Positions 1 through 64,000 of a DNA stretch of 64,000 nt are shown here, one piece after another. Position 1 is the first letter of the stretch. Each line of letters starts with the position of its first letter. A program made the translations under genes and the position numbers. Source of the DNA: Eledone cirrhosa (taxonomy: Eukaryota); contig OZ024747.1 in the NCBI GenBank assembly GCA_964016885.1, positions 76,136,001-76,200,000 of the forward strand. The letters run 5' to 3'. The notes beneath the pieces were generated by a model. That model was not told the origin of the DNA. It saw only the letters and a list, made by a program, of their open reading frames with translations, and did no database searches.

Positions 1-578
1 TGGTTTTGTATACCATATGGTAAGTGTTTTCGCGCATGCTTGTGTATGCACGTATTTGTATGCGTGTATGTATTTATTTAATTTCTATTACCTATGTATT
101 GTATTTATTTACTTTATTCTTAACTCTGAAGCGGAGATACATTCGGTCTCCTAGTTAGAATTTTAGTCTACGACTTCTGCTATACCATTTACGTGGTTTT
201 GTCTTTGCGTGCAATTGTTCTCCACGATCCACATATGACGTATTATCTTGGTTTTTTTCGTTCATTGCCAGGGAACGTCTCTATGAACCACCTAAGAGAA
301 CATTAGTCTACGATCTCTTTTATACCATAAACGTGGTTCTGTCTTTGCGCGTAATTGTTTTTCACCGCTCCTATTAATGACGTATTATATTCGTTTTTTC
401 CCGTACTTTGCCAGGGAACGTTTCCACGAACCAAAGTATCGTCTTCCTGTCTTCCTCCGGTTGCAACGCTTTTTGAAATATCCACTTCTGCGTTTACAGA
501 TTGACTTTGTTAGTTTCAGAAGATCCCGTTAAGGGTGAAAGCAGCGATTCTTTGCTTAAACTATAATCTGTTATTTTA

Positions 579-582
<4 letters not shown>
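1..582 (+). repeat. Interspersed repeat (same family as 28893-29641) ending in (TA)n
   Basis: Direct match to 29201-29641. Internal duplication TAGTCTACGA...TATACCAT...ACGTGGTT at ~165 and ~305. Confidence 0.85.
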
Positions 583-623
<41 letters not shown>

Positions 624-664
624 CGAAACATAAGTCAATTGCATGAACTCATAATTCTTTATTT

Positions 665-720
665 ACTGTTATATATATTTCGATGATAGCCATTGAATGG
701 CTATGACCTCATCAGGCAGT
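665..720 (-). ncRNA. Minimal type I hammerhead motif in a short TA-flanked fragment (620-770)
   Basis: Minus strand: ACTGC-CTGATGA-GGTC-ATAGCCAT-TCA-ATGGCTAT-CATC-GAAAT-ATAT-ATA-ACAGT-AAATAAA. There is one mismatch at the base of stem I. Confidence 0.65.
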
Positions 721-913
721 TAGTCAGTTCTTAGATATGCCAGCTCTGTGTTTATAGTGTTGATGGTATATATAACGAAGGAAATGTGGTAAGGAACCAG
801 ATGGACCATAACGCACCAAAGTACTCAATACTTAGGGTAGTAGAGTGGGTAATAGGAACGAGTTGGACCCCGACGGCTGAGCTCAACCCGTTTCGACGGC
901 TAATTCTGGACTA

Positions 914-985
<72 letters not shown>

Positions 986-1035
986 TATACATTAATAATA
1001 AGGAACACGAACGAAGTATCAATATAAATCATATA

Positions 1036-1113
<78 letters not shown>

Positions 1114-1295
1114 CTTGTGTGTATAATGTATGTATGTATACTATAAGGTATACGCCATTAATAACCACAGAGTAAATTAGATAGGAGCTACAAGTACCAA
1201 GGTTACAAATTATATATACATATATATATATATATACACATACACACACACACAGATATATATATATATATATATATATACATACATACACGCAC

Positions 1296-1364
<69 letters not shown>

Positions 1365-1602
1365 ATAAACATGATTTTTATTGGAAGGATATGATATCAG
1401 AAGCTGGTTCAGGATAATCGATAACAAGCTCACACAGTTTATCTATGTCGATTTCTAATATACTACGATCTCCACCTTAGATTTTGTTATGTGTGACAGA
1501 GCATACAATCAGATCTGCCCTTTCTTCATTGTATGAGTCTGTGTACGTGTGTATCTATGCATACAAGTATATTGATATGGGTTTTCGAATAGTAACAGTT
1601 GC

Positions 1603-2165
1603 TGTTATAAATTTCCAAGCTGTTGTGGTATAGTCTGGACGTTTCAGAGGCTGGATTATGTTTGTTCTAATTATATCTTTCATTCCGTCACTAATAGAGA
1701 ATTTTCCGACGCTACTCAGCATTTTTCTAAACTATCTTAAGACGTACTCTCACCAATTCTACTATTCTCACTTTACAGAGATTTGGACCGAATTTTCTCC
1801 CCTTCTTTGTCGAAAGCTATTATTATTTTACCTTTTCCTCTAGGACACCGAGCTGGCAAGCACTAGATTCGTAACTTCGTTCGATCTTAAGTCCAGACGT
1901 GTCATCGCTCCCTGTCAGATAGAGAGATCCCCCATCCACTTAGGGGTAGGTAAGAGATGTCTTCTCTTGTGGAAATTGGTATAGCTTTCATTATGTCAAA
2001 TATCCTCATTTCGCCTCATTTTCCCTATTTTTGGGCCCTTTTTTCATGGTACTCCCCGTTTGGATTCTTAGGAGTTGGCAGGTATGAAAGTCTATGTTTT
2101 ATTTGCGTCGGAGATGTGTTTACTTTATATCTCGTCTTTTATTTTATTCATATTCCAGTTTAACA
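1603..2165. mobile_element. Possible solo LTR
   Basis: TGTTA...TAACA termini, flanks GTTGC / GTTGG (imperfect 5-bp TSD), and higher GC than the surroundings. No internal retroelement sequence. Confidence 0.3.
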
Positions 2166-2696
2166 GTTGGTTAGTTCAATTTGTTTTAGTCAGTCCTTCA
2201 TGTTTTTAAGTTTCAGTATTTTCGTCTGATATGTGTTTATTATTGTCTCGTATTTCTCTCCTACTAATTGTCTCATGTAATCCAACAATTACATTGTCTC
2301 TTATTATTCATCAATGAAAAGTGATTAATCATGTTTGCCTCGTTACTACGTCATCTTCCTGTGGATTCTTTTCCGAATAGTTGATATGAAGATATCCCAA
2401 CCAGTGTGATATCTTCAACAATGTACAGTTACAATAGCATACAGAAACCTGAGATATCCTCTCGAAGACTTCACACAAAACCGAGGGCTGAAGATCTGAT
2501 AAGGTTTTTGTGTTCCATTCGTATCCAGTTTCATTTACAGAGTTTTCCAATGCTAAACAGAATTTTGTCTAAACTTGACTATATATATATATATATATTA
2601 TTATGTAAAAAACAACATAAGGCAATTATTCCATTTACCAGTGGTTTCTTAAAAGCAAAAGGTTTTCCGATGGAATTACTTCACATATATATATAT

Positions 2697-2773
<77 letters not shown>

Positions 2774-2780
<7 letters not shown>

Positions 2781-3482
2781 ATGTCCATAGAATCATTAGA
2801 TAATATATATACACCATTTCCTCTCCCAATTAGCATAATCAATCACACAAAAAAACAATTAAACCAGGCTATAAGATTAAAAGGCACCTATGAAGAAATA
2901 GTGGATAAATAAACGACAGACATCTATTCGCGGTTAACCGCTATAGAATATTTACCCAACATTTCAATAGCACGTGGAAATCGATTAAATATACCGTCAA
3001 CCATACACAATTAGGTATAAAATTAAAGTTAGAAGAAAAAATGCATATACACATACCAGGACTACGTTTCTACACTTACGGTTTCGTTCGCTTTCGGAAA
3101 TATCCTATCAAGGATAAATTCTCGAGCTTCGAACTCGTCAGGAAACAAACTCACTTAGACAAAGAATTTTCCTAAAAAATCCCCGCCAGAAACGAATTCA
3201 AAATGACTAAGAACTGTGACGTGGCAGTGGTCAAGTCAGAAAGAATGTGATTGGTGCCTACGGCGAGTAGGCTGGTTGCTAAAAAGCGCAGCCCAATATT
3301 GCCAAAATTGCATCTCAACCTTATGGGAGATTATCAAATATAAAGATTTACATATACAAAAACTAGACAAAATCAAAGATATATATGTTTTGGCAACCAT
3401 TCACGATGTGGCTCAATGATGAATTAATAAATTAAATAATCAGAGCAATATACTATAAAGTATGTCCATAAAATCATTATAT
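2774..3482 (-). mobile_element. ~680-bp non-coding HHR-carrying element with ~30-bp terminal direct repeat; distant relative of the 560-bp family
   Basis: TATAAAGTATGTCCATA(G/A)AATCATTA at ~2774 and ~3454, with (TA)n on the left. An inverted fragment of itself follows (3482-3542 vs 3321-3380). Confidence 0.7.
3066..3146 (-). ncRNA. Type I hammerhead ribozyme
   Basis: Minus strand: GTTTC-CTGACGA-GTTCG...TATCCT-TGAT-AGGATA...CGAAC-GAAAC-CGTAAGT-GTA-GAAAC. Stem I is GTTTC/GAAAC and the cleavage triplet is GUA. Confidence 0.8.
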
Positions 3483-3602
3483 ATCTGTGACTTTGTCTAG
3501 TTTGTGTATATGTAAATCTTTATATTTGATAATCTCCCATAATATAATTGAAAAGGTGGAGAATAACATGGTCAACAGTACAAAAAAGGGGGATTTATTT
3601 GT

Positions 3603-3710
3603 AGTCTAACAATTGTTTCACTGCTAGAGTTGTCTAAAAATTGCTGAACACTAAAAGCAGTGCCACTCAATTTTACATATGATGTTAACTCTACTAGATC
3701 ATCGGAAACT
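3603..3710 (-). ncRNA. Hammerhead-like motif, CCGAUGA core variant with long stem II
   Basis: Minus strand: AGTTT-CCGATGA-t...TAGAGTT...AACTCTA...t-GAAAC-AATT-GTT-AGACT, then AATAAA. Confidence 0.5.
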
Positions 3711-4094
3711 GATCAAAACATATATGTGTAACCGACAAATTTACAAATTCAAATTACATCATCAATAATAATATTAATAAAGATATAGAGAGAAAAGGAG
3801 GAAGAGAGGGAGATAGATACAGTAAAGAAAGAAAGGAAAGGAAGGAAAAAGAAAAAGAAAAAGAAAAAGAAAAAGAGAAAGAAGAAGAAAAGGAGAAATT
3901 ATTATAGATAGAAATATAAAGAGAGGAAGATATGTAGAATATGATGGTATATAGATGAGTGACAAACGTAAATAAGAATAAACGTATGATAGAGAGAAGA
4001 GAAGAAGGATAGAGGGACAAATAGATGAATAAACGTTAATGCGTAAATAAATGTAAATAAAAAAATATATATATATATATAAAAAATGTATGAA

Positions 4095-4748
4095 AAAATT
4101 GTGAAAATATGTTAATGTTAAATATATTTATGTGTGTATTGGTTATTTTAATAAATAAATTAATTAATTAGTTTTAAGTTATATTATATGATAAAATAGA
4201 ATGGCAGATATGAGATAAACAAGATGCAAACATAGAATATAAAATCAACTGGACAAAGCTATCAAAAGCAAAGGCCTATCAAATTGGTATGTCCCACTGT
4301 GGTCTCTGTAATATGGAACTTTTTCAAATTTTAAATTACAACAAAATTCTTCTTAATTACAAGATTCTTCTTAACATTTTTTTGTCGAGATAAATCAGCA
4401 ACTCAATTTGAGAACTTTAGAGCAGCTTAATTCCATCTTATCTATTCCATAACACAGATTGTACCACTTGGATCTATTATAATATCACATTATCAACATC
4501 ATCATCATTATAATTATAACTATAATTGTCTTCATCTATCAAAGAACGACATCAAAACCTCTTATATTTACATTCTTATTTTATATATATATTTTCACTC
4601 TTTATCTTAATATGTCTCTTCCTAAATCTATCTCATATCTGTCATTCTATTTTATCATATAATATAACTTAAAACTAATTAATTTATTTATTAAAATAAC
4701 CAATACACATATCAATATATTTAACATTACCATATTTTCACAATTTTT
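4095..4748. repeat. Inverted repeat: ~125-bp AT-rich arms around a ~400-bp spacer
   Basis: AAAAATTGTGAAAATATG...ATAGAATGGCAGATATGAGATA (4095-4217) versus TATCTCATATCTGTCATTCTAT...CATATTTTCACAATTTTT (4629-4748). Confidence 0.8.
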
Positions 4749-5139
4749 ACCATCATCTTACCAGAAGCCGGACATTTTTTATGTAGGCTGACGGTAACTA
4801 ATTTAGGAACCGCAGAAACCCAAATGCTGGAATTTACCATCTTTCCAGGGGGTCCGGGTAAATTTTTCATTCATATATATTTTTATTTGTCTGACCCGAA
4901 TTTTCTTGGTCGTATTTTTGGCTGTGCGAATGATTGTTTAAGCATCGTCTCAGTGTGTTGGTATTAAACGTTAGTTATAGCTCTGGTTTATCCGAACCAT
5001 TGAGCACTTTGCCGCACATTTCGAAGATTGTGTTTCGTTATTTCGTGGGCCGAAGTTCCGATTCTCGATAATTTATTTGTATATCGGTGCCCCAGCATGG
5101 CCTCAGCCGGATGGCTGAAACAGGTAAAAGAGTAAAAGA

Positions 5140-5249
<110 letters not shown>

Positions 5250-6947
5250 GTACATATTAGCCGTGTAATACCTGCAATTTAACACTTAATAGAGGAAGTC
5301 AGACATGTTACAAGTTTAGCTACTCCCACATAATTACCTTTTTGTGAATTTTGTCTACATTTTTTGTATCTACCATCCAACGCTTTTGAAATTAAGTTTC
5401 CCTGGTGAGTGGATCATACGAAACATTTTAATTAATTGCTTCAGAAATACTTTCAGTTATACTATGTGAGTTTGCACCGAAGCGATAAATTCCCTTTATA
5501 TTCTCATGAGATTAAAAACATTTTTAAACACAACGAGAAGTCTAAATTTGATAGAGCATATTGCAAAGTCTGGATAATATAGTGTTGATACATTAATTTC
5601 CTGCCCTGTATTCACTCTATGGTGTTGCAACATTGGATTAATTAATATATGTAATTGATGCGTAAATCGCTTCATTTGCAATCAGAGGGAATTTTTTAGT
5701 AAGTGTTAAGCTTCCAGAAAACTGTGATCTTACATTTCATACAACTTGTATCTACCATCTAAAGGAATATTTAATTAAGCATCACACTGTATATATTATT
5801 TCTTTTTACTAGTAAGAGTTTCAGAGCAAAATACATGTTATGCCGTACCCCAGATTCATTTGCAAGATAATTTCAATTGCAGCTGAAAACAACATCGATC
5901 AGTGAGAATTATATATATATAGCACATATATTCATAGGCTGAATATGAAGGGGTGTTTCTGTGAAATCTTGCATGCATTAATTACAACTCTTCTTATTAA
6001 TAAATGCATTGTTTCTTTCTAGGGACTATATTGAAACATAAACCTCATTTTGTCATTACATGCTAGTATCTTGGTCAGCCTATGATCGTTTCAACTGTCA
6101 CTCGTATATATACCACGCATGTCACTTTATACATAAATATGTAAATACACATGCACACATGCAATCATCTCTACACACATGCACAAAAAAGATAAACACG
6201 CACACACACACTCACACACACATATACATAAGTATATAAGGTTTAACGTCACACCTCAGAATAATCTTCATACAGTTGATTCAAATTACAGCAACTTTAT
6301 TCCAGCGTATATGCTAACATGTCACATTTGTAGTAGGACATTCAAGACAAACACAGGTCTAAAAGGTCCATTTATATATCCACATACCAGACAAGAAAGA
6401 AACAATACTGTGTTATTTGTCTTGAGATATATTTGCAACTTTTTACTCTTTTACCCTTTAACGTGTTCCGGAAAACAAGATGAGCTATGTTGGGGAACCA
6501 CCATTGTGTTAAAGCTAGCAGCCTTCAAACAATTATGGGGTTTCAAGTGCCACTTACAAGCTCATGCTCGGAAAAAAAGAACAGCTAATGCTTATATGTA
6601 TGTATGAATTGGTGAGTATATGTTTATGGGTAAAGAGAAAAATAGGCAGTTGATGGAATTAACATTGAGTGAAACTGGTTAAAGAAGCCGAGATTAAAAT
6701 ATCTCTGAAATTCAATAACGATTGGGAGATAACATATATTCCACTCCAAAACACTCAGCAACCTCACAGCCATCCAGCTAATTCATTGAACTGAATAAAA
6801 TATCTAAGACATGCAGGCTACTTTCCTAAGAAGAAATGGATGGATGCATATAATCAGCTGAAATAAGAAATGGTCGGTAAACGAAAGCATATGCATGAAT
6901 TATCTTATATTGGTATTATATAAAGTATAACATTATTTAAGTTATCG

Positions 6948-7135
6948 CAAGGGCGGTGGATTGGCAGTATCGGTGGAGAGTCGGACGCCATGCTTTCCAG
7001 CGTAGTTACGTCCCTTTACGATCTGAGTTCAAATCCCGCCGAGGTTAACTTTGCCTTTCATCCTTACGGGGTCGATAAAATAAAGTACCAGTAATGTACT
7101 GTGTAATTGATGGCTTTGTGCCAAATGTAGAAACA
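6948..7135 (+). mobile_element. tRNA-derived SINE with 16-bp TSD
   Basis: A box (GGCGGTGGATTGGCAG) and B box (GAGTTCAAATCC), body CTTTGCCTTTCATCC...GGGGTCGATAAAATAAAGTACCAG. TSD ATTATTTAAGTTATCG at 6932 and 7136. Confidence 0.88.
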
Positions 7136-7367
7136 ATTATTTAAGTTATCGTATTTTAACATTCCTTGGTGAAGATAATTTATTATTTTTTAGAATTATT
7201 TATGATATTTTTATTCATCATCTAGCCGCCTTGTGTTATTGACACAAATCTTTAATGTAAAGTATTTCATTGAATTGTGTTTGTTAAACATACACATTTC
7301 CATGAAGGCGTTATATTGTAACATGCTTTAGGTATGTTTTAAATATCTATTTAATATATATATAATC

Positions 7368-7581
7368 ATTTATTTTGTTTTGACCTGTTTAGCTTTATTT
7401 GCTTTTTGGCTTAGGTGGTTGATGCTTTCTCGACCACTATTTCAGTTTTGTATGGCCTCTTAACATATTGTTTAGCTCTGGCTTTTTAACTATGGAGCGC
7501 TTGCCAGCATTATTTCTGATTTATTGCGTTTCGTTTTGCCTTTTCTACCCGCCGAAATGCGATTCTCGCTAAATCTATATT

Positions 7582-7664
<83 letters not shown>

Positions 7665-8076
7665 TTCGGCGAACGCAGGGAAGTACGTGGCTCTAATGAA
7701 CGCCAACCAACGTGAAAAGACTGTCAGATTCTCTCCCTTCTTTCGCCGAAAACAAAAGTGACATAGTCACTACTTTAAAACTGATAGCGTATGGTCTTCT
7801 AAATGTTTTTAATTAAACATACAGTATATTGCCAAATATACTATACATACATTCACATATATATATATAAATTCAGCGAGAATCGTATTTCGGCTGGTAG
7901 AAAAAGCGAAACAAAACGCAAAATCGTAGATATGCTGGCAAGCGCTCCAATAGTTAAGAAAACTAGAGCTAAACAATATGTTAAAACGCCATACAAACTG
8001 AAAAAGTGGTCAAGAAGGCGTTAACCACCTAAGCCAAAAAAACAAATCAAGCTAAACAGGTCAAACAAAATAAAAT
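7368..8076. repeat. Diverged inverted pair (~210-bp arms, 7368-7580 and 7862-8076) around (TA)n tracts
   Basis: TTTGACCTGTTTAGCTT...TGGAGCGCTTGCCAGCAT...ATTCTCGCT versus its reverse complement, with many substitutions. Confidence 0.85.
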
Positions 8077-9744
8077 ATAAAAACAGACCTGGACCCAAAT
8101 GGAATTGATGGTAAAATCCAAATGCAGGGTTTCTATGACACCTAAATCAATAATACTGTCTGCTTAAAACTATAAGCTTTTAGCATAATGATCGAACAAG
8201 GAATATCACGTTATCAACAGGTATTTTGCTCTGCACCAACTTTGTGAATGACGTAGAACTTTGTAAAAGCACATGTGTAACACACAATATATATTATATA
8301 CATATATATATATATTGTCTGATTGATACTTCGTGTTAGATAAGGAGTTGGGTTCATAATTCCTTTGGGTGAAACGCGCGTACACAATAAAAAAACTAAA
8401 TAAATATAAACGAAATTACATCGTTTTCCTTGATATATACACGTTCTCATTTTGGTGCAACACGTTCTCATTTTGGTGCCACCACCAGTAATTCACTGAT
8501 TCACATATCACTATATATATATATAAATACAATTAATTCATGTTGTGCTCTTTAGCCAGTTACTCTTGCCTGTGTTTGTTTGGTTCGCTTATCTGCGTCG
8601 ATACCAAATATAACGACACAATGTCATAACATTTATTAATCAGATGACATTTTTCGGCATTGTTTCTCTGGAGATTATTTCTCTATAAACCTGTTCTTTT
8701 TCCTTTTAAGAGTAATTGACCATATTTTTAGAGCTACCTATGTATGTATGCATGTATGTATATTTGTATGTATGTATGTATGTATATTCTTCTGGTTTTA
8801 TAATTTCACAAATTTTTTCCCAATAGAGAGAGAGTCGGTTTCTAACATAGACACAAGACTCTCTCATTGGAATTTACACAACATCAACTAGGTAGATTAT
8901 GTATGCATGCATGTGTAGATATGGATGTTATTGTATGTGTGGATGTGGATGTTTTGAGTTGTGTGTGTGCATGTGTATATGCTTTGTATCTGTACATGTG
9001 TATATGCAGTTATTAGATGCAAAATGTTTGGAATGTTTTACATACATGTATGTATGTTAGTATGTATGTATATGTATATAAATGTATGGATGTGTGTGTG
9101 TGTGTGCCAGTATGTATGTATGATTTTATGTATGTATGAATGTATGTATATATTTATATATGTATGTATCTAAGCTTATAGGTAAATATGTATGTATGGT
9201 GTGGGCGTGTGTTTTTGTTGTAATGATTTACACTAAACAAAACCTGTTTGATTTGAAATATGTGTTATTTAATAATATTTGTTAAACAAAATTTCTTCAA
9301 AATAATTGCATAAGAATAAATATTTCAACTGCTATATTTATGTATATATATCAGTATATCAAGCATTTTTATGAAGAATATTTTAAGATTAAAGGATTTA
9401 TTTACGTTTATTTACGTTCTATTTGTACATAATTATCTTTATCGACTATAAAGCGAAATATTACATAATGATATTTACGAAACTAATGATATCGTTATAA
9501 AAGAAACAGTGTATGCCCTTAACTCAATTGAATATTATATATATCTCATTAGAATATGCTATATCAATAAAAAAATGTATTGAATTAATACGAAAACGCA
9601 GGTAAATCATAGATAATATATATTTTGCTTGACAAATATTATTGGAGACATAAATGCTCACAAGCAATAAAATAGTTATTATTTGAGAATAAAAGGAGTA
9701 GTGAATTAAGAGTAATCTACAGAGTATAAGGAACATGCTATGTG

Positions 9745-9920
9745 GTATAGAGTTGCGTCCTTTTACGTTCTGAGTTCAAATCCCGCCGAGGTTGACTTTG
9801 TTTTTCCTCCTTAATGGGTCAATAAAATAAAGTACCAGTAACGCACTGGTGTCGATTTTATCAACTTTTCCTTCTCCCAAAATTGTTCGTTCTGTGCCTA
9901 ATTCAGAAACAAAGGAATTA
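9745..9920 (+). mobile_element. Older SINE subfamily copy (also ~53051-53230 on +, ~54170-54290 on -, ~63900-63962 on -)
   Basis: TTCTGAGTTCAAATCCCGCCGAGGTTGACTTTG...AATAAAGTACCAG...GTCGATTT. Confidence 0.75.
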
Positions 9921-10272
9921 TAGAAGTGGAATTGTATTTGATTCTTTTTTATGTATAGTTCTTGCATATATCCTCCTATCCAAAGAGTTGCTAGATACAA
10001 TGTGTCTTGGAGTTGAATACAAATGCATGACTACATCAATACCGCCACCCAGTTTTAATTACACCTCATCAATTATATCGAGATTCCTCAAAATGTGTCT
10101 TCTTTTATGTATACTGTGTTTGTTATTGAACCGTTAGTTCTTCTCTGATGAACCTGTGATAATTCCAGATTAACAAGACTCACTATCTAACCTTAATGAA
10201 ATGAATACACTATCTCTCGCACACACACTCACTCTCTCTCTCACACACACATACACATAGATATACACACGC

Positions 10273-10304
<32 letters not shown>

Positions 10305-10589
10305 TGCCCCCTCGTTATCGAGTATGGCCATCTATTAATAATTATTAATGCACTCGTGCAATGCCTGTGCGTGACGAATATTTTTAAAGTGAGGAAAGAC
10401 TGTGCACTGAGCCAATCCCACTCTCTGAGCGACAGTAGCTACAACTCGAAAAGAAGAAAAGATCAACATCATCGGTAACTACCGAGCCGCAGGTTTTATG
10501 TCGGAGTTAACCCAGTTTCCTGAGATGTCTTCTCTTGGAAGAATGCCCTGACTAAGGACTAGGGGTTCTTCACTCCCATATATATATAT

Positions 10590-10804
10590 ATAATATAACG
10601 AAGGAAGCGTAGTAAGGAACCAGGTGGACCATAACGCACCAGAGTACTCAATACTTAGGGTAGTAGAGTGGGTAATAGGAAAATGTTCAAGACCCCGGAC
10701 GGCAGAACTCAAGCCGTTTCGACGGCTATTTCTGGACTCAGAAATAGTCCAGAAATAGCCGTCGAAACGGCTTGAGATCTGCCGTTCAGGGTCTTGAACA
10801 TTTT
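10590..10804. repeat. TA-flanked element with a terminal 125-bp fold-back (10680-10804); single-arm copy at ~770-913
   Basis: Shared GTAAGGAACCAG(A/G)TGGACCATAACGCACCA...GTTTCGACGGCTA(A/T)TTCTGGACT. Confidence 0.85.
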
Positions 10805-10849
10805 ACCATATACATTATATCTGTTATTTTAATATATATATATAATTAT

Positions 10850-10992
10850 ATATTCGTGTACAGATATTTTTGCATACACAAAAACAAAATATAAACAAAC
10901 ATTTATTTCACGAGGCTCGATATGGATAAATATATATCAAATATATAAGAACCCTAGAGCAAATCCCGAGCAACGACGGGCCATTCTACTAG
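10850..10992 (+). mobile_element. Helitron 3' terminal fragment
   Basis: CCCG-AGCAACGA-CGGG...CTAG|T (10965-10993). The upstream 50 bp match 28841-28893. Confidence 0.65.
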
Positions 10993-11431
10993 TGTTTGAT
11001 AAAGCATTGCAAGATATATAGTTAACACTGTTTTAGGAAAGCCAGTAACTCACCACATTTAATGTGGATATCTAGATTAGTGAATGGAATGCAGAATATA
11101 GGTTTCAGCTTTAAAAGTAAATAAATACAAAAGTAAATAAATACAAAAGTAAATAAAAACAAATAAATATTTGTTTATATAGAAATATTGTTAAATGTTA
11201 TCTTTTAGAAGAGTTTTGGCGCCTATCTATTTTCAATACACTATCTGATCAAATTCGATTGATCAAAATAATTCAATAATATATTTACCATAGGTACTTA
11301 TATGCTTTACTTTTGTCATAGTTGTCTGTTACTGGATGTGAATGTTTTACCTTTATCTAAAGCCATGCTAAACATCTATTTATCGATATGTATATAGATC
11401 AATATATATATATAGATCGATATATATATAG

Positions 11432-11552
<121 letters not shown>

Positions 11553-11639
11553 GATAAGATATTGGAGATATAATATCGCAATGATTAACGATGAAAGGAA
11601 ATCGACTAATCGCCCAGTTTTCATCAACGTAAACTGTTT

Positions 11640-11935
11640 ACATCCTTATCACTACATCAATAACAACAGGATCATCATAACCGTAATCATGATAACTGGG
11701 ATAATCAACACCATCATCATTGTCATCATCATCATTATAATCAGTGTTATTACAATCACAATCATTGTCATCATCATCATACTCATTGTTATCAACATTA
11801 TCATTAACAATATCAGCATCATCATTAAAATCCTGGTCATCAATGCAATGTCATCTTCATCATCAATAACCCCCCCCCCCCATCATCATCACATCCATTA
11901 CAATCTGCAGTTGCGCCAACAGTTGCATCATTAAC
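11640..11935. repeat. Degenerate (CAT)n low-complexity tract
   Basis: Imperfect ATC/CAT trinucleotide repeats. Confidence 0.85.
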
Positions 11936-12142
11936 CAATAATATTTTACTCCCCACACCCCGCACTCACTCAACGACAATTATACCATTCATAAATGTTG
12001 ATCTGTTACAAATACATTATAGAAGAACTATGGAAAGCTATTGGATAGCATAAACATCGTAAAGGATTCCATTACCATTTCTTATGCTCTGAGGGCAACA
12101 AGTCTTAACTTACCATTAGGTCAAAAACCATGACGAATGAAG

Positions 12143-12335
12143 ACCGGTGGATTGGCAGTAACGGTAGAGGGTCGGACGCCATGCTTTGACGCATAGAGTT
12201 ACGGCCCTTGCCATAGTGAGTTCAAATCCAGCCGAGGTTAACTTTGCCTTTCATCCTTACGGGGTCGATAAAATAAAGTACCAGTAATGCACTGGGATAA
12301 TTGCTGGCCTTGTGCCAAAAGTAGGAACAATTATT
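12143..12335 (+). mobile_element. tRNA-derived SINE, same family (older partial copy follows at ~12345-12450)
   Basis: Aligns to 6948-7135 and 21731-21916. Confidence 0.85.
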
Positions 12336-13184
12336 TTTAACCTTCAAATCCCACCGAGGTTAGTTTTGTCTTTTATTTTTACGTGGTTGATGCAATAAAG
12401 TACTATCAAATCATTGGTGGCGATTTATTTGATTTTACTCGCCCACATAATTTACCATTATCATTAACCTTCAATACTATATTTTCTATGTTGATAATGG
12501 TACAACCATAGTATGATTTCTGTCATTGGACCAATTTTAAGTTTGGTTTAATAGACTATATCGGTCACAGTACCTATAATGGCTTTTACTGACTCTGAAA
12601 CCTCAGAAGAATACTGCTAGAAATTAGAAATAAAATCCACTACTCAAGTAAAACACAACTAGCTTCATATTGTTGGTTGGAACTGCATATTAAAAACATG
12701 TTCTGTTGTAGAAGTCAGCTGCCCACCGGATGTCAATGTGGTAAGAAAAATACTAAAGAAGGAGGATAACTACGGACCATTTTTGAAGAATTTGTAGATG
12801 CAGTCCCCAACATACATGTTCAACATCAGACCATTATTATTCTATCTACAGGTTATATTTCTACTGGCTTGTATGAATGTATAACAGAACATGGATATGT
12901 GGAGAAAGAACGTCGCACCTTAATTTATAAGCTACAAATGGTCACAATATCGGGAATCTTCAAAATTTTAACATTATATTTTCGATTCAAAAGATGAACG
13001 TTTATACAAGAGACGACGACAATTTTCTTTTCTCTACAACTTTGCCAGAGGGAAGGTGGCCGGTCAAAAATGAATTCAGAATTAAGATAAATACAGAACG
13101 TACATACCTAATATGGTGGCTGCCAACTCGTTTTCGAGTACGGCCACTACTTTATATCCATGTAGGAGAACCCTTACCGATGCG

Positions 13185-13700
13185 CTGAACAAGTTTTAGT
13201 CCAGCCAACGACTTGAAAACTCTGGTACAAACACTACACTTGTGACAATTATTTACACATAGTGCTGGGCCCATGGTACCATGTGACGACAAGTGCAGAG
13301 AGATCTCCAGATATAAAGCAATGCCTGTGCCGTGAAGCTTTTATAGTGAGCAAAGGCACTGCACAAAGCCAGTTCCACTCTCTTAACCAAGATGATATTT
13401 ACCAAAAAGAAGAACAAGTCAACATCATTGGATACCATCAGGGTTGCAGGTGTTATATCAGAGTTTTCCTTCTCCTAGAATTCTGCCTTGACAAAGGCTA
13501 AGGGGTCATCTCTCCCGGTGATTTTGGATGGCCATTAACTCTTAAGAGCTCCTTTGCCCTTTGACAGGTTTTGTTTTTAGTCCTGCAGGATGTCCAAAGT
13601 CACCCTCCTCACCAAGAAAACTTGGTGGGGTTGCCAGTTTAGTCTCCAACGACCCGACCATGGGACAGTTTGTACTGGGATACATGTTACCAGTAGCACC
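13185..13700 (-). mobile_element. Non-autonomous RTE-like repeat; related copy at ~10299-10578
   Basis: The two copies share GCAATGCCTGTGC...TGCAC...GCCA.T.CCACTCTC...AAGAAGAA...TCAACATCAT.GG...CTTCTC. The 10299 copy ends in an RTE-like terminus plus (TA)n. Confidence 0.55.
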
Positions 13701-14443
13701 TAATGTACATACTTACATACATACATATTTTCATTTGAAGGTCTAGTAACGACACTATCAAAGAAGGGAATTAAAACGTTGATTAATATATATTTAGTTA
13801 TTTCGTGACAAACTGCAATATCACTTTATGATCTTATCATACGATTATAAAAACATATCATTCAAAGGAATATACAGTTATGTATTGTTATCTCTGGAAA
13901 AACGTATTGAGAAGGGCATCAACAACAGCGAGGGAGAGAAAGAGAGAATTACGAGAGAGATAATGTTTTAAACCAGCAAAATGTTTATATATATATATCA
14001 TCGATTTCAGGGACTTGACTCCTTCTTCCTCACTTTTCTTTGCATTACCATCTTTGTTTGTTTACTGTCTCGCTCGTTCCCCCTATTTACGTGTCCCAAC
14101 GACTTTCTTTAGCCGTTGCTCGCACCAACCAGAGGTATATGGTCTTTAAAGCGATGAAATACCAATGAAGGCTGGAAGATCACTGATGAAGGACTAAATT
14201 TATTCATATATAACCCATTTGCAACCATTTAGTACGCCATGTTTTCATATTTTTCATATATATATATAAATACATGTCTGTGTGAGTGTGTAATGAGAAT
14301 CAGAGTGTGAGAGAAAGATTACGAATGACTGCGAGATGCTGAAGAAGGAAATGACAGAAGAAGGATATAGAGAACGAGGTACAGAATGGAAAGAAAAACG
14401 TGAGGAAAAATATAAAACTATATGATGATATCATATAATTATA

Positions 14444-14506
<63 letters not shown>

Positions 14507-14833
14507 TGTATAGGAAAAATGGAACATGTTGGTTAAATTAATAATTATATCGAGTATAGTATCGAATGGGATCAGTGAAAATATTTAAATCAACAATTAA
14601 GAACAACTGGAGGGATTTTTGCATTAACGTTGCAACTAAAAAGTGAAGACGTAAGCTTTTATGTACCATAGATGAGGAAGTTTACCGGAACTAATAGCAT
14701 CAAAATTGCATCTTAGACATATTCAATATTCAATAACTACACATGCATGCACGCACAAACACACATAATATATATACATATACATATACATACATATGTA
14801 TTTATATATTCATATGTGTATATACACATATGA

Positions 14834-14865
<32 letters not shown>

Positions 14866-15849
14866 ATGCAAATTAAATGTAAAATATAATATATCTCTAT
14901 AGGATAAGCAGAATATGAAAGCGTAAATGATTTTTAAAAAATAACACGATGAACGAAGTTGAATGTAAATAAAGTATATATGAAGATAAATTAAAAATCT
15001 ATATATCTTTGTGTGTAACTCAGGTAAGAGAGAACTTGAGAAGGAAGTACTCGATGCGGAAAATTGAAATATAAAGCATAAGCTAGTGAATATATCAAGG
15101 CATGGATGAAAAAGAATGTTATTTCGATTAATTAGTTGGGTAGAAATATTGAGATATATTAGAAATAAATGATTACATTTATTTTAGGATGTGTGTGTGT
15201 GGCGGATAAAATCCCCAAAATATATTTTTCTCAAAGAAAGTTTTAACTGAAATAATAATTGTGAAAAGGTATCAGGAAACAAAATGTGTAAAAAATGGCA
15301 AATTTGTAACTTTAAATCTTAAAGCGAAGTTTATTAAATGAAATATAATTAAATTATATTAGATGAAATTAATTACAATGATTTTTGTTTTGAGATAAGG
15401 ACAAAGTTGAAAAGAGTCAAGAAATATAGAGATAAAATATGAAGAATTAGAGAGAATGACGGAAAAAAGAATAAGTTTAAATAAATACATATGAACGAAC
15501 GTTAATAAAATGAAAGACAAAAGGGAGAATGAGTAAATAAATTGTAAAACTAAATTAGAGATAGATGGCAAAACTCTTCTGTGTTAAATGAAATATGAGA
15601 ACAACGTAATATAACTTTAAACAATAGTAATAAGTAAACAATATAAGACGTCATACACAGTAATAAAGGGATAAGAAGGCCAATAGATTAGACTGATTAT
15701 AGATGGGTCAGATCAAAATAAATATACATAAATAAAAATGGAAAATCTATTTGTAGAGGCCACGAGTAAAGCAAAGATACTGTGACTAAGGTAGGATTTT
15801 AAAAGAATCGCGAGGGAACAGTGTGTATAACAGAATTATACTATAATGT

Positions 15850-16620
15850 GAAAATGTATTAATATAGAAAAATTTAGTACCTAAAACAAGAATTATTAAC
15901 TTCCTAAAACTACGAATCAATGTTCATACCTGGTGAAATGTTGGTGAGAATAAGTGAACATTTGGAGTTTAATGAACTTTGATACGACCATAGGAAAGGA
16001 CCATAGGAAAGTTCAGTAAATAAGAGTTAGTAACCAAATTACGTATATATTTTTAATATTCGATGTTTCTAGCGAATGTTAACTTTCGAGAACTTATATT
16101 TTCTAGATGAAATCTTTTCGGTGAGATTCCTAACGATACTGCCTTTATCAAATAGAATGGTTAGTCTTGGCATGAAACGTGTATTCTTGCGTTTTAGTAG
16201 AGAAAAAATTAACTCTAGACAGTATAATTGAATGTGTGGTTGTCCAATAGCCAACCTCTCAAAAACAAAAGAAAGAGGACTTATTTTCTGTTGGACTTAT
16301 ATATCGTAATTTGAAAGGAATTAAAGTTAATCCTATATATGTATTTAATGAATTATTAATATTGGTATAATATATGGTAATAAGAGAGTTTAGAATATAA
16401 ACATCAAGCATTGGAGTTTATAGGATTGCAATTAGTATTTATGTTAAGGTTTTAGTTTTTATTGGCATTGCTTATAGACAGGATTTGTATAGGTTGGAAG
16501 GAGGTGGAATTCATTCAAAATTAGGTGTGTTAGTAGATAATATTTTAAAGGTAATCTCATTAGAAGGTTTTTAGCATTATGCTGTGAGTTGTATTTTTTC
16601 TAAGTAAAGTAAAAACGTTA
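15850..16620 (-). pseudogene. Possible decayed Penelope-like linker / GIY-YIG region
   Basis: Weak relics on the minus strand (*IPPPSNL resembling WFNPPFS; KGSIV resembling the GIVY context), with many stops and frameshifts. Confidence 0.3.
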
Positions 16621-17892
16621 ATGGATTGCATATCGTTAACTTAAATATATCTTAAATATTCTGCAATGTTTTTTTATTTCAATTCATATTTGTATTTATA
16701 CGGATACCGCTGTTATATGTAGTACGATCAATATATAATGTATTTTGGAATCGAATTTAGCTAATACTTAATTGTAATATGATGTGTCTTCAATAGCGAT
16801 TTTCATTCCAACAGAGCGTCCTACAGAAATATTTCTAGATATATTATTGATTATAATCATGAAGCAATGTGAAAATTCCTGCACGTAGCTTAAGGATCCA
16901 TTGGGTTATAAAAAAAAGTAATGATGTCAGAAAATTAATTTTGTTCTGGTTGGTTTCCATAGTAATGACAAACACTAATTCCACGAAGAGCAAATGTAGA
17001 TTTTACTAATGCTATCCGTCGTCTGTGGATCACAATTGGCATAACGGTAGACCATTATCCATTAAAAACACATAATCTAATTGAAGCAAATAAAGCAAGA
17101 ACAGGTCAATCAACCACCCAGTTCTGCCGCGATATGCGCATTTATGTTTACGTCATAGGCTGAACTAGAGGATTTTTTTCCATTCATAATTACTAAGATT
17201 GTGGCAAACGTAGAGTGAAATATATGACCATTCAAATTAAATTTAAATAATTAAATATCTCTGTTTTAATTTTCGTTACATTTCTTTAAGAAATACCAAA
17301 ACGAAAGTATTATTGCGGCTTGGAACAAAACAGATCTAACAAGCAGAACTGATACGCAAGGAAATAAAAGAACTTCACACATTTATAGAGAGAAGAATAG
17401 TAGTTCTTAAAAACACAACTGTCAGCATTTGGAATTATTGTGACATCATGTGTATTATATTCATTTATTTCATCAAACGTCCATATAGAGCTAGGAAGCC
17501 ACGACAGACTAGAGGAAATATCTAGTACTTTTACAGTTAAGAAACAAAAAAGAATGAAAACTCGGTATACAGTTATAAGTGAATATAAAAATAAAAATAA
17601 AATTATAAAATAAAATAAAATAAAATAAAAAAATAAATAGGGAATTCCAGCTGGGGGCAAAATAAACCTAAAAAGGGATAAAGAAAAAAACTTAGTGTTT
17701 GTGGTGCCTCCTGACATTTACATATACGTGATAACAAATCCGTTCTTCTGGCTGTTTATCAATATAAAGGTAGGTATTTGTTGATGACGTTCAATTAAAA
17801 TATGTATATGACTAATAGTTATTCAGTTTGTTCATGTACAATTACAGTTTCTGTGATTACACTAACGTCGATGTTACTGCGTGTCTCTCTCT

Positions 17893-17994
<102 letters not shown>

Positions 17995-18247
17995 TATAAA
18001 GAAGAGAGACGGTTTAATATATAATCATGTTATGCGCATTTCAAATTACATAATATACAGATGATGTATACAGAAAACTGTCTTCTTTATAATATTGACA
18101 TCTGATACCTTAAAGGACGCAGGTTGTGGAGTACTTATGTCTGTTACATTACCATCGATCGATTAATTGACCAACCGATGTTTCTTTACTTGAATAATAT
18201 ATATATTATATATAGAAACACACATGTATATGTATATATATATGTAA

Positions 18248-18386
<139 letters not shown>

Positions 18387-18566
18387 TAAACGGAAAAGAA
18401 AATGCTGACAAATTGTTCACAGTGAAAAATAGTTTAATTAGGAATAAGTGAAAATTAGTAATAGTATTGGTTAGTATTCAGTTTTGGTTTTAAGTTTTAC
18501 CGGTTGCGCATTTCTAATGCTTTTCAAAATTAATTTTGAGATAGAGCATCCGTGATGTTTGCTCTA

Positions 18567-18651
<85 letters not shown>

Positions 18652-18656
<5 letters not shown>

Positions 18657-19249
18657 ATACTTGGGGAGGGTCAATTTTGTGAAATAATATTGCCAGAATT
18701 AATAACAGAACACACTCACTGTTTGGTTGGTTTTCGCTTCTGTGTCTTTTATATCGGTTAATTTAATTTATTCGGTCCTCAATGTTACCATTGACTGACC
18801 AACCGTCAAAAATACAGATACAATATAGACACAAACACATATATATAGTCTAACAAAGTTCTTTCGTTGCAGATCTGCAACATCGTCAGTGGTGCTATTA
18901 TGTTTCCTCCCGTTCCATTGTATGCCTACGCCATCTTTATTTAGTCTGTTTATTTATTTAAATAAATAAACAAGAATAAATAAAGATGGCGTAGGAAACA
19001 TAATAGCACCACTGACGATGTTGCAGATGTGCAACGAAAGAACTTTGTTCAACTATATATATGTGTTTGTGTCTATATTGTATCTGTATTTTTGACCGTT
19101 GGTCAGTCAATGGTAACATTGAGGACCGAATAAATTAAATTAACCGATATAAAAGACACGGAAGCGAAAACCAACCAAACAGTGAGTGTGTTCTGTTATT
19201 AATTCTGGCAATATTATTACACAAATATGACCCTCCCCAAGTATAACAA
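18652..19249. repeat. ~600-bp near-perfect fold-back palindrome next to (TA)n
   Basis: TTGTTATACTTGGGGAGGGTCA... / ...TGACCCTCCCCAAGTATAACAA, centred at ~18960 (TTTATTTATTTAAATAAATAAA) with a ~17-nt bulge at ~18909-18925. A terminal fragment also occurs at ~35871-35893. Confidence 0.92.
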
Positions 19250-19295
19250 TATTTTTTTCGACACACGATTTCATATCAAAAACCTCGCAAAACTA

Positions 19296-19354
<59 letters not shown>

Positions 19355-19378
19355 TGTGTGTGTGTGTATATGTGTGTG

Positions 19379-19421
<43 letters not shown>

Positions 19422-21730
19422 CGCGCGTGTGTGTTATATATATATATATATATATAATATTTAAAACGTGATTTTTATGAATTTACTGAAAACTGTTATA
19501 TTATTACTTTGGAAGAGAGTGAAGATGTGTAAGGTAGATAACTGATCTTACAGCGAAGTATGTAAGATAAGAGAGGAAACGATTAAGCAACATTATTTCA
19601 GACAGATTAAATTTATCTCGTTGAAATGATGTCAATGGAAGAGAGAAAGAAATAAATGTAAAGGTAGTCAGTAAGTATATATGAAAAAAAAAAGAATCTA
19701 AAAATGATTATATAAAAGGAATCTAATACAGCCAATACAAAATTTATACCATATATATAAAAAAAAGGCCGTCGGAAAATATTGAATAGAATTACATTTT
19801 CAAAAGACAGGCGTATAAAAATCTTTGGAAAGCAATTAGCGATTCGCGGAAAAAGAAAACTGAAAATATCTTTAAAGTTATGATTTTAAAAAAAATGAAA
19901 AACGCTTTCATAGAATTTAATAATTTTGCAACGCATTGTTATAGCTTTGTTTAAAAGTGGAGAAAAAATCAAATAATAATCTATACAAAAATAATAAATT
20001 TAAATTTGAAATGATGTCGACAAAGATTAGAAAATGTATAGATCGTTGAAAGAATTGTAGCAGCCATGAGAGTCGGCTGAACAGTTCATATAAAGACAAT
20101 CTCATGGAATAACCAAATGACGTTTATTTTTCAACATAGTCCCTTGAAAGAAACAATAGAGTTATTTACAAAGAGAGTTGAAATTAATGTACGCAAGATT
20201 TCATAGCTCTAGAATCATTCCTTCATAGTCAGCGTATGAACTTTTCAGCCGAGCGTTGTATGTGGGATACAGTGTTCCGGTCGTGTGTCCTGAATATGGG
20301 AACAATTGTCTGATTAATTTTCGTACTATATGAGGTAGCTTCTCTTGTGATTACTCCAGTTTTTTTAAATAGTAATAAATTATCCCGCAAATCAAATTAT
20401 ATTTATAAAATAAAACGGAAGATTAATGAATGTGGTCTTTGTTCACTGAGCTTCCGAACTAATATGGCGGAATGGTAAAAGTTAAATTGCTTTCGATTAC
20501 AGGCTTATTTGATTTAGAGTGACATATTATAGCAGTGAATTAAATTCCAGAATTAAAGGAAACTTAAGATCTGTGCGGAACAAGATTAATCCGTAATAGA
20601 TTTTCTCAAAAAATTGAATGATTTGAATGAATTTCCATGAAGAATGAAGACCCTAATGTGATAGGCATGAAGTGTCACAATAAAGGGATTTAATGGAGTT
20701 ATATAAGACAATATAGTTGGTAAGGCCAGTGTGAGTTGATATTAGACAACCGAGCAAAGAAGACCAACATTTGTAGGTGAAGCAACTTCAGTAGACAGTA
20801 TTAAGTGAAAATGTTACTTAAATATAACTACAACAGATACACAGTGGAGCGTCTTGGCAGGCCCCTAGCAATCACAGCAAAACAAATGTACATGCAAACA
20901 GGGGTGCATTAGAAACGAACATGATCTAGAAGGTAGAAGGTCTAGAAAACGTTTGAGCGTAAGAGAGGAGAATGGACAAAATTGTAAGCGAGAGAAACTT
21001 AAATATACTAAAAGAGGAGTTTCTTCACGAATAACAAGCGCTTAAATATATGTTGTGATGTTATGCTGAGTTAAAATTAAAGAATGTCCCTATATGTTTA
21101 CGTCAATTTACCTAATGATCGATTGTTCATCATATAATAAAGATAAAATTTCTTTTTGCCTTTCTGGTTATCTTAGCAGAGCTCGGATACGCGAACAGAT
21201 GTAGACGTTCTCTACAAGCACTACAAGCTCGCCAACAGAAATTACAGATCTCTTTAATAAACTGGCTGGTACCGAAAGAAATAAAGGAAACCAATTTTGG
21301 ATGAAGAAGTCATTATATCCCATGAAATCATTTCGAAGAATTATCTTTCCTTTGGTAAATGTAACAATAGCAAACTCGAAACCACATTATATAGGTGACC
21401 TCTTTCTCTCTTGTTATATTTTTATTTGAATTTATTTATTTCAATATTTTGCTTTTAAAGAAATGATTCATAATAAAGACAAATAAACACCTAAAACCTG
21501 ACTTAAATATTATTTTTCTTATGTCATGACCATATTTTACTTCGTCTGACTTCTATTGTTCACTTTAATTGTATTCTCTCTCAAATTAAGACGAACCTGA
21601 ACCTGAAACACTGCAGTAGTTCAGTCTACTATTCTCTAATGAAGAAACGAAATGGCGTAGAAACGATATTTTCCCCAATCAACTGATTTTTATTCAATTT
21701 TTATTCAATTTTTATTATTTTATTAAAATA

Positions 21731-21916
21731 GAGGGTAGATTGGCAGTATCGGTAGAGGGTCGGACGCCATGCTTTGACGCATAGATTTACGGCTCTTGCC
21801 ATTCTGAGTTCAGATCCCGCCGAGGTTAACTTTGCCTTTCATCCTTACGGGGTCGATACAATAAAGTACCAGTAATGCACTCGGTAATTGCTGGCCTTGT
21901 GCCAAAAGTAGAAACA
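21731..21916 (+). mobile_element. tRNA-derived SINE, same family, 17-bp TSD
   Basis: TSD ATTATTTTATTAAAATA at 21714 and 21917. Confidence 0.88.
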
Positions 21917-23068
21917 ATTATTTTATTAAAATAAATGTAATTTTAATAAACATAATACTTTCATTTATTAAATAACAACGAGGAAGGACTATATAGAAAA
22001 TGGAAAGGAATATAGATTCAGACACATACATAATTTGCTGTTCCCCCCCCCCCCCCCCCCCCCATCTTCTACTCCACACCCGTGTCTCATACACGTGCAC
22101 ACCAACACACATATACCATCTCTGAACCACACGGAAATACTCACACACAAACTCACACTTCGATACATTACACATACAACAACAAACTTTAAAACACGCA
22201 CTAATAAATACACACGTAAAAGCACATACATACTCACACATAAATACATGTATAAACACACGCATTCTCACTTCACGTCTTACTATGACGATATAACGTT
22301 CTTTATACGATTAATTTCCCTCCAGGAATTTCACCTTTTAGAGTAAAGTTTTTTTTTCTCATTTAATTCTGTTTGTATTTGACACCTATAAAGACAAACA
22401 ACACACATATACGAAGTTAATCTAATCAGATATTCATACACACCATCACGAACAATGTATGCACAGGTCCAACAGCACATACGCACATATCGATAGATTG
22501 TAAATGAATACAACACACACACACCCATCTTTTTTATCATCTTCTATATGTGAACCTCATCTTTGCGTTGCCTTGAAATCCAATAAAGGAATAGCGTCTG
22601 ATACGTTGAATGTCATTTATTATAAACTAGGCAGAGCTTAAACATTAATATGTAGACACCTTTAGAATTCCATTCTTGTTCATGTTTTCTGTATAGGTAG
22701 CAACTCTGCGGAGTTGATTAATACATTTCACTTGAATTTCGCCCAAATAATATGAACATCGCCCCAATTCATCTGATTAAATTACTACATCTCATTAAGT
22801 TAGGCACTGTAATTCTTCAACTGGAATCCTTGTCAGTAATATTAGCAGACAAATAAGACTACAGCATCGAGCATTTTTAATTAGACTCAAACACACCACC
22901 CATTTCCCAAACCTTTCCTTACTTCTTGGATGTATTAATGAAATTAATTTTATTTTTTTAACATTCTGATCAGATTCTTGGTCTTCGCCTGGTTAACGAT
23001 CTTTCTGTTTACATTAAGCTTCAGAAGTTTCCTCGCTTAATCAACTGCATTACATTCACCAGTGACAA

Positions 23069-23505
23069 TCTTCTTCTTCTTCTTCTTCTTCTTCTTCTTC
23101 TTCTTCTTCTTCTTCTTCTTCTTCTTCTTCTTCTTCTTCTTCTTCTTCTTCTTCTTCTTCTTCTTCTTCTTCTTCTTCTTCTTCTTCTTCTTCTTCTTCT
23201 TCTTCTTCTTCTTCTTCTTCTTCTTCTTCTTCTTCTTCTTGCAAAGGTCATGGGGACAGAGTCAACATACACTCCCTCTAGGCCAGAAGCAATCGTCTCC
23301 AACTGATCCGGCTGGATCCACAAGTGGGACCAGCCAAGATCATGAATGTTATACAACCATCTTGTTCAGGGTCTACCACTGATTCTCCTGTTAGTTGGTT
23401 TTGCCCTTAAAATTTTTCCAGCGATTTTTTTCCTGAGACATTCTAATCACATGCCCACAGTATCGGAACTGTGATTTCTAAATTCGGAGAAATAGCGGCT
23501 CCAAT
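23069..23505 (-). mobile_element. RTE-like LINE 3' end with a long (AAG)n tail
   Basis: The minus strand reads ...GHVIRMSQEK...RRISGRP*TRWLYNIHDLGWSHL..., which resembles the RTE C-terminal GH..RM / GRP..RW motif. It is followed directly by (AAG)n at 23069-23240. Confidence 0.75.
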
Positions 23506-24549
23506 GAAGTACAAAATTATCATGGGTGCTGCTTTCCAAATTTGGAATGACGTACAAGAAAGGCATCATTGTCATATCAAATGAAATCCTACGTGGGTTA
23601 CCTTAAACCTTCATCTTTATAGCATATAGGGTCAATAAAATAAATAGTATTAATTTACGTATAAACCCGTAACTCCTGGGGAAGACACAGGGGCACCATA
23701 TTGTCATACGGCGTTACTAGAGCATTTTAAAACCTGGCAGAGCTCACCTCTTTTCTAGGTCGGTTGTGATAATGTACTGCTGTCGATTACATAGGTCCCA
23801 ACTTTGTGATAATATCGATCTAATCAACCACAATCATCCCTTATAATATCACATATTTTATGGTGAATAAAAGAAATCATTTTACTATTAAATATTTTTC
23901 ATCGCTTTTCACATTGATCAATTTTAATATGATATGCATGTACACCCCCTTTATATTTTCTATCGATCCTTTTATTATTGCTCAAAGAATAACATTATGG
24001 CCTTGTATCAAACATAGAAATCAATTTTCCTCAAAAGTCATACGAGCCATAAAAAAAACCACACACACATTTTATTGTGCAAGATTTTGAATTTGATTGT
24101 TGATATTCTAGTGATATTTAATTATTAGATGTTGGTGTTAAATGCTTCACATACATTCTAAACATGTCCTTTAGTCTTTTCTTTGTAAACAGATATATAT
24201 TGGTTTACTACGCCAATATATTGACATGTATATTTTCTCCCCGAAGACCTCATCCAAATGTTAAATATTTAAACAAGCGTGAATAACAAGAAAAATGAAA
24301 AGATGACAAAAAACACAAAAATATATAAACGCCATACAAGGAAGATTTATTGCATGATATAAAATTTCTTAAAGGAAATAAAAATTATTGGAGATAAGTT
24401 CCATAGACATGGAAATGAAAGACGTAAAATAGAAAGTGACATATCCCCACATTATATTTTATGAGTTCAATACAAACACACACACATACCCATGCATATG
24501 GTTGATCATTCAGAATTCATGGTTCACTAGTACATTATTCTAAACATTA

Positions 24550-25480
24550 ACTAATTGGTCGTGGTGATCTTGAATGTTTTCTCCCGGGAGATTTGTAAAT
24601 TAAAGATTCAATAGAATAATCTATTTGCAGACGATCATTCAAATTATTTTTTACATTTTAAAATAGTGTATACTTATTGAGTATCAAAGATGCCCTTGCC
24701 TACATTTTGATGAGACTGCAGACCTCTAATATATAATCTTTAAAAGCGTTTGTCTCATTCCTGTCATTTTTCAATTTAAATCCGCGGTCTTTCACTTTAG
24801 ACATTATCTTTCTTAGATCGAAGTAATATCTATCAGTAATTGATACAAATATATTTTAAACCTTAAAATCAACAATTGTTCTTAATATTTTGCAAAGAAC
24901 TATTGCAAAAAACATTTAGCCCAAACCATAGAAAAAGTGGTTAAAACCAGGAAAAAATAAGGTCCAATACAGCTTCACATTTCAATAGAATATATTTCTC
25001 TTCGTTTTATCCAATACTAATTTTGGAAAAGTAACAATATCACAACCTATTCTATTCTATATGCCTTAAATTCAAGAATTATGAACAATCCATAATAATC
25101 TATTTCATAAAAATTAATCTCGGTTGTCTATAATTATGCGACACTATTTCGATTTTTATTTGTATCAATATTCTTACATTTACTCATATAATACTTCTGT
25201 AATTGAGTGTTTCCTGTATCCACGTAACAATTAGTGTTAATCTTCATAACGTATCGCTTGCTCTTTGGATGTTTAATAAGATGGGCCCTATCTCGATCTT
25301 TCATCTGCTCTTCTTATGCATTCCTAGAATTTTAAACCTGTCCAACTCTTGCTATTAACCTTACATGAAATTGAAAGTTTCCCAGTTCCTCTCTTACTAT
25401 TTACTTTGCGTACTATTCAGGTTTTCCTAATCAACTGACCAAATTAATTTGGTTTTCTCTATTTAATGAGATCTATTAAT
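24550..25480 (-). pseudogene. Decayed LINE RT remnant
   Basis: Minus-strand relics GPILLNI (resembling RPISLLN) and RGYRKHSITE (resembling GFR..RST.D) in the correct order. Confidence 0.35.
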
Positions 25481-25541
25481 TAGCGGAATTGGAAGATAGT
25501 GAGTAGGAAGGCACTCCATAAAGCGTACAAACAATTCCTCC

Positions 25542-25579
<38 letters not shown>

Positions 25580-25675
25580 TGTGTGTATGTAAAAGGTAAA
25601 CAGAAATAACAACACATTCGGTACAGTATATGGAAGGAATATATTAGGTTAACGCTTGATATAGCAGGAAGAGGG

Positions 25676-25711
25676 TCTTAACGTTTCGGACGCTAGTCCT
25701 TCATCAGAAGA
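25676..25711 (-). ncRNA. Ultra-minimal hammerhead motif (Penelope pLTR type)
   Basis: Minus strand: TCTT-CTGATGA-A-GGAC-TAGC-GTCC-GAAAC-GTT-AAGA. Stem III is reduced to the palindrome AACGTT. Confidence 0.7.
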
Positions 25712-26714
25712 AAGAATGAGAAATAAGATAGATTGAGGTAATTGGAAAAAATGTCTTTAGATAAAAATAACAGGTCCATTCATGTTGACATCTCTAATGT
25801 GTAGGAACACAGTATCAAAATATCATCACTATATTTATTTACATGTGACGCGCGTTTCGCGAATGATCCGCTCAAGGTACAATCGGTATCGTTCGTGCCC
25901 CATTCTGGAATCTATAGTTCATATATATATTGGCGAATTATTAGAATCGATAGTGGATATTATGGAACGCCTATCTAATATCTAACACTAATATCTTCAG
26001 ATATTTTGTGTATCATCGATGAAATCAAGGTGGTATCAGTAGACACCTGTTTTAATGTACACACAGTAGGATCACACTTGGATCCACGTGGTTGTGAAGC
26101 GAAATCTCAAGCTACAATCTTATATTTACTCCTGCAATACACTTTTTCTTACCATTATGATTTGAAATTGTATACCTACTTAGCGCCAAATCTTTTTTGC
26201 GGCAACAATCTACTGAGTATGTACTTAAGAATAAAACCGTTACGTTTCTTTTTGTCAGTTATATATAACTCGCTGAAAATATGAAAATCTCATAAAAATA
26301 TTTGCAATTTCATGTTGACTTATTATTTCGTATTTGTTAGTTTTCCCATTAATATATATTTTTCCAAAGACAACTTTTTTCCATATATATATAAAGGCTG
26401 CCAATAAACCAAGATTGGTATATTAGCCCTATAGCCTTATTTTAATTAACGAAAATACAGATTATATGAAAGCAATCTTTTTACCAATTGCTTTTTTCTG
26501 TGTTCACGCTGTAGACGACTAGTTTAATAATCTAATTACCTGTTAGTGCCAAACTTATATTTATGGATACCTTTCCCTTTTTTTCTCACAAATAAGCTAG
26601 TTGGTATAATCGAATAGAAACCGATCTGGAAAATAAGAGATGTGGGTTCGATTCCCACACATTCTGAAGCGCATTGTATTTCGTTCTGTTATTATTAGAC
26701 TATTATTAGACAAA

Positions 26715-26905
26715 GAGCGGTGAATTGGCAATATCGGTAGAGCGTCAGACACCATGCTTTACAGCATAGAGTTATGGCCCTTTACGTTCTGAGTTCAAAT
26801 CCTGCCGAGGTTAACTTTGCTTTTCATCCATACGGGGTTGATAAAATAAAGTACCAGTAATGTACTGGGATAATTGCTGGTCTTGTGCCAAAAGTAGAAA
26901 CAATT
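26715..26905 (+). mobile_element. tRNA-derived SINE, same family
   Basis: Aligns to the other copies and has an ATTATT tail. Confidence 0.85.
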
Positions 26906-27860
26906 ATTAAACTATTTTCTGTTGTAAAAAAAAACGGTGAAAATTTTTAATTCAATTTAATTTTCAAATTCTATTTTATTATATAATTGACTTTAACAAG
27001 AATATAATTGTTTCATTCGTAAGAAATCATCAGGGCTTTCCTGATTATTTCTTACGAATGAAGCAGATCTAGTCCTGTAGAAATCATTTCTATAATAAAA
27101 GGAATATATCTATAATCTACTAATATAGTAAAGTTTTTGATAGTGGTCGCCTCCCGACTTACACATGGATCCTAGATATTATATATATATATATATAATA
27201 TGGCTTCTTATATTTCTTTTGGTTTCTTATATATCTATACAATATAAAACTATATTTTTTCTTGGTTTTCTTTGCTTATATATATATATACATGTATATT
27301 ATATGTATGAATACATGCTTACATATATATATGAGAGAGTGTGGAGATGCTGAGAATGTAAGAAAAACGTGCCTTTTATCTCCATCAACATCTGCAAACG
27401 CTGTGACTGCAATATGATTAAGGAAAGGAAAAGATAAGAAAAAGATGAATAGATACATGTACAGTAAATTCTTCACAGCTAAACATAAGCCACAACGTTA
27501 AGTTTACCGTTAACTCAATGAATTAATGATCTTGCAAAGGAAATCGTGGCGATAAATTCATTAAGCTATCATATTATATGTAGTACTAATTAAATGGGTC
27601 GTTAAATTGTTCACATGCGATCATTGATATTAAGGAAATATACAATTATCATTCCGATAACCCAGTGTTGCTTTACATATCTGTATAAAATAATATTGTG
27701 AAGTATTAAACATCGATTCATCATCGTATCATAATCATGTGGTAAGACACAGAACTATGTGTGCCGATTACCTATCTATATATATTTAATTCAGTTGACA
27801 CTTACTACTTAACAAACACACACACACACACACACATACGTGTACATATATATATATGTA

Positions 27861-28748
27861 TCATAATCTATAAAGCTCAGTGTGTGGTCTTGCTCCTTCG
27901 TTATAGGAATCTACGATATAGAATTTCTTCAATTGAAATTTACAATTCAGTATTCGAAATAGCTTCGATTGCGTCTTGACGCAGATAAATTTTTCAATTT
28001 CACCCACAATTACGCAAAAAATAGAGAAAACTCAATATTTTACGATTTTTCTCTCTCATTTAAACTGCTGAACTCTTTCAACTACCATTCAAAATCTATA
28101 CAACTTCATACTTTCTACTACTTTCTCTTTCCAAGCTTGATGGTGATACTGTCCGTTCACACCACTCCCTACTGTCTTAAATTTAGAAAACACATATCCT
28201 CTATCAGGTTACTAAACCTGCTAGAAACAGCAGCTAACTCTCCCCCATATCGCACCCCTCCCTGCTGTCTTAAATTTAGAAAACATATCTTCTATGAGGT
28301 CACTAAACCTGCTGAAAACAGCAGCTAACTCCCCCCCATATCACACCACTCCCTACTGTCTTAAATTTAGAAAACACATATCCTCTATGAGGTCACTAAA
28401 CCTGCTATAAACAACAGCTAACTCTCCCTCATATCACAACCCTCCCTACTGTCTTAAATTTAGAAAACACACAGACAACCATGCAGAACAACTCCATCGC
28501 AGCTCTGTTGTTCGGCTGGCATCGTCTACGCGCGTGTTGCTGTGAAACAATAAATTTCAACACTTTTTTGCACAGAGATAATATCCATAGGCGAAACTAC
28601 AATTGTCACTGCTGGCGCAGCTCATGCTTCCAGGTCTGCAATTAATTCACCCAGTGCCTGGCAGACAAAAAAGTGCTGCCATAAAATGGGTGGTGCAACC
28701 TAAATTTGGTAACTTAATGACCCCGAGCAACGCCGGGCTTTAATGCTA

Positions 28749-28749
<1 letters not shown>
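27861..28749 (+). mobile_element. Non-autonomous Helitron with an internal ~92-bp tandem repeat
   Basis: 5' A|TC(ATAATCTATAAAG). 3' GC hairpin CCCG-AGCAACGC-CGGG followed by CTAG|T at 28746-28750. About 3.4 copies of ...CTACTGTCTTAAATTTAGAAAACAC... lie at 28157-28471. Confidence 0.75.
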
Positions 28750-28796
<47 letters not shown>

Positions 28797-28892
28797 ATAA
28801 TAATAGTAATAATAATAAATTTGAAGACTAAAATCCAAAGAGGGCTCGATAAGGATAAATATATATCAAATATATAAGAACCGTAGAGCAAA

Positions 28893-29635
28893 TATTTATT
28901 AAAATAACAGATTAAAGTTTAAGCAAGGAATCGCTGCTTTCACCCTTAACGGGATCTTCTGAAACTAACAAAGTCAATCTGTAAACGCAGAACTGTATAT
29001 TTCAAAAAACGTTGCAACCGGAGGGAGACAGGAAGACGATACTTTGGTTGTTGGAAACGTTCGCTGGCAAAGAACGGGAAAAAACGAATATAATACGCCA
29101 TTAATAGGAGCGGTGAAAAACAATTACGCGCAAAGACAGAACCACGTTTATGGTATAATAGAGGGCGTAGACTAATGTTCTCTTAGGTGGTGCATAGAGA
29201 TTCATTCAGTCTCCTAGTTAGAATTTAGTCTACGACTTCTGCTATACCATTTACGTGGTTTTGTCTTTGCGTGCTATTGTTCTCCACGCTACACATATTA
29301 CGTATTATCTTCGTTTTTTTCGTTCATCGCCAGAGAACGTCTCTATGCACCACTTAAGAGAACATTAGTCTACGACCTATTTTATACCATAAACGTGGTT
29401 CTGTCTTTGCGCGTAATTGTTTTTCACCGCTCCTATTAATGACGTATTATATTCGTTTTTTCCCGTTCTTAGCCAGCGAACGTTTCCACGAACCAAAGTA
29501 TCGTCTTCCTGTCTTCCTCCGGTTGCAACGTTTTTTGAAATATCCAGTTCTGCGTTTACAGATTGACTTTGTTAGTTTCAGAAGATCCCGTTAAGGGTGA
29601 AAGCAGCGATTCTTTGCTTAAACTTTAATCTGTTA

Positions 29636-29641
<6 letters not shown>
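28893..29641. repeat. Inverted pair of a repeat family also present at 140-582, ending in (TA)n
   Basis: 28893-29200 is the reverse complement of ~29340-29641. 29201-29641 matches 140-582 at high identity and contains a diverged ~140-bp internal tandem duplication. Confidence 0.9.
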
Positions 29642-29724
<83 letters not shown>

Positions 29725-29728
<4 letters not shown>

Positions 29729-29920
29729 GTAGAACACTGGAAGGCAATATCCGTAGTGGTAGAGCACTCAGTATCTGGGACGAGTTAGGTAGAAGTGGTT
29801 ACACAACAGTTAGTTCGCCATACCGAGAACAATTGTTTCACCTTAGCGGATCCTCCTGAGGATCCGCTAAGGTGAAACAATTGTTCTCGGTATGGCGAAC
29901 TAACTGTTGTGTAACCACTT
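29725..29920. repeat. TA-flanked element with a perfect 128-bp palindrome (29793-29920); same family as 55842-56122
   Basis: Shared start AGTGGT(A/G)GAACACTGGAAGG. The palindrome centre is GATCCTC-CT-GAGGATC at the hammerhead core. Confidence 0.9.
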
Positions 29921-30573
29921 ATATATATAGGTTTATTATTGGTTGTGTCAAACGGTCCAATAACATTTTTGTTAGCCATATTAAGTTCTCCACGCTTTTG
30001 TATATCTCCAATTCCATTTATGGGAACAGCTAGATGATGTAAAACGGCGTATTTATATCAAAATAAAGATCCGAAGGCATGGTATAAATTTCCAATCATT
30101 TTAATCACGACACATGTTTCTATATATATATATATACACACATATATATATTTATATATATTTATATATATATATATATCCGTGTGCAAAATCTCGTGTA
30201 TTTTCGCTACGCTAACCAGACCTTAGATATTTTTCTAAGGTTGAGTTATTTTATTTTTATCTGGGTGCCTATTGATAAACACAGAAAAAGTTGATTAACT
30301 CACTGCTAATTAGTTAATTATTTTACTATTATACCATCCTTTGTGAAACATGTTTGAAGTTTGAAGTTCTGACCGATCTGCGGAAAAAGTTTGTATTTTG
30401 AATTTTAAACGTGTCTAGGTACCAAGGCTTTTTGCCCATATGAGTCTGTGAGTATTGATTTATTATTTTCTAGATCGTACAGGCAGACCTTATGTTGTTG
30501 AATTAAGATTTTTCACTCTAGCGATCTTATTAGTCAATTGCAACTATAACATGTAAATGTTCATCAAATATTA

Positions 30574-30608
<35 letters not shown>

Positions 30609-30780
30609 TATATATATATATACAGAGGGAGAGAAAGAGATTATTAGAAATTAAAGAATTTCTGCTTTCACATTATTTTTAAGGACAGTTTCTGACATGT
30701 ATATATGTGGACATTTGAAGATCAAATAATAGTAATAATCAATCTTAAAAAAATATTGAAATGAAGTTAGTTACAGAATA

Positions 30781-30993
30781 CGAGGGTAGACTGAAATATT
30801 CATAGGATTACTTTGAAGGTTTTATGCTAGAATTGTGAAATCTTGCATGCATTACATTCAACACTTCTTATTAATAAATGCATTGTTCCATTCCAGGGAT
30901 TATGTTGAAAAATGAACTTCATTTAGTCATTCCATGAGAGTGCCTTGGTCAGCTTATGACTCTCTCAGTCCATGAACGTTTTAGCAGACCCTT
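30781..30993. mobile_element. Mariner-like MITE (decayed relatives at ~5925-6106 and ~20067-20258)
   Basis: TA|CGAGGGTAGACTGAAATATTCAT ... ATGAACGTTTTAGCAGACCCTTA|TA imperfect TIRs. Shared internal GAAATCTTGCATGCATTA...TTATTAATAAATGCATTG. Confidence 0.65.
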
Positions 30994-30999
30994 ATACAC

Positions 31000-31720
31000 A
31001 GAATACAATTTATATCTGCAATTTATATACTGCATGGAAACAACAAGAAAATCCCAAATTTTAGAATGAGGAGATAAAAGTATAATACAAGTTATAAATA
31101 CGACAAAAGAGGTACAACATAATTTTGAAAAAATACAAGGAAATACGACTAATAATCGCAGAAAGAAAGATACAGCCTATTAAACAAGCTTGTATATTTA
31201 AGCACAATGGTGTATACCAAAATAAATCTGCCATGGATGAAGATATTCACCACCTGAAAATAGAAACGGAACAATACAGATTATACTCATGGTAAACCGC
31301 TGTCTGACACCACACAAAGTAACAAAATAGTAACTTATATAAACAACAAAAACATGAAATGATGTAATTTATTGACTGATATTAATATTTTATATATAAA
31401 TAAAAACAATAATGTGCAGAATGCTCCCTAGAGTTGACTGAGTGCCAAATGTCTGGAAGAATATAATATATAGGCACTTATAATAAGTTTCAACAGAATG
31501 CTGGACCAATACTGAATACCTTCTTGACTTAAACTAAAAGAAAAAAAAATACACCAGTCTATAGAAATACATACAAATCAGATGCCTATCAATAGCATAT
31601 AAACCAGTGAATTTCACCTCTCTGACATAAATTATATATGTCTAGGAAGATACAATAGCTTCCTATAAAGACAGCATTGATGTTATACAGGGATACAAAA
31701 CAGTTTTAGAAGACAGCAGA
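31000..31720 (+). pseudogene. Decayed non-LTR RT remnant (R4/Dong- or RTE-like)
   Basis: A-rich broken frames with relics resembling IF..EQKG, KCLE.Y and QGD.ISPL. Confidence 0.3.
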
Positions 31721-32948
31721 ACAACAACAAAATAATAGTGATATTAATAATAAAATAAGCATGAACACTTGCAACAATAAAAAAAATCTCCGTTGAGTGT
31801 TGCAGTTATTAGAATAACATTAAATAAATAAAGAAATAAAGAAATAAAAACTAAATAAATAGGTAAATATACAATAATAAATAAATAGATGGATGAATAA
31901 ATAGATGGATGAATAAATAGATGGATGAATAAATAGATAAATAGATACATAAGCAAGTAAATAAATAATAAATAATACTTTAATATTAAGTAGTTATGTC
32001 AAAATTGCTGAGGTGGAAAACAGACTTAATATTAGGAAAATATAAAAAAAAAACTAACAACATAGCCTTAAAAAGGTATGAACGGAAATCAGAATAAAGT
32101 TAGAATATGTAAATAATGATCACCATTATAGACACATTACTTTAAATTAAGAAAAAAATGCAGACGATAATGTCGACCTCAGTAGTCAAAGGGTCCTTAT
32201 TTTTAGTTGCAATTAAATACTGTGCGGCTTTATTTATCAAATGCTCTGATATATCTGCCAGACCTCCAATCCACGACGCAAAATTTGAAATAACCATAAT
32301 AGCAAAATTAGTGCTTTCTTTGTTTGGCTATAAAGGGGTAACATATAGAAATCATTACAGATTATACAAGAGGGCCGCATAGGAGAATAAAAAATGGATT
32401 TTTGTGTGTAAAACAGGGAGTAACAGAACACTAACAAACAGGTAAAATAATTGAAACAAAAGAAATTCTCCAGTAAAGCCCGTCTCATTGGAATGAAGAA
32501 ATATCCCTTAAAATAATTCAATTTTGAAATCAAAAACCATTGTAACAAGGAGTTCTGTAAACGCTCGTCATCACAGTAAACAACAATAGCAATTGTAATT
32601 CTTCTAATTCTTCTTTTATTGTTCACAAAAGTTTAAGACTACTGGGTATAGATCATGGATGAATCACCCCCCCCCCCCCCACAATAAAAAAGGTGAAATC
32701 AATATGGTAATAATATTAATACCAAAACTAAGTTAGGTACTTGACGACATGTTTTGTCAAAATTGACCCCGGCAAGATGAAAAGTTTGAACGTCGATAAA
32801 CACAACTGATTCAGCCAGTCTATTGTCCTAAAGACCACGGTGCTGATAATGCTGCTGAGGAGAAGTGGAAGAAAGGGCTGCCTGAGAAGAGGAGATTGTG
32901 GTGAAAGTTTAGACAGGAGGATATAGAGGAGGAGATAGAGGAGGACTA

Positions 32949-33971
32949 AATGTGCTCCAATATACTCCAGTGAGTTCCAATATACTCCAGTATGCTCCAA
33001 TGTGCTCCAATATACTCCAATGTGCTCCAATTACTCCAATGTGCTCCAATATACTCCAGTGTGCTCCAATATACTCCAGTGTGCTCCAATATACTCCAAT
33101 GTGCTCCAATTACTCCAATGAGCTCCAATATACTCCAGTGTGCTCCAATATACTCCAGTGTGCTCCAATATACTCCAATGTGCTCCAATATACTCCAATT
33201 ACTCCAGTGTGCTCCAATATACTCCAGTGTGCTCCAATATACTCCAATGTGCTCCAATTACTCCAATGTGCTCCAATATACTCCAGTGTGCTCCAATATA
33301 CTCCAGTGTGCTCCAATTACTCCAATGTGCTCCAATATACTCCAATATACTCCAATTACTCCAATGTGCTCCAATATACTCCAGTGTGCTCCAATATACT
33401 CCAGTGTGCTCCAATATACTCCAGTGTGCTCCAATATACTCCAGTGTGCTCCAATATACTCCAATGTGCTCCAATTACTCCAATGTGCTCCAATATACTC
33501 CAGTATGCTCCAATATACTCCAGTGTGTTCCAATATACTCCAATTACTCCAATATACTCCAATTACTCCAGTGTGCTCCAATATACTCCAATGTGCTCCA
33601 ATATACTCCAGTATGCTCCAATATACTCCAGTATGCTCCAATATACTCCAGTATGCTCCAATATACTCCAGTGTGCTCCAATATACTCCAGTGTGCTCCA
33701 ATATACTCCAGTATGCTCCAATATACTCCAGTGTGCTCCAATATACTCCAATGTGCTCCAATATACTCCAATGTGCTCCAATTACTCCAATGTGCTCCAA
33801 TATACTCCTGTATGCTCCAATATACTCCAGTGTGCTCCAATATACTCCAGTGTGCTCCAATATACTCCAGTGTGCTCCAATTACTCCAGTATGCTCCAAT
33901 ATACTCCTGTATGCTCCAATATACTCCAGTGTGCTCCAATATACTCCAGTGTGCTCCAATATACTCCAATA
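32949..33971. repeat. ~1-kb minisatellite of 9-10-bp CTCCA-core variants
   Basis: Alternating CTCCAATATA / CTCCAGTGTG / CTCCAATGTG / CTCCAGTATG / CTCCAATTA units with a dominant 20-bp dimer. Confidence 0.97.
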
Positions 33972-34388
33972 TGTAGTGAAAACTCACGATACAAATAAGA
34001 TAATACATAATAATATAAGAAAATAATTAATGGTATCTGCTTTCGGCTGATCACAACAATATTTGGTCACGTCGAAACGAAATACAGCTAATAACATACC
34101 ATTAGATTCGTTTCATTAGGTTGAATTGTGAAGACAGTATTGAAAGTTGTCGGGTTCAGTTTTTGCCTATAGCATTCACAAGGTAAGTGATGGAAAATAG
34201 TTTCGGCACGGAATGCAAATCGTGACGCTGATTCATTTAGGAGATACCTGTATGTCACTTATCAGATTCTTCAGCCTCGTTAATTATTTTAATCCGGTTG
34301 TACACCTCTGGCGTGATACTGAAATTTAAGCATGATTGAAAACCTGCCTATCGCATATACATCTATATACATCTATATACATAGTATT

Positions 34389-34444
<56 letters not shown>

Positions 34445-34483
34445 TAGATAGATATATATAGATATTAGGTATTAAATTAACAC

Positions 34484-34546
<63 letters not shown>

Positions 34547-35089
34547 TGTGTGTGCGTGTGTGTGTGTGTGTGTGCGTGTGCGTGTATATTTCTGTATGTA
34601 TATATATATGCAGATTGTCCCCAAAAATGTATTCATATATTTAATAGAATGATGTTGAAGTATGTATACATTTTTGGAGGACACCCAAAAGAGTGTGTTA
34701 TCCAGAAATAGTTTGGACATCTTGTCAGGAAAGTAACAAGTCTCTTCTTATATAGAGTCACCTCTGATACTTCAGGAATGTCTCACTTTCTCCCCGTCTC
34801 ACTTTCTGTCTGTACATATCTATCTATATATACATACATACACATGCACACACAGAACCAGATACACACAGATGCACACAATACTTATGTCGATAGTGGT
34901 GTCTTAAACAATATACTCAATCGCGCTGAAAAAATTCTAAACCGTTTAAACATTTCCTTGTAGTTATAGAAAGGGATTCTCGCCATAATATTTAGTGTCA
35001 TTCAAAGAAGATGGGAGTTCATTTCTAGCAAATATTTCCACAAAAAATAAATATTCATGCTTGTATATACCTACATAGATATATATACC

Positions 35090-35321
35090 AGACGCGACAA
35101 AGACTCTTTTGAAGAGAAGAGGCGGGCAGAGGTCACTGAGGCCCGTGAAAGGAGGAGAAAGGCATCAACAGCTTCCCCAAGCGATTCCGGTCTTTTCCCC
35201 TGCCCCCACTGTCCCCGGACCTGCAAGTCAAGGATCGGCCTCCACAGCCACCTTCGTGCCCACGGCAGACTGGAACTAAAATAAAGAAGACGTCATCATG
35301 GTTTACGATGGACAACCAAGA
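35090..35321 (+). mobile_element. RTE-clade LINE 3' end with C2H2-type finger, (TA)n tail
   Basis: GC-rich insert encoding ...FEEKRRAE...RERRRKA...FPCPHCPRTCKSRIGLHSHLRAH*, then a short 3' UTR (GTCATC...CGATGGAC) and (TA)n. Confidence 0.8.
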
Positions 35322-35405
35322 TATATATATATATATATATATCTGAAGTAATTCCGTCGGAAAAGTCCAGGTAAAAAGAGTGCTCTATGTAGGTAACAGA
35401 GCTTA

Positions 35406-35609
35406 ATAGTTATGTAATAAACAACATAATGCAATTATTCCATATACCAGTGGTTTCTTAAAAGCAAAAAATTTTGCTTTCAATCCTCAGAAGGAAAAAA
35501 TCCTGGGACTAGGATTTTTTCATTCTGAGGATTGAAAGCAAATTTTTTTGCTTTTAAGAAACCACTGGTATATGGAATAATTGCATTATGTTGTTTATTA
35601 CATAACTAT
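35406..35609. repeat. ~204-bp fold-back palindrome inside a TA-flanked element (35341-35610); family also at 2600-2685
   Basis: ATAGTTATGTAATAAACAAC... / ...GTTGTTTATTACATAACTAT, centre ATCCT-GGGACT-AGGAT. Confidence 0.9.
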
Positions 35610-35631
35610 ATATATATATATTTATATATGA

Positions 35632-35748
35632 AGGCGTGTAACTGAGTGGTTAGAGAATTGGATTCACAATGTTAAGGTTGTGAGTTCGATTCCTGGACCG
35701 GGCGATGCGTTATGTCCTTGGGCAAGACACTTTATTTCACGTTGCTCC
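35632..35748 (+). mobile_element. 5' head of a second tRNA-derived SINE family
   Basis: GGCGTGTAACTGAGTGGTTAGAG (A box), GTGAGTTCGATTCC (B box), then TGTCCTTGGGCAAGACACTTT. Confidence 0.75.
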
Positions 35749-35901
35749 TTCTACCTGGAGTTGCGACCGATAGATAGTACTAGCAACTGGAAAGACCAAC
35801 GGAAACATTGTTTCCTCGGTCCGATTTGACGAAAGTCGATCGATCCTTTAATATATATATATATATATATATTGTTATACTTTGGGAGGGTCATGTTGCC
35901 A

Positions 35902-35936
<35 letters not shown>

Positions 35937-36032
35937 ATTACCTAAATACATAGAACACTCTTCTTTCCTTTACCTTTTCTACAGAAGTACTTAGCATCTA
36001 TATCTCTATCTATCTCTCTATCTCTCTGGCTC

Positions 36033-36071
<39 letters not shown>

Positions 36072-36080
36072 CTCTCTCTC

Positions 36081-36139
<59 letters not shown>

Positions 36140-36410
36140 ATGTTACTAGAATTGCTTGTAGTAAGAAGCTACGAATGCTCAAAAGTTACCTAGTTAAATA
36201 TAGCATTCATAAAACTCTACGAACCGTGTTAGTCCAGGGACAGGTGAGCAGTAGATCGTACCATATATATTCTGTACACGCTGAATGTATTCCTCCTTAA
36301 GGATGGCGCACAATATCTTAATATTAATGAATGAGGAAGTGGTTAATTATCATACTCCAGCAGACAATCCTACCAGCATTCATCTATACTTCACAACCAC
36401 AATTTTCACA

Positions 36411-36489
<79 letters not shown>

Positions 36490-36513
36490 GTGTGCGTGTG
36501 TGTATGTATACAC

Positions 36514-36555
<42 letters not shown>

Positions 36556-36615
36556 GTGTATATGTATGTGTGGGTGAATGTGAATATGCGCTTGCACTGA
36601 ATGATTATGCGCATG

Positions 36616-36649
<34 letters not shown>

Positions 36650-37948
36650 TGTGTGATACAGCACTTAATATTCGTGAAACGACTATGGATTTTGTAATTA
36701 GTGCCTTAATAGTTCTGTATATCCAACGATAAATTATCAATGAGTACGATTTATATGACACGCCCTTTGTTAACAATGGAGGGAAACAATGTAAGATAAT
36801 GCCCTATGTTATATATTTTCCCTCTCAGACAGACGACCATTATCTCGGATATTAGAACACCTCTGAACTTTCAACTAAACACTGATGCATTTTCTGAAGT
36901 CACTTCCTTCACACAATCGATTGATTATCAGTGAAATACAGTCTAACAAATTATATCAATTCAATTCAGAAGCGAATACAGCTTCTCTCTTTTCTTTAGA
37001 GTAGACAGATATTCAATTTAATCTAGCTATATTGAAATGCATCGGAGTTTACATCCTAGCAATTCAGCCATCAATGTATTTCATAACGTGTAAATGCATT
37101 CATCTTGAATATACTTTTGCAATGATTAATTTTATGTCTCTAGTGACGAGCTCTATGGAATGAACAGCTGCTGTCGTTAGTGAATATGGATTTGAAACGA
37201 CGCGTTGAACATTTCACTACATTTCTAATAAACTTTAATATTTCAATCTCTGCCATCCTGAATATCATTGAAATAGAATCTTAAACTTCGCTACAGAGCT
37301 ACGCCATGAAACCTGGTGAGGAATTGTCAGAAATCTCCTAATCCAAACAGATGAAGAAATATTGTAACCCTACCATCCTCAATCGACATTATCGAACTGT
37401 GAAATGGTATATATTTGATTGTTATGGACGAGAGGAGATGGCCTAGCTGCCATATTACATGATACCAATAACCAATTAAAGGCTTCTCTGCCCATCTTGT
37501 GCTTTTTCTAGTCTTTCTTTTCTGATGAAATGTGTGGGCACATAGAAGTGGTCGGAAGAGACAGGGTTTCTTCGTTATATATATACATATATATAGAGAG
37601 AAAGAGTGAGAGAGGCGGGAGGGAGATAGAGAGATAGATAGATAGAGAAAGAGAGAGAGGTACACAAATACGTATATCATTACTTACCACCCTCCATACA
37701 TATATAACATTTAACCCTTTAGCTTGCTGTGATAGAATATTTCTATATAGTTGTTGTTGTCAGGTCCCTTTTGATTTTCGAGGGATAATATTTTACATTG
37801 TATAATTATTTCTACACTTTAACGAAATGAAAAAATTCCGCTTCATAATTTTTTTTTCTGCAGTGGAATATTTTGATATGTTTATTATTCCCAAAAGAGG
37901 AATATGTTTTTATATTTCATACGTAATATAACACACACACACACACAT

Positions 37949-37981
<33 letters not shown>

Positions 37982-38097
37982 CATATATTTATATATATAT
38001 GTGTGTGTGTGTACATGTGTTTATATATATATATACATATATATGCATATATGTATAAATATATTAATATATTCACACACACATACATACATACATG

Positions 38098-38141
<44 letters not shown>

Positions 38142-38142
38142 A

Positions 38143-38178
<36 letters not shown>

Positions 38179-39316
38179 AATTGAAAAAATAGCCATATTT
38201 TAATGTAGCCCAGAATATAATTTCACATTATTTTATTGCTGGAATGAATAAAACTAAACTTTTCACTTTTTAGTAATGCTGTATTCTGTTAAGAGAGATA
38301 AGTTTGAAACGACTTTATAGATAATTTATAGTCATTTGATAACCTCAAAACATCTACGTTGGATATTTGCTGTATTACTTGACAATTATCTTTAACGTCT
38401 GTGAAAAATATTTCCTGCAGACTATAACATTAGACATTGAAACATCGATCAGTTTTACGAGACATTATACTTTCAAGAAATGTAACATATTTTCTTTTAT
38501 ATTTAACTGTTAAGTTGTATAAGATGGTAGTTCTAAGCCGTGAAACTATACTTGCAATTCACTTGGACTTATGGCGATCCTAGTGTGCCTGCTGTTTTAG
38601 GAATTTTTGATTAATCGGTTATAATGTGATGTTTGGATGTTGTACATACGGCAGACTTTGATAACAAAGTAGTCTTAGGCGAATTATTGATTTTATTTTC
38701 GAATTTAACCACTCTTTTCAGGTACTTTAATGTAAATAATAATCTGTTAAATATACTGTAAATATGATATTATTCACTTAATTATTTAGACGGTCAATGA
38801 CCAAAATGTATGTCTGAATCCTACATCAAACTGAAGCTATTGTAAAAGACACTTGCTTTAGATATAGCAACGGATCTATATATTGACAAATTGAAATCAT
38901 TAACCACATGACCATGCGGGTATTCAAGCTAAGGACGTTAGTAAGATTGATGTTAGATATTTATTCAAATTTATTGCCCGCCTCTGTTAAAGGAGAAAGC
39001 GGTCAACAGGTAATGAAGTGGTTGAAGAAATAAATGTAAGTAATATTTGGTTTAATGTTAGTCTTAACCTCAGATGAGCCCTAACGGGGAAAAGCTATAA
39101 TCAAATGGATTCCATCCATAATCATCCCGAGTAGATTTCAGCCATAATTTAACTACGCAAGCACAAGATAAGATATTGTTACTTTCCGTTGCGTAGATGA
39201 TAAGGTTTGATTTAACGGGTATTTGATAATTTCAACAGGAAGCCACTGAAATCACAGAATTCTATCGTTAAGTTAAATTACGGTGAAATTTATTTTCAGA
39301 AATAGTGTCTACAGAC

Positions 39317-39418
<102 letters not shown>

Positions 39419-39512
39419 GGGGGAAAAGCGAGAGAGATAGAGTGGTAGAGAAAGTGAAAGTGAGAGAGAGAGAGTGACAGTTCCACAACAAATTAGCATA
39501 TGTAGATAGATA

Positions 39513-40812
39513 TGTTTCTTTTATTTGCCACTAGGGCATCAAAAGTGGGACAAGTACAAAGAGGGGAGTTTACACAAAAAGGCGTCCTCAATAAGGAGGA
39601 GGCAATAACAAAACATAAAAATAAAATAAGATATAACAAAAAATAAAATTTATAACAAAATCCTCAATAGAGAGGAGGCGCCTTGGGGGGTCGCACACAC
39701 CCCCGAAAAAAGTGTGCAACCCTTCTCCTCAGGAGCACAGAGAAGGGGTGCTCCCTTGGTCTTTCATCTTCTTCACCTATAGTCTGATGTAGAGTGAAGG
39801 CCCATTCACACGGGCCATTCTCGCCACTTTCACCCATCTTTCATAGAAACGGCTGGGGTGCAGCACCTCTCTCTCCATCCTGATCCTTCTTCCGAAATGA
39901 TATCGGAAGAAACGGACCAGTTGTTGGCCAGAGAGAAAGGTGCCTGACCTCAGTCCTTTCAGACGCGTCCACCATACAACCTCTTTCGCCATGGCTATTA
40001 CGCACAGAAACACCGCCTCTGCTTCATCTTTGAAGGGGGGAGGCGGCTTGATCATTACAATAGACTCGGTGGTCAACCGGATCGGTCCCACCCTTGACAG
40101 CAGTTGTTCGACATAGCCCCACAGATCGGCTACGCCCGAGCAGTGTACCAATGCGTGTGCAACGGTTTCCTCGTCGCACACGCATCTGGGACAGATCTTT
40201 TTGGCGGGGTCCCTACCCGGGCGCCCGTGTCTGTAGAGCCTTTCTCGAACGGGTAAAGCCCCTCGGTAGCACTGCCAGGCCAGGGACTTCTGGAAGTTGT
40301 CCATAGGTCCCGGGCTGAATGTCCTACCGAACAGGCTGGCCAGTTCATCCTCCTCCATGTCTAGGGCTTCTCCGAGGGCGTCGTCGCACCTGCTGCGTAC
40401 CAGCCCTCTATAGAATGTTGCGGTGGAGTCTCCACTGATAACCGGATCCGCCTGCCAGAGGGCGGTGAGCGCCTGGGCACACTCAGTGTGCCAGGCGCCC
40501 AGTTTTCTCGGTCTTTGCTTGACCCAGGATTGCAGCTCGGTGAGTGAGACGAGTCTGGGAAAGGTTCGTCTCACAAACGAGGCCCACACCGGTTGTCCGG
40601 TGAGGAATACGTAGAGATGCCGTAGCCTTAATGCGTGTTTACGCATCATTAGCCACGGCATCCCCAGCCCTCCTTTCGAAGGGTGTTGACAGCAGATGGA
40701 TCTCCTCACCATAGGAGCCCGCCTCTTCCAAAGGAATTGGAAGAGCGCGCGCTCCATCTTGGTGAGGGTTTCCCTTGGGCAGGGCACTACGGTCAGGCGG
40801 TAGTAGATGACG
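39513..40812 (-). mobile_element. 5'-truncated second Tx1 copy (diverged subfamily): ORF2 C-terminus + 3' UTR
   Basis: The ORF from ~40812 to 39777 aligns to the C-terminal part of the upstream copy (YYRLTVVPCP...CPRC...RVNGPSLY). It has a similar 3' UTR with AATAAA and is bounded by GATA repeats on both sides. Confidence 0.92.
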
Positions 40813-40871
<59 letters not shown>

Positions 40872-41085
40872 TTCTTTATTTACCATAAAGGCATAAAAAG
40901 AAGGGACAAATACAAAGGGGGAGTTTACATATAATCGAGTAAAAAGGGTGTAACATGAAAATAATCGAAAATAACCTCAAAAGGGAGGGGACGTGATGGG
41001 GGTTGCACACACCCCCGAAAAAGTGTGCAATCCTTTGCCCGGGGAGCACATGGAGAAGGTGCTCCCCTCTCCTTTACTTCTTTAC

Positions 41086-44000
41086 CTACAGGATGGTATA
41101 CAGAGAAGGCCCATTTACACGAGCCATTCTCGCCACTATCACCCACCTTTCATAAAACTGCCTGTGGCCAAGCACCTCTCTCTCCATTCTTATCCTTCTT
41201 CCGAAGTGATATCGGAAGAAGTAGACCAGACTATGGCCAGAGAGGAAGTTGCCTGACCTCAGACCTTTCAATCGTGTCCACCAAACAACCTCTTTCAACA
41301 TGGCTATTACGCACAGAAAAACCGCCTTTGCTTCCTTTGTGAAGAGGGGAGGCGGTTTGATTGTCATCACGGACTCGGCGGTCAATTTAATCGGCGCCAC
41401 CCGCGACAGCAGTCGTTCGGCGTAGCCCCACAGATCAGCCACGCCCGGACATTGCACCAATGCGTGCGCAACGGTTTCTTCGTGACGCACGCATCTAGGG
41501 CAAATCTTTTTTGTGGGATCCCTGCCCGGGCGCCCGTGTCTGTAGAGCCTCTCTCGAACGGGTAGAGCCCCCCGGTAGCACTGCCAGGCCAGTGACTTCT
41601 GGAAGTTGTCCATTGGTCCTGGGCCGAAAGTCCTACCGAACAGGCTGGCCAGTTCGTCTTCTTCTATGTCCAGCGACTTCCAAGGGTGTCATCGCCCCTG
41701 CTAGCCACCAGCCCTCTATAGAATGATGAGGTGGATTCTCCACCGATGGCCTGGCCCGCTTGCCAGAGAGCCCTGAGCGCCTGAGCACACTCAGTGTGCC
41801 AGTCTCCCAGTTTTCCGGATCTTTGCTTGACCCAGGACTGTAGCTCGGTGAGCGAGACGAGTCTCGGAAAGGCTCGTTTCACGAACGGAGCCCACACCGG
41901 TTGACCAGTGAGGAATACCTGTAGGTGCCGTAGCCTTAATGCGTGCCTACGCATCATCAACCACGGCATCCCCAGCACTCCTTTCGAAGGTTGTTGGCAG
42001 CAGATGGATCTTCTCACCATAGGAGGACGCTTCTTCCAAAGAAATTGGAAGAGCATGCGTTCCATGGTGGTGAGTGTTTCCTTAGGGCAAGGCACGACAG
42101 TCAGGCGGTAGTAAGTGACGGACGCTATGTAAATGTTCGCCACCTCCGCCCGGCCTTTTAGGGACAGCTTACACTTGGCCCATTTCTGGGTTAGTGCAAA
42201 CACCTTGTTCGTAACCTCGTTCCAGTTCTTTTCCACCTGGAGGTCCGGTCCAAACCAGACCCCAAGCAACTTTACCGGGCCCTCCGTCCAGTGTCTGACG
42301 ACACCGTCAGGAGGCATCGGTCTGCCTCTCCACGTTCCGAGTTGCAGCCCGATGGATTTTTCCCGGTTCAGTTTCGCTCCTGACAACCTTTCGTACTCCT
42401 CCAGTAAGGTACCGATCGCCTCGATCTCCGAGTCGGTTGATACCATTACTGTTACGTCATCGGCGTAGGCCGACACCGCTTTGCTCAATCCTGGTTCCGG
42501 GGGGATACCCTGCAACAACTCCAACTTCCTCAGTAAAGGCTCGAGAGTCAATACGTACAGAAGGGAGGAGAGAGGGCACCCCTGTCGAATGGATCGTGTG
42601 ATTTCGAACGGCTTCGAAAGGTAGCCGTTCACCATGATCCTAGAACAGATGTGGTTGCTATGTAGGGCAGTGATCCAGCCTCTGAAAACAGGACCGAACC
42701 CAGCCGCCGCTAGCACCGCATCCAGGTAACCATGGTCGACCCTATCGAAGGCCTTAGACTGATCCAAGTTGATCAGGGCCCCACCGAAGCCGGGTTTGTT
42801 GCCAACCCTCTCTATGATGTATCGCATGAGGTGGAGGTTATCGTGAATGGACCTGGATGGGATAGCACATGTCTGCGCATCTCCCACCAGGCCACCCACG
42901 ACAAGCGCCAACCTCTTTGCTAACACCTTGGCCAAAATCTTTAACTCTGTGTTTAGCAGGGTTATGGGCCGAAAATTATTTATACTATCCCCCTTGTTCT
43001 CGTCCTTCCTCACCAGCGTGACTACGCCCTTGGCTACAGAACAAGGAATTCTCCCGTTCTGCTGCCAATTGCAGTAGACCGCTTCGAGGAGTTCGGAGAA
43101 GAAGACCGGCATTGCTAAATAAAGTTCGTAAGGTATACCATCGAGACCTGGAGAATTGCGTCTGCTGCTCAGCGCATCTCCGATCTCATCAGCCGAGATT
43201 GGTCCCTCGCAGGACTCTGCCTCTTCGTTCGAGAGATGCGGCAGGCCGTCGAGGTATGGACCGAAATCCACGCCCCCGCCCGGACCCTCGCCTCCCCCGA
43301 ACGATCGGGCAAAGTGCCTTTGAAAGGCCTCGCACATCTGCTTAGGCTCCCGGATCACCCGTCCATCTTCGTCTTGCAACGACCGGATGGTGGATCGATT
43401 TCCACTCTTAGCTTCTGTCCCGCGGGCCCATCCAACGGCTTTGGCCCCCTCATTACCTAGAGCACGTATTTTACTTCGAATGACGCAGCCTTCGTGCTTT
43501 GCATCGAAAAACTGGTTCAAGGCCGTCCTCGATGCCAGCACTCTGGCCACATCTTCGCTCTTGATTGCCTCTTCTAATTTACCTGTTAATTCTTTCTCGT
43601 TTCTATTCCTATCGGCAGCTAACATCTTGCTATGACTTATTGATTCTGTTCTAATTTCTCTTTTGAGAGATGCCCACCATCGGTTGTTGACGATTGCACC
43701 CGTCAACCTCTCCTTAACTAATCTGCTAATCCGGTTTCTGTAAGTCTCTTTTGCCGGTAAAGACAAATTAAGTTTCCAGTAACCGGGACCCTGTCTATGT
43801 GTTTTCTCGAGATTGACCACGCAGGTCACTAATTTGTGATCCGTGTAGCCAACCGTGCGCATTTCTGGACAGCTTAATATGTCCCTATCCTTACTTCTAA
43901 CTAAGAATCTATCTAAGTACGATCTAGATTGACCACTGTGGTTTCTCCAAGTCCAGGTAGGCACAGTTGGAAAATCTAGTCGATATCTATCGACCAAGTT

Positions 44001-44516
44001 AAAACGGTCGAGTAACCCCTTGAGGCTGTTACACCCCCCTCTATTAGGACATGCTCCTGCATAGTCCCAACGTGCATCCAGGATGTCATTCCAATCCCCC
44101 GCTAGAAGCAGGGAACGCGACGTTCCCAGAAAAGTCTTCAAACGCTGGAAGAAGTCGGGCCGTTCAGTTCCGAAAGGGGAGTAGACGGCGACCAGTCTCA
44201 AGGCCGCACTTTCACTACTGCCAACGTCTAGCACCAACAAACGACCCTCCGGGTCCGAGTGCACAACCTGTACGGCAAGACCCAGGTGTTTTTGCAGCAG
44301 TACGACAACCCCACCCCCACCTCCAGGTTGACAGAGAGATGCATGCACCTCAAAGTCATCGAAGGTGGGGGCCAGCTGCCGCACGACGCTGATTCGAGTC
44401 TCACAGATAACCATTACATTTATACTACATGACCTGAGGTCATTTAGAAGCTTTGCTTGCTTCCAAGTTGAGCCCAGGCCACGTGCATTCAAACATCCTA
44501 CTCTTAACACATCCAT
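41086..44516 (-). pseudogene. Tx1-clade (L1 group) LINE ORF2: APE endonuclease + reverse transcriptase + C-terminal zinc-binding domain, with one frameshift near 41678
   Basis: 950-aa ORF 44516-41664 with APE motifs (LNARGL, ICETR, GDWND, SYLDRFL, TDH) and RT motifs (SPGLDGIP, FRPITLLN, DQSKAFDRVDH, IRQGCPLS, AYADDV). It continues in another frame to 41086 with CPRC...EETVAHALVQC. Comparison with the second copy (DDALGEALDMEED) indicates a 1-bp deletion. Confidence 0.93.
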
Positions 44517-44549
44517 GTGGGCGGCAGAGCCAAAGGAGAGTGTAGAGAC

Positions 44550-46100
44550 CTACCTTTCCGCTTCCCGGGGTTCGGGTTGCACGACTTCCATGGGGTCGGG
44601 GGTGTTGGGTGAAGGGGTGTCTTGTGGTGGTGTGGGGTCGTCAGTGTGTGGTGGGGTTGGGGTGTTTGGAGTTGTGTTGGGGAGGGGAAGGGGAGGGGGA
44701 AAGCTTTTTAGTAGGACGCGGTTTATGGGTTTGACAGAGGGTGGTCCTACGTCCTCCTTAAAATCCTTTTTTAGATTTTGGTAGAGGTTCATTGGGATCT
44801 TTATTAGTTTTAAATGTGGGTAGTTTTCTGACGAAACAAAGCTTACACCTTCGGTTTGTACCGAAGGATTATTGTATATGAGCTCATTTAATTTATTATT
44901 GTTTCTGTTGATGTAAGTATAGTGTAATGTCTTTTTTTCCGATGGTGTGAGTGTTTCGAAGAGGGGAGGGGCAGGTTTGGTTTTGTTTGTTGCTGGAGGG
45001 GTGTTTTCTGTTTTGTTGGATTGTGTTGAGATTTGGGTGGGGGTTGTTTGTCCTTGTGTGTTTTGCACATGTTTTCTATTTTTCCTTTTAATCTGTCTGA
45101 AGGACTCCGTTTCTTCCTCCGAATTCGTTGGGTTATCTTCAGTGTTGGAGGGAAGAGTATGTTTGCTGGTAATGTTTCCGTGTTGGTTTTCTTTGTGGGG
45201 GAGATGGATGTCACTATGTTAGACTATGTTGTGTGTTGTGTCTGCGGTGGTTGTGTTGTTTTATTGAGTGAGAGGTTGGGTGGGCCTGTATTTTGTTTTG
45301 GGGTAATGTGTTGTGACTGTTTGTGTTGTGGTGGTGTTGTGGTTTTACTGAGGGACGGGTTGGGTGGGACTGAGTTTTGTTGTTTGTTTATCTGTTGTGG
45401 TGGTGGTGGTGGAGCTGGTGTTGGTAGCAGGGTTTTCTTTTTTGTTGAGTTGGGGACAAGCGGCCTTCAGGTGCCCTCTGCCTGCACAGATATGGCAGGA
45501 CGGCCTTCTCCCCTCCACGCTAATGTTTATATACCCATGGTCCTCTAATAGCATTCTGTCGGGTATTTGGGCGATGCGTTCAGGCTTCATTTGTACTACC
45601 AGCTCTATACCTGTTCCACTGAACGCATTGCCTGTGGTTTTCCCAATGGAAATCACGTTGTCATTCACTGGATCGATGAAGCCAGCTATGAGCCAGCAGT
45701 AGTCCACATCTGGCATCATTGCATCCAGCCATATGCGTTGAGTTCTTTTCCCCATATAAGATGGATAAAAGGTGACATTTTTCGAACGAATCGGTGACAA
45801 AGCACATTTTTTTGCCGCCGATTCGTTCTTCATGATAATTGCTAGGCTTCCATACAGTCTGTCTTTTCTTATGAAAGTGGTATCATTAAGTACTTCTGTG
45901 AGTACTGTTTTGATATCTGCTTGAGAAGGCTGTTCAGGTTTTTTTGTACTGTTGTTGATGGTCCGAAACTTGACCGTTCGGCTTTCAATGTCTTTCGTGA
46001 ATTCTTGAGGCATTTTTACCGATAAAATACCATTCTCTCCTTCACTTATGTATTGTTTGGCGTCCGTGATCCTTCGTACCACATCTGAAATGTTTTCCGC
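44550..46100 (-). pseudogene. Tx1 LINE ORF1 (gag-like, CCHC zinc knuckle, Pro/Thr-rich tail), disrupted and 5'-truncated
   Basis: ORF 46082-45345 contains CHICAGRGHLKAAC (CX2CX4HX4C). The frame is open right up to the (GATA)n tract with no ATG. Low-complexity P/T/Q-rich pieces continue in shifted frames to TAG at 44552-44550. Confidence 0.8.
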
Positions 46101-46101
46101 T

Positions 46102-46159
<58 letters not shown>

Positions 46160-46160
46160 G

Positions 46161-46237
<77 letters not shown>

Positions 46238-46252
46238 ATAGATGGATAGATA
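46102..46252. repeat. (GATA)n microsatellite
   Basis: Direct reading. Confidence 0.98.
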
Positions 46253-46464
46253 GAGAAGGATATATGCACGAATTTGTAGGGAGAATTATATTTTTATATC
46301 AAAATATATATTCTGCTTGCAAAGCTTACTTTTAATATACTGGAAATATTTACACTTAAATATTACTTTTGAAAGAATGAAAGATTACAATGTTTAGTAT
46401 TAACCAATAGTATTTGAGCTAATTAAGGTGTAAGATGACTGAACTAATTATATTGTCGTCTATT

Positions 46465-46545
<81 letters not shown>

Positions 46546-47138
46546 GATATATACTTGTGTGTGTGTATGTGTATTTGTGCGTGTGCATGTGTGTGTGAAT
46601 AACAAAGCAAACCATACAGAACAATAAAGAAATATATTATTTTAACACTTGACATAATAAGAAAAGTGTCTTAACGTTTTGGAAAATATTCCATCCTCAG
46701 AATAAAGAGTGAGGCGAGGAGGTAACGGTAAAAATAAAGAAAGAAAAAACACAAGTACGTATTCAGCCATATATATATATATATAGGTATACAGTTTTTT
46801 CCGTTGTGTTGTAATATAAGTATTACACACAGTAGATTATCAGCTCACGTAGAGTTTGCTCGACGGTTCCAGTTGTAGTTCCAAAAGTAATCAAAAGTAT
46901 ATATATAGGTAGGTAGATAGATAGATGAAGGCCAGTCAAGCCTTAAATTCATAGACGGTTGTCCCCCTGGCTTCTGCTGGACACCACCAGAGGGTGCTAG
47001 CCCCGGTGTTTACATAGCTACGGCTTACTAAATGTTTCCTGTAAACATACCGTGTTTCATTAGAAATACGAAATTTCTATACATATCTGTATAAAGCTAT
47101 GATTGAAGCGAAATCCTATTTCTATATATATATATATA

Positions 47139-47335
<197 letters not shown>

Positions 47336-47401
47336 ATATATATGTTTTTATATGTCTCTTGTGTTGAAAAGGAGGTCAAGTATGTAAAAATCACTAAATA
47401 G

Positions 47402-47450
47402 TTGCTCCGAAGAATCCAAACCTCGGTTTGGAGGAAACAATCGTAAGCAA
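47402..47450 (+). ncRNA. Type I hammerhead-like motif, CCGAAGA core variant
   Basis: TTGCT-CCGAAGA-a-TCCAAACC-TC-GGTTTGGA-g-GAAAC-AATC-GTA-AGCAA, followed by AATAAA. Confidence 0.65.
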
Positions 47451-47499
47451 ATAAATGATTTAAACTGAACTTTGATTCATGTAATTTCTCTCTCTCTCT

Positions 47500-47549
<50 letters not shown>

Positions 47550-48130
47550 TCTATAATAGAGACTAGTTTATTCCGGTTTACGTCTACCGCTATCTATGAG
47601 AGAAACAATTATTGCATAAATGATAAAATAGGAATTGTGACGTTTTGATTTTACCAGGGGCAATATATACACAATTGAATGATCTATTCAAACACAGGAA
47701 TCGTAGACTATGATACATCTTGCCTCCATTTTATACACCAAGTATATTTCATGTAGGTGGACATTTACTGTTTTTTCGTGATAATATCACCTTGATCACC
47801 TTGACCGACCAGTCTGTCGGGCGTCCATTCGGCGCCGCTGGTCACATAATATATCTAGGAGCAAGTTATTCATGTATCACTATGTTTATTAAACCAGTGT
47901 AGAAGGATCTTTAGTTGGTTTGTTTAATATTACCACCAGACCCATTGTCCAAACAGAGACTCCCTCGTTTAGGAAGAGGAGAAATATTTTGTTACATGTA
48001 GTGAACACATTTCAACTACAATGTCTTTTCTGGTTGTTATTTCGTGTCAACAGAATATATAGCATTCTAAACAAACACACACACAGACTCACATGCATAC
48101 ACACATGGACGTTCCCACACACACACACAC

Positions 48131-48215
<85 letters not shown>

Positions 48216-48223
48216 CGTATATA

Positions 48224-48269
<46 letters not shown>

Positions 48270-48530
48270 TGTGTGTCTTTGTGTGTGTGTATCCATGTAT
48301 ATTTATATTAATGTGAAACAGCATTAATGTCCAACCTACTCTAATACTCTATCGAACATTCTCTACTTCTATCTCCCGCCATTATGTTCACTGTATTCTC
48401 TCGTCATTTCTCGTACAAATTCGAAGAGGTTAATATTCGAATTACTCATCTTGTGATTTGCAACTAAATGTGCCATTTCGTTTCACTTACATTATACCAC
48501 ATATGGGTCTCTAGATGATATATTTTTGCG

Positions 48531-48578
<48 letters not shown>

Positions 48579-48611
48579 ACACACACACGCACACACACAC
48601 AAACACACACA

Positions 48612-48704
<93 letters not shown>

Positions 48705-49048
48705 TTGATGTAACAATCGCTCTCTATTTTGTTTTTCATTCGAACCCTTCGCATCGAATTTTTGAAAAATAAATTTATTATTTATTTATTTTAGCATCTA
48801 TTATATTGCTTTGAAATTCTAATGGCAAATCCTCTTGCTAGTTGTAGGCAATAACAGACAAATATTCAATGAAATGGATAGGATGTGGAATGTGAGTGGC
48901 AGCGAACATCATCTCTTTTATCTTTTCAAAACCATTCGGTCTGGAACTAAATATAGGCAATAAAATATTGCTAGAAAAATATTTTTTAAGCTATAGTAGC
49001 TGTAACGCGCACACAAACAAGCGCACAAACACACGCGAGCACATACAC

Positions 49049-49080
<32 letters not shown>

Positions 49081-49510
49081 GGATGCGTGCAATACATATT
49101 TAGGTATGCTTTCGTATACATATATATGTGTGTATATGTGTGTGCGTATATGTGATTGTATATGTGGTTGTATATGTATGTGTGCATGTATGTGTCTGAG
49201 TGTGTGCGTATATGTTTTTGTGTCTCTGGGTGTGAATAAATACGGTAACTGTACTGAGTGTGCATATAGTCATGAATAAGAGAACTCAATATTGTGTGCA
49301 GAGTGACAGTTATCTTGATTATTGAAATATTCATAATAACACGATGACTTTCAATGCAATCTTTTGTGATATTTCTTTGGTACTTCGGCCCTTTTAAAAG
49401 AAATATGATCTTCTTTCTATGGAATATAGCGTCAGAAAATATTTCGATGATAGTAGTGCGTGAGTCTTTTTGCATCTCTATATTTGTCTTGTCAATACTT
49501 TAACTACATG

Positions 49511-49589
<79 letters not shown>

Positions 49590-49595
<6 letters not shown>

Positions 49596-50022
49596 CAATA
49601 TGTAGAAAAGATAACACACCAGAGTATGGAATCTATAGCCCTTGGAAGGCAAAGACACAATAATTAAAAGTATATAACGATAAATTTATCGTTATATATA
49701 TATAATGATAAATTAACGGAGCTATAGACTCTTGCCATTCCCTGTCATTAATGAGCTCAAGGGAGAAGGAATCCCGAGCCCTTTATAATACAATATGTAG
49801 AAAAGATAACACACCAAATTAGTTGGTGAAACAGATCCTTTTGGATTTGTACGTGTGTGTTAGATAGTTATCAAGGTATGTGTTTGCACTTTGATTTATA
49901 CTTTTAATTATTGTGTCTTTGCCTTCCAAGAGCTATAGATTCCATACAATGGTGGTTTTTCCCTGTTTGACTGATGGCGCACTGTCTCTTTCTCTCTGGT
50001 GTGTTATCTTTTCTACATATTG

Positions 50023-50028
<6 letters not shown>
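49590..50028. repeat. Rearranged TA-flanked element with inverted and direct partial copies
   Basis: ATAATACAATATGTAGAAAAGATAACACACCA at ~49590 and ~49785, and inverted at ~49996-50028. GTATGGAATCTATAGC...TAAAAGTATA is inverted at ~49897-49947. Confidence 0.85.
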
Positions 50029-50059
<31 letters not shown>

Positions 50060-50273
50060 GAAAAATTGAACAGGGACAGAACAGAGAGGCAGTACGATAA
50101 ATGTTTATTAAATTCACGCTCAGGAGAGTGGGGGGTAGGTGGATATATATATATATATATAAGTTTTAATATAGTTCTAGTCCTGTAGAAGCTCTTCTAT
50201 ATTAAAACATTTCTTCTACTCTGCTATGTATTGAGTACCTTACTGTGGTTACCTCCGATTCAACCCGGAATAA

Positions 50274-50348
<75 letters not shown>

Positions 50349-51049
50349 GATGTCTTTGTCAATAATAAATTTACAAAATTTTAGTTGATAGTGGCCCGTG
50401 CGAACCAACTTTGGTGTGACCTCACCGTTACTGCATTCTTTTTTGGGGGGGAGGGGGGGGCTACTAATATACGTACTATCCCTATTAGAAACAAACAGAC
50501 ATTAACAATGTTAGATTATTCAGTCCAAATGTAATCAATATATATATAACATGTAACTTTGTGCAGCCCATAACACCCAGTGATTTCCCCGTTCATTTAT
50601 TTGTATATTATTTCATTTTAATTCTTCAATCCAACTTTATATTTTGTGTGATATTTTCAATATCCAGTCTAGATAAATTGTATAATTTATAAATATCTTG
50701 ATTTAATTCAGAATATTTTTACTTTTCATTTTTATTATTTTAACTTATATACTCCCGCTGAAATTAGCTTTGAAAATGAGTAACAGCAATATCATGGGAT
50801 TTTAACCTGCGATGGACTGGCGTCTTGTCCAGGCGGAATAGTCTTGTACTCTCAGTCACTTAACGGCACTGAAACCGGAATAAGCAGCGGCCTAATGAGC
50901 CTTCGCGTTCGTGGCAGTCTTTAGACTTTACTATCACTGTAATAATAAAGATCCAACTTAAATACTCCTTACACAATTCTATGACTAATTAATTTAATAA
51001 ACTTTTGGGGCTATCTTCCCATGGCTTTTTTACTTTTACAAGAATTTGA

Positions 51050-52250
51050 TATTGATTATTCTACACCATAAAATCATTCTTGGTTTGCTGAATCAAAGAT
51101 GCTAACAGGTTCTTTACTATTGATCGGTTGGCGTTCAGTTCGAGCATTTGTAAATATATGCTTGTAAATAAACGTTGACGGGAGGCGATTAGAGGTAATA
51201 TCAATAATTGAATAAAAAGATTTGGAAATTTTGTGTGGGATGAGGGATGTAACATCTATGACAGGAATATGAGACACTGGTTCGGAGGATAAGCAGTCTT
51301 CAAATCCAGAGTCTTATAGAAGAGTTAGCGCACGCGGAGATGAATCGTGAGCGTTTATTTCCTTGGCCTACGTCTCTCAGTCATTGTATTTAAATATAAC
51401 TACATTGAGAATTAGTTCCTGAGTACTTTTCATGGTCTTATTTTCGAAGATTCTTCTTATTTCACATTATCTGACAGTGGTTAACGTAATCAGTCATTTA
51501 GTTTAGCCCCACATTTCGACACCACAATGCATTTAGCCGAGTCTGTGATATTGTAAGCATATGAGTCTCCGGTTTGAGGATTACCTCTTTCTTCCCTATT
51601 TGAACCTAGTCTGAATCCATAAAAGGGGTTATGGACTCTTTCTTTTTCTCTCCGTCACAGACAGTGCTATATACGTGGTACATGTGTGGTATCTACTGCA
51701 AGAGATTGTCGAATATTTGGTGCCATTTTCATTCATCTATAAACGACTGGAAGAGATATTTTTGACTAAGAGTTATATTTGCAGTAGTAAAAGCCATACA
51801 TTGAAGTAAATGTCATATCTATTTGCTTTATATTGGATGCCTTTCGGAAACATTTTCTTAAATAGATATAACTTATAATCTGAAACATATTTCATAAAGA
51901 TCTATTAATCTACAGAGGATATATATTAGGTGAAATAAGATAAGAAGCTTAATAATGTTTATTACTTTAGTTATTTCTTTCGAGGCTTTTTATCTTTCCA
52001 TAAAACGAATTTTGTTTTAATAGAAAGATGTCGGTTTCCTTATTATAGAAGGGGTTTTAGTATGATCCATTTAATCTTATTTTTTTGTTGTTCCATAGAG
52101 ATTGTAAAATTCCTTAGGCTTCTTGTTTGGTACACTTAAATTTAATACAAAGTTTGATGTCATAACGTTGTCCCATGTTTCCTTGAATCTTACAATATGC
52201 TGACAGCTCGGTGAATCGGATCACCCTGGTTCCAACATCTACGCCAGTGC
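51050..52250 (-). pseudogene. Heavily decayed Penelope-like (possibly Naiad-type) reverse transcriptase remnant
   Basis: Broken minus-strand frames give, in the expected order, a GLYRDD-like relic (GTGGGGCTAAACTAAATGAC, ~51495-51512), NFYKTLDLKTAY (resembling NFLDVTLDL.T..Y), IP...VTSLIP, and SNRLPST...KHIFTNA. Recognised by eye only. Confidence 0.5.
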
Positions 52251-55185
52251 GCTCTAACCTATACAGATATGAAGTTGACAGTGAGTCATGTTATATAACA
52301 TATTGAAATCTACTTAGCCATGATTTAACATTCTAATTGAATGATATGTAATACCTCTTCGGAAAGTTTCTCATTACTTATTGAACATACCACAAAATCT
52401 ATTTTGATATTAAAAAGTGAAAGCCAGAAAAGTGCATTATCTTATTAAGAAAGGAAAAACATTTATACAACTTTCAGATCTTTCAATCATTTTGTTAAAT
52501 CTTAAATTGTCACTTGCTTTATGATTCAAATTTAATTTCCTCGTCATCAGTTCCAAATTTAGAGATGATTATATCACTCTTCTTTATTTGTTTAATTTTT
52601 ATTCACAATTGAAATTGAGTTGAAATCAGAAAACTATATTTATAAACAGAATTGTGTGTCTGCGAAAGAAAATAACTAATTCAGGTATGAAAATAAAACT
52701 ATTTTTTAAAATGAAAATCTAATTACTTTCACATCAACATTGCTGCAAAGATTATAAAGATATTTGTAATCTTGAGAAAATATAATAAACGAAAATACAA
52801 CTGATTTGTTGATCGTATACATGTAAATGAAACTAGTTTATGAATAAATAAACAACAATCTGAAAAAGTATCAAGAACGTTAACTAGAGAATAGAAATGA
52901 GACAGAAAGTAGTTTAAAGTGTTGGGAGTTAAGTAAAAGTGTGTTGACTTCGGCAACAAGTGAATAATAGTATACGGATTTTTATTACTACAAATGTATT
53001 AATGAAACCACGAATAAACGCAGAATTCTTCAGATTGTTAGCTTTTTGTAGAGCGGTGTATTAGTAGTATCGGTAGACCATCGGAAATCATGCTTTACGT
53101 ACTGAGTTCAAATCCTGTCGATAAATCCATACGGGGGCGATAAAACAAACCACCAGTTTCGCACTGGGGTCGATTTAATCGACTTTCACCTCTCCCCAAA
53201 TTATTTATTTGGTGCCTAAATCAGAAACCCTTACAAAAATGTTGTTTATATTAAATGTTTCTATTACCTCTCAAATTATCCGATTTAGGGAATCTGGGGT
53301 TGTTCTTAGTGAGATTAGAAAAATTAATTAAAGTTTAAACACGGTATTAACATAATTCTCAAAAAGTGTTTTATAGAGACTACGACGAGATCGTTCATGT
53401 TATGACTTCGCTTCTTCAGTTAAAGGAATATAATATCGCAACGAACTTTATATCTGTATACATTGAAAGAAGGCATATGATAAAAAACGTATTTTGCAAG
53501 GATAGATAATACGTTGTTTCAGTGTGTCATGATTATAGCAATTAACGTAGAAGTATTTTCTGGTGTTAATGGAATAGAAATGTCCCATATCCTTTATTAA
53601 GACATTGTAAAGCGCCAAGGAAAACTCACCATGAGGAATAATATATTTCTTTAATATACGAATATACACAACGACGAGAATTATTCAGCACAAATTCTGG
53701 ACAGTCGTGCTGCTGTTGTGAACTGCATTGAAATTGATACGAAATCTCAATCAGTTCTATGAGTTATGTTAGGTTGAACAGATTGAAAACTGGAGTATAA
53801 TAAACTCTACCGAATGAAATAGTCTTGGGAATGCAGTAGAACATAAACCAATGAAAATTAGATTGTAAATCATGTAATAGTTTTTTATATATAATTTACA
53901 GTACAAGTTGAATAAATCTCTGAGGCTTCAGTATTTAACTCTTTTACTGTGAAACCGTATTTGCTATATAACAATTAGAAAAAATAAGAATTAATCAATT
54001 AGGATATATCTGCAGCTATGAGCCTTTCGTCTAACCCTAGTCAGCTGCTTGTATTGTCTGATATTATGGGTCACTCAGATGAATATTTTCTTCTGTAATT
54101 TGAACTAGATATATGTCGCTAATATTTGAGAGTATTGAACATTATGTATGTATGGAACCACAACTCCTTAAAGTGTCACTTAAGACTGAAAGGTAAAGCT
54201 AACCTCGACAGGATTTGAACTCATAACGCACTTCACCGTAACTATATGCCACAAAGGATGTTTTCGATGCACTACAGATATTGCCACACAAAAAAATAAG
54301 ATTGAAAATTAGTTTCTTTAAACTGCTCATGAAATGGGAGATACAACATTGACTACATCAGTACAGATATGTTACCAGTAATACGTTCGATAAATGTTGG
54401 TCATCTGGCGAGATAAGATACATAACATTTCAAATATGGAAGATCATCCTGCCACTACCAGCAGGATGGTAATTCAGAGCACAGTAAGTTAGAAAAAATA
54501 CCACCATTCACTCTCTCTGTCATGAGTATGACAATCGAACTCATTTTTATTTTGTACATTATTATTGTAATATCTATAAAAAGAAATAAGACATTACTTT
54601 TTGCGAATTGTGGGGCAACATTTTGAACCATATTAGAACAGTCTTATGAATTATTCAATGTTCATTATTAAATTATTATAATAATCATACAGAGGAGTCT
54701 TATGTTTGTTATATTCTATATTTATAACACTTCATTACAGACCTTTATTGCAGCAAGTGTGAAACGTATATATTTATATTAAATATGTAAATACTCAGTT
54801 TGTTTATCTCTTAAATATAAAGTTAAAATGATGTAATGTTTATTTTTTTCCATCATCATCATAGCCATCTCTTTTATACTTTGTTTCTTAACAGTCATTC
54901 ATGAGTCACTAGTGTAGTGTCACATGGGATTATATGTACAATGATGTGGAACACAAAACACGCCTGAAAAACTTATGCAGACAGCAAACCTTTGAAATGC
55001 CATTATACTTATGTAAAAAATAATATCAGAATAAAGACATTAAAAGGTGAATACTTGACGAAAATAGAAAATAATAATGAGTGAAATAGAAAGATCGAAT
55101 GTGACAAACACGGGAGTAGTGGTGGCTGGAAATAGATATAAAAATAACCGTTTATTATATTTGTACACATATATAACATATCTAA

Positions 55186-55360
55186 AAAGTCTAAAGTCTG
55201 TTTTAAGCCAGAAGGCACATTTGGCCGGGGCTTATCTCGGTTTCATGGCGTGAAGAGACAGAGAGTACAAGACTCTTCCCTGGACAGGACGCCAGTCTAT
55301 GGCAGGGTTAAACCGCCAGCTATTGCTGGTACTCATTTTCAGCTGAGTATACTGGAGCAT
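55186..55360 (-). mobile_element. SINE body/3' part (Meta-domain-like); second copy at ~50760-50930 on +
   Basis: Minus strand CTCAGCTGAAAATGAGTACCAGC...AACCCTGCCATAGACTGGCGTCCTGTCCAGGG matches TTTAACCTGCGATGGACTGGCGTCTTGTCCAGG at ~50800. The family name is from recall only. Confidence 0.65.
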
Positions 55361-55425
55361 AAGTAAAACGGAGTATAAGTATCAAAATGAAAATCCGAAG
55401 GCAAGGTAAAATTCCAATCATTTAA

Positions 55426-55499
55426 TCACGACACATGTTTCAATAAGAGATAGATCGATTGTGAAGCCATGATCGATTATCACTGACCTCATCAGGTGA
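55426..55499 (-). ncRNA. Type I hammerhead motif (left arm of palindrome)
   Basis: Minus strand: TCAC-CTGATGA-(long stem II with ATCGAT/ATCGAT)-GAAAC-ATGT-GTC-GTGA. Confidence 0.7.
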
Positions 55500-55635
55500 A
55501 AATGAATTGTCTTCAAGTTCTTGATATGAGGGAGAAAAAATAACGATGTTCTCTCACAGAATTCATTCCCTCATATGAATTCTGTGATAGAACATCGTTA
55601 TTTTTTCTCCCTCATATCAAGAAGACAATTCATTT

Positions 55636-55709
55636 TCACCTGATGAGATCAGTGATAATCGATCATGGCTTCACAATCGATCTATCTCTTATTGAAACAT
55701 GTGTCGTGA
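55636..55709 (+). ncRNA. Type I hammerhead motif (right arm of palindrome)
   Basis: TCAC-CTGATGA...GAAAC-ATGT-GTC-GTGA, with canonical GUC triplet at 55703-55705. Confidence 0.7.
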
Positions 55710-55750
55710 TTAAATGATTGGAATTTTACCTTGCCTTTGGATTTTCATTT

Positions 55751-55822
<72 letters not shown>

Positions 55823-56066
55823 TGTATATATAAATATATATAGTGGTGGAACACTGGAAGGTAATATCCGTAGTGGTAGAGCACTCAGTCTAAGGGACGA
55901 GTTAGGTAGAAGAGTAATTTGTAATTTTATTTTCAACCTAAAAACTTTTCGGACTTTCGCAGTTATCTCCCTTACACCTCTCGCACGCAGTCCTAGTATT
56001 GCCTGTGTGAAGTGACCGGGTTTCTGCGCGTTCGTACGGTTGTCCTTCCTCTTCCTATAACCATGC

Positions 56067-56116
56067 CCATTCCGAGCTGAAGATCCGCTAAGGTGAATCA
56101 ATTGTTCTCGGTATGG
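56067..56116 (+). ncRNA. Degenerate hammerhead (GAAAC changed to GAATC) in a TA-flanked element at 55842-56122
   Basis: CCATTCCGAG-CTGAAGA-TCCGCTAAGGT-GAATC-AATT-GTT-CTCGGTATGG. The homologous copy at 29856-29894 keeps CTGAGGA...GAAAC-AATT-GTT. Confidence 0.6.
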
Positions 56117-56118
56117 TG

Positions 56119-56185
<67 letters not shown>

Positions 56186-56326
56186 GTATAAATGGAAAAA
56201 AATGAAATTTCATTTCTCACTCTTAGTACGGCTGATACTTAAAAATAAGTATGTAGACGTACATACATATATGTATACAGACGTACAGTAGTATATATAT
56301 GTACGTATGGGTTTACCGAACATTTA

Positions 56327-57052
<726 letters not shown>

Positions 57053-57260
57053 TATATATATATATATATATAGATAATTTAATATATCAACTAACATAAG
57101 CGCACAGATGCACGCCCATGCCAGCAAATACACAGGTTATGTCATAGTACCTAGGTGGTTCAATGCAGGAGAATGCAGAACAATAATATAAAGGACGTAA
57201 AATAAGAAAATATTTTTTTTTTAAAAATTTAAAAAACATTTTTTTCTTACTTAAATTTTC

Positions 57261-57342
57261 ACTCCAACTAATTAGTTTCTGCAATGGGATAAAGACAGTT
57301 ACGTAATCCAACTGTCGAGAATTCATTGCGTCATCAGGAAGT
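57261..57342 (-). ncRNA. Type I hammerhead ribozyme (array copy, inverted arm)
   Basis: Reverse complement of the 58027-58108 motif. Confidence 0.85.
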
Positions 57343-57823
57343 CTATTCTCAGTTAAGTCTCCAGGCAATGCGCGGACACTGGCGGCTCATATAAAAATAA
57401 TAATAATTCGGTAGATCGAACAGCTTGCGAGGACTGGATTCTATGTACCGAAATTCTCACTGCTTCAAGTCAAATGGCCGATTCTAAAGAATCAATCACG
57501 TGACACAGAGGCTAGTTAGAAGGAATGGGATGGTAAGATGACTGACGCCTACTAACACCCCAAAAAAAATTTTTTTTTTTTAGAAGTGGTTTTGACAAGT
57601 TTGCTCGACAAATCAGTGATTTGGAGATAAATATAGATAATTTAATATATCAACTAACATAAGCGCACAGATGCACGCCCATGCCAGCAAATACACAGGT
57701 TATGTCATAGTACCTAGGTGGTTCAATGCAGGAGAATGCAGAACAATAATATAAAGGACGTAAAATAAGAAAATATTTTTTTTTTTTAAATTTAAAAAAA
57801 ATTTTTTTCTTACTTAAATTTTC

Positions 57824-57905
57824 ACTCCAACTAATTAGTTTCTGCAATGGGATAAAGACAGTTACGTAATCCAACTGTCGAGAATTCATTGCGTCATCAG
57901 GAAGT
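57824..57905 (-). ncRNA. Type I hammerhead ribozyme (array copy, inverted arm)
   Basis: Reverse complement of the 58027-58108 motif. Confidence 0.85.
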
Positions 57906-58026
57906 CTATTCTCAGTTAAGTCTCCAGGCAATGCGCGGACACTGGCTGTTCGATCTACCAAATTATTATTATTTTTATATGAGCCGCCAGTGTCCGCGCA
58001 TTGCCTGGAGACTTAACTGAGAATAG

Positions 58027-58108
58027 ACTTCCTGATGACGCAATGAATTCTCGACAGTTGGATTACGTAACTGTCTTTATCCCATTGCAGAAACTAATTA
58101 GTTGGAGT
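58027..58108 (+). ncRNA. Type I hammerhead ribozyme (array copy)
   Basis: ACTTC-CTGATGA-c-GCAATG...GACAGTT/AACTGTC...CATTGC-a-GAAAC-TAATTA-GTT-GGAGT. Stem I is ACTTC/GGAGT, and cleavage is predicted after GUU at 58103. Confidence 0.85.
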
Positions 58109-58586
58109 GAAAATTTAAGTAAGAAAAAAATTTTTTTTAAATTTTTTTTAAAAAAAATATTTTCTTATTTTACGTCCTTTATATTATTGTTCTGCATTCT
58201 CCTGCATTGAACCACCTAGGTACTATGACATAACCTGTGTATTTGCTGGCATGGGCGGGCATCTGTGCGCTTATGTTAGTTGATATATTAAATTATCTAT
58301 ATTTATCTCCAAATCACTGATTTGTCGAGCAAACTTGTCAAAACCACTTCTAAAAAAAATTTTTTTTGGGGTGTTAGTAGGCGTCAGTCATCTTACCATC
58401 CCATTCCTTCTAACTTGCCTCTGTGTCACGTGATTGATTCTTTAGAATCGGCCATTTGACTTGAAGCAGTGAGAATTTCGGTACATAGAATCCAGTCCTC
58501 GCAAGCTGTTCGATCTACCGAATTATTATTATTTTTATATGAGCCGCCAGTGTCCGCGCATTGCCTGGAGACTTAACTGAGAATAG

Positions 58587-58668
58587 ACTTCCTGATGACG
58601 CAATGAATTCTCGACAGTTGGATTACGTAACTGTCTTTATCCCATTGCAGAAACTAATTAGTTGGAGT
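58587..58668 (+). ncRNA. Type I hammerhead ribozyme (array copy)
   Basis: Identical to 58027-58108, offset +560. Confidence 0.85.
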
Positions 58669-59146
58669 GAAAATTTAAGTAAGAAAAAAATTTTTTTTAA
58701 ATTTTTTTTAAAAAAATATTTTCTTATTTTACGTCCTTTATATTATTGTTCTGCATTCTCCTGCATTGAACCACCTAGGTACTATGACATAACCTGTGTA
58801 TTTGCTGGCATGGGCGTGCATCTGTGCGCTTATGTTAGTTGATATATTAAATTATCTATATTTATCTCCAAATCACTGATTTGTCGAGCAAACTTGTCAA
58901 AACCACTTCTAAAAAAAAATTTTTTTTGGGGTGTTAGTAGGCGTCAGTCATCTTACCATCCCATTCCTTCTAACTAGCCTCTGTGTCACGTGATTGATTC
59001 TTTAGAATCGGCCATTTGACTTGAAGCAGTGAGAATTTCGGTACATAGAATCCAGTCCTCGCAAGCTGTTCGATCTACCGAATTATTATTATTTTTATAT
59101 GAGCCGCCAGTGTCCGCGCATTGCCTGGAGACTTAACTGAGAATAG

Positions 59147-59228
59147 ACTTCCTGATGACGCAATGAATTCTCGACAGTTGGATTACGTAACTGTCTTTAT
59201 CCCATTGCAGAAACTAATTAGTTGGAGT
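59147..59228 (+). ncRNA. Type I hammerhead ribozyme (array copy)
   Basis: Identical to 58027-58108, offset +1120. Confidence 0.85.
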
Positions 59229-59437
59229 GAAAATTTAAGTAAGAAAAAAATTTTTTTTAAATTTTTTTTAAAAAAATATTTTCTTATTTTACGTCCTTTA
59301 TATATATATATATATATATAAAATGATTCCAGTTCCTCAGTGAAATAACAACCCAACCAGGAACTGGGCATATCAGAGTATTGACAAAATTATACACCTC
59401 AACAACATATGTACTTGTCTATACCACACTAATTCAG

Positions 59438-59492
59438 ACTGCCTGAAGAGGTCGCAGCCAAAGATGGCTGTCACCGAAATATATATAGCAGT
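59438..59492 (+). ncRNA. Minimal type I hammerhead ribozyme in a TA-flanked element (~59320-59640)
   Basis: ACTGC-CTGAAGA-GGTCG-CAGCCA-AAGA-TGGCTG-TCACC-GAAAT-ATAT-ATA-GCAGT-AATAAA. Same architecture as 665-720. Confidence 0.8.
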
Positions 59493-59967
59493 AATAAACG
59501 AAGCTAAATTTTAAACATTTGACTTATTTATTTTACTTTATTTTACATTACTCCGGAGTAACCAAACGAACCTGCGCACTTCGTCGAGTGCTCCAGCCTG
59601 CATACTGAGGTGTTGGTATATATCCAATATATACTCAATATATATATATAATATTCTTATATGCAGTGAGCGGAGGTGTATCTTTGATTTGTGAACATCT
59701 TGAGAGATAACTAGAAATTTCCTGAGCACAGGAACTAAAAATATGTTGGTGTGTGTTAGTTAATTGTACTTGACTAATAGTTACCGTATCGACTCCAAAA
59801 AGATTCAAGGCAAATGCGGCTTGGTGATAGAACGATAACGAAACTAAATACCACAAGACATTTCATTCAACTCTCTCATGATTCCGCGATTCCCTAAGAT
59901 AAAGATATATACCATCAAATAAGTAAAGCATCTCGTTAAATAGAGGAAGACTTGATATCGTATACGA

Positions 59968-60188
59968 CAGGCATGTCAAACTGAGAGTCCCCCGAGTGCC
60001 ACATGGGTCAGATATATGTTGTCTGAGGGCCGCACACGACAACTAATTCGCACATTACAATAATTTGTTTTGTAAATTTTATATTACGAAGATAAAACAT
60101 GCACGCGCTGTAAAAACCTTTGTGCGAGCCGCAGGTGTGCTTGTAAAAGCCTGCATGCATCCCGCGGACCACATATTTGACATGCCTG
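59968..60188. mobile_element. hAT-superfamily MITE
   Basis: TIR CAGGCATGTCAAA / TTTGACATGCCTG, with 8-bp TSD GTATACGA / ATATACGA (1 mismatch). Confidence 0.88.
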
Positions 60189-62558
60189 ATATACGATGCT
60201 TTGTTTAATGCTTTTAAGTGCTCAGGTAATCACGAATAGGCAGCTACACATTCTCTGTCCTCCCAATACCTATCTAGTATAACATCCAGAAGGTAAAAGC
60301 TAGGCGGGAGAGCTCCATCGGTACTCGACTGGTGCTTTTTTTATCCTCACTAAATGATGAAGTTGACTTCAGCAGGATGGTAACTCGGAACGCAACAAAT
60401 TAGTAAAAAATACGACCACGCACATTCTCCCCCGTGGATATATCAATCGATCACATTTGTGTTTGGTATCGTAGTAAGCAATTTAATATAGAGAGTGATC
60501 ACTTGTGTAAGTCAAAGAATTTATATTGGAAAAGAATTAAATAGTGTTAACGCTACAGCATAGATGAGAGAGTCTAGCCTTGTTTGTGAAGTTAATTTCA
60601 TTCAAATGGAAATCAACACCAGTTCATCATAGGATAATAATTTCACAAAATTGTTGAAATATTTAAATGAAAACAATTTAACGTCCATACATTTCATTTT
60701 AAACATTTCGCTTTTTGAAGATGGTAATTAGCATTCAATTATGGGGAATATTAGAAAAAAGCTTTAAAACCTACTTAGCTGCAAATACTTTCATGTCAGT
60801 TGGCCATCCGCATAAAAAGAATATGTAAGACTAATTGATAAACTATAAAGCACACTAAACTCTTTAACTAGTCGATGTGTGGCATCACCATATCACAATC
60901 TCCCCTTCCGATATTATTACAATTATTACAACTGGTCAATGACATATCTCGATATAGTTTTTATGATATCTTTTAGTCATGAAGGACAGCCAGTCACCTT
61001 TATTGCTAGAATACAATTACATAAAAATTGATTGTGTAATATCTAAGAAAAAAAGGAAATTTTAAAAGGAATAGAAAATGAAGAACAAAGGAAATGAAAA
61101 AAAAAATATGAAAAAGCAGAAAGGATCAAACAGTGAAAAAAAGGTAAAGAGGAGGGACAGAAACTACACCTCAATGTGAGTGATGCCTCAGTCGTGCCCT
61201 GTGGCCAAAATGGCAAAGGCGTTACCCCAGAATATGGTCAGAGAAAACCACAGCAACACCCACCTCACCAACACACATGGGTCCCTCATTAATCAGGCCA
61301 CCGTAATTCCAATCAGCTAGCATACATCCATCAGCATCAGCGTAATCAGCATGAATGTGCTGAAAAATGCTACAAGTACTAGTTCCTAAACAAAAGGTAA
61401 CTAAGCGTGGTTAAACATTTCTATACATAGCCACGATGTGTTGGGTCCAAGTAGACAAACAGACAAAGACGAAAAATAATAGACAGATAGATCGATAGCT
61501 AGATCACAAAACAGTTTATCTGAGGTATTGTTTCTATCCTAATCAATTCATTCTCTCTATTTGATACCAAATTTTATCTACTATCACATTAGTCAATACA
61601 AAAACAAATTAACCCGGTATTACATAACTTATATATCTTTAGAATAATTTTAACATAAATAAAACATAAATTTAAAAAAATCCGCTCCATTTTATATCAT
61701 AATATATCGTATTATATCATAAAACATTATAACCATTTTAGTACACCCACATGCTATTTATGCTGAGACTGATACGACAATAATTAGGCTGTTCATACAC
61801 TAGTAGTCACTCAAGACAGATTTTTCTCTTGAATATCAATTATTGATAAGTAACGGACTCTATTCCATTCGATTGCTATTCATTCATATTCACTACATCT
61901 AATTTGATACAATATGATAACTGATGTCTAGTCTGATCTTGTCTTTTTTTATATCATTTTATATTATTATTCGCGTCTTGATCTAATTTGATAAAAAGAA
62001 TTCTAGTAATTGCACAGTTTCAGTTATTTTGCTATCTGACACTTCAAATATATTATATGACAGATTTCAATTGAAATGCAATTTCCTTGTCTATTTTACA
62101 CTGTTTCTTATTTAATTTACTGTCGTTCGCGATAATTTCTAATAATATTCCATTTGATATAATATCACACCACCCGAAACTATACGTAGCCATTATAATG
62201 CGTATTTATATGCACTCGTATGTATGCTTGCATTCTATAAATTTTTGTCTAACATATTAAGCCATCCAATCTCTTGACAGGAAGAAACCGTTCACATATA
62301 TTTACATTTTCTCTTTTATATGAATTATTATAAAATTACTTTTAACTCTCCGAAATATTGCATTCTATCAATACCTCATTTCAATTTATTTATTCTTTGG
62401 AATATCTACAAGTAGCTAACTTTTTCGTGTATTTAGTTAACATTGTTATGTTCGAACATACAGCGGTTCATCATTTTATCCATTATCTTCTCATGCAAAG
62501 TCAACAACACTGAGTTTCCTTTCACATACGTTTAATTGTTATATTATTTTACGATAAA

Positions 62559-62744
62559 GGCGGTGGATTGGCAGTATCGGTAAAGGGTCAGAAGTCATGC
62601 TTTGACGTATAGAGTTACGGCCCTTGCTATTCTGAGTGCAAATCCCGCCGAGGTTAACTTTGCCTTTCATCCTTGCGGGGTCGATAAAATAAAGTACCAG
62701 TAATGCACTGGGTAATTGCTGGCCTTGTGCCAAACGTAGAAACA
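62559..62744 (+). mobile_element. tRNA-derived SINE, same family, 16-bp TSD
   Basis: TSD ATTATTTTACGATAAA at 62543 and 62745. Confidence 0.88.
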
Positions 62745-63218
62745 ATTATTTTACGATAAACCAGTTGGTTATAAATTCTTGTTTAATAAAAGGTCAACTC
62801 TGTCCACGAAGACGTATAGTCGAGGACATTCAAAATGAGATCATCCATATTTTCCTTACGAACACTGCATCGACACTAAAATCCTACCTACGGCATTCAA
62901 GAAAAGTTCAAACAAATAATTCTGTAAAACATTCAGATATAAATTGAATGTGGAAGGATATTTCACTGCTATTTTTAGCATATTAAGGAACTAAGCAAAG
63001 CATTTGCTCTTATTGTTGTTATCTATCCCAACGTAGACACCGAGTAACGAATGCTACATAATTACACAGATACAGTATGTCGGAAACTACATTATCTTAA
63101 AGACAGGGTGTATATCTGACTGAATTACAAATTCAATTCATTTTTAACAGCTGACTGTACTGAGGAGACGTGAAATAATCTATAAACGTCTTACAAAGAA
63201 TCGTAATCGTTACCATAG

Positions 63219-63291
<73 letters not shown>

Positions 63292-63316
63292 CATTTGTAC
63301 ACACACAGACACACAA

Positions 63317-63374
<58 letters not shown>

Positions 63375-63394
63375 GAATGTATTTTGTGTATATA

Positions 63395-63444
<50 letters not shown>

Positions 63445-64000
63445 AAACGTATATTTATAAAACGTATTGAAGTAGATTTAATTAGAAACTAAAACATCAA
63501 ATCCACTGGCCTGTTTCAGTCAGGCATTTATCGCCCACCAGGTGAATACATTACAGATAACACAACATTCTCAAATGAGGTGTATATCTTTATCTGCTTG
63601 CTTTGCAGTGAACTTTTAATCTTCACAGTATTCCGTCTATTTCACAAGAAATTCTCCAGCTACTTGGCACTCATATTTACATCTATTACTGTTCTACAAA
63701 GCAAATTATCACGTTTGTTATCGATACATTCATCAAGATGTAACCCTTAATATTCAAAATAAAGAAAACGTTATTGGTTATTGGGGAAATACTATAGATA
63801 TTGATTTCTAATTTCGATACAATGCCAGCAAATTTGAGGGAATGTCAAAGTTGATTAAATCAAACTCAGTTTTTAACTGCTACGGTATGTTATTATGCAG
63901 TCGGCTTTCATTGATAGCGGACGGATGAAAGCCTACGTTGAACATGGCGGGATTTGATCTCAAAATATATTTTTAAAAAACACAGGACAAATACTGGAAT

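Follow-up and report, generated by a model that had tools for sequence, protein, structure and literature searches.

Element A, as we call the element at 2774-3542, is probably an insertion, now decayed, of a high-copy, non-coding repeat that has a predicted hammerhead ribozyme and would have been copied by a borrowed Penelope-like element (PLE) reverse transcriptase/endonuclease from two preferred sites of a more-than-unit RNA. It lies in a window of 64,000 nucleotides (the whole stretch that was analysed) of AT-rich and microsatellite-rich animal DNA, which also contains the 543-bp unit (element B, 56440-57053, minus strand) and the 560-bp unit (element C, about 57068-59299). The explanation is built on the following observations: two opposed arms are joined at their truncated 5' ends, their 3' ends lie at unit positions 0 and 134, and a (TA)n tract stands on one side. 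Unit position 0 is the 3' end of arm 1, termed site 1, and unit position 134 is site 2. The parts are as follows.

2685-2773, unstranded: (TA)n microsatellite, adjoining the 3' end of arm 1
2774-3483, minus strand: arm 1, the 681-nt unit (3454 to 2774) plus 29 nt, with its 5' end at unit position 653
2774-2802, minus strand: terminal redundancy, downstream copy, 27/29 identical to 3455-3483
3455-3483, minus strand: terminal redundancy, upstream copy, period 681
2888-3056, minus strand: candidate intron, with a GT donor 15 nt past the predicted cut and a pyrimidine-AG acceptor-like site at 2888
3066-3146, minus strand: type I hammerhead motif with its predicted cut after 3071 (GUA), self-cutting being a prediction only
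3183-3254, minus strand: putative promoter-like words upstream of the ribozyme (CCAAT, CACGTC, GGCGG)
3312-3331, minus strand: small bulged hairpin, CUC-C...G-UY-GAG, common to A and the 543- and 560-bp units, 124-125 nt downstream of site 1
3478-3542, plus strand: arm 2, a sense copy, 65 nt long and 5'-truncated, of unit positions 70-134

Arm 1, whose 3' end at 2774 abuts the (TA)n tract, and arm 2, whose 3' end at 3542 has zero microhomology to the flank, meet head-to-head with a short AT-rich overlap (3478-3483). The terminal direct repeat about 680 bp apart, reported in the preliminary description, was confirmed as 29 nt with 2 differences and a period of 681; with the TA overlap included it measures 36 nt at 91.7% (BLAST). 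The inverted 60-bp piece of the element said to follow it is likewise present, as 65 nt, 62 of which are identical to 3385-3321. The (TA)n tract at 2685-2773 is the likely insertion target, and at the outer end of arm 2 the flank reads TATAATT at 3543, so that the AT-rich or (TA)n target of PLE-type insertions is seen on either side. An inverted 5'-truncated copy adjoining the 5' end was found in A and in the 560-bp insertion. The redundancies vary from unit to unit (29 nt in A, 71 nt in the 543-bp unit, 1.4 units in the 560-bp unit) and represent partial tandems with variable 5' truncation. The A copy itself comprises 1.04 units with a single ribozyme, in place of the two ribozymes that characterize an animal non-LTR retrozyme, and is a monomer derivative.

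Directly left of A, at 2605-2683, a short 3' fragment of the family represented at 35406-35609 lies between two (TA) runs, thus elements are stacked here in one TA tract. On the right side arm 2 is adjoined by a separate high-copy repeat (3543-3760). Other copies of this repeat have different letters before 3540, where they appear as loose ends, and to the eye these differing letters bear a loose resemblance to the site-2 region of A, so that A may have entered a sister repeat or become joined to one. The 46-aa frame of this flanking repeat was discarded as a coding candidate, as it had no Pfam match and its sole library match was a 2,166-aa repetitive bacterial-type protein, with a score that added up 19 weak stretches.

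The genomic family of A was checked in reads, using contigs aligned at 80% likeness; runs X1-X3 come from one sample and X11, a RAD library, from another study. The region 2500-3800, which includes the second repeat in the right flank, was covered by 4,318-4,722 contigs per run in X1-X3 and by 163 in X4, while 284 nt of A alone gave 1,153 contigs (X2) and 1,390 raw reads (X11). X5, a run under another organism label that may come from a relative or from a mixed sample, contained the family at low depth (19 contigs). The depths add up to 10^4-10^5, as against 5-16 for most of the long pieces listed (X1-X3), which suggests thousands of copies, as an estimate from depth and not a count. The contigs of X1-X3 join 3478 to 2803, and the unit continues from 3478 in 94 raw reads of X11 and in contigs of X5. 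Since other copies run through 3455-3483 into the unit, the overlap is a head-to-tail unit junction, an organization found in the A copy as well as in other copies; for the same reason the 29-nt repeat could be ruled out as a target-site duplication. Relative to A, the X1 contigs showed A>G 15, T>C 21, C>T 24 and G>A 18 times, and no clear strand bias of the kind expected of RNA-editing scars was visible among the changes in the contigs. Two 24-25-nt motifs of the window had 0 matches each in metagenome scans.

To judge from the sequence comparisons, A is likely a distant relative of the 543-bp unit, with a significant but modest similarity. The short colinear blocks noticed earlier were recovered: all four occur in both elements and in the same order (3195, 3216/3229, 3293 and 3326/3338 in A; 56730, 56751/56761, 56829 and 56853/56862 in the 543-bp unit). 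In the segment upstream of the ribozyme the two scored 302 against a shuffle mean of 134, a value reached by 0 of 500 dinucleotide shuffles (z 9.2) and exceeding those of all 474 real slices of the window (best 205). With block shuffles the score was equalled in 0-1 of 400 in six settings, and the similarity also survived removal of the ribozyme. Under BLAST-like scoring the match was marginal, at 4-5 of 400 shuffles, and 20 of 300 for whole units. In an nhmmer search with A as query the 543-bp unit was the only non-self match in the window (E=0.0014). The 543- and 560-bp units are 68% identical to each other. Compared directly with the 560-bp unit, A was not significant (11-119 of 400 shuffles), and a search with a profile of the 543- and 560-bp units missed A. 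The scores, together with an agreeing architecture (the C3-to-cut distance and the spacing of the GT donor), make the kinship of A likely but distant. Thus the earlier placing of A as a third, distant member is supported with respect to the 543-bp unit, significant against shuffles, but not with respect to the 560-bp unit.

The failure of A to match the 560-bp unit or the profile is what would be expected if A were a satellite or dispersed repeat formed at the DNA level, its redundancy and inversion arising by local duplication and rearrangement and its likeness to the 543-bp unit by convergence of AT-rich sequence and a ribozyme-like motif. Local satellite-type amplification of retrozymes is indeed discussed by Li et al. 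(bioRxiv 10.64898/2026.07.22.740005). We regard this origin as very unlikely, since the similarity to the 543-bp unit holds without the ribozyme, under block shuffles and against the real slices, the insertion at 57-59 kb repeats the two-armed layout with matching ends, and other elements of the window have inverted arms too.

The predicted hammerhead of A (minus strand) consists of the core CUGACGA (3141-3135), GAAA (3085-3082) and the GUA triplet (3073-3071), with a helix I of 5-6 bp (GUUUC/GAAAC), a 5-bp helix II carrying a long extension, and a helix III of 2 bp. The distance from C3 to the cut is 71, 70 and 72 nt in A and the 543- and 560-bp units, respectively. A hammerhead descriptor matched 8 loci in the window (one in A, one in the 543-bp unit, five in the 560-bp units and one at 25707) and had 0 matches in 30 block-shuffled windows. 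Rfam did not report the hammerhead of A at the gathering score, nor at E<=10, and the active fold (-18.0 kcal/mol) compares with -22.2 for the minimum-energy fold. At positions 3079 and 3074 most genomic contigs differ from A (1,885/1,900 and 2,089/2,171 of the depth in X1), and the majority letters would lengthen helix III to 4 bp. The copy in A is therefore decayed, and the ribozyme once called intact can be described so only in part: the core is complete and the GUA triplet is present, but helix III is weakened at these two positions compared with most contigs. The distance from the cut to the 3' end is 297, 78 and 76 nt in A and the 543- and 560-bp units, and the segment before the ribozyme is shorter in A; the ribozyme stands in the middle of A because approximately 220 extra nt follow it. 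Elsewhere in the window a compact minimal motif (CUGAUGA-AGGAC-UAGC-GUCC-GAAA) was seen at 25680-25707 (minus strand), with a TA run 102 nt away. A related pair of hammerhead-like motifs, in which GAAA is followed by an ATATAT stretch, was observed at 678-715 (minus strand) and 59443-59479 (plus strand), each beside another element of the type of A.

The ends of A are probably non-arbitrary. Counted from the 3' end, the distance to the ATCTCC anchor is 124, 125 and 125 nt for A and the 543- and 560-bp units, and further anchors stand at 144, 145 and 149 nt (GCAA..TTG), 235, 228 and 246 nt (GTCAC) and 253, 246 and 263 nt (GAAT) from site 1. Since these distances match, the 3' end is homologous in all three units. 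A had been thought to be cut at a different point because its end was measured against the ribozyme, whose spacing shifts; the ATCTCC offsets place the cut at the homologous position in the three units. Equally, the description of the end-points as arbitrary is not supported by the 3' ends in the window: three of three ribozyme-side ends share the anchor offset, and two of two second arms end beside the same hairpin. The 5' ends of the units in the window do vary. The 560-bp insertion is two-armed: its plus-strand arm spans about 2.4 units and ends at site 1, and its minus-strand arm ends at unit 117-122, which is 5-10 nt before the hairpin; arm 2 of A ends within the hairpin loop. The separation of the two sites is accordingly 134 nt in A and 117-122 nt in the 560-bp unit, and the 30-40-nt tail of PLEs was not found. 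The site-1 ends agree within 1 nt as defined, and within about 4 nt allowing for microhomology. In one X4 contig a (TA)n stretch precedes 3448, a position no more than 7 nt from site 1. The agreement comprises three site-1 and two site-2 ends in the window, plus this contig.

In case of a circular or multimeric RNA copied from arbitrary starts, short TA matches to the (TA)n target would alone decide the ends. TATA words with 1-5 nt of flank microhomology are indeed present at site 1 of A and at both ends of the 560-bp insertion, these two ends lying on 2 of the 4 TATA clusters of that unit. A has 11 such clusters, and under a TA-microhomology model site 1 would be hit with a chance of about 1 in 11. 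No pile-up was visible at either site among the best-supported 24 of 920 and 18 of 183 loose ends listed for the whole family, and raw-read depth did not fall at 3321. Arbitrary starts are nevertheless unlikely in our view, since all three site-1 ends share the ATCTCC offset, site 2 of A has no microhomology and yet lies at the shared hairpin, and the further X4 contig ends within 7 nt of site 1.

Some loose ends were rejected as termini. The X11 pile-ups at 3306, 3309, 3425 and 3430, with 111 mixed loose ends behind 3309, are restriction-site artefacts: the only three AATT words in the stretch (3306, 3422, 3430) match the pile-ups of this RAD library. Most of the loose ends listed (2807, 3221, 3255, 3391 and 3407) mark positions at which A or a subfamily departs from the majority.

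More elements with inverted arms were noticed at 28892-29648, 18649-19252, 35406-35609, 55374-55761, 7409-8034 and 49617-49954, and several of them have hammerhead-like motifs and a (TA)n end; wherever the arms were viewed by eye, both end at nearly the same site, unlike those of A and the 560-bp insertion. The latter (57068-59299) is a young two-armed insertion of the 560-nt unit with five hammerheads whose helix III is palindromic (C-UAAUUA-G, GUU triplet). Its units differ at 3 substitutions, and on the unit its two 5' ends are separated by about 40 nt.

The small hairpin at 3312-3331 may be considered as a candidate recognition or start signal for the reverse transcriptase, a weak and post hoc proposal. 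It is the minimum-energy fold of each 31-36-nt piece in A and in the 543- and 560-bp units, and those listed variants of the stretch 3312-3331 that reach at least 20% are at loop positions (3322, 3324). Its fold energy was not significant against shuffles, and RNAalifold on the plain alignment gave another structure and did not recover it. A descriptor, written after the three hairpins had been seen, had 5 matches in the window, all in these families, compared with 0.235 per shuffled window. We tentatively consider a wider proposal, which is possible though more doubtful than probable: across retrozyme families that lie beyond BLAST alignment, both start sites of the reverse transcriptase would be fixed relative to the hairpin (one at it, the other about 124 nt upstream), even as the spacing to the ribozyme shifts by 220 nt, so that the hairpin, and not the ribozyme, would be the conserved cis-signal that recruits the Penelope enzyme to an RNA circle and sets it to copy from either side of a DNA break. 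A adds a natural comparison here, as a distant family that keeps its end positions and its hairpin and moves its ribozyme, whereas the young families show the layout of an insertion better than this old copy. If the pattern of ends and hairpin holds over many copies, it names an RNA element to be mutated in an in vitro Penelope priming assay of the type described in PMC11167929.

Concerning the coding content, the longest stop-free frame within A is 88 aa and has no Pfam match; the GC content of the unit is 0.34. The words CCAAT, CACGTC and GGCGG are ones that we take to be promoter-like, and TCACGT/CACGTC is the sole such word at a matching place in all three units. A GT donor-like site follows the predicted cut by 15, 16 and 16 nt in A and the 543- and 560-bp units, and the candidate intron spans most of the approximately 220 extra nt between the ribozyme and the end of A as compared with its relatives. 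An Rfam match to mir-1006 at 2884-2983 (E 0.16, 22 of 64 bits) was taken as chance. The ORF of an autonomous PLE, with reverse transcriptase and GIY-YIG endonuclease, was absent from A in frame and Pfam scans, and no autonomous PLE was found in the window among 74 selected frames and 8 others scanned. The only reverse transcriptase match was an endonuclease-RT LINE at 39662-46298, which has a 961-aa frame with RVT_1 and Exo_endo_phos and a second 3' portion in tandem, 83% identical.

The promoter-like words, the hammerhead and the GT donor just after it resemble a pseudo-LTR (pLTR), and according to PMC4209133 the hammerheads of PLEs in genomes mostly occur singly and in association with truncated PLEs. 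A could accordingly be the pLTR of an autonomous PLE left by a 5'-truncated insertion, its 681-nt unit not being independently mobile. This appears quite improbable, as the unit closes on itself, with its own 3' end upstream of the promoter-like part, in A and in other copies, no ORF remnant is present, and the related 560-bp unit runs in tandem for 2.4 turns.

Under the preferred explanation, copying by a borrowed PLE enzyme, the unit would be transcribed, cut by its ribozyme and probably ligated. Acting in trans, the PLE protein would bind near the small hairpin, nick AT-rich DNA and prime cDNA synthesis from both broken ends, at site 1 and at site 2. The site-1 cDNA would make a full turn plus 29 nt, passing through the ribozyme junction, the site-2 cDNA would stop after 65 nt, and the two would be joined by microhomology. 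Since arm 1 is unbroken through the ribozyme cut site and extends beyond its own start by 29 nt, its template must have been longer than one unit; copying arm 1 from a cut linear monomer would take a jump, while a circle or an uncut multimer would serve as it is. Hence, of the circular or multimeric RNA template proposed before, the more-than-unit part is supported by arm 1, and its form may have been a circle or an uncut multimer. As a matter of judgement and not of measurement, within the PLE explanation we would give a circle about an even chance, an uncut linear multimer a somewhat smaller one, and a template jump on a cut monomer the smallest. The stronger helix III that is likely in the family argues mildly for cutting and re-ligation, that is, for a circle. 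In the 543-bp copy the 5' end (region 56983-57053) lies 8 nt downstream of the predicted cut site (unit 473 vs 465), which argues, again mildly, for a template whose 5' end was made by the ribozyme.

Several elements of this explanation have precedents. The idea of a circular template is already published, for more-than-unit PLE copies in 2014 (PMC4209133) and, together with mobilization by PLEs, for animal retrozymes by Cervera and de la Pena in 2020 (PMC7229834). A 2026 preprint by Li, Clavereau and Pollet presents animal retrozymes as non-autonomous derivatives of PLEs with units of 51-972 bp (bioRxiv 10.64898/2026.07.22.740005). By the authors' own account, in the Discussion sections of PMC7229834 and 10.64898/2026.07.22.740005, the entry of retrozymes into DNA is proposed and not shown. 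Two-armed retrozyme insertions with two end sites were not found described in the open-access literature searched. PLE insertions are described in PMC8557442 as partial tandems with an adjacent inverted 5'-truncated copy and a preference for (TA)n. A Poseidon protein was reported in PMC11167929 to cleave AT-rich DNA on both strands and to begin reverse transcription at two internal sites of the RNA, which lie downstream of the hammerhead and close to a stem-loop; the ends of genomic copies fall on the two start sites, and uncut RNA was the main substrate in vitro.

Compared with the non-coding PLE dependants known from Chlamys PLEs such as MRC1 (PMC8557442), A shares pLTRs and head-to-tail multicopy insertions, but those elements are algal and the Naiad/Chlamys group is reported there to be without canonical hammerheads. 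With the insertions and pLTRs of PLEs (PMC8557442, PMC4209133, PMC11167929) A has in common the partial tandem, the inverted truncated copy and the (TA)n target, as well as a hammerhead upstream of the 3' end with short helices I and III, two end positions, and a likely start near a stem-loop. It differs in the absence of an RT/GIY-YIG ORF, in ends 134 nt apart in place of a 30-40-nt tail, in a long helix II region (about 45 nt), and in that no autonomous partner was found in the window. Known here from its DNA only, A works like an animal non-LTR retrozyme: most of the features tested fit, and the pair of ribozymes alone is missing. Like these retrozymes, as they are described, A is non-coding, of low GC (34%), head-to-tail and of high copy number, with one type I hammerhead. 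Its unit of 681 nt is longer than the 150-450 bp given in PMC7229834, but falls inside the 51-972 bp of the preprint; the single ribozyme of the copy, the opposed arms and the two preferred 3' ends are features of A.
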